From positions 6,982-70,981 of the forward strand of contig JAKSVT010000004.1 in the NCBI GenBank assembly GCA_024407875.1: a stretch of DNA of 64,000 bases. Direction: 5' to 3'. This document shows, piece by piece, positions 1 to 64,000 of this stretch (its first letter is position 1; each line of letters begins with the position of its first letter). The DNA is from Alphaproteobacteria bacterium (GTDB lineage Bacteria > Pseudomonadota > Alphaproteobacteria > CAAGCB01 > CAG-977). The position numbers were made by a program, and so were the translations under genes. The notes beneath the pieces were generated by a model. That model had not been told where the DNA came from and made no database searches. It was given only the letters and a program-made list of their open reading frames with translations.

Positions 1-520
1 AGAACGCTTATTTAGAGGTCTATTAAATTATATTATGCCAATTCAAGGAGTTGAATATATTGAATTCTCAGCACCAGAAAGATTTTCTGGCTCATCAAAA
101 TACTCTTTTAAAAAGAGCTTTGCTTTAGCATTTTCCACAATTGTTCAATTTTCTGTAAAGCCTCTACGTTTTTCAATTTATTTAGGTTTGTTTACAGCGT
201 TTGCTTCGTTGTGTTTAGGCGGATACTTCTTCTTTGAATACTTTTTCTTAAACAATCCTACACCAGGTTTTGCAACAGTTATGGCGACAATGGGCTTTTT
301 AGGTTCAATTCAACTTATTATGTTAGGCATCTTAGGAGAATATATCGGAAAAATTCATTTAGAAGTAAAAAGGCGTCCTTTATATATTGCTGATTTTATA
401 GAAAGCAATCCTTCGAATTCTGAAAAAGAAGAAATCATAGCTAAACCAACAAAGAAATCTTCTACGAAAAAAGTTGTATCTTCAAAAATAAAGAAAATTT
501 ATAAAAAGGCTTCCAAATAA
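1..520 (+). CDS. Glycosyltransferase family 2 (GtrB/ArnC-like), C-terminal part; 5' end lies outside the window
   Basis: The frame is open from nt 2 with no upstream stop. The C-terminal TM-helix region and lysine-rich tail are typical of polyprenol-phosphate GT2 enzymes. The stop overlaps the next start (TAATG). Confidence 0.5.
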   Translation, partial: ERLFRGLLNYIMPIQGVEYIEFSAPERFSGSSKYSFKKSFALAFSTIVQFSVKPLRFSIYLGLFTAFASLCLGGYFFFEYFFLNNPTPGFATVMATMGFLGSIQLIMLGILGEYIGKIHLEVKRRPLYIADFIESNPSNSEKEEIIAKPTKKSSTKKVVSSKIKKIYKKASK

Positions 521-1344
521 TGGTTAACGTAATTGTAAACGCAGATGATTTTGGGGCTACACTTGGTTTAAATGATGCAATTATCAAAGCTCATAAAAAT
601 GGGATTGTAAATTCAACATCATTAATGGTCACATTAAAATATGTGAAAGAAGCTGTAGAAAGTGCAAAACAATTGCCAAATCTAAAAGTTGGTTTACACT
701 TAAATTTAACTAATGAATATTGTGCATCTAATCCAAAGAAAATTTCCTTGCTCGTTGATGAAAAAGGAAAATTTAAAAACGGATTTTTAAATTTATTAAT
801 TTTATCATTTTTGCATCCTTTTAAATTAAGAAAGCAAATATTACATGAAACAATAGCACAAGTATTATTATTCAAAAAAACAGGCTTAACATTATCTCAT
901 ATTGATTCTCATAGGCATGTTCATGCTATACCCGCTATCTTTAGCATAGTAAAAAAAGTAGCAAAAAAATACAACATTCCAAGAATTCGTGTGATTAATG
1001 AAAACTTTTTACATACAATAAAATGTAATAACGATAAATCTTATTTGTTTGATGGCGGCCTTATTAAGCTAATCGTTTTAAAGACTTGTTATTATTTAAA
1101 TCACTATAAAAATGGCACTTATTTTTATACGATTATGTATACAGGTAAAATATTTAAATCTCGCTTTAAAAATTTTAAAATGCCTAAAGGCTATGACAAT
1201 TTAGAAATAGGGATACATCCTGGTAATCCTCAATTGGATAAAGAAGATAAAACAGGTGTATATGATCCTTATGTTTTATTAGAGAATAGAACTAAAGAAT
1301 TTGAAACTGTAATGGATAAAACATTATTAGAAGAAATAATTTAA
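520..1344 (+). CDS. ChbG/HpnK/YdjC-family carbohydrate deacetylase
   Basis: N-terminus 'NADDFG...ND' and 'HxD...HPG' motifs match the YdjC fold; 274 aa. Confidence 0.6.
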   Translation: MVNVIVNADDFGATLGLNDAIIKAHKNGIVNSTSLMVTLKYVKEAVESAKQLPNLKVGLHLNLTNEYCASNPKKISLLVDEKGKFKNGFLNLLILSFLHPFKLRKQILHETIAQVLLFKKTGLTLSHIDSHRHVHAIPAIFSIVKKVAKKYNIPRIRVINENFLHTIKCNNDKSYLFDGGLIKLIVLKTCYYLNHYKNGTYFYTIMYTGKIFKSRFKNFKMPKGYDNLEIGIHPGNPQLDKEDKTGVYDPYVLLENRTKEFETVMDKTLLEEII

Positions 1345-1351
1345 ATAGAGA

Positions 1352-2302
1352 ATGAATATGTCTAAAATTTCAATAATAATTCCTGTATATAATGTAGAAC
1401 AATACCTCCCTGAATGCTTAGATAGTGTTTTAAATCAAACTTACACTGATTTTGAAGCTATTTGTGTAAATGGAGGCTCAACAGATGATTGTGCAAATAT
1501 TTTAAAAAGTTATGAAAAAAAAGACAAACGTATCAAAGTTATAACATGTGAAAATTTAGGTGTTTCATTTGCTAGAAACAAGGCTCTTGATGCGGCTACT
1601 GGTGATTATATAGCATTTTTAGATAGTGATGACGCTTATGCTCCAGATTTTTTAGATAAGTTATTTAAAGCTCTTAAAAGTAATGATGCTGATGTAGCTT
1701 GGTCAAATTTTTATGCTAGCGAAGAAAATCCTTTCAAACAAAAATCTGACAAAAAAACTTCTCCTATTATTTCTTATTATAATAATATTTTTAATCAATA
1801 TATCTTAGAAACAGCTAACTTAGGTCAAGCTATTTGGAACAAACTTTACAAAAAAGATATCATCGGTAATTTACGTTTTAATACAAACATTGCAATTGCT
1901 GAAGATTTATTATTTTTACATCAAGTACTATATAATGCTAAAGTTGGAGTTTTGGTAAATGAAGATTTACATTTTTATAGAAAACGCCCACAATCAGCAA
2001 TGAATAGTGGATTTTCTAAAAAAATTATTGATGGAAATATTCAAATGGCAGCATCTGTTTATGAATATTTTAAAGAAAAAGAAATGCCGGAAAACATTAA
2101 AAAGGTTTTACAACAAAAAACATCCAAACGTATCTTTAAATTTGCAGTTTTAGAACCTGCTCGTAAAGATAAAAAGAACAAAGATACATGGTACAATTAT
2201 ACAAGGCCTATAATTAAAGAATTAATCGATAATGGCAATTTCAATCCAAAAACATTATCCTTAAAGCATAGAATAAAGCTTAAGTTTTGGCTTAAGAAAT
2301 AA
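1352..2302 (+). CDS. Glycosyltransferase family 2
   Basis: 'IIIPVYNVEQYL...' and the 'LDSDD' DxD motif; 316 aa. Confidence 0.75.
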   Translation: MNMSKISIIIPVYNVEQYLPECLDSVLNQTYTDFEAICVNGGSTDDCANILKSYEKKDKRIKVITCENLGVSFARNKALDAATGDYIAFLDSDDAYAPDFLDKLFKALKSNDADVAWSNFYASEENPFKQKSDKKTSPIISYYNNIFNQYILETANLGQAIWNKLYKKDIIGNLRFNTNIAIAEDLLFLHQVLYNAKVGVLVNEDLHFYRKRPQSAMNSGFSKKIIDGNIQMAASVYEYFKEKEMPENIKKVLQQKTSKRIFKFAVLEPARKDKKNKDTWYNYTRPIIKELIDNGNFNPKTLSLKHRIKLKFWLKK

Positions 2303-2311
2303 CTCTTTAAA

Positions 2312-3139
2312 TTACAAATATTTTTTATAGTTCTTAAATCCTAGTTTACCTAAGAAAATACGCTTTTTCATTTTAGAGCAATATTTTTTGTATGTATTAG
2401 TGTTTTCTTCTTGTACAAGCATAGGCAATTCAAGAACCTTTAATTCTGAATGACATGCTAAATAAACAGACATTAACCTTTCGGACAAATATCCATAAAC
2501 TCTTCTTTGAATAGCATCCCTATTTTCAACGTCTTTTTGAATTTTATTTTCAACAAAAAACAATATGTCAAACAACCATTTTGCATAATTATCAAAAGCT
2601 TCTTTTTTTGCAATAATCATATTACAAAAATGTCCTCTTGTTGAATTTTCTAAAACTTTTTTTGCTGTTTCATAATCATTAGGATAAACTTCTTTAATAG
2701 CTTCTAATGTAGCATCCATATCCGAAGATAAATGATCTCTATTATATTTTTCTCTCAAAGAACAGCCTATATCCATAGTCTTTGGAACTATTATATCGTT
2801 TTCTTTTATCAAATTTTCCAAATTAGTTTTGTTAATACCAAATTTTTCAGCAAAATCTGGATTAATTTTATCAAACATAGTCCATAAATTTTTAAAATTG
2901 AAATATCTACGATAATGACATAATCCAACAACATCAGCTGTTGCATTTTTCCAAATCCAATATGTTACTGTCAATTCACAAAAATTAAGGTTTTTGGATG
3001 AAATATTATCACCTGTATCATCACCAATCATTTCAAGCTTATTTTTTGCAATAGATCTTCCACCTTGAATTGGAACAATAATATCACTATTAACTACTGG
3101 AGCTTCTTTATGATAGCATGTAAAAATTTGAAAATTCAT
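2312..3139 (-). CDS. DUF4422-domain protein (polysaccharide-cluster associated, putative glycosyltransferase)
   Basis: Motifs 'CYHK', 'GDNIS.KN', 'ELT.TYWIWKN' and 'GLCHYRRYF' are characteristic of DUF4422. Confidence 0.55.
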   Translation of the reverse strand: MNFQIFTCYHKEAPVVNSDIIVPIQGGRSIAKNKLEMIGDDTGDNISSKNLNFCELTVTYWIWKNATADVVGLCHYRRYFNFKNLWTMFDKINPDFAEKFGINKTNLENLIKENDIIVPKTMDIGCSLREKYNRDHLSSDMDATLEAIKEVYPNDYETAKKVLENSTRGHFCNMIIAKKEAFDNYAKWLFDILFFVENKIQKDVENRDAIQRRVYGYLSERLMSVYLACHSELKVLELPMLVQEENTNTYKKYCSKMKKRIFLGKLGFKNYKKYL

Positions 3140-3269
3140 TGTAAAACCTTTCTTTAAATTTTTAACTTTCTACTATATATTCCGATTTTTTTCAATATTA
3201 TCTACCAAATTAGATTTACTTTTTCTGTTTATAGAGATATTCTTTTTTGACCATTTAAGGAGCCTATTC

Positions 3270-4139
3270 ATGGATTATTCTGATACTAAAATCGCATATA
3301 AAATTTCAATAGTAAGTATCATAGTTAATTTTCTACTTACTATTTTTAAATTATTTGCAGGAATAGTTGGCAAATCAGGAGCAATGATTTCAGATGCAAT
3401 ACATTCTGCATCTGATGTTTTTAGTACATTCATTGTTATGATTGGAATACATTTATCCAAAAAAGAGTGCGATGACGATCATGAATACGGACATGAACGT
3501 TATGAATGTGTAGCCGCAATCATTCTTGCTACTTTACTTGGCTATACAGGCATTGAAATTGGTTGGTCAGGATACAAAAAAATTGTTTCCAATGAAGAAA
3601 TTGTTATTCCAAAAACAATAGCTTTAATTTCAGCTTTAATTTCCATTTTAACTAAAGAAGCAATGTTTTGGTATACAAGACATGGAGCAAAAAAAATTAA
3701 TTCTTCTGCGTTAATGGCAGATGCTTGGCATCATAGATCTGATGCATTATCATCAATTGGTGCTTTTATCGGTATCTTAGGAGCAAGAATTGGTTATCCT
3801 ATACTAGAGCCAATCGCAACAATATTAATTAGCTTTTGTATATTATACGCAACATATGAAATCTTTATAGATGCCACAAATAAAATGGTTGATAAATCAT
3901 GTGATAAAGAAACTGAAGAAAAAATTCGTCAAATTACTTTAAATCAAGAAGGGGTAATATCTATTGATTGGTTATCTACTAGATTATTTGGCTCAAAAAT
4001 TTATGTAGATATAGAGTTTTCTGCTAAAGGAGATTTAACTTTAACTGAAGCTCATGGTATAGCTGCAAAAGTTCATGATGAAATTGAAACTCAAATGCCT
4101 TATGTAAAGCATTGTATGGTACATGTAAATCCAAAATAG
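3270..4139 (+). CDS. Cation diffusion facilitator (CDF) family metal efflux transporter
   Basis: TM helices carry 'HSASD' and 'WHHRSDALSS' metal-binding motifs; a cytoplasmic C-domain is present. Confidence 0.8.
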   Translation: MDYSDTKIAYKISIVSIIVNFLLTIFKLFAGIVGKSGAMISDAIHSASDVFSTFIVMIGIHLSKKECDDDHEYGHERYECVAAIILATLLGYTGIEIGWSGYKKIVSNEEIVIPKTIALISALISILTKEAMFWYTRHGAKKINSSALMADAWHHRSDALSSIGAFIGILGARIGYPILEPIATILISFCILYATYEIFIDATNKMVDKSCDKETEEKIRQITLNQEGVISIDWLSTRLFGSKIYVDIEFSAKGDLTLTEAHGIAAKVHDEIETQMPYVKHCMVHVNPK

Positions 4140-4142
4140 CTT

Positions 4143-4691
4143 TTATACTTTTTTACTATCTCTAGCAGAATATGGACAGCCACAATAATTTTGTGAATAC
4201 ATTTTAGTTTCTTTTATTAAATATTGACGACGTTGTTCCAAACCACCTTTACGCCAATTTGTTAAATCGTATTCTACACCAGTTTTAATAGAGGCTTTTG
4301 TAGCTTCTTCATTTACTTGGTCTAAGTTCTTATACCTTGAAATTCCAAGAACAGAAGACACCTTATCAAACCCATGTTCTTTTGCATATTCCATTGTTTT
4401 TTCTAATCTATAATAAAAACATTTAGAACAGCGTTTCCCTCTTTCAGGTTCATTTTCTAAACCTTTAATCACGTTTTCCCAATCTTCGTGGTTATAAGAT
4501 AATTCTATAACGTCTACATCGTATTTTTTACAAAAATTAATCTGCTCATTTTTTCTTTTTTCATATTCTTCAAATGGAAAAATATTAGGATTAAAAAACA
4601 TAACAGCAAATTCTACTTTATCTATTGCTAATTTTTCAATTACAGCACAAGAACAAGGTGCACAACACGACAATAATAGCAATTTACTCAT
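4143..4691 (-). CDS. queH: Epoxyqueuosine reductase QueH (DUF208)
   Basis: N-terminal 'LLLLSCCAPCS' cysteine cluster and further Cys motifs ('CSKC', 'CGCPY'); 182 aa. Confidence 0.75.
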   Translation of the reverse strand: MSKLLLLSCCAPCSCAVIEKLAIDKVEFAVMFFNPNIFPFEEYEKRKNEQINFCKKYDVDVIELSYNHEDWENVIKGLENEPERGKRCSKCFYYRLEKTMEYAKEHGFDKVSSVLGISRYKNLDQVNEEATKASIKTGVEYDLTNWRKGGLEQRRQYLIKETKMYSQNYCGCPYSARDSKKV

Positions 4692-4703
4692 TACAAATTT
4701 CTT

Positions 4704-5471
4704 TTAAATAAATTGTTCGTCCATAATACGATCTTGCAAATTATACTTTACATCAAACAACAAATGTATTTCTACAGATTTATCCATTAAAACTTTAACT
4801 TCACTAACTTGTTTTAATTCCATATAATCAGCCACCGCATTAACTGGACGTTTATAAGGTTGATGTATTTTAAACAACACCTCTGTATCCTGTGTCAAAA
4901 TAGATCCTTGCCATCTTCTTGGCCTAAATGGACTTACAGGTGTTAATGCTAGAACATTTGAATTTAAAGGTAATACAGGTCCTCTAACAGAAAAGTTATA
5001 TGCCGTGCTTCCTGCTGGAGTTGAAATCAATACACCATCACATATTAAGTCTGCTAAACGTTCTATACCATTTATTGAAATAGAAATATCAGCTGCTTGA
5101 GAACTATGTCTAAACAATGAAACATCATTTAAAGCTAAAGCTTCCATTTCCTTATTAGCTGAAATAGCTGTCATTTTAAGAGGATGCAAAATAGCAGATT
5201 GAGAATTTTCTAAATCTTCCAAAAATCTATCAGGATTATAATTGTTTAATAAAAAACCTACATTACCTAAGTTTAATCCATAAAAAGGAATCCCTTTTGT
5301 AATATACTTATGCATTGTTTTTAATAAAAAGCCATCGCCACCAAGAGGAACAATTACATCTGCTTTAGATGCACTATATTGTCCAAAAGTTTTTGTTAAA
5401 TAAGCAAATGCATCTTGAGCTTTTTCTGTTTTATCGGCCGTAAAGTAGAGCTTCTTCATATATTTTTCCAT
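4704..5471 (-). CDS. nadK: NAD+ kinase
   Basis: 'GGDGFLL' and 'NDV..' motifs; 255 aa. Confidence 0.8.
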   Translation of the reverse strand: MEKYMKKLYFTADKTEKAQDAFAYLTKTFGQYSASKADVIVPLGGDGFLLKTMHKYITKGIPFYGLNLGNVGFLLNNYNPDRFLEDLENSQSAILHPLKMTAISANKEMEALALNDVSLFRHSSQAADISISINGIERLADLICDGVLISTPAGSTAYNFSVRGPVLPLNSNVLALTPVSPFRPRRWQGSILTQDTEVLFKIHQPYKRPVNAVADYMELKQVSEVKVLMDKSVEIHLLFDVKYNLQDRIMDEQFI

Positions 5472-5575
5472 TAATGCCTAATAGATATACAACTATTTAA
5501 TATAGACTTTTTATATTAAAGATAATATAACATAAAAATAAATAATTTATAAAGTATTACGTGGATTTATAAAAA

Positions 5576-6196
5576 ATGAAGTCTATTTTAAAATTTTTCT
5601 TATTTACTATTAGTTTTTTTATCTGCTTAGATGTTGAAGCAGCATCAGAAAGTGCTAAAGAATTTGCAGCTCAACCTGATCAAGCAAAGCCATTACCTGC
5701 AAATGCTACAAAATTAACAGAAAAAGATATTAAAGCAACTAAGCCTATGGATTTTAAAGAATTGGCCCATTTTGCTAGAGATTGGCGTAAATATCAACAA
5801 TGGTTAAAACAAAACAACAACCAATATAGTGCTGTTGCTTATTTAGGAGTTTCAAATTCAACTGATTATCCTCCTGAAGTATTAAGATGGGTAGACGAAC
5901 ATAATTGGACTGCTGATAGATTTTTCTTATTAGAAGCAAAAATAAGACAAACTCTTGTTATTATTCGTCAAGAAGAAAAACGTGAAAGTTTAGTAAACCA
6001 CTTACGTCAACAAGCAGAAGATATCAAATCTAATGATTCCTTAACAAAAGAACAAAGAAAAAATTTATCAAATCAAATCTATGATGATATGCGTAAAGTT
6101 AGAAAAGAAACTTCTGAAAAAGCTCCTGTAACTCCTACAGAATACGATATGATTAAATTAAATAAAGAAGCTTTAGGTGCTATCTTAAATGAGTAG
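5576..6196 (+). CDS. Hypothetical secreted protein
   Basis: N-terminal signal peptide (MKSILKFFLFTISFFICLDVEA/AS); charged, low-complexity C-terminal region. Confidence 0.45.
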   Translation: MKSILKFFLFTISFFICLDVEAASESAKEFAAQPDQAKPLPANATKLTEKDIKATKPMDFKELAHFARDWRKYQQWLKQNNNQYSAVAYLGVSNSTDYPPEVLRWVDEHNWTADRFFLLEAKIRQTLVIIRQEEKRESLVNHLRQQAEDIKSNDSLTKEQRKNLSNQIYDDMRKVRKETSEKAPVTPTEYDMIKLNKEALGAILNE

Positions 6197-6203
6197 TTTT
6201 TTA

Positions 6204-6236
6204 AAGGCTTTGTTGTTAAAACAAAGCCTTTTTTAT
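6204..6236. terminator. Rho-independent terminator (bidirectional, between convergent genes)
   Basis: 9-bp stem AAGGCTTTG/CAAAGCCTT with a 9-nt loop, followed by TTTTTT. Confidence 0.6.
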
Positions 6237-6238
6237 AA

Positions 6239-7813
6239 CTAACAATTTGTTCTAGTTTCTAAAAATTCAATCTTTGGATAGTCCTCTTTAGCTTTACCTA
6301 AATGCCATGCATTTCTTGCTAAGAATACCCAATTATTATCATGATCTGTTGCAATTGAACCTTTATTTGTATTTACAAAATTTTCTAATGTAGCATTATC
6401 AGGAGCTTTAACCCAACGTGCTGTATACAATGTTGTAGGTTCAAATATTACAGGTATCTCATATTCAGTTCTAATACGATCAGCCAAAACATCAAATTGT
6501 AACGCGCCAACAACACCTACAATCCAATCTGTACCAATTTGAGGTTTAAATACACTAGCTCCGCCCTCTTCAGCAATTTCTTGTAAAGCTTTGCCTAAAT
6601 GTTTTGCTTTTAAAGGATCTGTAGAACGAACTTTTTGTAGCAACTCTGGAGCAAAGCTTGGAATACCTGTAAATGTTAAGTTTTCACCTTCACTTAAAGC
6701 ATCACCAATACGTAAATTACCATGATTTGGTAAACCAATAATATCTCCAGGTAAAGCTTCTTCAGCTAATTCACGTTCTTGTGCTAAGAACATAATAGGA
6801 TTATGCATTGGCAAATATTTTCCAGAACGAACATGTAATAATTTCATACCACGTTGAAAATGTCCTGAGCATAAACGAACAAATGCTATTCTATCCCTAT
6901 GTTTTGGATCCATATTAGCTTGTATTTTAAATACAAATCCAGCAACTTTATTTTCAACAGGTTCAATAGTTCTGCTTACAGCTTTTTGAGGTCTTGGTGA
7001 TGGAGCAAACTTTACTAACCCATCAATTAATTGACGAACACCAAAATTATTCACAGCTGAACCAAAAAATACTGGTGTCATTGTACCTTGTAAATAAGCC
7101 TCTACATCAAATTCAGGGCATAAACCTCGAACCATTTCAACATCAGAACGTAATTTTTCACATTGATCTTGAGGAATTAATTCATCAATTTTCTTGTCTT
7201 CTAAGCCTTTGCAAACTTCACCCTCTTCAGTAGAACCTTTGCTAATTAATGCTAATCTATCATTTAATAAATCATAGCAGCCTTTAAAATCCCTTCCTGA
7301 ACCAATTGGCCAACTAACAGGAGAAACATCCAAAGCTAACTCTTCTTCAATTTGTTCTAATAAAGCAAAACAATCTCTAGAATCACGATCCATTTTATTA
7401 ATAAATGTGATAATAGGAACATCTCTTAATCTGCAAACTTCAAATAACTTTCGTGTTCTTTCTTCGATACCTTTTGCAGCATCAATAACCATAACAGCAG
7501 AATCAACAGCTGTTAACACACGATATGTATCTTCAGAGAAGTCTTCGTGCCCCGGTGTATCTAATAAATTGAATGTACATCCATTATATTCAAATGTCAT
7601 AACAGCAGAAGCAACAGAAATACCGCGTTCCTGTTCTACCTTCATCCAGTCTGAATGAGCTCTACGTTGTTCACCACGTGCTTTAACAGCACCTGCCATT
7701 TGAATAGCACCTCCGAACAACAATAATTTTTCTGTTAATGTTGTTTTACCAGCATCCGGGTGAGAAATAATCGCAAACGTCCGGCGTTTCTTTGTTTCTT
7801 CCGCCAAATTCAT
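6239..7813 (-). CDS. prfC: Peptide chain release factor 3
   Basis: GTPase motifs 'AIISHPDAGKTT', 'DTPGH' and 'NKMD'; 524 aa. Confidence 0.9.
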   Translation of the reverse strand: MNLAEETKKRRTFAIISHPDAGKTTLTEKLLLFGGAIQMAGAVKARGEQRRAHSDWMKVEQERGISVASAVMTFEYNGCTFNLLDTPGHEDFSEDTYRVLTAVDSAVMVIDAAKGIEERTRKLFEVCRLRDVPIITFINKMDRDSRDCFALLEQIEEELALDVSPVSWPIGSGRDFKGCYDLLNDRLALISKGSTEEGEVCKGLEDKKIDELIPQDQCEKLRSDVEMVRGLCPEFDVEAYLQGTMTPVFFGSAVNNFGVRQLIDGLVKFAPSPRPQKAVSRTIEPVENKVAGFVFKIQANMDPKHRDRIAFVRLCSGHFQRGMKLLHVRSGKYLPMHNPIMFLAQERELAEEALPGDIIGLPNHGNLRIGDALSEGENLTFTGIPSFAPELLQKVRSTDPLKAKHLGKALQEIAEEGGASVFKPQIGTDWIVGVVGALQFDVLADRIRTEYEIPVIFEPTTLYTARWVKAPDNATLENFVNTNKGSIATDHDNNWVFLARNAWHLGKAKEDYPKIEFLETRTNC

Positions 7814-7837
7814 TTTAATACACCTTAAAAAAAATAA

Positions 7838-8515
7838 TTAATCTAAAGGACCTTTTTTATTTTGAACAATACCAAGAGAAATTATCATTTTTAATCCCTC
7901 TTCCACTGGTATATTCAAAGGAATAACATCTTCCTTACGATATATTCCCCAATAACCCCCTGTTGGGTTAGGTGTTGTAGGAACATATACAGAAACATAA
8001 TCTTGTTTAGGTAAAGCCTCTGTCACTACTTGAGGAACATCACCTGTAACAAATGCCATAGTCCAAACGTCATCTCGTGGAAATCTTACCATCACTACCT
8101 GGCGAAAAGCATTTGTCTTCTTTGAGAAAATTGTTTCAAATAATTGTCTAAAAGTAGAATAAATACCATTAATAAAAGGTATTTTTTCCCATATTTTGTT
8201 CCATAAGCGAACAAGGACTTTTCCAATATATCCTGTTGTAAAGCATCCAAGCAAAATCAAAAAAGCAATTATAATTACAAATCCGACACCAGGAACTGTA
8301 ATAAATTTATATTTATCAGCTAACTTATCAGCAGGAATTAATCCATCAATAAAATTTATAAAAACAACAGCTAAATAAATAGTTAATGCAGGAGGAGCTG
8401 CTACTAATAAACCAGTAAAGAAATAATTACGCAATCTACCTAAAATTCTACCAAAAAAACCAGGCTTAGCTTTTTGAGCTTCGACTACAACTTCGTTTAC
8501 TTGTTCAGCACTCAT
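7838..8515 (-). CDS. DUF502-family membrane protein
   Basis: N-terminal TM segment and conserved DUF502 core; 225 aa. Confidence 0.55.
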   Translation of the reverse strand: MSAEQVNEVVVEAQKAKPGFFGRILGRLRNYFFTGLLVAAPPALTIYLAVVFINFIDGLIPADKLADKYKFITVPGVGFVIIIAFLILLGCFTTGYIGKVLVRLWNKIWEKIPFINGIYSTFRQLFETIFSKKTNAFRQVVMVRFPRDDVWTMAFVTGDVPQVVTEALPKQDYVSVYVPTTPNPTGGYWGIYRKEDVIPLNIPVEEGLKMIISLGIVQNKKGPLD

Positions 8516-8534
8516 AGTTAAAATCCAATTTAAA

Positions 8535-8891
8535 TTAAGCTAATTCTAACAATCCTGTATCAATAGCTTTTAACATAACAGCAACATCTCTCCAACCAGG
8601 AACAGGTTTGCCGTCATCCATAAACAAATCAACGCCTTTACGGAAGCAATATTCATAAACTTCTTCAGGATCTGATTCTAAAATTTCATCCCATAATGAC
8701 TCCATTTTTGGATTATCATAATCAGGAACGTCACCGAAAATACCATATAATACACTATCACGATCATCTGTAAACATCATTGCTGCCAAAGGCTCTGCAG
8801 AAACTTGTTCAGCACGTTTTGCCTTTTCTTCAGGTGTAGGAACATAAATAGCAGCGTGTATTAAATTCTCTTCATTATATTTATTTGACAA
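8535..8891 (-). CDS. Hypothetical protein
   Basis: 118-aa ORF tightly packed between flanking genes; no motif recognised. Confidence 0.4.
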   Translation of the reverse strand: MSNKYNEENLIHAAIYVPTPEEKAKRAEQVSAEPLAAMMFTDDRDSVLYGIFGDVPDYDNPKMESLWDEILESDPEEVYEYCFRKGVDLFMDDGKPVPGWRDVAVMLKAIDTGLLELA

Positions 8892-9070
8892 AACAATATT
8901 CCTTTATAAATATATTTTTCTTGAAATTACTTTAACCGAAAAACACTTAACGAATCAAGCATTCTTTTAATAAAATCAATGATTTTTTCTATAATAAAAA
9001 GAAAAGAGGAAGCTATTATGCCTCCCCCTCTCTCTTTTTTTACAATTGGAGAATTAAATGTAAAATTTTA

Positions 9071-10114
9071 TTATCTTGATTGTCCAGCTATACGAGCTTT
9101 TACAGCTGTATTCAATTGAGCTTTAGACTTTTCTTCTTGCTTAATACGTTCTTCTGTTGTGAATTGGAAGTATTTTGGCAATTCAGTAAAGCCTTTATAT
9201 AAAGGAACCATCTTTTCTTCATATTTTGCTGCAACTTCAGGTTCTTTTTCTCTAAAGCCAGCTAAAGTTCCTAAATGTCCTGCTGCTCCTAATTTATAGT
9301 CAGACATTTCATTAATTTTGTTGTACATATCTTGTGTAGCAGGTTCAACTTCTGAGCCATGTGCTTGCCATGCGAAGTTTACACCCATACGTACGAATCC
9401 ACCATCAGATTTAATGTTATCACCAACCATAACTGTTGTATCTGGTGTTGCTCCATGAGCTTTAATGATAGCATCCATAACACCTAAATTTGGTTTCCAT
9501 ACGTCGCCACCATTAATCATCAACTTATCGCCTAATTTTTCAGCTAACTTATCACGATAAATTGTGCAATCGCTTCCTGTTACTTGCATTGGAGCATCAA
9601 CAAACTTGTATTTTCCATCAACCATTTCTGTTGTGCAGTCTGCACGGCATACTAAACCATCAATCATATCAATTGGGAAGTTCATATCTTGCAAACGTGC
9701 AATAGCACCAGATACTGGAGAATCTGTATACATAACAAACTTTGCTCCACCTTGGTGAATTTTATTAATTGTTTCACGAACACCAAAGTATGTCTTGTTA
9801 CCAGAGTGGTAAATTTTAGCAACTTCGTGTTCTGCACGAGCATCTAAAATAGCTAATTTAGCTGCTTCTTCTTTTGATTTACCTTCATATGACAATGCTG
9901 GTACTTGTCCTTGAATATCTGAGAAGTTATGGAAACGTGCATAACCTTCTGCAGTATCACGAACTTCTTTATATAATTCATCTTTATCCATACCACGAGC
10001 TTCAGCCATCATTTCGATGCCCTTATCCCATGCTGTTGACCAGTTATCGAAGTAATCAGAGATTGTATTATCAATATCGCTAACTACTAATGATACAGCT
10101 TTCTTTTCACTCAT
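9071..10114 (-). CDS. HAD-superfamily hydrolase
   Basis: Motif I 'DIDNT', motif II 'YTDS' and motif IV 'GDNIKSD'; 347 aa. Confidence 0.55.
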   Translation of the reverse strand: MSEKKAVSLVVSDIDNTISDYFDNWSTAWDKGIEMMAEARGMDKDELYKEVRDTAEGYARFHNFSDIQGQVPALSYEGKSKEEAAKLAILDARAEHEVAKIYHSGNKTYFGVRETINKIHQGGAKFVMYTDSPVSGAIARLQDMNFPIDMIDGLVCRADCTTEMVDGKYKFVDAPMQVTGSDCTIYRDKLAEKLGDKLMINGGDVWKPNLGVMDAIIKAHGATPDTTVMVGDNIKSDGGFVRMGVNFAWQAHGSEVEPATQDMYNKINEMSDYKLGAAGHLGTLAGFREKEPEVAAKYEEKMVPLYKGFTELPKYFQFTTEERIKQEEKSKAQLNTAVKARIAGQSR

Positions 10115-10310
10115 TTTATTTGCCCTTTTGTAAAAAAATAATATTCGTTCTTATTATCTATTCTTATACAATGTTTTTTTTCGTTTTTCAACACATTTTT
10201 TTGTCTAAAAGCGTTTTTTTTGAAAAAATATAGACAAAACAACATTATTTTTGATTTTTTCATAAAAACGAAGTAAATACCTCATTAAAATACATTATAG
10301 GACACGTAAA

Positions 10311-10745
10311 ATGGCAGTAAATGACTCTTTATTAAAAGACAAAACAGGATTTTTTAGAAAAATAGAATCAGACAAACCCGAAACTATTAGAGCCCTTGAA
10401 ATTTCTACGCTTGCAACAGACGTAGGTTTTGAATGGGATAATGCTTTTCAAATTTTAGACAAAGTTTATGAAGAATTAACTGAGCTAAAAATTGAAATGG
10501 AATCCGTTAATCATACTAAAGAACGATTAGATGAAATGGGCGATGTTTTCTTCGTATGTGTAAATCTAGCTAGAAAATTAGGAATAAATCCAGAAGAGGC
10601 TCTTCATCATGCAAACGAAAAGTTTATGCGTAGATTTTCCTACATCGCAAACACTTTATCTGAACGCGACATTAAATTCGAAGACACTTCATTAGATCAA
10701 ATGGAAGAATTATGGCAAGAAGCTAAAAGAATAGAAAAAAAATAA
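10311..10745 (+). CDS. MazG-family nucleotide pyrophosphohydrolase
   Basis: 'EE.TELK.E', 'GDVFF...ARKLGINPEEAL' and 'KFMRRF' motifs. Confidence 0.6.
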   Translation: MAVNDSLLKDKTGFFRKIESDKPETIRALEISTLATDVGFEWDNAFQILDKVYEELTELKIEMESVNHTKERLDEMGDVFFVCVNLARKLGINPEEALHHANEKFMRRFSYIANTLSERDIKFEDTSLDQMEELWQEAKRIEKK

Positions 10746-10752
10746 AATTTGC

Positions 10753-12222
10753 TTATTTCTTTTTCTTATTCTCAAAAGGATTCTTTGCTTTTCTCATCAT
10801 AATTCGAATAGGAACACCTGTTATTTTCAAATATTGAGCAAGCCCTCTTATTAAATATCTTAAATAAGACTCTGGCAATTTTTCTGGATTTGAAGAAAAC
10901 AATGCAAATGTAGGAGGACGAGACTTAATTTGTGTCATATATTTTAAAGGAATAGGTCTTTTTGATGCAGATAATGGAGGAGGCGTCATCTCTACCATTG
11001 CTGCTAACCAACGATTTAACTTACCTGTAGAAACTCTGCTTGACCAAATTTCATATACTTCATAAACAGCTTTCATTAATTTATCTAGACCTTCTCCAGT
11101 TCTGGCAGAAATCATAACTGTTTTAATATCTTTAACCTGAGTTAAACACATTTCTAATTTTTCATTTAAAATATCAGTTAGAGTTTTTTTATCTTTTACT
11201 GTATCTAATTTATTTACAGCAATAATCAAAGCCCTTCCTTCTTCCAATACTTGCCTTGCGATTGTTAAATCTTGTTTTTCTAAAATGCCATCAGCATCTA
11301 ATACTAAAACAACCACTTGGGCTAAAAAAGCTGCACGACGTGTATCAGCACAAGATAATTTTTCTAGACTATCTTCAACCTTTGCATGTTTACGTAAACC
11401 TGCAGTATCTGTTAATCTTAATTTTCTTCCCTTATATTCCCAATTTACAGAAATGGCATCTCTAGTCAAACCTGCCATAGGGCCTGTTAACAGTCTATCC
11501 TGTCCAATTAAACGATTAACTAAAGTAGACTTACCAACATTTGGTCTTCCAACAATAGCTATATCTATAATCTCTTTTGAATGGTCAATAGGGTTGTCAT
11601 CATCTATTTCTTCATCTTCGCCAAAAATTTCCGCTTTTTCTTTTGCTTTACGTTCAGCATTTAATTTTCTTTTTGACTTAAATTGATTTTCTTCAGCTTC
11701 TTTCTTACGTTGTCCTTCCTCTTGTGGATTTACAATATAAGGACGTAAAGCCTCAAATAAATCTCCCATCCCTATTCCATGTTCAGCACTTATTAAAATA
11801 GGTTGACCAAAGCCTAAAGCAAACAACTCTCTATCTGCTTGGTCAAACTTAGCCCCTTCAGCTTTATTTGCTACTAAAATAACTGGTTTTCCAACTTTAC
11901 GAAGTAATCTTCCTGTCTCTTTATCTAAAGGAGTTACACCAGCTCTGATATCAACCATAAACAAAATAGCATCACATTGATCTAATGCTTTTTGTGTTTG
12001 TTTCCACATTAAAGCTGTTAAACTATCTGTACTTCCTGGTTCTAAACCTGCTGTATCAACAGCTGTAAAAGGAACCGCATATAATGATGCTGCACCTTCT
12101 CTTCTATCACGAGTAACACCTGGTCTATCATGCACAATTGCACGTTTTTTACCAATTAATCTATTAAACAAAGTTGATTTACCAACATTTGTCCTTCCGA
12201 CTAGCGCAATTATACCACTCAT
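10753..12222 (-). CDS. der: Ribosome biogenesis GTPase Der (EngA)
   Basis: Two tandem GTPase domains ('GRTNVGKST', 'GRPNVGKST') and a KH-like C-terminus. Confidence 0.9.
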   Translation of the reverse strand: MSGIIALVGRTNVGKSTLFNRLIGKKRAIVHDRPGVTRDRREGAASLYAVPFTAVDTAGLEPGSTDSLTALMWKQTQKALDQCDAILFMVDIRAGVTPLDKETGRLLRKVGKPVILVANKAEGAKFDQADRELFALGFGQPILISAEHGIGMGDLFEALRPYIVNPQEEGQRKKEAEENQFKSKRKLNAERKAKEKAEIFGEDEEIDDDNPIDHSKEIIDIAIVGRPNVGKSTLVNRLIGQDRLLTGPMAGLTRDAISVNWEYKGRKLRLTDTAGLRKHAKVEDSLEKLSCADTRRAAFLAQVVVLVLDADGILEKQDLTIARQVLEEGRALIIAVNKLDTVKDKKTLTDILNEKLEMCLTQVKDIKTVMISARTGEGLDKLMKAVYEVYEIWSSRVSTGKLNRWLAAMVEMTPPPLSASKRPIPLKYMTQIKSRPPTFALFSSNPEKLPESYLRYLIRGLAQYLKITGVPIRIMMRKAKNPFENKKKK

Positions 12223-13544
12223 CTGTATGCCACCAAATCACCATCATATGTTAAGAAAAACAGTGTCTCATTCGAAACAATAGGAATAAGTGTTCCAACA
12301 TCACCAACTTCTTCAAATCCTATAATAGTTCCTGTTTGAGGAGATAAAGCAACAGCTTTACCTAAAGAATTAGTTAGAATCAATCTAGAGCCTGCCATAA
12401 TTGGTCCAACCCATGTTATGACTTCATCATCAATTTTTCTTTTTAAATCGTTTTTCCACAAAACATCACCGGTATACTTATTTACAGCAAATACTTGAGC
12501 AGCATCAGATAAAATATAAATAATATCTCCAGCTATCCAAGGTTGATTTACACCGGCAATTTCTTGTTGCCATATCACACCAGCGTCTTTAATATTTATT
12601 GCAGACAACACACCGCCTGAAGATAGAACATAAACTCTATCTCCATCAATCACAGGTCTTGCCTTAATATCATTAAGAGCTACGATTGTATCAGATGAAC
12701 GAGGTAAAGATATTGATTGTTCCCATAAAAGCGCACCATTTTCTGGTCTAAATGCAATAACAGATCCTGATGCAAAAACAGCAACTCCAACACCATTATC
12801 AATAGCCGGAGAAGCTCTACCTAACATTGCAACATTATCCATAAAAGATTTATAATGCCATGAAATATGAAGTTCTTTTTGTTCCAAAGCCCACAAGCTA
12901 TTATCTGCCGTCATTACAAATAAACGACCACCATATACTGTTGGAGCTGAACGAACAGGAGATTTTAAATCTACGCGTGCTAATTCATCACCGATTTTTA
13001 CTTTAGATGCTCTATCATTATTAATTGAATATGAAACTATTTCTCCAGAGCCCAATGCAACAAATAATCTACCATTATCTATCGCTAAACCAGCTCCAGC
13101 AATACTTAATGAATCTGGGCTATTTTTATTTAAAGCTGACTTTTTCCAAACAACTTTACCCGCCATATTAAAGCAAGTAATTACACCTTTAGCATCAATC
13201 GTATAAATAAAATTATCGTATACAATAGGTTCTGCAATTAAATAATGTCTTTTACTGCTACCTTTTCCAATACTTTTTTTCCAAGCTTCATGAATTCTAT
13301 TTCCAATCAAAGGATTTTGCATTAAATGATTGGACATTCCACCTGCTTGAGCCCAATCATCATTAAATTCTGATGTTGGAATTTTAATAGTATTTATTAA
13401 CTCAGATTTTACTACAATATTTTTAGGCTGTGCCATCAAAGAAATTCTTTTACCAACAAGAACATCTGAATCCTCAGCACAAGATGACAATAATGTTGTA
13501 ACAAATAATGCAGATAAAATACCTACACGACGATTATTTTTCAT
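12219..13544 (-). CDS. PQQ-like beta-propeller repeat protein (BamB-like)
   Basis: Lipoprotein signal ('LSSCA'), repeated propeller blades, and conserved position upstream of der. Confidence 0.65.
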   Translation of the reverse strand: MKNNRRVGILSALFVTTLLSSCAEDSDVLVGKRISLMAQPKNIVVKSELINTIKIPTSEFNDDWAQAGGMSNHLMQNPLIGNRIHEAWKKSIGKGSSKRHYLIAEPIVYDNFIYTIDAKGVITCFNMAGKVVWKKSALNKNSPDSLSIAGAGLAIDNGRLFVALGSGEIVSYSINNDRASKVKIGDELARVDLKSPVRSAPTVYGGRLFVMTADNSLWALEQKELHISWHYKSFMDNVAMLGRASPAIDNGVGVAVFASGSVIAFRPENGALLWEQSISLPRSSDTIVALNDIKARPVIDGDRVYVLSSGGVLSAINIKDAGVIWQQEIAGVNQPWIAGDIIYILSDAAQVFAVNKYTGDVLWKNDLKRKIDDEVITWVGPIMAGSRLILTNSLGKAVALSPQTGTIIGFEEVGDVGTLIPIVSNETLFFLTYDGDLVAYR

Positions 13545-13546
13545 TA

Positions 13547-14251
13547 TTATTTACTCGCTACTTGCTTATTTAATAAATTTAAATATTCATTTGCACGTAA
13601 TTTCTTTGTTTCACTAATTTTTGTAGAAGAAACAATTTTTTCGAAACTTGCTTTTGCCATCTCAACATTATTTTGACGCAAATAAATTAAAGCTGTTAAT
13701 TCAAGAGCATCTGCACTCCATGCTGTATTAGAATTTACAACAGGTTCTAATTCTAATCTTAAAGCATCATAATCTGGATTATCATTATCAATAGCTAAAG
13801 AAACTTTATCTAATTTTGCCATTGTTTTTAATGCGTTAGGAACTTTTGAATCTTTTGATAATTCATCTAAAGCTTTGATAGCTTCATCAATCTTTTTTTG
13901 TTGAACTAAAGCTTTAGCATAATGCAAAGATGCCATTGCATGATAGCCTCTTGCTGAACTGTTCTTAATTTTTTCTAATAAAGCCATACCTTCATCTAAC
14001 TTGCCACTAGATAACATTGATAATGCTGTTTGCATTTCATTTACAGCTTTTAAAGATTGTTGTTGATGATAATACTTATAGTATTCAATTCCGCCTGTGA
14101 TAGCCAAAGCTAAAACAGCTAAAGAAACAACTATAGGAGCAACTTTTTTCCAAAGCTTTTTAAGCTTTTCTTGCTGCATTTCTTCTTCAACTTCACGCAA
14201 AATTTCTGCTTGTAATGGATTAACTTCATCATCTAAATTTTGATTTGTCAC
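13547..14251 (-). CDS. YfgM-like TPR membrane protein
   Basis: N-terminal TM segment plus TPR repeats; conserved partner of the bamB-like and der genes. Confidence 0.55.
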   Translation of the reverse strand: MTNQNLDDEVNPLQAEILREVEEEMQQEKLKKLWKKVAPIVVSLAVLALAITGGIEYYKYYHQQQSLKAVNEMQTALSMLSSGKLDEGMALLEKIKNSSARGYHAMASLHYAKALVQQKKIDEAIKALDELSKDSKVPNALKTMAKLDKVSLAIDNDNPDYDALRLELEPVVNSNTAWSADALELTALIYLRQNNVEMAKASFEKIVSSTKISETKKLRANEYLNLLNKQVASK

Positions 14252-14433
14252 AGCACATGCTCCTTATAATAAAAAAATCATTAGTTAAAATTATAATTAT
14301 AATTGGTTAAAAACAAGGAAAATATCAAAAAAAACTTTTTTTTATTCATTAATTATATATTTTTGCAATAATTCATTGTTATTTAATAATTTGTTTTATA
14401 AAATTAATATGTGATTTGTAGGATTTATTTTTT

Positions 14434-14856
14434 ATGAACTTAAGAAAGAATTTATTATTGTCATTCTTAATTTTAAGCGGATTAACAACATCTGCTTGTA
14501 GTTCTGTAAGTAAAATAAACAACTATGCAAGACCTGATGAATCTTTACCTTGGAATATGTCAAAATTAACAGCTTTTGGCATTCTTGAAGGAGCATCCTA
14601 TTTAGCAACAGATAGGACTGTAGGAGATCATATTTCTAGTTGGATTACAGGCAAAGATTGTTCCATTGTTAGAAGTATCACAGGTGAAGGAAAATATTGC
14701 ATGAACGATGTTGAACTTTACCGTGCATCTTTACCTAAATATTCTACTCAAACAATATATTGCTATAAATCATTAGCTTCAAATGTTTGTTATACAGAAC
14801 CTAGTAAAAATCCTAATGACGTTTTAACAGGAACTTATGAACGTCCTCTATATTAA
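14434..14856 (+). CDS. Hypothetical lipoprotein
   Basis: Lipobox 'LTTSAC'; 140 aa. Confidence 0.45.
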   Translation: MNLRKNLLLSFLILSGLTTSACSSVSKINNYARPDESLPWNMSKLTAFGILEGASYLATDRTVGDHISSWITGKDCSIVRSITGEGKYCMNDVELYRASLPKYSTQTIYCYKSLASNVCYTEPSKNPNDVLTGTYERPLY

Positions 14857-14859
14857 TAC

Positions 14860-15306
14860 TTATCTAAGAGCCTCTCTTTGATCAGCTATAGCTTCTCTAG
14901 CTAATCTATCGCATTCTTCATTTTCTGGATGACCTGCATGACCTTTTATCCAATGCCATGTAATTTTATGCATTCTGTTTAACATTTCAATATCTTGCCA
15001 AAGGCCACTGTTTTTAACAGCTTTTTTATCTTTAGTTCTCCACCCATTAGCCTTCCAGCCTTGCATCCACTGTGTTGCTCCTTTAATAACATATTGACTA
15101 TCAGATGTTAAATCAACTTCACAAGGCTCCTTTAACAACTTAAGAGCTTCGATTACAGCTTTCATTTCCATAATATTATTAGTTGTAGAAGCAGCTGCAC
15201 CTTGAATACTTTTCTCACTATCTTTATAGCGCAAAATTGCACCCCATCCTCCTATTCCAGGATTTCCACTACAAGCTCCATCTGTCCAAATATCAACATG
15301 TTTCAT
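14860..15306 (-). CDS. rnhA: Ribonuclease HI
   Basis: '[16 protein letters not shown]' and the DEDD catalytic residues. Confidence 0.9.
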
Positions 15307-15327
15307 AATATATTCTTTTCTAAATTT

Positions 15328-16881
15328 TTATTTCCATAATTGTTCATATAATTTATTTGGCATATCAATTAAAATTTCAAGATTTTCTTTAGAATATTTT
15401 TCTATTAAAGTTTTTTCTTTTGAAAAAATAGATGTTCCTATACCTAATCTATGACCAGGAACTTCAAATCCTATCGCCTCTAAAATAGAAGGAAACAAAT
15501 CAATTTGAGAAAATCTTTTATTAATGTTCAAAGGCTCAATTTTTGAATTTATAAATAAATTATAAACAAATCTCTTTTCAGGAACCTCAAAAAATACACC
15601 TGACCTTAAATGATCACCAATTAAAACAATTGTCGTGTTTTTAGCGAATTCTTGATTTAAAGCCCATCCAACAAAATCAGCTGTTTCTTTTGCAGTATTA
15701 TATATTGTATTTTTTAAAATATTATTGAAGCCATAATTTATATTTGTTTTAGGAATATCTTTTTCATGTGTATCCACAGTACGAATATATAAAAAGAATG
15801 GGGAAGCAGTTGTTTTTAATTTATCTTTTGCAATACTAAATACAGTTTTATCTGAAAATCCCCAAGAATTTATTTCTTTATATTGAGGATAATTTTTCTG
15901 TATATATCTAGCATCTATTCTTTCATCTATTCCGTGATTTTTTTCAAAAACATCTACACCTTGAAATCTTGAATCACTTCCTTGAATCGAAATTGTTTTA
16001 TAGCCACTACTTTTTAAAACATCTCCCAAAGCTTTAACATTATTAAAACAATGATCTTTAAGCCTTAACCTATGTGTAAAAATTTTTTTTGTTGCCGTGG
16101 AAGGTATCCCCATCATTGTTGCAAACATTGAAGGAGTTGTAGGAGTTTGATTATATCCATTTTCATAGTTTGAAAAAGAAAAACCTCTTAATTCTATATT
16201 TTCTAATGGTTCAAGCATACTTCTTTTATAAAAAGCTCTATCAGCAAAGTTTTTTTCAAAACTTTCTAAAGATACTAATATTAAGTTATTAGGATTTGAT
16301 TTTAAATTTATATTTGCACTATCAACAGGCACATAGTGCTTTTCATAAAAATCCCCATATTTTGTTTCATGGAAAAATTTTATATATTTAAAATTACACA
16401 AACCCAATATCAGGCCACATAAAAAAACTGAAGAATGGATTATATATATATATTTCTCTAAAGATTTATTCTTATAAAAATAAAAACCTAAAGAAACTAT
16501 TTCACTAAATAATAATGTTTCTATACATATTTTTTGGGGAAGATATAAACAATATATACTTAATATTAAAAGAACAATTCCACCTAAACTAAATCTAATA
16601 TATTTATTAAGTTTATGTACATAGAAATTTATTAAACATAAAGCTAAAGTAATGATAAAAGGAACCAATACACACTCTAACAAAAAAAGGTTCACCATCC
16701 TTGGATTTGAACCACTTTTAGGAGAAAGCATAAAAATCATTAATTCATTAAAAGTATAATCTCGATAAAAATAATCTATAAAATGGCTACACGCACATAT
16801 AAAATAAAAAAACAAAATTAAAATATAAAAGATAATCTTAAACATTACGATACAATCATATAAACAAGTCGAAATATACAA
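15328..16881 (-). CDS. Sulfatase-like / LTA-synthase-family membrane protein
   Basis: Multi-TM N-terminus followed by an extracytoplasmic sulfatase-like (alkaline phosphatase superfamily) domain; the true start may be an internal Met. Confidence 0.45.
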   Translation of the reverse strand: MYISTCLYDCIVMFKIIFYILILFFYFICACSHFIDYFYRDYTFNELMIFMLSPKSGSNPRMVNLFLLECVLVPFIITLALCLINFYVHKLNKYIRFSLGGIVLLILSIYCLYLPQKICIETLLFSEIVSLGFYFYKNKSLEKYIYIIHSSVFLCGLILGLCNFKYIKFFHETKYGDFYEKHYVPVDSANINLKSNPNNLILVSLESFEKNFADRAFYKRSMLEPLENIELRGFSFSNYENGYNQTPTTPSMFATMMGIPSTATKKIFTHRLRLKDHCFNNVKALGDVLKSSGYKTISIQGSDSRFQGVDVFEKNHGIDERIDARYIQKNYPQYKEINSWGFSDKTVFSIAKDKLKTTASPFFLYIRTVDTHEKDIPKTNINYGFNNILKNTIYNTAKETADFVGWALNQEFAKNTTIVLIGDHLRSGVFFEVPEKRFVYNLFINSKIEPLNINKRFSQIDLFPSILEAIGFEVPGHRLGIGTSIFSKEKTLIEKYSKENLEILIDMPNKLYEQLWK

Positions 16882-16977
16882 ATTTTATATTGGTACTTTT
16901 TATAAAAAATTTCCATAAAACATTCAACAAACAATTTTCTTAAAATGACTCATTTTTTATATACATTGAATACTAAA

Positions 16978-17005
16978 ACAGACCGCATAACGCGGTCTGC
17001 TTTAT
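16978..17005 (-). terminator. Rho-independent terminator downstream of the pilin-like gene
   Basis: Perfect 8-bp stem CAGACCGC/GCGGTCTG with loop ATAAC, then a U-tract on the minus-strand transcript. Confidence 0.7.
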
Positions 17006-17030
17006 TAACTTCATTCCTAACAAATATAAA

Positions 17031-17603
17031 TTAGTTAAATGTCCAAGAAACTGAATTTGTTGCTGTTTTTTCTGTGCAACCTTTTGTAGCAACATCAGAA
17101 AATGTTGGAGGACATGTACCCTGTTGAGCGTTACACAACATTTCACTTGCAGCCGTTCCACCACCATTAACTGTTAACAAACCAGATGAACTTCCTGATC
17201 CCCAATCTGTCATAATTAAACGTGAACATACTTGCTTTGTTAAGTTTTTGTATGTAATTGTAAATGTACGGTATGGCGTTGCTGTTGTAATTGTAACATC
17301 TGTACCAAATGGGCTTTGTAATTCACTACAACTATCTACTTCTTTACACATTTCCTGTGGAATAATTGTTGTTCCCTCAAAAACAGCTTTAGTTTCTCCT
17401 AAACCATAATAGTTTCCTTGTGTGAAGTTTTCACGGATACCTTGAATCAATCCTGCAATTTGTTCAGTTGTTTTATTAACTTTAAATTTAGCCATAGCTT
17501 GGCCATAACCAGCGATACCACCAACTGTCAAAACGCCAACAATAGCCAAAACGCCCAACATTTCGATCATAGAACGACCGCGTTCGTTAGAATTTCTAAT
17601 CAT
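17031..17603 (-). CDS. Type IV pilin-like protein (prepilin N-terminal cleavage/methylation domain)
   Basis: 'GRSMIEMLGVLAIVGVL' class III signal and a Cys-rich C-terminus. Confidence 0.7.
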   Translation of the reverse strand: MIRNSNERGRSMIEMLGVLAIVGVLTVGGIAGYGQAMAKFKVNKTTEQIAGLIQGIRENFTQGNYYGLGETKAVFEGTTIIPQEMCKEVDSCSELQSPFGTDVTITTATPYRTFTITYKNLTKQVCSRLIMTDWGSGSSSGLLTVNGGGTAASEMLCNAQQGTCPPTFSDVATKGCTEKTATNSVSWTFN

Positions 17604-17697
17604 TTTCTTTCCCCCTCATAGAAATAACATTTATTTGATTCTTATACGATTTTTAGCAAAAGTCAATAAATTATTGCATTTTTGCTACAAATTTTAA

Positions 17698-18513
17698 TCA
17701 TTTAACCGATTTTTCTCCGACCCATTTAATAATAGTTGTTGCAATATCAAATTGATCCAAATCTGTATGTCCCCCATTTTCATATGATATAAGTTGTTTA
17801 TCCTCTGATATTGTTGCATTTAGCATTTGCTCTGCCATTAAGAATGGAACTGTTTTATCTTCTTTTCCATGTAGAAACAAAACTGGATTTTTATAATTTT
17901 TGATTTTTGTTAACGAATCATATTTGTCGCGAATTATAAACTTTACAGGAAGCCATTTATACTTATATTGTCCAACATTGGCTAAAGATGTGAAACCTCC
18001 TTCTAAAATCATTCCCATCGGTTCTATTTCTGTAGAAAGCTTTACACTAACTGCAGTTCCTAAAGATAAACCATAATAGAATATTTTTGCTTTTTCTCCA
18101 CTTTGCGAACGAACATAAGATACAGCTGCCATAGCGTCTAAAAGCAAACCTTCCTCAGTTGGTTTTCCAGGATTTTTATCAAAACCTCTATATCCTGCAA
18201 TCAATACTCCAAATCCTGCTTCTACTAACGGAACTAATTTATACATATGGTCTTGAGGATTGCCTGTATTTCCTTGGAAGAAAATTATAGTTGGCATATC
18301 TTCATATTTTGGTGCAGAATAATAAGCTTTTAATGTTAATTTATCTCCAGTCTTTAAAAAAACAGTTTTATTGGGAAACTTTATATTTTTAAACTCAGGA
18401 TGAAATGATTTATTTGGATGATACATCATCTTTTCTTGATTTTTATAAATACAAATACAAATTAATAAATATATAAGTAAAATTGCACCTAAGATTACTA
18501 AATATAATTTCAT
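17698..18513 (-). CDS. Alpha/beta hydrolase (S9/dienelactone-hydrolase-like)
   Basis: N-terminal TM anchor, 'GLSLG' nucleophile elbow and 'HGKEDKTVP'. Confidence 0.6.
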   Translation of the reverse strand: MKLYLVILGAILLIYLLICICIYKNQEKMMYHPNKSFHPEFKNIKFPNKTVFLKTGDKLTLKAYYSAPKYEDMPTIIFFQGNTGNPQDHMYKLVPLVEAGFGVLIAGYRGFDKNPGKPTEEGLLLDAMAAVSYVRSQSGEKAKIFYYGLSLGTAVSVKLSTEIEPMGMILEGGFTSLANVGQYKYKWLPVKFIIRDKYDSLTKIKNYKNPVLFLHGKEDKTVPFLMAEQMLNATISEDKQLISYENGGHTDLDQFDIATTIIKWVGEKSVK

Positions 18514-18536
18514 TTAAACCTCTCAAACTTTATTAT

Positions 18537-19274
18537 TTAAAAGCATGTAAATGTGTATTGCATTACATTTGATGATGATATGACTTGGGCTTGATTTCCT
18601 TTTTTAGTAATATCATATGATGATTTTGCCTCTTTTATTTCAAAATAGCTAGAATTACATGTTTTTTGCATCATTTTTCTTGCTAATTTTCTATTTATAT
18701 TGCCATCATCTTCACCAAAAATACGAACACGCATTTGATATTCTTGATCTTTTATAGTTTTTATTAGATCAACTCTACCCGATATATTATCTATTTTTTC
18801 TAAAGATGTTTTAGCTCTTTCCCATTTTGATGTTTCTGTTTGTAAATACTCTTGTGAACCTATTTTATCAGATTCTCCAACACATTTAAATCTTACAGCA
18901 ATAGAATATTCATTTACTTTATAAAAATATCTATCTATCCTTGTCTTTCCTGGCAAATCAGATAAATAAGCTTTGAAATTCTGAGCTCCACAAGTTTTCG
19001 TCATAATTTCAAAACCTGTATCCATTGCAGCCTCTATGTATCCGGGAAAAGGAGCAACATTCCCATGTTCATAAGGAGTTAAAACAACCTTCATTATACC
19101 ATCATTGATAGTCTTATTTGCTAAAACATTATAGCCACCAAAATGATACCAATCTTCATCTCCAGTTTCCCAATTATGAATCAATCTATAAGCCATCGGA
19201 TCAGTTTCATTTAATCCTGCACAACCACATAACAAAAAGGCTACTAATGAAAATAATTTAATTCCTTTAAACAT
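18537..19274 (-). CDS. Hypothetical lipoprotein
   Basis: Lipobox 'LLCGCAG'; 245 aa. Confidence 0.45.
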   Translation of the reverse strand: MFKGIKLFSLVAFLLCGCAGLNETDPMAYRLIHNWETGDEDWYHFGGYNVLANKTINDGIMKVVLTPYEHGNVAPFPGYIEAAMDTGFEIMTKTCGAQNFKAYLSDLPGKTRIDRYFYKVNEYSIAVRFKCVGESDKIGSQEYLQTETSKWERAKTSLEKIDNISGRVDLIKTIKDQEYQMRVRIFGEDDGNINRKLARKMMQKTCNSSYFEIKEAKSSYDITKKGNQAQVISSSNVMQYTFTCF

Positions 19275-20374
19275 TTGATTCTATCCTTGATGCTAATGAT
19301 GCTTCTAAAAACAAATCTATATCTCCATCTAATACACCTTTTGTATCTGATGTTTCAGCATTTGTTCTTAAATCTTTTACTAATTGATAAGGACATAAAA
19401 CATATGACCTAATTTGATATCCCCAACCAATGTCTGATTTTGAATCTTCTATTGATTTAATTTTTTCTTCTTTTTTCTTTAATTCAATTTCATAAAGTCT
19501 TGCACGAAGCATTGACCATGCAACATCTTTATTTTGAAATTGAGAACGTTGAGTTTGACAACTTACAACAACACCTGTTGGAATATGTGTGATACGAACA
19601 GCTGATTCAGTTTTATTAACATGTTGTCCACCAGCACCACTTGATCTATATGTATCAATTTTGCAATCAGCAGGATTAATATCAATCTTAATAGAATCAT
19701 CAATTACAGGATATACCCACACAGAACCAAAACTAGTATGTCTTCTAGCATTTGCATCAAATGGGGAAATACGTACTAATCTATGTACTCCTGACTCTGT
19801 TTTCAACCAACCATATGCATTATGACCAGAAATTTTAATAATTGAAGATTTAATACCAGCTTCTTCGCCCTCAGAAGCTTCTAAATATTCAACTTTAAAT
19901 CCATGTTTTTCAGCCCAACGCATATACATACGTAGTAGCATCTCTGACCAATCTTGTGCTTCAGTTCCACCAGCACCAGCATGAATTTCTAAATAAGCAT
20001 CATTCTTATCAGCTTCACCTGATAATAAAGCCTCTAATGTTGCTTTTCTTGCTAATTCTTGTGTTTTTACTAATGACTCTTCAGTTTCTTGAATTATACC
20101 TTCATCACCTTCTGCTTCCCCCATTTCAATAAGTTCAGCAGCATCACTAATATTTTGTTCTATTTTTTTACATGTACTAATAGAGTCTTCTAAAGCTGTT
20201 TTTTCAGCCATCAATTTTTGTGCTTTTTCTGGATTATTCCATAAATTTGCATCTTGGGTTAAAGCGTTAATCTCTTCTAATCTTAAGAGAGCATTATCCC
20301 AGTCAAAGATACCTCCTTAGCAATGCTAATGATTGCTTAATTTCTTCAATTAAATTATATGTTTCAGCTTTCAT
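19267..20374 (-). CDS. prfB: Peptide chain release factor 2, programmed +1 frameshift
   Basis: Frame 0 from ATG at 20374 encodes MKAETYNLIEEIKQSLALLRRYL and ends at the in-frame TGA of 'AGGAGG TAT CTT TGA C' (about 20304–20330). The +1 frame continues DWDNALL...LMAEKTALEDS and carries GGQ and SPF motifs. Confidence 0.85.
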
Positions 20375-20395
20375 CAAAATACCCTATTTATAAAT

Positions 20396-23077
20396 TTAGA
20401 AAATTGTACCAATATCAGGAACGTTATCTTCAAAACTTTCTGTTGTTTGGTGAACAGAAATTCCTTGTTCAATAGAATCTTCAGTAGATGCATCAGAAAC
20501 GAAAATATCAGTTCCTTCTGTACCATCAATATATCCACCTTTTAATTTTCCTTGCCAATCTTCTCCAGATTTAAAGGCTTCTAAAACAACATCTTTATCT
20601 GAACCTTGAGCAGGTCTTCCTGTTTTATGGTTAACTCTCGCTAATCTGATGCCATTAGGTACACGGAAAGGAATTAAAGCTTCATTCTTTAAAGCTAAAT
20701 CAACAAAGTGTTTGAATATAGGACTTGCAATTGTGCCACCTGTATCATGTTGACCCAAGGTTCTTGGTTCATCAAATCCAATAAATATAGCAACAACCAA
20801 GTCTGGTGTTACACCCACAAACCAACCATCTAAAGAATTATTTGATGTTCCTGTCTTACCTGCATATGTTCTTCCTAATCTTCTCAAATTAGAAGCTGAA
20901 CCACCAGGTTGTAAAACACCTGTTAAAATATTGATAATTTGATATGCACTTCTAGGATCTTCTATTTGTTCTCTTATATCTTGGATTTTTGGAGACTTAG
21001 AACTCTTATATTTTATATATCTGCAATTTGGACAAGGTCTTGAATCTGAATTATATACAGTCATACCTGTTCTATCTGTAATCCTATCAATCAATATAGG
21101 ACTAATTTTTTTACCACCATTTACAAGCATACCATAAGCGTTTGCTAAATTTAGCACTGTAGTTTCACCGGAGCCTAATGCTACAGACATTTGATGAGGT
21201 AAATCTTCAGATATACCGAATTTCTTCGCATATTCTACAACTTTTCCTATACCAATAGCTCTTGCAACACGAACTGTAATTAAGTTCATAGATTTTTCAA
21301 TACCAACACGCAAGGTAGTTGGGCCATGGAACCTATTTGAAAAATTCTTAGGCTTCCATTTTCCAAGTCCTGGCCCTTGATCCATCACAAAAGGAGCATC
21401 AAGAACTAACGATGATGGTGTAAAACCTTCATCTAAAGCCGCCAAATAAATAAATGGTTTGAATGAAGATCCAGGTTGTCTTTTTGCTTGAGTTGCACGA
21501 TTAAATTGAGACTTTTTAAATGAATAGCCTCCAACCATTGATAATACTCTACCTGTATGAGGATTTAACACAACCATAGCACCTTCAACTGCAGGTATTT
21601 GATTTAAAGCGTATGTATTTTCCGGATAATCCTCACCTTTTGCATCCTTTTTAACTAAAGAAACAAAAATCACATCACCACGTTTTAATACATCCTTAGC
21701 ATTTCTAATTTCTGGTCCTAAAGTTTGATCAGAGGTAATATCCTTTCTTGCCCACTTTAATTCAGCTAATGGGATTTTTCCTGTTGTATTGTCTGTAAAG
21801 CCAATTTCAACTTCTTCTTTTTGTACATTTAATACTAAAGCAACTCGCCAATTCTTAGGTATATAAACTGGAGCCTTAATTTCTTCTAATGGAGCAACCC
21901 ATTTTTCATTCGGTACCTTTTCTTCAACAACTTCTTCGTTTTCAGCAACTTCTTCATCATCGCTATCTTCATCTTTTGCATCTTCTTTCTTAGGTTCTTC
22001 TTTATCCTGAACTACATCAGGAATAGCATCTATATCAATATTAGCAAAAGCGCCACGATATCCATGTCTACGATCATATTCTATCAATCCATTTCTTAAA
22101 GCAATAGAAGCAAATTTTTGCATTTCTGGATCAACTGTTGTCATAACAGCAAGGCCACCTTTATACAAAGCATCTTCACCATATTTTGAAACCAACAATC
22201 TTCTTACTTCTTCAGCAAAATACTCACCTTCTTCAACTTTTTCAGAACTTGATCTTTTAACTACTGTAATAGGTTGTTCAATTTCAGCTTTATACTGTTC
22301 TTCAGTAATTGCTTCATCTTCTAACATTCTTGACAAAACCCAATTACGACGTTTAATTGCTTCGTCGTATTTTTTATCAGGGTCGTAGTTATTAGGACCT
22401 TTAGGCAAAGCTGCTAAAAAAGCACATTCAGAAATAGTCAATTCATCTAAAGATTTATTAAAATAATTTAAAGCTGCAGCAGCTACACCATAAGAATAAT
22501 GTCCCAAATAAATTTGGTTTAAATACAACTCCATAATATATTCTTTAGAAAAGGCTCTTTCTATACGAACAGCAAGAATAGCTTCTTTAATTTTACGTTC
22601 AAAAGATTCTTCATTCGTTAATAAGAAATTCTTTGCTACTTGTTGTGTAATAGTTGAAGCACCAATCATACGACGGCCTTTGCCAGCATAACGTAAATTT
22701 TGGAAGACAGCTCGGATAATACCAACAAAGTCAACACCGCCATGTGAGAAGAATTTTTTATCTTCAGCAGAAATAAATGATTTTACTAAAATTTCTGGAA
22801 TTGTCTCATAAGGAACAAATGCTCTTTTTTCTGTTGCATATTCTGCTAATAAATGTCCATCACTTGCATATAAACGACTTGTAATAGGAGGTTCGTAAAG
22901 CGCTAATTGTCTATAATCAGGCACTGATCTTCCAAAATGAGAAAAGATTAATAAGCAAACTATTAAGCCTAAAATAACCATAAGCAAAGCATAGCTAAAC
23001 AATGTAGAAACCATTCTAGCCATTGCATTTTCACTTTTTTCTTCTCTTTTTAACATTTCTTTTAAAAATTTAAACAT
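20396..23077 (-). CDS. mrcA: Penicillin-binding protein 1A (bifunctional glycosyltransferase/transpeptidase)
   Basis: GT51 motifs ('EDKKFF', 'GASTITQQ'), transpeptidase 'SSFKP'; 893 aa. Confidence 0.9.
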   Translation of the reverse strand: MFKFLKEMLKREEKSENAMARMVSTLFSYALLMVILGLIVCLLIFSHFGRSVPDYRQLALYEPPITSRLYASDGHLLAEYATEKRAFVPYETIPEILVKSFISAEDKKFFSHGGVDFVGIIRAVFQNLRYAGKGRRMIGASTITQQVAKNFLLTNEESFERKIKEAILAVRIERAFSKEYIMELYLNQIYLGHYSYGVAAAALNYFNKSLDELTISECAFLAALPKGPNNYDPDKKYDEAIKRRNWVLSRMLEDEAITEEQYKAEIEQPITVVKRSSSEKVEEGEYFAEEVRRLLVSKYGEDALYKGGLAVMTTVDPEMQKFASIALRNGLIEYDRRHGYRGAFANIDIDAIPDVVQDKEEPKKEDAKDEDSDDEEVAENEEVVEEKVPNEKWVAPLEEIKAPVYIPKNWRVALVLNVQKEEVEIGFTDNTTGKIPLAELKWARKDITSDQTLGPEIRNAKDVLKRGDVIFVSLVKKDAKGEDYPENTYALNQIPAVEGAMVVLNPHTGRVLSMVGGYSFKKSQFNRATQAKRQPGSSFKPFIYLAALDEGFTPSSLVLDAPFVMDQGPGLGKWKPKNFSNRFHGPTTLRVGIEKSMNLITVRVARAIGIGKVVEYAKKFGISEDLPHQMSVALGSGETTVLNLANAYGMLVNGGKKISPILIDRITDRTGMTVYNSDSRPCPNCRYIKYKSSKSPKIQDIREQIEDPRSAYQIINILTGVLQPGGSASNLRRLGRTYAGKTGTSNNSLDGWFVGVTPDLVVAIFIGFDEPRTLGQHDTGGTIASPIFKHFVDLALKNEALIPFRVPNGIRLARVNHKTGRPAQGSDKDVVLEAFKSGEDWQGKLKGGYIDGTEGTDIFVSDASTEDSIEQGISVHQTTESFEDNVPDIGTIF

Positions 23078-23101
23078 CGCTTCAACCTACGATTTACATT
23101 C

Positions 23102-24472
23102 TTAATAAATATGACGATTTTCAAAATAATAATCTATTGCTCTTACTATTAAAGATGCCAATTTTTCTCTATACCATGATTGTTTTAATAATTTTTCTTC
23201 TTCTCTATTTGAAAGGAATCCCATTTCAACCAAAGCCGATGGAACACCAGGATCTTTTAAAACAGCAAAACCCGCAAACTTATGAGCATTAGACGATAAT
23301 AATTTAACAGATCCATCCTGTTTCAATTCATCAACAACAGCATCAGCAAATTGAACAGAATAATTCAAAGTTTCTCTTTGTGCTAAAGATAATAAAATAT
23401 CCTGAACTTCTTTTGTATTATTACCAAAATCAACACCATTAATTATATCGGCTCTATTTTCACGTTCAGCTAACTTTTCCGCTTCCTTATCTGATGCCTT
23501 ATCTGAAACTGTATAAATTGAAAAACCTCTTGCATCAGACCTTCTAGTTGAATCTGCATGAATAGAAATAAACAAATCAGCATTTTGCTTTTTAGCGAAC
23601 ATACGTCTATCGTACAAAGGAATAAACACATCTGTTTCTCTAGTAAGCAAAATTTTATATTTACCTGAGCGTTCTAATATATTTCTTATTTGTTTTGCCA
23701 TAGACAATGTAATATTTTTTTCAAATACTCCAGATACTCCTAATGCACCAGGATCTACGCCTCCATGACCAGCATCAATAACAACAATTTGTTTTTGAGA
23801 TTTTTCAGTTTTTGGCTTCGTTTTCGCGTATTTAGGAGCTGGATAATATTCAACTTTTTTCTCAGGTTTAGCAACTTTTAAAGGTGCATAATTATTTGCT
23901 GCTTTAGGATTTGCCTTTGGGTATTCCTGAGTTTTAGGCTTTACAGGCTCTTCAATATTAATTGCTTGACTTACAAGTTGATCTAAAGTTTTAGCTGGAC
24001 TTTGACCTATTTTTGTATCAATAACTAATCTATGTCCAAAATTACCTGACGGTTTTAAAGCAAAATCTCTTGAAATAAAAACAGGACTATCAAATTCTAC
24101 AACAATTCTAGTTCCATTATCGGTATTACTTGAACGAATATCTTTAATAAAATCTTTTTTTTCTATATTTGTTTCGCCACTTACTTTTGCATCATCAAAG
24201 ATGTCAATTACTAGTCTATTCGGCTGTGTCAAAGTAAATGCTTTATATCTACTTTCCTCAGATAAATCAAATACCACACGAGCTATATCGTCTGTTGACT
24301 TTGCACCAACTCTAATACCTGATACACTATTTGCATATGATATATTTGTAAAAATCAACGAAAGCAAACAAAACAAACTTGGAATAATAAACCTCTTTAT
24401 TCCAATCAATTTTGTAAAAGCAACAATGTTTTTTATTCTAAAAACCATTATTCTTACCGAAATTTTATGCAT
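23102..24472 (-). CDS. amiC: N-acetylmuramoyl-L-alanine amidase (AmiC-type, AMIN domain plus Amidase_3)
   Basis: AMIN domain ('GIRVGAKS..RVVFDL') followed by 'IDAGHGG.DPGA' amidase_3; the start may be an internal Met. Confidence 0.8.
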   Translation of the reverse strand: MHKISVRIMVFRIKNIVAFTKLIGIKRFIIPSLFCLLSLIFTNISYANSVSGIRVGAKSTDDIARVVFDLSEESRYKAFTLTQPNRLVIDIFDDAKVSGETNIEKKDFIKDIRSSNTDNGTRIVVEFDSPVFISRDFALKPSGNFGHRLVIDTKIGQSPAKTLDQLVSQAINIEEPVKPKTQEYPKANPKAANNYAPLKVAKPEKKVEYYPAPKYAKTKPKTEKSQKQIVVIDAGHGGVDPGALGVSGVFEKNITLSMAKQIRNILERSGKYKILLTRETDVFIPLYDRRMFAKKQNADLFISIHADSTRRSDARGFSIYTVSDKASDKEAEKLAERENRADIINGVDFGNNTKEVQDILLSLAQRETLNYSVQFADAVVDELKQDGSVKLLSSNAHKFAGFAVLKDPGVPSALVEMGFLSNREEEKLLKQSWYREKLASLIVRAIDYYFENRHIY

Positions 24473-24798
24473 AAATATCTATATATGTAAAAAAATATCA
24501 TTAAAATATTAAAAAACAATTGTTTTTTGTTAAAAGTTGATTATTGTTATACCGTTATCTTTAATATTTTAATTTCAAAAAAACTTTTTATTAATAAATG
24601 AATTTTAAAATATGCAGGTAATCTCAACAGTTTTCTGATGGGCTTTTTTGGATTCAATTTTTTTATAGGCTATAAGAACAGTGCAAGTTTTCAGTTCATA
24701 TAATTCAAAAAGAATGCCGGTTTTATCTAATAATTGTCCATATTTAATCAATTTATCGGAACATAATTACATTTCCGATTTTAGGAGTTTTAACATTT

Positions 24799-27081
24799 AT
24801 GTCAAAAAAGATGCTTATCGATGCAAATCACATCGAGGAAAAACGTGTAGTCATTATAGACGGAACGAAAGTTGATGAATTAGATATCGAATCTTCAACA
24901 AAAAAACAAATTAAGTCAAATATCTATTTAGCAAAAGTTGCTCGTATTGAACCTTCATTACAAGCTGCATTTGTTGATTACGGTGGCAACAGACATGGTT
25001 TTTTACCTTTCAATGAAATTCATCCAGATTATTACAAAATTCCTGTTGCTGACAGAGAAGAATTAACACAAATAGTAAATCAAGAATATGAACGTGTTAA
25101 AGAAAGAGATGCTCATGAAGATGATAATTCTGAACAATCTTCAGAAAATAATGGTGGTGATGTAGAAACAGTTTCTTTGAATGAAGCTGATGAGTTTTCT
25201 CATTCACATATTCGTTTAAACAAACGTTATAAAATCCAAGAAGTTATATTCCCTGGGCAAGTATTATTAGTTCAAGTTGTTAAAGAGGAACGTGGAAACA
25301 AAGGCGCTGCTCTTACAACATATTTATCATTGGCTGGTAGATATTGCGTATTAATGCCAAACAATGCAAGAGGCGGTGGTGTCTCAAGAAAGATTACCTC
25401 TGCAGCTGACAGAAAACGCTTGAAAAAAGTTGTAAATAAATTGCCTTTACCAGAAGATATGTCTGTTATCGTAAGAACAGCAGGTAAAGAAAGAACTGCA
25501 TTAGAAATCAAACGCGATTATGACTATTTAATTAAAACTTGGGTACAAATTAGAGATAAAACTATTGTTTCTAATGCTCCAATGTTAATTCATGAAGAAG
25601 GCGATATTATCAAACGTGCTTTACGTGATATGTATACACGTGATATCGAAGAAATCTTAATTGAAGGCGAAGACAATTACAAAGTAGCTAGAGATTTTAT
25701 GAAAGTACTTTCTCCAAGTCATGCTAAAAAAGTTAAGCTTTACAAGGATGAAAAAATTCCATTATTCATTAGATATCAAGTAGAAGCTCAATTAGAAGCC
25801 TTACACTCAAATATCGTACAATTAAAATCCGGTGCATATTTAGTTATGGATCAAACAGAAGCTTTAGTTGCTATCGATGTTAACTCTGGACGTGCTACAA
25901 AAGAACATAACATTGAAGAAACTGCTTTAAAAACAAACTTAGAAGCTGCTGATGAAATTGGAAGACAATTAAGACTTCGTGATATGGCAGGCATTGTTGT
26001 AGTTGACTTCATTGATATGGAAGAAGCAAAGAACAACCACGCATTAGAAAGAAGAATGAAAGAAGCTTTAAGAAAAGACCGCGCTCGTGTCCAAATGAGC
26101 AAAATTACAGGTTTTGGCTTAATGGAAATTTCTCGTCAACGTATGCATTCAAGCTTTATTGAAACATCATATAGCGTATGCCCACACTGTCGCGGCAAGG
26201 GTATGATTAGATCTACACAATCCGCAACAATCCATACATTACATGTTTTGCAAGAAGAAGCTATTACAGGTCAATATAAAGAATTACATATCACTGTTCC
26301 TACAGATACAGCTTTATATGTTTTGAACTATAAACGTGAAAACATTGCCGCATTAGAAAAGGCTTACAACGTTAAAATCTGTGTTGAAGCAGATAATACA
26401 ATGGCATTCCCTGCTGACTTTAGAATGGAACGTGTTTTAAGAAGTCCTGAAGAAATGTTAGCACTTGCAAACAAAGAAGCTGAAGAAGCCGAAGCAGCTA
26501 AGAAAGAAAAAGTTGTTGAAGAAAAAGCTCCTAAAAAACGTGGCAGAAAATCAAAAAAAGATATTGAAACTGAACAAGAAAATTTAGAAAATCAAAATGA
26601 AGAATTAAATATCGAAAAGAATGAAGAAATTTTCGATAATGAAGAACTTCTTAACAATGATGAAAATGAATTCGAAGAAGAAAACAATAATCATCATAAC
26701 AAAAAAGAGAAATTTAAAAAGAAATCTCGTAAACAGAAATTTTCTAAGAAAAAGCATCATGATCAAACAGAAGAATTTGATGAAAATTCTCAAAACGAAG
26801 AGAGTTTTTCTGATGAAAATTCTGAAGAAGAAGTTATTAATGCTGATGAAGTTTTTGAAGAAGGACTTCAAAAAAATAATTATGAAAACTCTAATGATGA
26901 AGAAAATTCTGAAGAATTTAATGAAAATTCTGATGAAGAAAGTGACGATGGCGAAAACCATGAAAATAAGCATCATAGAGGACATAGAGATCGCAGATTT
27001 GGAAGAAATCGTTGGAGAAAGCGTTTTCACCATCATAAAAAACACTTTGAAAACAACGAAAACTCAGAAAATCAAGAATAG
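24799..27081 (+). CDS. rne: Ribonuclease E
   Basis: S1 domain, DNase I-like catalytic core and Zn-link 'CPHCRGKG'. The C-terminal ~200 aa form a K/E/N/H-rich low-complexity tail. A 326-nt 5' leader precedes the gene. Confidence 0.9.
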   Translation: MSKKMLIDANHIEEKRVVIIDGTKVDELDIESSTKKQIKSNIYLAKVARIEPSLQAAFVDYGGNRHGFLPFNEIHPDYYKIPVADREELTQIVNQEYERVKERDAHEDDNSEQSSENNGGDVETVSLNEADEFSHSHIRLNKRYKIQEVIFPGQVLLVQVVKEERGNKGAALTTYLSLAGRYCVLMPNNARGGGVSRKITSAADRKRLKKVVNKLPLPEDMSVIVRTAGKERTALEIKRDYDYLIKTWVQIRDKTIVSNAPMLIHEEGDIIKRALRDMYTRDIEEILIEGEDNYKVARDFMKVLSPSHAKKVKLYKDEKIPLFIRYQVEAQLEALHSNIVQLKSGAYLVMDQTEALVAIDVNSGRATKEHNIEETALKTNLEAADEIGRQLRLRDMAGIVVVDFIDMEEAKNNHALERRMKEALRKDRARVQMSKITGFGLMEISRQRMHSSFIETSYSVCPHCRGKGMIRSTQSATIHTLHVLQEEAITGQYKELHITVPTDTALYVLNYKRENIAALEKAYNVKICVEADNTMAFPADFRMERVLRSPEEMLALANKEAEEAEAAKKEKVVEEKAPKKRGRKSKKDIETEQENLENQNEELNIEKNEEIFDNEELLNNDENEFEEENNNHHNKKEKFKKKSRKQKFSKKKHHDQTEEFDENSQNEESFSDENSEEEVINADEVFEEGLQKNNYENSNDEENSEEFNENSDEESDDGENHENKHHRGHRDRRFGRNRWRKRFHHHKKHFENNENSENQE

Positions 27082-27087
27082 ATAATT

Positions 27088-27115
27088 AAGGCGGAATTAA
27101 ATTCCGCCTTTTTTA
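27088..27115. terminator. Rho-independent terminator (bidirectional, between convergent genes)
   Basis: AAGGCGGAATT/AATTCCGCCTT perfect stem, then TTTTT. Confidence 0.8.
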
Positions 27116-27154
27116 TTTATTTAAATTACATTATGTAAATAAAGACTTATCAAA

Positions 27155-28627
27155 TTAGTCTCTTCCAAACAAATCTCTAGTATAAACCTTTTTCTTAACA
27201 TCATCTAATGAAGCATCGTACCTATTTGCTAAAATAGCTTGAGATTTTTTCTTAAACTCATTTAAATCATTAACCACTTTACTGCCAAAGAAAGTTGTTC
27301 CATTAGGTAATGTTGGTTCATAAATAATAACCGTTGCCCCTTTAGCTTTAATACGCTTCATTACACCTTGAATACTGCTTTGACGGAAATTATCTGAATT
27401 ACTCTTCATTGTTAAACGATATACACCAATTACGCATTCTTTTTCATTTTCAGCACTATATTCGTTTTCATTTGCATAACTATAATATCCTGCAATATTT
27501 AAAACCTGATTTGCAATAAAGTCTTTTCTTGTTCTATTACTTTCAACAATAGCTTGAATTAAATTTTCAGGAACATCTTCAAAGTTAGCTAAAAGTTGTT
27601 TTGTATCTTTGGGCAAGCAATAACCACCATAACCAAAACTTGGATTATTATAGTGAGAACCAATTCTAGGATCTAAACAAACGCCTTTAATAATATCTTG
27701 AGTATTTAGTCCCTTCATTTCAGCATAAGTATCTAATTCGTTAAAATAAGATACTCTTAAAGCTAAATAAGTATTTGCAAACAACTTAACAGCTTCTGCC
27801 TCTGTAAAGCTCATAAACAATGTATCGATATTTTGTTTAACAGCACCTTGTTGTAGCAAACTTGCAAAAATATATGCTTTTTCTTTTGTTTTTTCATCGC
27901 AAGAAACAATAATTCTTGAAGGATATAAGTTATCATATAATGCTTTTGATTCACGCAAGAATTCAGGACTAAAAATGATATTTTCAGAATTATATTTCTT
28001 GCGTACGCTTTCTGTATACCCTACTGGAATAGTTGATTTAATAACCATTATAGCTTTAGGGTTTACTTTTAATACTAATTCAATAACAGCTTCAACTGCT
28101 GATGTATCAAAAAAGTTTTTTTGAGCATCATAATTTGTAGGAGCTGCAATAACTACAAAATCAGCATTTTTATAAGCAGCTTCCCCATCTAAAGTTGCTG
28201 TTAAATCTAGATCTTTTTCAGATAAGTATTTTTCAATATATTCGTCTTGAATTGGAGATTTTCTATTATTAATTAAATCAACTTTTTCAGGAACAATATC
28301 TACAGCCATTACGTGATTATGCTGAGCTAATAAAGTTGCAATAGAAAGACCTACATAACCAGTTCCTGCGACAGCTACATTATATTTTTTTAAATTAATC
28401 TCTTCTTTTTTATTTTCTTCTAAAAACAAATCTGTAATATCAAAGCCTAAAACTACTGATAGCTTTTCTAATTGTTCAATTGTTGGAACATAATCCTTTT
28501 TTTCAATTCTACTAATCATAGTTCTATGAATTCCAGTATCTTTAGATAACTGTTCCATAGTAATTTTCTTTGATTTTCTTAATTCATTTACTGTCTGAGA
28601 TAATTTTGAAACTGATAATTTTTTCAT
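27155..28627 (-). CDS. ugd: UDP-glucose 6-dehydrogenase with N-terminal XRE-type HTH extension
   Basis: Residues ~85–490 align with Ugd ('[16 protein letters not shown]', catalytic 'GGYCLPKD'). Residues ~15–75 form an HTH_3-like motif ('[22 protein letters not shown]'). The ORF is continuous from the ATG at 28627. Confidence 0.7.
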
Positions 28628-28711
28628 AACAATCGCCTTTAATGTTATTTTAAATTACATTTTTATAACATTTTACAATTTTTATGTCAATAAGTTATTA
28701 TTTGTGTTATT

Positions 28712-29104
28712 TTAAATCACATTTAATCTATTATCAGCTTTAATCTGAAACTTTTCACTAAATACTATAAATCTTTCATGAATGCCACTAGCTATTCTTG
28801 ATTGATTATCAAAAGCTTCAAATTCAAAAGTTAGCTTTCTTTCCTCTATTTTTACTAACTTTGTTTTACATATTATTTTTCCATTAATTGGAGTTGGCGC
28901 TTCATGATTAAAATTTACAAAAGTTCCAACACTTGTTTGATCCTTTTCTAAAAAATTAGAAATGCTTTTCCATGCTGTTTCCTCAACAAATGCTAAAAGC
29001 ATTGGCGTTGATAAAACATCCAAAGTTCCACTTCCAATATTTCTTGCACTATATTCTTTCTTTACAACGTAATTACTTTCTCCAATTATTCCTACTTCTA
29101 GCAC
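28712..29104 (-). CDS. Hotdog-fold thioesterase-like protein
   Basis: 130 aa; 'GSGTLDVLSTPMLLAFVE' resembles thioesterase-superfamily cores. Confidence 0.4.
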   Translation of the reverse strand: MLEVGIIGESNYVVKKEYSARNIGSGTLDVLSTPMLLAFVEETAWKSISNFLEKDQTSVGTFVNFNHEAPTPINGKIICKTKLVKIEERKLTFEFEAFDNQSRIASGIHERFIVFSEKFQIKADNRLNVI

Positions 29105-29125
29105 TTTCTTTCTCCATTTTTTGTA

Positions 29126-29153
29126 TAAAAAAAGCAGGATTAAACAACCCTGC
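29126..29153 (-). terminator. Rho-independent terminator downstream of nhaA
   Basis: AGCAGG/CCTGCT stem with a 9-nt loop and a U7 tract on the minus-strand transcript. Confidence 0.6.
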
Positions 29154-29179
29154 TCTTTTCAAAATTAATATTCAAATGA

Positions 29180-30409
29180 TTAATCTGCAGTTACAGATTT
29201 AGCACATGGACAAATCTTATATATGATTTTTTGTAATCCACGACCATATTTAAATACAACTGTTGCCCACAAAGCTGACAATACAGAACCACCAATTACG
29301 CCCAAACGAATTGCTTGTTGTAAAGTTTCATCTGTAAATGAAATCTTTCCTACGAACAATGCCATTGTGAAACCAATACCACCTAATACTGAAATTCCAT
29401 AAAGATCCATTTTTGTAACTGTCGCTGGGAACTGACAAACTTTAATCTTCATTAAAGCAAGTGTTGTTGCAAAAATACCAATTTGTTTACCTAAGAATAA
29501 GCCTAAACCTACACCCAAAGTAATTGGATGAACAAATGTTTCACTTGTTACACCACGTAAATCTAATCCGGCACTTGCAAATGCAAACAAAGGTAAAATG
29601 AAGAAGTTTACCCAAGGTGTTACAGCTGCTGATAAACGGTGTAAAGGAGAAGCTTGTGTGCCTTTTACATGCATTGGATAAGCAAAAGCTACAACTACAC
29701 CAGCAATTGTTGTATGAATACCACCATTATAGAAGCATAACCATAATCCGATACCCAATACCAAGTATGGCAAGAAGTTAACAACTTGAGCTTTATTTAA
29801 TAAATATAACAAGGAAATAAAGATGCAAGCATATCCTAACATTGCTAAAGATACGCCTTGTGAATAGAACAAAGCGATAATAACAACTGCACCTAAGTCA
29901 TCTGCAATAGCAATTGCTAAAAGGAACATTTTTGCTGACTTTGGAATATTCTTTGAAACTAATAATAAAACGCATACTGCAAATGCAATATCTGTTGCTG
30001 TTGGAATAGCCCAACCAGCCATAAATTCAGCTTTTCCATGATTCAAAATTGAATACAAAATAGCTGGACAGCAAATACCACCTAGAGCAGCTAAACATGG
30101 AGATAATCTTGATTTAGCGTCTGACATAGATCCTTCTACCATTTCACCCTTTAACTCAAGGCCTACTTGTAAGAAAAAGAATACCATTAAAACGTCATTT
30201 ACCCACCATTCAATGGATTTATTAAAATTAAATTCGCCAACACCTAAGTTTACATTTGTAGCTAATAAGTGTTCAACGCCTTCTTTGATTGGTGTGTTTG
30301 CGCAAATAATTGCTGCAACCATTGCCAAAATCATAATTACACCGCCTGTTGCTTCATTATTCAATAAAGCAGCCAAAGCTTGTTTAAATGTTTTTTTCTC
30401 GGTTGTCAT
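29180..30409 (-). CDS. nhaA: Na+/H+ antiporter NhaA
   Basis: NhaA-family TM topology and conserved aspartates; 409 aa. Confidence 0.8.
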   Translation of the reverse strand: MTTEKKTFKQALAALLNNEATGGVIMILAMVAAIICANTPIKEGVEHLLATNVNLGVGEFNFNKSIEWWVNDVLMVFFFLQVGLELKGEMVEGSMSDAKSRLSPCLAALGGICCPAILYSILNHGKAEFMAGWAIPTATDIAFAVCVLLLVSKNIPKSAKMFLLAIAIADDLGAVVIIALFYSQGVSLAMLGYACIFISLLYLLNKAQVVNFLPYLVLGIGLWLCFYNGGIHTTIAGVVVAFAYPMHVKGTQASPLHRLSAAVTPWVNFFILPLFAFASAGLDLRGVTSETFVHPITLGVGLGLFLGKQIGIFATTLALMKIKVCQFPATVTKMDLYGISVLGGIGFTMALFVGKISFTDETLQQAIRLGVIGGSVLSALWATVVFKYGRGLQKIIYKICPCAKSVTAD

Positions 30410-30489
30410 AAAAAAATGCCCTTAAAAAAATTGTTAAAAATAAAACATATTAGTAATTTTTCGCAAAAAATGGTAAAAAGGTCAAGCTT

Positions 30490-41417: not shown

Positions 41418-42524
41418 CTAAATTGCGTATAAAACCAGCTCTTGTGAATACCTACTATGAGCTCGAATGTAAAATTTATAGGTATCATCAACATGGTAAA
41501 TAAACTTTGGAATTGTAATCAAATCTTCACGTTTATGATAAACACAAATTGTTAAAATAGGATGGTTCTTTTTAATGAGAGTCCGTGCTCCATTTAAAGC
41601 ATCTAATTCCACACCTTCAATATCCATTTTTATAAAATCAACAGGTTCTTTAATAAATTCATCCATTTTAACAACATCTATAGTTGTTTCTCCATTTTCA
41701 ACAATACCTGAAGATGTTGAATTCATCGAAAAATGCAAGGTTTCATTTTTTGCACCTACACCTTTTTTTAGACAACTAATTTTATCGAACCCTTCAAGAT
41801 TTTTTCTCATTTTTTCATAATTTAATATATCAGGTTCAAACAATATTCCTTTTCCATCATATTTCTTTCCAACTGCATTCTCATAATTTTTCACAAAAGA
41901 TAGAAAAGAATCCCCATCATAAGCACCACAATCAACAAAGCATTTTATATTATTAAAAGGAATTATATCCTTATCAAAATATTGTTCTTTTCTCCAAACA
42001 TCTTTTAATTTATTAAAATCCCCTGTTAATTTCTGTTCAAAATAACGTGTCATAGACAATTTAGAATAATCATCTTCTAACCTGTCATAAATCCAATCAA
42101 ATTCACTTTTATTATTTTGATAGAAATTCCAATCAAAAATTGGTCCTATACTCCAAAGAAAGAACAAATCCTTCTCGATAACTTGAACATTTTTTCTGTT
42201 ACTTCTTAAAGAACAAATTTTTTGTGTAGGTAAATGAAAACAACTAACAATAATCATATTGTTATTAGCATCTTCTATTTCATCTAAAGAAACAACTTCA
42301 TGATTATTAACAATTTCCCCATTTTTGTAGTATTCTTTATCAACACAAAAAGCTTTATATTCATATTTATTGTTATCTAAAAACCTTGCAAGTCTTAACC
42401 CCATTTCTGCACAGCCGTATATATAAACATTTCCATTATTTTTTAAATGTTTTTCTATGGTTTCTATTAAGCTGTTTTTTTCTTTTAATAAATTAAACAT
42501 TTTCTTCCTTATTAGATGGAACAT
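41418..42524 (-). CDS. FkbM-family methyltransferase
   Basis: 'FVDCGAYDGDS' SAM-binding motif; 368 aa. Confidence 0.6.
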   Translation of the reverse strand: MFHLIRKKMFNLLKEKNSLIETIEKHLKNNGNVYIYGCAEMGLRLARFLDNNKYEYKAFCVDKEYYKNGEIVNNHEVVSLDEIEDANNNMIIVSCFHLPTQKICSLRSNRKNVQVIEKDLFFLWSIGPIFDWNFYQNNKSEFDWIYDRLEDDYSKLSMTRYFEQKLTGDFNKLKDVWRKEQYFDKDIIPFNNIKCFVDCGAYDGDSFLSFVKNYENAVGKKYDGKGILFEPDILNYEKMRKNLEGFDKISCLKKGVGAKNETLHFSMNSTSSGIVENGETTIDVVKMDEFIKEPVDFIKMDIEGVELDALNGARTLIKKNHPILTICVYHKREDLITIPKFIYHVDDTYKFYIRAHSRYSQELVLYAI

Positions 42525-42652
42525 TTTTTATTATTATATTAACGATATGTAATTGATCGCAATAGGTCAAGACTAAATGATATCAATCTAGATATAACAA
42601 ATACATTGGCTACAAACAATAACCAACATCAACAAACAACAATTTCATAGAT

Positions 42653-42728
42653 TGGCGATCCTATCGGGATTCGAACCCGAGTTAACGCCGTGAGAGGGCG
42701 TTGTCCTAGACCACTAGACGATAGGATC
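42653..42728 (-). tRNA. tRNA-Glu (anticodon CUC as read)
   Basis: The reverse complement folds as a cloverleaf: acceptor GATCCTA/TAGGATC, D-arm 'GTCTAGTGGTCTAGGAC', anticodon stem ACGCC/GGCGT with loop CTCTCAC, T-arm GGGTTCGAATCCC, and an encoded CCA. Confidence 0.75.
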
Positions 42729-42740
42729 ATTTTAAACTCA

Positions 42741-42817
42741 TGGTGCACCCGGCGGGATTCGAACCCACGGCCCTCGGCTTCGGAAACCGATACTCTATCC
42801 AGCTGAGCTACGAGTGC
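42741..42817 (-). tRNA. tRNA-Arg (anticodon CCG)
   Basis: Reverse complement: acceptor GCACTCG/CGGGTGC, anticodon loop TTCCGAA, T-arm GTGGGTTCGAATCCCGC, and an encoded CCA. Confidence 0.75.
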
Positions 42818-42954
42818 CAAGCACACTTAGATTTAAAATACTTATTTTTTAACAAAATACAATCAAAAAAGATTATCTTGTTAAAATATTTACAAAAAAA
42901 TCATAAAAAACTCTTGACGAAATACCTAAAACAATATAAATATTCTTTTGTATT

Positions 42955-43029
42955 TGGAGCGTAGCCAAGTGGTAAGGCAAAGGACTTTGACTCCTTCATG
43001 CGCTGGTTCGAATCCAGCCGCTCCAGCCA
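42955..43029 (+). tRNA. tRNA-Gln (anticodon UUG)
   Basis: Acceptor TGGAGCG/CGCTCCA with the U1–A72 pair typical of Gln, anticodon stem AAGGA/TCCTT with loop CTTTGAC, T-arm GCTGGTTCGAATCCAGC, and an encoded CCA. Confidence 0.8.
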
Positions 43030-43038
43030 GAGTCACAA

Positions 43039-43062
43039 AGTCGTCAGAAATGGCGACTTTTT
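43039..43062 (+). terminator. Rho-independent terminator after tRNA-Gln
   Basis: AGTCGTC-agaaatg-GCGACT stem-loop followed by TTTTT. Confidence 0.65.
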
Positions 43063-43342
43063 CTTTTATTTTCAAGCATTTAATCCGGTTCGAAGATGAA
43101 TATATTTTGAAGGCTAGTTTTGCTGTATCTTCGAACTTGCTTCTATATTTTTCAATAACTTAGCTAATTGCAGCCTTTTTTAAGCATAAAAATGAACCTC
43201 TGCTAATTTTTGCAAAGGTTGAACTTCTGACATAGCTATATGAAAGGTTGTTTAGCAATATTGTTAATAAAAACATTTGCATTATTTACTATGTCAAAAT
43301 ATGTCGTAACCTAAATGTATGTTTTATATAGGATGAATATTA

Positions 43343-44253
43343 TGGCATATGAAAAGACTTTTAATTTGTTAGATTTGGCGATTTGGATGCAATCAACTCG
43401 CGAAGGAGTTAGTTTGTCAGATATTATGAGTCGCTTTCAAGTATCAAGAAGAACTGCCGAACGTATGCGAGATATGATATTAAGTCGATTTCCTCAAGTT
43501 GTTGAAGAAATCGGTGAAAATAATTCAAAACGTTGGTATATCCCGCAAGGCACATTAAAAGACTTTATTCAATTTTCGGCTGATGATATTGCTTGTCTTA
43601 ATTTAGCCAAAGATGCCTTAATTAAAGAAAAACTATCTGATAAAGCCGACCAATTAAATGCTATTATTGAAAAAATTACAGCTTCCATTAAGCCAAATAC
43701 TTTATTAAAAATAGAACCTGATGCAGAAGTTTTGTTAGAAGCTCAAGGTTTTGCTCGCCGTGTCGGTCCAAAAATTAAAATTGATACTCAATATTTGGAA
43801 ACAATTAAAGAGGCTATTTTATCTAGCAAAGAACTAAAAATTAAGCATAATAACAAAACTCAAATTGTAGCTCCTTATGGTTTCTTATATGGTAATAAGC
43901 CTTATTTGGTAGCTTATTCCAATAATGCAAAAGAGTTCAGATATTATGCTTTACACAAGTTAAATTCCGTTCAGCTGACAAATAATCATTTTATTAATAC
44001 TTTTTCATTAAACGAATTTACCAAAGATTGTTTTGGCGTTTATAAAGAAAAACCTTTTGAAGTTGAATGGTTATTTAATGCTGATGTAGCTAAAGATGTT
44101 GAAAAATATGAATTTCATCCATCTCAACAAATGATAAAAAATAAAGACGGTACTTTAACCGTAAAGTTTTTCGCAGGTGGTCAAAAAGAAATGGATTGGC
44201 ATCTTTATACCTGGGGTGATAAAGTTAAAGTAATAAAACCAGAAAGGAAATAA
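43343..44253 (+). CDS. HTH–WYL–WCX transcriptional regulator (YafY/BrxR/CapW family)
   Basis: N-terminal winged HTH ('SLSDIMSRFQVSRRTAERMRDMI'), central WYL-like domain ('APYGFLYGNKPYLVAY...RYYALHKL'), and C-terminal WCX with the 'HPSQ' hallmark. Start placed at ATG 43343 with an AGGA RBS. Confidence 0.7.
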
Positions 44254-44255
44254 AA

Positions 44256-44819
44256 ATGACGCAAGAAGAAAATAAATTAAAGTACATTGAGAAAGATACT
44301 AAAATTGTAATTTTAGGAACATTTCCCTCTGAAGCATCAAGAGATACTTTCTTTTATCACAAATCAACCAATCAGTTTTGGACCATATTAAGTAAGCTTT
44401 ATAATTGTAATGATATTTGTCATTTACAAAAGAATGAAACATCTAAAGACAAAGAAGAACAATTAATTGAAAACAGAAAAGCTTTTCTTAAAAAGCACCA
44501 AATTGGTTTATGGGATGTTATTGATAAATGTGACATAGATAAAAGCAAAGATTCCTCTATCAAAAATCCGACTTATAATGATTTAGCTTCATTAAAAACA
44601 GAATGTCCAAAGTTAGAGCACATTTATTTTAGCAGTAAAAAAGCTTTTCAATTTTATCAAAAATATTTGCGAGACAATTTAAAAGATTATGCAAGTAAAA
44701 TTTGGTTAGAAAATGTTGTTATTAAAGAAGCATTACCATCTCCAAGTTCTGCTAATGCTCGTTTGACATTAGAACAAAAGCAAAAAAGATGGGGAGAGTT
44801 GTTAGGCTTATTTAATTAA
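44256..44819 (+). CDS. UDG-superfamily DNA glycosylase-like protein (Mug/TDG-like)
   Basis: Motif A 'ILGTFPSEAS...FFYHKSTNQFW' (compare Mug 'GINPG...FAHPANRFW'). Motif B 'LPSPSSANARL' (compare 'LPNPSGLSR'). Lies 2 nt downstream of the WYL regulator. Confidence 0.5.
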   Translation: MTQEENKLKYIEKDTKIVILGTFPSEASRDTFFYHKSTNQFWTILSKLYNCNDICHLQKNETSKDKEEQLIENRKAFLKKHQIGLWDVIDKCDIDKSKDSSIKNPTYNDLASLKTECPKLEHIYFSSKKAFQFYQKYLRDNLKDYASKIWLENVVIKEALPSPSSANARLTLEQKQKRWGELLGLFN

Positions 44820-44913
44820 AAGCAATCTTCTTCTAAATCGCTAAATTTTCCTATATCTCGGTCAAATAAGCATTTTATCCATCCGCAATTGCCATTATTG
44901 TTTTTAGCGATTA

Positions 44914-45795
44914 TTATTTCACATTTATTTTCTTGTTCTGTTCTAGGCAATCTTCTTGCCATTCTTTATAACGTTTTTCAAAATGCTCTTTTGTTTCTCT
45001 TTTATACTGCTTTGGTTCTTTATCATACATATAATAACTTTCTCTATATAAAAATAAGAGTTTATCAGCATATGGAACGATATTACGATACCCGTCTTTA
45101 ATATCACTATTAATTGGTATTTTACATTGTCTTTGCTCTAGGTTTCGGTTTAGTTGAGAAAGTATAAGTATTGGAACATCTAATTTTTCTGCAATACTTT
45201 TAATATCTTGCATAAATTTTTTATAAGCTTGATTTGACTTATCTTCTGAATAAAGTGATAAAAGTTGCAAACAATCTATAACGACAAGCCCGAATTTATT
45301 TCTATTTGCAAATGCATATATCTTATCTTTTATATCACTAATAGAGCTTATTTGATTGCATAGATATATTGGCAATTGATTTATTTCATTACCGGTAAGT
45401 GCTATTTTTTCAAATTGTTTATAGTTTTCTATGTTGTGTCTTAATTCATATAAAGGAATTCCGGAAGCTAAACTAACAAACCGTTGCATTATATTCTTAT
45501 TATTGCATTCAAAATCAAAATATAAAACGTGTTTTATTTCTGAATTGTTTTGTTCTGCTTCTTCTTTGAATTTTTGTGCCACCTGATAAACACAGTTTAT
45601 TGCAAATGCCGTTTTTCCCATTGCAGGTCGTCCCGCTATAAGAACAACATCACCACCTCGAATATATCCTAGTCTTTCATCTAATCTATCTATACCTGTT
45701 GACAATCCGAGAGGCTCACTGTTCATTTGATAACGATATTCAACTTCTTTAATATATTCAAGAAATGCATCAGATATATGTAATGTTTTATCCAT
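44914..45795 (-). CDS. DnaB-family replicative helicase, C-terminal (RecA-like) domain only
   Basis: 'GLSTGIDRLDERLGYIRGGDVVLIAGRPAMGKTAF' (Walker A), 'VIDCLQLL' and 'ILSQLNRNLEQR...NSDIKDGYRNIVPYADKLLFLYRE'. The N-terminal DnaB domain is absent. Confidence 0.65.
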   Translation of the reverse strand: MDKTLHISDAFLEYIKEVEYRYQMNSEPLGLSTGIDRLDERLGYIRGGDVVLIAGRPAMGKTAFAINCVYQVAQKFKEEAEQNNSEIKHVLYFDFECNNKNIMQRFVSLASGIPLYELRHNIENYKQFEKIALTGNEINQLPIYLCNQISSISDIKDKIYAFANRNKFGLVVIDCLQLLSLYSEDKSNQAYKKFMQDIKSIAEKLDVPILILSQLNRNLEQRQCKIPINSDIKDGYRNIVPYADKLLFLYRESYYMYDKEPKQYKRETKEHFEKRYKEWQEDCLEQNKKINVK

Positions 45796-46032
45796 TTTAA
45801 TACTCCATACTAGTTTTTGTTGTATGGATATTAAACTAAAGATACGCCATATTTTGACAGATACAAATATACCAATATTGCAGATAGGTGAAATTAGTTA
45901 AAGAACAGGTTTTATTAGCAAACTAACATATTGTCATTAATAGTGGTAGGTTATAATTTACTTTTCTTAATGAAACATATATCAAAATCTAAATAGCTTA
46001 TATGGGGCGAAAGTACAATTTTCTATTTTACT

Positions 46033-46878
46033 TTATTTATCGCTAGTATTCTGATTAAGTATCGATTCAAAGAATCTATCAAATTCAAAAATTTCTTCTG
46101 CTTTCACAATTACACCAATATTGATAGGGAAACTGGTTACTGGCCTTGGAATACACGGGATGTAATCAAATTTTAAAATTCCTTCAGCATTGTATTCAAG
46201 CCCCCCATACAAAACTCCAACAAATTTAATATTATTACCTAAATATGCACCACTTTTATCAGTATACAATCCTTCGTTTAAAACAAACACAGGAGAACCA
46301 CTGCATCCGTGAAAACTTGCAATATCAATTAAAAATTCTTTTTTCCCATTGTAATTATTTTTAATATGCGTAGCAGTAATACCTTTACGAATAATTGGTT
46401 TGTGATTATATACATCTGAAAATCCTATCGGATATCCAACCATAACAATATTTTCAATAGCTGTCATGTTTTCTATTTCTTCTTGCGAAGGAATTAAACT
46501 CATATCCAATGGAATGTAAAAGGTGTGAATACCTTGTTTTATCACATTATCAAGTGCATCTGTTATTGGTAAGCAACATAAATCTACCGATAAACTTGGA
46601 TGTTCTATCCAAGGACACCCATCATATGTAAATGGAGCTGTTTTTGTATTACAGATATTTCCATCTGCATCGCATGTACATAACTCAAATTGTGTCATTA
46701 CACTATTCTTTACTACGTGTTTATTTGTAATAACGGCGGCTATATATTTACTATTATCTTTACTATTAAAATGGACAATAAAACCCGTACCTAAACTAAC
46801 TTTATGATTTTTATCAGTGCATTTAAGCAGCACAGTAGAATAAGTAATTTTTTCTGATAAACTCATTTGTTCAATCAT
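46033..46878 (-). CDS. Trypsin-like (S1/chymotrypsin-fold) serine protease, no signal peptide
   Basis: 'GTGFIV...AVITNKHVV' (His), 'HGCSGSPVFV' (Ser nucleophile); 281 aa. Confidence 0.5.
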   Translation of the reverse strand: MIEQMSLSEKITYSTVLLKCTDKNHKVSLGTGFIVHFNSKDNSKYIAAVITNKHVVKNSVMTQFELCTCDADGNICNTKTAPFTYDGCPWIEHPSLSVDLCCLPITDALDNVIKQGIHTFYIPLDMSLIPSQEEIENMTAIENIVMVGYPIGFSDVYNHKPIIRKGITATHIKNNYNGKKEFLIDIASFHGCSGSPVFVLNEGLYTDKSGAYLGNNIKFVGVLYGGLEYNAEGILKFDYIPCIPRPVTSFPINIGVIVKAEEIFEFDRFFESILNQNTSDK

Positions 46879-47030
46879 TTTTTATCTTTCAGAAAGGCTA
46901 ATTACAACATTATATATTTAGGGTTTTATTTCTCAAAACGCAAGTATTTTATTGATTTGAAAATCTATCTCGGGTTCCTAACACCCCGAAGTTAAAAACA
47001 ATTAAAATTTTAGCTCGAGAATTGCGAATT

Positions 47031-47080
47031 CACTCCAGCCAGACTTAACAGGTCGTCTTTAAAGACGGCCTTTTGCTTTA
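47031..47080 (+). repeat. Second copy of the tRNA-Gln 3'-end repeat plus hairpin (internal att-like junction)
   Basis: 'CACTCCAGCCAGA', then AGGTCGTCTTT-aa-AGACGGCCT hairpin and TTTTG. Confidence 0.55.
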
Positions 47081-47306
47081 TTTACAAGGCTTTCGGCTGG
47101 TCCGTGTGGTTAGCATCAAAAAACAGCCTTCCCGACAATTTACACGGACCAGTTATAGCAAGTTTCTTTATTTTTCAATCATTTATGAAATTTCATCTCT
47201 CTAAATATGCAATAACGCGATTTCGGGAGAAGATGGACTTCATTTACTTGAGGGAAAGATGTTGTTAATTTATTTAATTGATATTATTTTTAAAATATCC
47301 GTCAAT

Positions 47307-48605
47307 TTAGTTTTTTCCATAATTATCAAGTTTGATTTTGTTACGTATATTTTCATTATCAATATTTTCTACATATTTAATTACATTATCTGGTGCACCA
47401 TAATCACTTGCCATTTTACCTTTTTCAGTGTAAGCATTATATTCAAATTTTGATAATAATCTATCAAATCCCGTTACATCATCAATTTCGCATTTTAAAG
47501 TCTGAGATATCCTATATTTATAGATTAGATTGAATATCCCTAAATATTTTACAAGGTGATATTTAAGTTTATTATAGATAAAATCGGCTGTCGTTCTTAT
47601 AGCTCTATCATAATCCAGATTTTTCTTCTCTATATAATATTTAACTTCGCCATAAAATCCTGCTTTAAGATAACAACTTACCATATAAACAAGAACAGAG
47701 AACTCTTTACCTTCGTAAGTGGAAGTCTTATTATTGATTAATGAGTATATCGGCGAATCTTTTGCAATATCTTTTATTGTGTTCAGAAATATTTGGAAGC
47801 CATCAAAATTTATAGAATCGTACATAGTAGAATTTACACAATTTTCAATTTTAGCTAATTCCTCAGATGTTAATCCCATAATTTTATGAAATAGCGAAAC
47901 CTTATTTTGCTTTGAGATTGTCTTAAATTGAGTAAGTATGATACCAGGAAGTAAAGACGACAATCTATTTATTTCTTTTTTTCTTTCTAAATCTTGTTCC
48001 GATAAGTAATTATCTCTTGTATAATCTAGATCTATATCAGTTTTTGCAGACGTTTTATCATAATTTTTATGCTCTAAAATGGCGTCGTTTGCATATAACA
48101 CATCCATAAAATTATTTTGCAGAACAATAACTCTTCCTGAATAATGATGAAGAAATCTACCAGCACGACCCGCAATATTTTTTGCATCAAATGGTTTTAA
48201 TGGTTTAGGAGACTTTTTACATAGCGTTACAAGAATATTTTTTGCAGAGGTGTTTACTCCTTCCGTTATGGTTGTAGTTGTTGTTAAAACTTGTAATTCT
48301 CCTTGATTAAAAAATTTAATAATTTCTTTTTGAATATATTTTGGAACCAAGCCATTGTGTATACCCACACCTTTTTTCAGGGCTTTATATAATAACCAAT
48401 CTTCTGAAAATGTACTCTTTATATGTTCTAAAAATAATGCGTATTGACTATCATAATCGTGAAGCTCTGGTAAAATATCTAATAAATATTTGGCATAAGA
48501 CCTTGTTCCTTTTTTATCAGCACAATAGACAATACATTTTTCCCCATTATTAAGTAAGGTTTTTATAATTGATATAAATTTATCTGTTTTATTATTCTTA
48601 CACAT
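47307..48605 (-). pseudogene. SF2 helicase C-terminal fragment (RecA2 domain plus C-terminal extension); N-terminal ATPase domain missing
   Basis: Motifs IV–VI 'LTTTTTITEGVNTSAKNILV' and 'AGRAGR', but no Walker A/DEAD anywhere upstream. Only 75 bp separate it from the divergent neighbour. Confidence 0.5.
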
Positions 48606-48680
48606 TTTTTAACTGTAAGATTACCACAACATTGGGAAACTACTAATTTAAATCATGCAATAGGAAGATTAAGACTTATT

Positions 48681-49055
48681 ATGAAGGTATTTGAAAGATG
48701 TCTTATTAAAAATCATTGGAACAAACATCATTTACCTTTTATTGCTACTTCTGAAACAGGTGATGGTATATATTGGCATTTTCATATATTGTTTAATCAA
48801 GATAAATATACAGATGATATGTTAAATAATGCTATAAAGAAGACTATTAAATCTATAAGAGGTATGTCTGATTACTGCTTAAAATTAAAACATATTGAAG
48901 AAGATAATATAAAAACATTTGTAAAAGCTGTTAATGATACTGATTTTTATTGTTTAAAGGAGATAAAAGTTAATAGATATGGTAAATTTGACGGTGAAAG
49001 GATAATATTTTCTGATGATTTATTCAACTTGCCATATCAAAGCATATCCCATTGA
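48681..49055 (+). CDS. Hypothetical protein (124 aa) with an HUH-like 'WHFHILF' motif
   Basis: ORF only; 'HLPFIAT' followed by 'HFH' resembles HUH-endonuclease motifs, but this is speculative. Confidence 0.3.
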   Translation: MKVFERCLIKNHWNKHHLPFIATSETGDGIYWHFHILFNQDKYTDDMLNNAIKKTIKSIRGMSDYCLKLKHIEEDNIKTFVKAVNDTDFYCLKEIKVNRYGKFDGERIIFSDDLFNLPYQSISH

Positions 49056-49057
49056 GT

Positions 49058-49150
49058 CATAAACAACCCATAAACAGCCGGATTCATTTTTTATAACTAA
49101 ACCTATACCAAAAAGTAGAATTGAATCATATGGTCAAAAATAGACTTTAT
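49058..49150 (+). repeat. Direct repeat copy 1 (~93 bp), upstream of fic
   Basis: About 75% identical to 50368–50460; shared blocks 'ATAAACAACC', 'ATTCATTTTTTATAA' and 'GGTCAAAAA-T-GACTTT'. Confidence 0.6.
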
Positions 49151-49262
49151 CTCAACTATATAAAAATTACCTTATAATCAAAAAATCGTTAGTTAATCAT
49201 ATTTTATTATTGATTTATTCATAATTTAATCATAAAATAATCATAAATTATAGGAGTAAATC

Positions 49263-50348
49263 ATGACTTTTTTACCAAAATATACCATTACCAAAGATAT
49301 TTTAGCTGATTTAACTAAGATTGAAGCTGTTAAAAATTCGTTTGATGATAAACCTTTGTCACCGGTTTTGTTATCTTCGCTGCATAAAACTGCCAAAATT
49401 GCACAAAGTCACTACTCTACGCAAATTGAAGGTAATCATTTATCATTAAAACAAGTAGAAACGACGCTTTATTCTGCCAACAAATCGATTAAAGAATATC
49501 AAGGTCATGACGAAAAAGAAGTCAAAGCTTATTACAATGCTATCAATTATATGGAAAAAGTTCTTGAAAATGGTGGAGAATTTGATGAAAAGCTGGTGCA
49601 AAAAATCCATTCACTAATTGAAGGCAGTAAAAAAATTATTCCATATCGTAATGAACAAAATGCAATATACGACACATCTGACGGCTCACTTGTCTATCTG
49701 CCACCGGAAACTAAAGATGTTCCTGTTATGATGAAAGATTTGGTTGCTTGGGTAAATGATAACATTGATAAATTGCCAACACCTATTGTAGCAGGTTTAT
49801 TTCATTATCAGTTTGTGACTATCCATCCTTATTTTGACGGTAATGGTAGAACAGCACGCTTGATGACAAGTTATATTATGCGTAAATTCGGTTATGGCTT
49901 AAAAGGTATTTATTCTTTGGAAGAGTATTATGCTAAAAATCTCAAAGATTATTATCAAGCACTGGCAACACATCCGCATCACAACTATTATTTTGGCCGG
50001 AACGTTGCTGATTTAACTCCTTGGCTTGAATATTTTATTAAAGGTGTGGCGACAGCATTTGAAAATATCAATATTAAAGCACAAGAACAGCAGAACACAG
50101 GTATTAAAACGGATATATCACCAATGTTGCGTAAACTGGATATTAAACAACGCAAAATTTTAGAATTATTTGTGGAGTTTGATCAAATAACCTCAAATCA
50201 AGCAGGTGAATATTTGAATTTATCATCACAATCAGCCAGACTTTTATTAAACAGATGGGTAGAAGAAGGATTTTTAATAATAGCAAATAAAGCGCGTAAA
50301 AACAGAACTTATGGTTTAGCACAAGAATATGAACAGCTGATATCATAA
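49263..50348 (+). CDS. Fic-family protein (AMPylase-type) with C-terminal winged HTH
   Basis: Canonical Fic motif 'HPYFDGNGRTARL'; 361 aa. Confidence 0.8.
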   Translation: MTFLPKYTITKDILADLTKIEAVKNSFDDKPLSPVLLSSLHKTAKIAQSHYSTQIEGNHLSLKQVETTLYSANKSIKEYQGHDEKEVKAYYNAINYMEKVLENGGEFDEKLVQKIHSLIEGSKKIIPYRNEQNAIYDTSDGSLVYLPPETKDVPVMMKDLVAWVNDNIDKLPTPIVAGLFHYQFVTIHPYFDGNGRTARLMTSYIMRKFGYGLKGIYSLEEYYAKNLKDYYQALATHPHHNYYFGRNVADLTPWLEYFIKGVATAFENINIKAQEQQNTGIKTDISPMLRKLDIKQRKILELFVEFDQITSNQAGEYLNLSSQSARLLLNRWVEEGFLIIANKARKNRTYGLAQEYEQLIS

Positions 50349-50367
50349 TAAAGCGCTCTCCATTGCT

Positions 50368-50460
50368 CTATAAACAACCTAGAAACAAGCTATTCATTTT
50401 TTATAAGTAAACTTATATCAAACAGGTAAAAGGTTGCTATAGGTCAAAAAATGGACTTTC
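50368..50460 (+). repeat. Direct repeat copy 2 (~93 bp), downstream of fic
   Basis: See copy 1. Confidence 0.6.
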
Positions 50461-50507
50461 TTACCAAATGGAAAAGAAGTTTATATTAAAGATACGGTAT
50501 CAAAAAA

Positions 50508-50580
50508 GGGCCCTATACAATCAAGATTCATTTCTACTGGTTAGTTTATAGTCAAAAATAAATCTATGCGTATAGGGCCC
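50508..50580. repeat. Inverted repeat, 11-bp perfect arms GGGCCCTATAC/GTATAGGGCCC with a 51-nt spacer
   Basis: Read directly. Lies immediately upstream of the recombinase remnant and is GC-rich in an AT-rich context. Confidence 0.6.
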
Positions 50581-50728
50581 CAAAACAAGCTTTAGTGTTT
50601 GTGTTTAGTTAATTAGTTGGCACCTTCCAATTTGATGTTGCAATCTGATAAAAACTCAGCAAATCTTCTTAAAGGAAAACCTGATTTTAAGCAAAGATTC
50701 TCGCGGTATTGATATTCTTTTCTGGAAT

Positions 50729-51757
50729 ATGTGCGTTTTAATGGCTAACAGTTATATTTTAAGCCTGTCTGACAATGTTCGCCGTAGTCTTGAATATAAC
50801 TGGAGCCAAGGCAAATGGCAGAGTTTGGCACCTATCGGATATCTCAATCAAAAAGATAAACATGGCAAATCCATTATAGTGATTGATGAAGAACGAGCAC
50901 CTATTATCAAGCGTTTGTTTGAAGAATATGCTACCGGTCTGCATACCGCACAAAGTTTATTGATTTTGGCTTGTAAATTAGGACTTACCGCTAAAGAAAC
51001 TTATTCAGAAGAGACACCTCAAAGAAAAAGATTTATCAGCCGTACCAAGATTTATGAAATTCTGCGTAATCCTTTTTATGCCGGAATTATGTGTGTCAAA
51101 GGAAAATTGATGCCACATATCCACGGCAAAATTATTGATAAAAAACTTTATGACCAAGTGCAGCAAATTATGGATGCTAAAGGTATGGAAAGAGAAATAC
51201 ATAAACATCAGCAAAAATACAAGGTTAAAAAGTTTGCATTTCGTGGAATTGTTTTGTGTGGCAGATGTCATCACTTAATGTCTCCGGATTGCAAAACCAA
51301 GACAAACGGCAAGCAATATACTTATTTAAGATGTTACAACAAATGCGGTCAAATGCCGATTAATGAAACCATATTGCTTAAACAGCTTGAAACAGAAGTA
51401 TTTGCTAAATTTTTCATACCACCGCAAGATTTTAATAAGATAAAACAATCTCTTATCAATCATTATAAACGACCATCACATGCAAAAACAGAGCTTTTGA
51501 ATAAACTGGTTAACCTGATTTGCAATATGCCAACCATTATGCAACAAGCAGATGCCGGCACCAAAAATGAAATATTGGTTATTCTGCTTCAAAATTTCAC
51601 CTTAAATGAGCAAACACTCTCTTATTCTCTTCGCTCGCCGTTTGATAAGCTGATTGAGACAGATTATCACAATTGGAAAGATATTATTATACATAATTTC
51701 AAAGACTTATCGTCGATTGGATATAATCTTAAAGCCATCAACTTAAAGGAGGATTAA
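50729..51757 (+). pseudogene. Large serine recombinase remnant lacking the N-terminal catalytic (resolvase) domain
   Basis: Paralog of 52169..53353, starting at the equivalent 'M.VLMA.NY..SLS.NV.RSL..NW..GKWQ' point. Has recombinase domain and Zn ribbon ('CGRCHHLM...LRCYNKCG'), but no 'ARVSS' catalytic domain upstream. Confidence 0.55.
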
Positions 51758-51760
51758 ACT

Positions 51761-52165
51761 ATGCGTAAAAAATACCAGAAGAAACTCATTGAAAAGTGTA
51801 CCGAAGCCATAACATTTGCGCGTGTTTCTAGCGAAAAACAGGAACGTGGCGCTTCTATTGATGCTCAAAAAGAATTGATCTACGATTATTGTATGGAGAA
51901 AAATTTCAAAATCATTAAAGAGTTTGAAATTACCGAGAGTACAACTCGCGGCGATCGTGTAAAATATAATGAAATGCTTGATTTTATTCGTTCTCGCAAC
52001 AAAAAGACCGCTATTGTTGTAAACTGCGTTGATAGACTTCAAAGAAGTGATGAAGATAATCCGGCACTTAATAAACTGCGCCGAGAAGGCAAAATTGAAA
52101 TACACTTTATGAAAGAGCATATTATCTTAGATGAAACTTCTCCGGTACAAGATATTTTTGCATAG
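51761..52165 (+). CDS. Serine recombinase N-terminal catalytic domain (ends at an in-frame TAG)
   Basis: 'ITFARVSSEKQ' (catalytic Ser) and 'VVNCVDRLQRS'. The ORF ends 'DIFA*' at TAG 52163–52165, in frame with the next ORF. Confidence 0.6.
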   Translation: MRKKYQKKLIEKCTEAITFARVSSEKQERGASIDAQKELIYDYCMEKNFKIIKEFEITESTTRGDRVKYNEMLDFIRSRNKKTAIVVNCVDRLQRSDEDNPALNKLRREGKIEIHFMKEHIILDETSPVQDIFA

Positions 52166-52168
52166 AAA

Positions 52169-53353
52169 ATGAATGTGCTAATGGCTGGCAACTACACGGA
52201 TTCATTATCATATAACGTAAAAAGAAGTTTGGTTAAAAACTGGAATTCTGGTAAATGGCAAGGCATGGCACCTCTCGGATATTTAAATCGCCATACAGAT
52301 GATGACAACAACGAAGCCATTATTATTGTTGATCCTGTTCGCGGACCGATTATCAAGCATTTATTTGAAGAATTTGCAACCGGTAAACATACTTTGAAAA
52401 CATTGTGGTATTTATCCAAAGAATTAGGTTTATATACCAAAAATAAAAAGAAAAAAGGCTGCTTTGTGAGCAGAAACACGCTTTATGATGTTCTGACCAA
52501 TCCGTTTTATCATGGTTTGATGTGTATCAAAGGCGAGTTTTACAATCATATTTATGAGCCGCTGATAAGCAAAGAATTATTTGACCGTGTACAAGCCATT
52601 TTGACCGGAAACGGCAATCATAATCGCAATAACACCACAGAATATGCCAAAACACCTTACATTTTCCGCGGTTTGATACATTGTAAAGAATGCGGTTGTT
52701 TGATTACGCCGGAAAAGAAAATCAAAAAGAACGGTAGCACGTATATTTATTTGCGTTGCGGTCATCCTTGTAAAGAATGTCATCAAGGAATAGTTAACGA
52801 AAATGTGATTATTGAGCAGCTGAAAAAGGAAGTTATGGATAAAATATCATTACCGCCGAAATTGCAGGAAATCGTCAAAGAAAAACTAACTCAAGAATTA
52901 AATGATACATCGGCTTTTAATAAGACTATGAAAACCAATATCACGAATAAACTGAACGAATTGAAAGTTAAAGAAGACAATTTACTTGATTTCTACCTGG
53001 AAGGAAAGCTGCCACAAGCAACTTATGAAGCCAAACAAGAACAGATTGCCAATCAGCGAGCTGAACTTGAGCAGACAGCCGAAAAATACAAAAATATTGA
53101 TGCCGATATGAAGAAAAGAGTTGTGCAGGTTATGGCTTTGGCAAATAATATCTCTAAGTTGTTTGATATGGCAACTCCAACCAGAAGAAACGAGTTATTA
53201 CAATTACTTATTTCAAACTGTCAACTTAATGATTCAAAATTAGAATATACCGTAAACGCACCATTTAACTGGTTAATGGATAGCAATAATTATACCGAAT
53301 GGACCACCGTCGTCATTGAGCATTTAGATGACTTTGAATGCGTGAAGGTGTAA
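52169..53353 (+). CDS. Large serine recombinase C-terminal portion (recombinase domain, Zn ribbon, coiled coil)
   Basis: Same frame as 51761..52165, separated by TAG+AAA. 'CKECGCLITP...LRCGHPCKEC' ribbon and a C-terminal coiled coil. Confidence 0.6.
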   Translation: MNVLMAGNYTDSLSYNVKRSLVKNWNSGKWQGMAPLGYLNRHTDDDNNEAIIIVDPVRGPIIKHLFEEFATGKHTLKTLWYLSKELGLYTKNKKKKGCFVSRNTLYDVLTNPFYHGLMCIKGEFYNHIYEPLISKELFDRVQAILTGNGNHNRNNTTEYAKTPYIFRGLIHCKECGCLITPEKKIKKNGSTYIYLRCGHPCKECHQGIVNENVIIEQLKKEVMDKISLPPKLQEIVKEKLTQELNDTSAFNKTMKTNITNKLNELKVKEDNLLDFYLEGKLPQATYEAKQEQIANQRAELEQTAEKYKNIDADMKKRVVQVMALANNISKLFDMATPTRRNELLQLLISNCQLNDSKLEYTVNAPFNWLMDSNNYTEWTTVVIEHLDDFECVKV

Positions 53354-53434
53354 GGATTATAATGGATGATATTTTAATAATATTGCAGATTTTATTTAAT
53401 TTATCATATACAATCACCGTAAATATCCAGGAGA

Positions 53435-55858
53435 TTGTACATGAAGATTATAAAAGAAATTACAAAATTGAAAAACTTTGCATCTTTTGAAGATTACGAA
53501 TGGGACTGCAAAGCATTAAATGATTTTGAAAAATATAATCTATTTTATGGGTTAAACGGTAGTGGAAAAACGACTTTATCTCGTTTATTCTATTTTCTTA
53601 ATGAAGGTATGATTTGTCATGAGGGGCACTATGATAGTGAATTTGGTATATTGCTTAATGACAACTCTTTAATTACACAATATGATAATAATGCATTAAA
53701 AGGAAAAATATGTGTTTTTAATGACTTATTTATTGAAAATTATTTAGATTTTAAGACCGTTAAATCAAAAAAAATTGTATATTTTTCTGCTGGAAAAGAT
53801 GCAAAAATGTTATTAGAATACAAAAAAGACTTAGAGAGAAGAAAACAAATTATAGCTAATAAACTCCAAAAAGTAAAAGATGAGTATTCACAACTTGATA
53901 TTAGTAATAAAAAAATTTATGGAGATTTTCAAGACAGCGTAGTAAATACTTTAGATATTAATAAAAATAAATTCAAAATTACTAACGCTATAAGCACATT
54001 AGATGTAATTCTTAAAAATCAATCTACTATATTCCTTTCAAATCAAGAAATTGATAACCAAAGAAATTTATATGCACAAACCCAACTCCCTATATTGGAT
54101 TATTCGTATTTGAAATCATATCCGTTAACTGTAGATGATATAGAAAAACTATCAGATTTATTAAAAGAAAAAATTGAAAGAAAAAATCTCTCCGATTTAC
54201 GGGATGAAATAGCTGATTGGCTAAATAATGGTATTACCTACCAAAATGAGCAATCTAACGGGAAATGTATTTTTTGCAATCAACCATTACATCCAACTAT
54301 CTGGCAAGAAAGAATCAAACAAATATTTCATATGACTGAAAAAGATGCCATATTTCAAATTAAAGAACAAACAATTAATCGGTATATTTCTGAAATACAA
54401 AATATACTCATGTCATCATTCAACATAAAAGAAAATATTAATCAATTTTACCCAAAATATAAAGTTGCATTCTCTAGTATTATAGGATCTTTACAATCTG
54501 AGTTCGACAACCTTAAAAATTTATTAGAAAAATTGATAAGTTATTTAACTGAAAAATTGAAAGATACTAAACGTAACATTGATATATCTGAGATTATGAT
54601 GGAAAATAATCTCAGTTTATATAATAATCTTGTTGTGTCTATTAATAATATAAATAGAACATTAGAAAAATTTGAAGATTTATTTACTAACAATAACCAA
54701 CATAGTCGAGTAATATCAAGTGAACAGACTGAGGCTTTTAATAATATATGTAGTTACTGTGCAACCTCTTTTGTCAAAGAATTATTAACTAACCATGATG
54801 CATTAAAAAGAAATGAAGCAGCCTCCAATAAATATATTAGTTTATTTAATAAAATAGAAACGAAATTAAAGCAGAAAGCACAAGAACTAGCAAATTCAGA
54901 AGCTCCTATTAACGAAATAAATGATATAATTCAACAAATAATGGGAAAAAATAAATTTTACTTTGATAAAGATGGTGTCGATGGGCAATATAGAATAAAA
55001 CGGATTGAACATAATAAAATAAATGAAGCCATAAATCTTAGCGAAGGTGAAAGAAATATTATATCTTTTGCTTTTTTTATCACATATATTAAGGAAAAGA
55101 TTGAAGATAGCATCATTGTAATTGATGATCCTATCTCTTCACTAGATAGTTCTTATTTTTTCAACATATTGAATCTTCTGTTAAGTTCTAGATTAATAAG
55201 AAATAATAAGTTAAAACAAATATTTATTTTAACCCATAATTTTTATTTTTTCAAAAAGCTAAGAAAAAATATTAAAGGACAGAAATGTCCACAATTAGAT
55301 GCAAATGGTAATATTATACGAGATTCAAATGGGAAAGAGTTAATTAAACTTTGTAAATATTCAAAAAAACAATCTCTCGAAAATAAGCAAATATACCAAA
55401 TTGTAAAAAGTAATTACGCATCATCAATTCAGCCACCATCTGACTACTTACGCAAATACAACAGCGAATATCTCACACTAATTGAACAATTCATAAAATA
55501 TAAAAATAATTTAGATATTACATCATATCAATATGATGAAGGTATTTCTGTTCTAAATACAATGAGAAGAATTTTAGAAACCTTTCTCGAAAACAAATAC
55601 CCTACATCAGGAGGAGAAGGCTTTAATGCAAAATTCCAAGAAACAATCACTAAATTACACAGAGATGACTTATTATATTTAGCAGACATTCTTAATATCG
55701 GTAGTCATGGTGATAACCCTTTCCCCTCTCTTAACTATACTAAATATGAAGATTTCTCAAAGTTGACTGATGATTATCTTGATTATATTAAGAGCCTAGA
55801 TATTGATTTCTATAGCAGTGTATTTGAGCCATTATTATCTATACATATGAAACCATAG
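53435..55858 (+). CDS. PrrC/RloC-like ABC ATPase (AAA_13) with CxxC zinc-hook; candidate anticodon nuclease / abortive-infection protein
   Basis: Walker A 'GLNGSGKTT' and a long coiled coil carrying 'CIFCNQ'. ABC signature 'LSEGER' and Walker B/D-loop 'IIVIDDPISSLDS'. The ~240-aa C-terminal domain ('RRILE...GSHG') is unassigned. Confidence 0.5.
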   Translation: MYMKIIKEITKLKNFASFEDYEWDCKALNDFEKYNLFYGLNGSGKTTLSRLFYFLNEGMICHEGHYDSEFGILLNDNSLITQYDNNALKGKICVFNDLFIENYLDFKTVKSKKIVYFSAGKDAKMLLEYKKDLERRKQIIANKLQKVKDEYSQLDISNKKIYGDFQDSVVNTLDINKNKFKITNAISTLDVILKNQSTIFLSNQEIDNQRNLYAQTQLPILDYSYLKSYPLTVDDIEKLSDLLKEKIERKNLSDLRDEIADWLNNGITYQNEQSNGKCIFCNQPLHPTIWQERIKQIFHMTEKDAIFQIKEQTINRYISEIQNILMSSFNIKENINQFYPKYKVAFSSIIGSLQSEFDNLKNLLEKLISYLTEKLKDTKRNIDISEIMMENNLSLYNNLVVSINNINRTLEKFEDLFTNNNQHSRVISSEQTEAFNNICSYCATSFVKELLTNHDALKRNEAASNKYISLFNKIETKLKQKAQELANSEAPINEINDIIQQIMGKNKFYFDKDGVDGQYRIKRIEHNKINEAINLSEGERNIISFAFFITYIKEKIEDSIIVIDDPISSLDSSYFFNILNLLLSSRLIRNNKLKQIFILTHNFYFFKKLRKNIKGQKCPQLDANGNIIRDSNGKELIKLCKYSKKQSLENKQIYQIVKSNYASSIQPPSDYLRKYNSEYLTLIEQFIKYKNNLDITSYQYDEGISVLNTMRRILETFLENKYPTSGGEGFNAKFQETITKLHRDDLLYLADILNIGSHGDNPFPSLNYTKYEDFSKLTDDYLDYIKSLDIDFYSSVFEPLLSIHMKP

Positions 55859-55896
55859 AAATTTTATTCTTCTATCATAGTCCGTGTATTGCAAGC

Positions 55897-55942
55897 TCAC
55901 TCCAGCCAAATTTTAAAGTCGTCAGAAATGGCAACTTTTTTT
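55897..55942 (+). repeat. Third copy of the tRNA-Gln 3'-end repeat plus (degenerate) hairpin; right boundary of island
   Basis: 'CACTCCAGCCAAA', then AAGTCGTCAGAAATGGCAACT (one G-to-A change relative to the tRNA-proximal hairpin) and T7. Confidence 0.55.
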
Positions 55943-55975
55943 ATAATCAATATTGATATTTTGAAAGTTTAAAAT

Positions 55976-56422
55976 ATGTTAAATCAAGATTTAAAAATGG
56001 AAAAATTTACAGAAAACGATAGACAAGAATTAATGAATATGATGATAGAATTCTTTTCTTCAGAAGCTGTATCTACAAATGGAAATCCTGAAATTTTTAA
56101 ATCTACTATAGATAATTGTATATATAACCCTACATATGTAGAAGGATATATTTTAAAATTCAAAAATGAAAATGCAGGTTATATTATAATTGCCAAAAGT
56201 TTTACTACAGAATTTGGGAAAAATTGCCTTTGGCTTGAAGATTTATATTTAAAAAATCAATTTAGAGGGAAAGGCATCATTCCTTATTGCTTAGATCTTA
56301 TAAAAACAAAATATCCTGATTATATCTTTAAATTAGAAGTTGAAGCAGAAAATGAACATGCAATACACGTATATAAGAAATTCGGATTTAAAGAATTTCC
56401 TTATTTTGTAATGCATACTTAA
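55976..56422 (+). CDS. GNAT-family N-acetyltransferase
   Basis: 'RGKGI' and 'HVYKKFGFKE' motifs; 148 aa. Confidence 0.6.
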   Translation: MLNQDLKMEKFTENDRQELMNMMIEFFSSEAVSTNGNPEIFKSTIDNCIYNPTYVEGYILKFKNENAGYIIIAKSFTTEFGKNCLWLEDLYLKNQFRGKGIIPYCLDLIKTKYPDYIFKLEVEAENEHAIHVYKKFGFKEFPYFVMHT

Positions 56423-56443
56423 TAGAACTAAATATTAATATAT

Positions 56444-56638
56444 TTATATCTGATGAGAATATTCTGATTCGTTTGTTTCCACAAATTCATCATCATGATC
56501 AAGCATAATTTCAGCTAATACGTCATTATTAATCTTGTCTTCGCCATTTATTTTTTCATAACATACACGAGGACCTAGTTCTGTGTATTCTACTTTATAC
56601 ACCTTACTGTTAATTCTATAATACTTATAATCGCTCAT
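56444..56638 (-). CDS. Small acidic protein (64 aa), translationally coupled downstream of the RelA/SpoT-domain gene; putative antitoxin
   Basis: TAATG overlap at 56636–56640; D/E-rich sequence. Confidence 0.35.
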   Translation of the reverse strand: MSDYKYYRINSKVYKVEYTELGPRVCYEKINGEDKINNDVLAEIMLDHDDEFVETNESEYSHQI

Positions 56639-57348
56639 TATCTTGCCCTTTTACTCAAAAGCAACGCTTTCTTTGTTGCATTATTTAATAGCTTTGGCTC
56701 TTCTTTTGTTTCTTGTTTTGTTTCTTCAGGAACATTCTTTAATTTTCTACCTTTTGTTGTAGCATTATATGTTCTTGCAGCTTCAGCGTATAAATATTTT
56801 TGTGCTTGAGAATGAATATTTAATGCAATCTGTTCACTAGGCGTCAAAGCTCTATCTTTTGCTCCAGCCATAATGGAACGAATTTTTTCATAATGTAAAT
56901 GAGCTTTTTCATTTGCTTCTAAATAAGCACGTAAATGAATTTGAATTTCAACAGGAGCTCCACTAGATACAGCAACTACATATTTAACATCTCTGTATCC
57001 ATCTTTATTTGGTTCATCCATACGATCTACTTTTCTAACTGTATCAGCTCTTTTATCTAATATACCTGTAACAGCATCAATTTGTTCCAAAGTATCACAT
57101 ACAATACGACCTCTAGCTAAATCCTGTAATCTTGAAGGATCTCCATCATATTTATGATTTAATTTTTCAAAAGCTCTTGCACGTCCCTTTAAAGGAGCTG
57201 CTGTATATGTAACCCCAGGAACCTCTTTAATTACATTTTCACAAAAAGCATCCAATTCAGGCTTTGATTTTTCAGCATAAGCATAAGCTTCATCTAAAGT
57301 TTTTGGTTTGTATTCAGGTCTCATTTTTTGTCTCCGATACATATTCAA
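56638..57348 (-). CDS. Stand-alone RelA/SpoT-domain (small alarmone synthetase-like) protein; candidate toxSAS
   Basis: 'GRARAFEK..', 'GRIVCDT', 'DGYRDVKYVV' and 'EIQIHL' (compare EIQIRT); 236 aa with a basic C-terminal tail. Confidence 0.55.
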   Translation of the reverse strand: MNMYRRQKMRPEYKPKTLDEAYAYAEKSKPELDAFCENVIKEVPGVTYTAAPLKGRARAFEKLNHKYDGDPSRLQDLARGRIVCDTLEQIDAVTGILDKRADTVRKVDRMDEPNKDGYRDVKYVVAVSSGAPVEIQIHLRAYLEANEKAHLHYEKIRSIMAGAKDRALTPSEQIALNIHSQAQKYLYAEAARTYNATTKGRKLKNVPEETKQETKEEPKLLNNATKKALLLSKRAR

Positions 57349-58393
57349 CTTTTACATCTTTCTTTTTCATTTGTTCTGCTTTTTTAAATTGCCATTGAGT
57401 TTTTGCGTATGTTCTCATATCAACAATTTTATCCGTTTCATCTACGATTTCTTTTCCTAGAACAGATTCTAAAATATCTTCCATGGTTACAATACCTAAC
57501 CAAGTCCCAACTTCATCATAAACTACACCGATGTGAGTATGATTCTTCATCATATCAGCAAACACTGTTGATGCATTAGCTGTAGATGCAATTTCCAAAA
57601 CAGAACGGATTACTGAATCTACTACTTCATTATCATCTTTATCAACGAAATCTGATTTATGAACATATCCAATAAATGTTTCTTCATCTTCATTTTTTTG
57701 TACAGGATAACGAGAAAAAGACTTCTCTTTCACAAATTCAGAAAATTCCGATGCTTTCATTCCAGAAACAACTGTTTCGCACACATTTCTCGGAGTTAAA
57801 ACATCTTTTATTTTTATACTATCTAAATTCATTGTATTATTGATTACATTATATTCATCAGAATTAATACAATGAGCAACATATCCCATCTTTGTTAAAG
57901 CCAAAATTTCCTCTCTTAAATCTGCTTGATCTGAGTTTGTTTTAGGCTTTAATGCATTTGTTAATTTTTCAAAAATAAACAAAAATGGTTTTAAAACAAA
58001 AATCATTAATGGCAAAATGAAACAAAGGAATCCTATTAATTTTTTCCAATATGTTGCCCCTATTGTTTTTGGAATAATTTCACTGCATAACAAAATTAAA
58101 ACTGTCATTACTCCAGAAGCTATTGCTACATAATTATTTCCATATAAATTTGCAACCTGAGCACCTATACAAGAAGCTCCTGCTGTATTTGCAACAGTAT
58201 TTAACATCAAAATTGCAGCTAATGGTGTATCTACATGCGCTTTTAAATTTGACATTTTTCTATATACATTTGGGCGCTTTTGTTCCAATCCAGCAATGTA
58301 TGATGGTGTTGTAGATAATAATGCTGCTTCCATCAAGGAGCATAAAAACGATAATCCAACTGTTAAGGCTACCGAAATAATTAAAAGAGACAT
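57314..58393 (-). CDS. HlyC/CorC (CNNM) family transporter, DUF21 plus CBS domains
   Basis: N-terminal DUF21 TM domain plus tandem CBS domains; 359 aa. Confidence 0.7.
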   Translation of the reverse strand: MSLLIISVALTVGLSFLCSLMEAALLSTTPSYIAGLEQKRPNVYRKMSNLKAHVDTPLAAILMLNTVANTAGASCIGAQVANLYGNNYVAIASGVMTVLILLCSEIIPKTIGATYWKKLIGFLCFILPLMIFVLKPFLFIFEKLTNALKPKTNSDQADLREEILALTKMGYVAHCINSDEYNVINNTMNLDSIKIKDVLTPRNVCETVVSGMKASEFSEFVKEKSFSRYPVQKNEDEETFIGYVHKSDFVDKDDNEVVDSVIRSVLEIASTANASTVFADMMKNHTHIGVVYDEVGTWLGIVTMEDILESVLGKEIVDETDKIVDMRTYAKTQWQFKKAEQMKKKDVKVEYVSETKNET

Positions 58394-58494
58394 AAATTCC
58401 TCTGTTATTAAAAAATACGTTGATATTCTATCACTATGTTTATTAAAATTCTATAAAAAATTGCTAATTTCTCAGTTATTGGTGCAAATTAATA

Positions 58495-58788
58495 TCAAAT
58501 TGTACCCGCTTGATAAAATTCTCCATTTATTATTTCTGGCATTGTAGCATCTGGAGTTAATTGAAATTCTACTTTTGTAACAAATGCTCTAGGAGAACCT
58601 TGACGACAAGCATTAATCATATCAGCAACATCCTTTTCATCGCCAACAAACATTGCCTCTACTGTGCCATCAACACGATTTCTAACCCATCCTGTTAATC
58701 CACGTGCTCTTGCTTCACTCATCGTCCACTGACGATAGAAAACACCTTGTACTCTTCCATAAACTCTAATATGTGTTGTTTCACTCAT
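58495..58788 (-). CDS. acyP: Acylphosphatase
   Basis: 'VYGRVQGVFYR' signature; 97 aa. Confidence 0.8.
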   Translation of the reverse strand: MSETTHIRVYGRVQGVFYRQWTMSEARARGLTGWVRNRVDGTVEAMFVGDEKDVADMINACRQGSPRAFVTKVEFQLTPDATMPEIINGEFYQAGTI

Positions 58789-59261
58789 GATAACATTCCT
58801 TTATAAGCTTCTTTCGCCGCATCACGACGTCTGTTTTGTTCATTTATAATAATATCATCTGCTTTCCAAACTTTTTGCTGAAAAGTTTCTTCAATGCAAG
58901 ACAAATCAAATGCTGTATCATAATCTAATACATTATTTTTAACAGCTAGTGCCAATAGAACTGATCTATAAACTCCTGCTAAATTTTGAAAATATAACAA
59001 TTGTTCTAATGTCAAATCTGATAGTAATTCTCTAAGTTTAACCTTAGATTGTTCATCTAAATCTTGACAAAATAATCCTGTGGTTACTTGCACATTTAAA
59101 CCAATTTTTTGAGCCCAAACTACAACGTAATCCCATTTTTCTTTTTCTAAATCGAACAACTCTTTTGGCTCTTCTTGCCTAAACAAAATGCAATCAGATG
59201 CAATATATTCAATCATTTTATTAACAATTGAATCTTTTGTTACTTTTTTTTGTTCTTGCAT
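58785..59261 (-). CDS. ATP12-family F1-ATPase assembly chaperone-like protein (short)
   Basis: 'DCILFRQEEPKELFDLEKEKWD' resembles the ATP12 'DLLCYRAE.P..L...Q...WDP' block. Confidence 0.35.
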   Translation of the reverse strand: MQEQKKVTKDSIVNKMIEYIASDCILFRQEEPKELFDLEKEKWDYVVVWAQKIGLNVQVTTGLFCQDLDEQSKVKLRELLSDLTLEQLLYFQNLAGVYRSVLLALAVKNNVLDYDTAFDLSCIEETFQQKVWKADDIIINEQNRRRDAAKEAYKGMLS

Positions 59262-59262
59262 A

Positions 59263-64000: not shown

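Follow-up and report, generated by a model that had tools for sequence, protein, structure and literature searches.

A Tas1-like small alarmone synthetase and its overlapping 64-residue partner form a candidate toxSAS module in an uncultured gut alphaproteobacterium

The best sequence and structure match to the synthetase described here is Tas1/Apk1, which with Tis1 forms a T6SS (p)ppApp-synthetase effector and immunity pair in Pseudomonas aeruginosa (PDB 6OX6). Tas1 carries a fused PAAR delivery domain and is encoded in a T6SS cluster (PMC7229694). The SaEAS and VpEAS/RelV-type exported alarmone synthetases form one Apk1-homologue family with Tas1/Apk1 and are toxic when cytoplasmic (PMC12691689). 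They are equipped with Sec signal peptides or delivery domains; no immunity gene accompanies those that depend on Sec. Conceptually, going by its description, the nearest analogue is FaRel–AT2faRel from Cellulomonas marina (PMC7229694, PMC11782079). FaRel is the cytoplasmic, stand-alone synthetase toxin of a TA locus; it makes ppApp and ppGpp and is neutralized by a Tis1-like domain at the acceptor site. Its operon has three genes, one of which encodes an additional antitoxin, an alarmone hydrolase, and AT2faRel also contains a pZFD-like domain as its second domain. FaRel2–ATfaRel2, PhRel2, and CapRel, which pyrophosphorylate tRNA CCA, have a bicistronic, often overlapping layout of a toxSAS and a folded antitoxin of small size (ATfaRel2 has 73 aa) for which no DNA binding is described. 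For toxSAS inhibitors in general, a structured, lock-and-key type has been described as the norm (PMC11782079).

The locus that we describe lies in a window of 64 kb, the whole stretch of DNA that was analyzed. It shares the bicistronic, overlapping layout of the FaRel2 group. As in Tas1–Tis1, a small immunity-type gene lies directly downstream, and the putative toxin gene comes first. In contrast to FaRel, there are two genes and no adjacent hydrolase, and unlike AT2faRel, the partner is a 64-aa single domain. The synthetase (hereafter SAS) differs from Tas1 in being a bare domain with a basic tail and from the exported synthetases in having neither export feature while always being partnered.

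This two-gene unit is authentic and conserved, and its host is an uncultured gut alphaproteobacterium. Both ORFs were found on the minus strand at the coordinates predicted for them in the first-pass annotation, namely, 56638..57348 for SAS and 56444..56638 for the 64-aa partner, a candidate antitoxin or immunity protein. The 236-aa length given for SAS came from a mechanical ORF starting at a TTG and is probably wrong. Homologue N termini began 6 to 7 residues ahead of a conserved P-x-x-[LI]-DEAY motif in 10 of 10 cases, a position that fits the ATG at 57324-57322. A GGAG Shine-Dalgarno sequence (57332..57335, minus strand), read directly from the sequence, lies 7 nt upstream, within the terminal part of the preceding CNNM/CBS gene. 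Because the homologue N termini and the GGAG agree, we place the start at ATG 57324, so that SAS is likely a stand-alone, Tas1/Apk1-like small alarmone synthetase of 228 aa (56638..57324, minus strand).

The CNNM/CBS gene, on the same strand, ends with a stop codon at 57316-57314 and thus overlaps SAS by 11 nt. A scan for a dedicated promoter or terminator of the pair gave fewer promoter-like sites than shuffled sequence, none of them well placed. With no intergenic space and no convincing upstream promoter match, we infer that the pair is cotranscribed with the CNNM/CBS gene or is read from a promoter inside it. Operons of classical type II TA systems are, as a rule, driven by an autoregulated promoter and encode an antitoxin that binds DNA. 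That the SAS start overlaps the CNNM/CBS gene, with no promoter of its own evident, is an observation against a toxin reading. At the other end of SAS, the TAATG overlap noted earlier was evident on direct reading (56636..56640, minus strand). The junction is AGA-TAA-TG, in which the SAS TAA (56640-56638) and the partner ATG (56638-56636) have 1 nt in common (56638), an arrangement consistent with translational coupling.

SAS matched the Pfam RelA_SpoT family (PF04607) with an E value of 9.2e-10 and 39.2 bits against a cutoff of 27, and its AF2 model (pLDDT, 88.7) has the SYNTH fold. These results bear out the (p)ppGpp-synthetase-type domain proposed at first, and by sequence and model SAS belongs to the RelA/SpoT-homologue (RSH) synthetase domain superfamily. 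Foldseek of the model against the PDB gave 74 matches at an E value of ≤1e-3, with Tas1 at the top, and all 50 of the 50 matches listed were RSH synthetases. SaEAS (8vx3) had the lowest rmsd among the top matches (3.6 Å). RelQ/SasB and RelP/SasA, which have the SYNTH fold and catalytic motifs in common with SAS, matched with E values of 1e-9 to 1e-7. No NCBIfam family scored above its cutoff (NF053588 [YjbM] reached 20.5 bits, below its cutoff of 320), PADLOC returned a weak PDC-S33 match (2.8e-7), and the nearest relatives of SAS are all named “hypothetical protein” or unnamed.

Residues K46, R48, R50, K54, D68, R71, R73, Y110, E126, and Q128 were invariant in 11 of 11 family sequences, and D68, E126, Y110, and the K46/R48/R50/K54 set aligned with the corresponding motifs of Tas1 and RelP. 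The basic set lies in the motif PLKGRARAFEKL of the predicted ATP-phosphate-binding helix (57163..57189, minus strand), which aligned with PIKSRERAMQKI of Tas1; from general RSH knowledge, these are presumably the basic residues that bind the ATP phosphates. The conserved SYNTH active-site Asp is D68 in QDLARGR (57121..57123, minus strand), aligned with DLAR of Tas1 and DIAGIR of RelP, and we take it to be the counterpart of RelSeq D264. The catalytic Glu of the ExQ motif is E126 in VEIQIH (56947..56949, minus strand), aligned with GEIQVN of Tas1 and VEIQIRT of RelP. Y110 in GYRD (56995..56997, minus strand) aligned with GY of Tas1 and GYRS of RelP and, as a likely G-loop Tyr, probably stacks on the acceptor base. 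By analogy rather than by alignment, it would correspond to Y128, the G-loop residue of FaRel2, and to Y175 of FaRel. The compromised variants FaRel-Y175F and FaRel2-Y128F have been described (PMC11782079), and a FaRel Y175A variant has also been used (PMC7229694). In SaEAS, D121A has been described as an inactivating change of the active site (PMC12691689).

The SYNTH core takes up residues ~1 to 195 of SAS. The remaining residues, 196 to 228, form the basic tail that had been noted from the sequence; it is variable, has a net charge of +4, and was modeled with low confidence. Across all orthologues, the last 30 residues have a pI of 9.7 to 12, and full-length SAS has a pI of 9.3. The median dN/dS (omega) of SAS is 0.17.

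In a single-sequence search of the PDB, SAS found Tas1 (6ox6_A) with an E value of 2.7e-14. With the family profile, Tas1 was matched at 1.2e-18, RelP at 1.5e-6, Rel at ~3e-5, and RelQ at ~1e-4, the RelP/RelQ values being ~12 orders of magnitude weaker than that of Tas1. By these comparisons SAS is much nearer to Tas1/Apk1 than to the housekeeping RelP, RelQ, and Rel, although its identity with Tas1 is just ~23 to 30% over the core. The first-pass annotation had named clustering with housekeeping RelQ or RelV-type synthetases as an outcome against its interpretation. Grouping with RelQ was not seen; SAS stands apart from RelQ and RelP, and the nearest characterized relative is the toxin Tas1. 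The RelV part of that comparison is not clean, as Tas1 has been assigned, as a divergent homologue, to the RelV subfamily (PMC7229694), and enzymes of the RelV type are toxic if retained in the cytoplasm (PMC12691689).

The same searches bear on what SAS acts upon. CapRel was undetected by the family sequence profile against the PDB at an E value of ≤10, and no chain labeled FaRel2 appeared in the PDB profile search; SAS thus differs from the FaRel2/CapRel group in having no sequence relationship to it detected by that search. A module of the same TA architecture with another target, tRNA modification, was an option listed in the first-pass annotation. The basic character of SAS, whose tail could bind RNA, and a Foldseek match to CapRel (E value of ~1e-6) fit such a target, but the profile that missed CapRel found Tas1 at 1e-18, and FaRel, a (pp)pApp synthetase, binds tRNA 37-fold more weakly than FaRel2 does (PMC11782079). 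We consider a tRNA target very unlikely, and the sequence relationships favor nucleotide pyrophosphorylation as the SAS mechanism. Such pyrophosphorylation blocked by a folded protein is, by analogy, a mechanism likely shared with Tas1–Tis1. The Apk1 family includes producers of (p)ppApp, of (p)ppGpp, and of both (PMC12691689), and kinship therefore does not fix what SAS makes.

We surveyed the lineage more broadly (4,281 representatives at an E value of ≤1e-3) and looked at 160 sequences, the best 150 plus the family members. Stand-alone synthetases accounted for 37 of the 160, and the remaining ~75% had N- or C-terminal extensions. Eight long members were scanned for domains; three had eCIS_core/DUF4157, one had MuF, and one had WXG100. 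Export-associated domains of the eCIS, MuF, and WXG100 types are known for the Apk1 family (PMC12691689).

Closeness to Tas1 and relatives with these delivery domains would suit an effector–immunity pair for interbacterial antagonism, in which SAS reaches neighboring cells through a secretion system whose genes lie elsewhere, perhaps by way of its disordered basic tail or an adaptor, with the partner as immunity protein, as for Tas1–Tis1. The variable, positively charged, low-confidence C-terminal tail is present in every orthologue, and type IV secretion substrates are known to have positively charged signals at the C terminus. However, no delivery domain was found on the 228-aa SAS, which starts 6 residues ahead of the core and has no N-terminal extension. 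Reading of its hydrophilic N terminus (MRPEYKPK) revealed no signal peptide or hydrophobic leader. Secretion-system genes were absent both from the 64-kb window and from beside the pair in the contexts examined. Moreover, the partner family was never found beside fused toxins, and a widened partner profile gave only more stand-alone pairs. Export of SAS as an antagonistic effector therefore seems highly improbable to us.

The partner was first described as a small acidic ORF. Its acidity was confirmed (pI of 4.5, with a net charge of −9 over residues 38 to 64), but it does not appear to be a mere acidic peptide. The AF2 model (pLDDT, 87.5) predicts a compact, beta-rich domain with a four-strand beta-meander, a helix, a short strand, and a helix (β-β-β-β-α-β-α), the C-terminal half being acidic. 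With a median dN/dS (omega) of 0.21, indicative of purifying selection, with this modeled fold, and with homologues at the SAS stop in related loci (see below), the 64-aa ORF is a true gene and not a chance ORF. The partner had no match in Pfam, NCBIfam, or PADLOC (the best PHROGs E value was 0.04), and the lack of a Pfam or NCBIfam match means that it has no recognized DNA-binding domain.

We compared the partner with the known inhibitors. It differs from Tis1 in that no sequence similarity between the two was found in structure-database sequence searches, and Foldseek of the partner model, which returned nothing under an E value of 0.9, did not confirm the Tis1 fold (6OX6 chain B). The antitoxins of the FaRel2/CapRel group have another topology; the predicted partner fold does not match the β1-β2-α1-β3-β4-α2 order of pZFD/ATfaRel2, and CapRel (the chain with the pZFD) was absent from the structural matches listed for the partner. 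Their C-terminal YXXY (PMC11782079) is likewise lacking. This motif is not conserved in the partner family, whose only aromatic cluster is an N-terminal [YF]-[KR]-Y-[YF]. The sole solved-structure match of the partner, a YpdA/Bdr reductase (E value of 0.12 and then 0.031), was judged spurious because the match is an internal fragment of an unrelated 328-aa enzyme. A 69-aa ORF that follows a SYNTH protein in Bordetella phage PHB04 was also considered as a relative and rejected, as it has no similarity to the partner.

A homologous ORF of 59 to 70 aa overlapped the SAS stop in 29 of 29 related loci, which include 12 species-level genomes, by 1, 4, or 8 nt. Loss of the small ORF from homologous loci, the other unfavorable outcome named at the outset, was thus not seen. 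Searches begun from the partner always returned to a stand-alone SAS, and hhalign identified partner homologues in the outgroups P0012 (99%) and P0015 (96%). Protein distances of SAS and partner correlated (r = 0.85). The pair was found in at least six genomic contexts with nothing in common except the pair itself, so that this conserved bicistronic, overlapping arrangement across differing neighborhoods is the architecture of toxSAS loci. These data show that the pairing is strict and ancient, with both genes under purifying selection and diverging in a correlated manner. Among plasmids and phages, tblastn gave four weak matches to three distinct records, none covering ≥80% of the query.

The neighborhood had been offered as further support, since the pair sits next to an island boundary and a GNAT gene. 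The adjacency is real, but a TA or defense neighborhood is not what we found: the tRNA-Gln island does not include the pair, and relatives do not keep the GNAT gene as a neighbor. The GNAT gene (55976-56422) adjoins the pair and is convergent to it, and the right-hand repeat of the island (55898-55947) is situated left of GNAT, which rules out the pair as island cargo. A role for GNAT as a third component or as a GNAT-type TA toxin was also ruled out, as the gene is convergent and missing from every homologous locus. Its product resembles PaiA/RimI-type acetyltransferases far under the cutoff.

In most relatives, the pair is vertically inherited among housekeeping genes. We found a fixed slot with the order UDP-glucose dehydrogenase (UGDH), SAS, small gene, and DUF5662 in 11 species-level loci, where SAS identity follows UGDH identity (r = 0.94), the SAS mean identity (0.72) is lower than that of one flanking gene (0.85) and higher than that of the other (0.59), and the gap to the upstream same-strand gene is 18 to 85 nt; in the window, SAS and the gene upstream of it overlap. 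A fixed housekeeping slot with this correlation is atypical of mobile, selfish TA modules and speaks against a toxin reading. Together with the purifying selection on both genes, it would fit a domesticated physiological regulator, that is, a vertically inherited, host-beneficial alarmone switch. Its synthetase, a producer of (p)ppApp or (p)ppGpp, would be joined by a regulatory subunit that tunes metabolism; the pair would be neither a selfish TA nor a defense system, and its native activity would be nonlethal. On the other hand, Tas1, the nearest characterized relative, is a lethal toxin, and most members of the lineage carry fused domains, among them toxin-delivery domains. The obligatory, overlapping, and codiverging small partner is a signature of neutralization; no obligatory partner gene is known for the housekeeping RelP and RelQ. 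The pair also occurs in at least five other unrelated contexts, implying that it is mobile as a unit as well. On balance, we regard a domesticated regulator as doubtful.

Taken together, we believe that the pair is a candidate self-contained toxin–inhibitor module of the toxSAS type, to which we give a probability of roughly 0.58. The toxSAS interpretation of the first-pass annotation is thereby partly supported: conserved pairing and kinship with Tas1 speak for it, whereas the neighborhood argument, the SAS length, and the idea of a mere acidic peptide did not hold. Judged from sequence, the pair is probably a member of the toxSAS kind, and the partner most likely restrains SAS. In our model, SAS would be an active RelA/SpoT-type pyrophosphokinase of the Tas1/Apk1 toxin lineage which, when free, would move pyrophosphate from ATP to the 3′-OH of a purine nucleotide. 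The product would most likely be (p)ppApp, and (p)ppGpp may be made in addition or in its place. If SAS is as fast as characterized members of the lineage are reported to be, ATP or GTP could be depleted and the producing cell arrested. The partner, which would be translated in a coupled manner from an mRNA shared with SAS, may bind SAS 1:1 and block a substrate site. Under the rule proposed for nucleotide-producing toxSAS, should it hold here, this would be the acceptor site (compare Tis1 on Tas1). A trigger such as stress, infection by a phage, or partner loss would then free SAS. We infer these steps, from activity, product, and toxicity to direct binding, blocked site, and trigger, from the relationships described above.

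If confirmed, this toxin–inhibitor module would enlarge the repertoire by a compact Tas1-like toxSAS that stands alone and by a new sequence family of antitoxins or immunity proteins, from a source lineage of uncultured gut and rumen Alphaproteobacteria that is essentially uncharacterized. The pair connects the secreted polymorphic SYNTH toxins with cytoplasmic two-gene modules, the toxin lineage being found here without a delivery domain. The 64-aa partner is a candidate small inhibitor for probing the proposed acceptor-site rule for nucleotide-producing toxSAS. In view of the vertical inheritance among housekeeping genes across species-level divergence in most carriers, one may ask whether toxins of the (p)ppApp type can become domesticated regulators. 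It is conceivable, though we think it quite unlikely, that a Tas1-type toxin domain and its inhibitor were domesticated in this uncultured gut and rumen clade as a vertically inherited core-genome switch. In this switch, (p)ppApp or a similar alarmone would be made as a signal, physiological or antiphage, and the partner, representing a new fold class of small proteins, would sense the trigger. Such a switch, if real, would represent a natural use of (p)ppApp for self-regulation and not as a weapon.

Reading of the sequence placed both ORFs of the candidate toxin-antitoxin pair where the first-pass annotation had put them, on the minus strand: the small alarmone synthetase (SAS) at 56638-57324 and its 64-aa partner at 56444-56638. 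The length given for the synthetase probably needs revision. Read from a TTG at 57348, its ORF does span 236 aa, but the likely product is 228 aa from the ATG at 57324-57322, since this ATG has a GGAG 7 nt upstream and agrees with the N-termini of 10 of 10 aligned homologues, which fall 6 to 7 residues ahead of a conserved P-x-x-[LI]-DEAY. This ATG falls among the final codons of the CNNM/CBS (TlyC-like) gene upstream, so that the two genes overlap by 11 nt. At the other end, the stop/start overlap was confirmed, with the SAS stop TAA and the partner ATG sharing one base at 56638. The charges were also as described (SAS pI 9.3, with a basic tail of +4; partner pI 4.5, residues 38-64 summing to -9).

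The SAS contains a RelA_SpoT domain scoring over the Pfam threshold. AlphaFold2, run with an 11-sequence family alignment, returned a confident SYNTH fold (pLDDT 88.7), with confidence falling past about residue 200, in the tail. Among solved proteins, the nearest by sequence was Tas1 (6OX6_A), also called Apk1, a type VI-secreted (p)ppApp synthetase of Pseudomonas aeruginosa, with E values of 2.7e-14 for the single sequence and 1.2e-18 for the family profile. Grouping with housekeeping RelQ had been raised as a point against a toxin; RelP, Rel, and RelQ came after Tas1 in the profile search, at E values of 1.5e-6 to 1e-4. CapRel gave no match at E ≤ 10 in the sequence search against solved structures. 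Tas1 was also the top match in Foldseek, which separates SYNTH proteins poorly. The motifs PLK46-G-R48-A-R50...K54, D68-LAR71-G-R73, G-Y110-R, and V-E126-I-Q128 align with Tas1 and RelP and are invariant across the family, and thus the SAS is predicted to be an active enzyme. Separately, after the last long helix comes a C-terminal motif, [YF]-N-x-x-[TAC]-x-G-x-[KR]-L, at residues 187-195 (56743-56766, minus strand; N187, G192, K194, and L195 here). Its N, G, and L are conserved in the family, as they are in the six more distant stand-alone relatives that we inspected (P0012, P0015, P0018, P0021, P0036, and P0037), and most fused-toxin matches stop short of it.

Among 1.84 billion cluster representatives searched, 4,281 were related to the SAS at E ≤ 1e-3, of which 27 reached E ≤ 1e-30. 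We surveyed the architecture of 160 sequences, namely, the best 150 of the 4,281 plus family members. In 73, SYNTH was C-terminal and preceded by 80 aa or more, 46 had C-terminal or two-sided extensions, 37 were stand-alone (≤270 aa), and 4 were uncategorised. Eight long relatives were scanned for domains, and eCIS_core/DUF4157 was found in three, Phage_Mu_F in one, and WXG100 in one; these are among the export-associated domains reported for Apk1 homologues (PMC12691689). A quick neighbour-joining tree recovered the window's family (11 clusters) as monophyletic, with P0012 and P0015, both stand-alone, as successive sisters. The Tas1/Apk1 lineage and the basic tail would suit an exported effector with the partner as its immunity protein. 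However, the SAS has no delivery domain and no secretion-system genes occur within the 64-kb window, and we consider this reading quite improbable.

One relative lies in Bordetella phage vB_BbrM_PHB04 (L029; MF663786.1, 33169-39507), directly after the portal gene. Its 493-aa product has SYNTH at the C terminus and shares 39% identity over 111 aa with the window SAS. Next come a 69-aa ORF that overlaps it, a 192-aa RSH-hydrolase-like gene annotated as (p)ppGpp synthetase/hydrolase, and a Ser/Thr phosphatase gene. The locus, which is annotated as hypothetical only, has the appearance of an Apk2-like phage toxin cassette.

The 64-aa ORF is a real gene and the obligate partner of the SAS. Conservation of the small ORF had been set as a check on the pair, and in 29 of 29 loci, including 12 species-level genomes, an ORF of 59 to 70 aa overlaps the end of the SAS; the overlap is 1, 4, or 8 nt. 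Partner-seeded searches returned 35 to 39 clusters, each of 59 to 74 aa bar one fragment, and every cluster whose context was read directly follows a stand-alone SAS. Even the ORFs downstream of the outgroup synthetases P0012 and P0015 are homologous to the partner (hhalign probability, 99.0% and 96.3%; identity, 22 to 24%). Across 33 partner sequences, 5 columns are invariant and 11 nearly so. The two genes had median dN/dS values of 0.17 (SAS) and 0.21 (partner), and their pairwise protein distances were correlated (r = 0.85).

The AlphaFold2 model of the partner is compact (pLDDT 87.5), with four β-strands in succession and then two helices separated by a short strand. This predicted topology differs from that of ATfaRel2/pZFD, which is β1-β2-α1-β3-β4-α2 with a C-terminal YXXY (PMC11782079). 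Pfam, NCBIfam, PADLOC, and PHROGs did not recognise the partner, sequence-profile searches from it reached no solved antitoxin, and CapRel was absent among its listed structural matches.

At least six contexts hold the pair in the loci that we read, and nothing but its two genes is constant. The pair follows CNNM in this window and DsbD elsewhere; it lies between UGDH and DUF5662 or between YjbQ and DUF2207; and it precedes Pth or an 838-aa protein of no assigned family. Every carrier belongs to the uncultured Alphaproteobacteria of gut or rumen. Within the UGDH-pair-DUF5662 clade, the pair is inherited vertically: across 11 species-level loci, SAS identity tracked UGDH identity (r = 0.94), and its mean (0.72) fell between those of the flanking genes (0.85 and 0.59). 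Such inheritance would fit a domesticated physiological regulator, which we regard as unlikely, though less so than an exported effector.

Several loci have further features. In the closest relatives of the window pair (L001, L002, L003, and L013; 60% identity), an 838- to 842-aa ORF lies 18 nt past the small ORF (L001:6900-9416). It has no Pfam match, is missing from the window, and could be a third component in this sub-clade. In the syntenic clade L004-L028, the convergent DUF5662 gene overlaps the 3' end of the small ORF, mostly by 4 nt and by up to 27 nt; beyond it, L004 and L005 have a Fic gene, and a NUDIX hydrolase is found two to three genes farther along. A 77-kb contig titled Limosilactobacillus gorillae (L021, CAVCSV010000006.1) carries an alphaproteobacterial UGDH-SAS-small ORF-DUF5662 locus, with 56% identity to the window SAS, and is probably mis-binned or mislabelled.

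The pair had also been placed beside an island boundary and a GNAT gene. Both do adjoin it, but the pair and the GNAT gene (55976-56422) lie outside the island, to the right of its end repeat, and GNAT neighbours the pair in no locus other than the window. The island is an integrated element of about 12.9 kb (43020-55947), delimited by sequence from the 3' end and just downstream of tRNA-Gln (42955-43029) at 43020-43069 and its direct repeat at 55898-55947. Its cargo comprises a WYL (WYL-WCX) regulator, a UDG-family protein, a DnaB-like (DnaB_C) ATPase, a trypsin-like protein, a helicase (Helicase_C), a Fic protein (49263-50348), an AAA_13 ATPase matching the PADLOC candidate defence family PDC-S06 (E = 3e-84), and two serine-recombinase genes. 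The larger recombinase (51761-53353, plus strand; Resolvase N domain ahead of Recombinase and Zn-ribbon) is split by a single in-frame TAG at 52163-52165, with an ATG one codon later; a pseudogene, recoding, or a sequencing error could each account for this. The neighbouring recombinase ORF (50729-51757) has no catalytic Resolvase domain. A 34-nt repeat occurs three times in the island (45956-45989, 49082-49115, and 50392-50425), and two copies, 88% identical, flank the Fic gene as though it were a cassette. Elsewhere in the window, a UDP-glucose/GDP-mannose dehydrogenase (27155-28627, minus strand) bears an N-terminal Cro/C1-type HTH_3 (E = 4e-12), an unusual joining of a DNA-binding domain to an enzyme.

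Taken together, the best-supported reading of these sequences is that the pair is a toxSAS-type toxin-inhibitor module, all of whose functions we infer. The co-translated, folded small protein would hold a pyrophosphokinase of the Tas1/Apk1 lineage inactive, through blockage of the acceptor site if a published coupling rule (PMC11782079) applies. On grounds of homology, a purine nucleotide is a likelier substrate than tRNA, and a tRNA-targeting toxSAS seems a poor candidate. Since Apk1-family enzymes vary in product (PMC12691689), the SAS could make (p)ppApp, (p)ppGpp, or both. The kind of system is already known from toxSAS modules, Tas1-Tis1, and FaRel-AT2faRel. What appears to be new, judged from sequence, is a stand-alone branch, not characterised before, that has a partner family of its own and is confined to uncultured gut and rumen Alphaproteobacteria.
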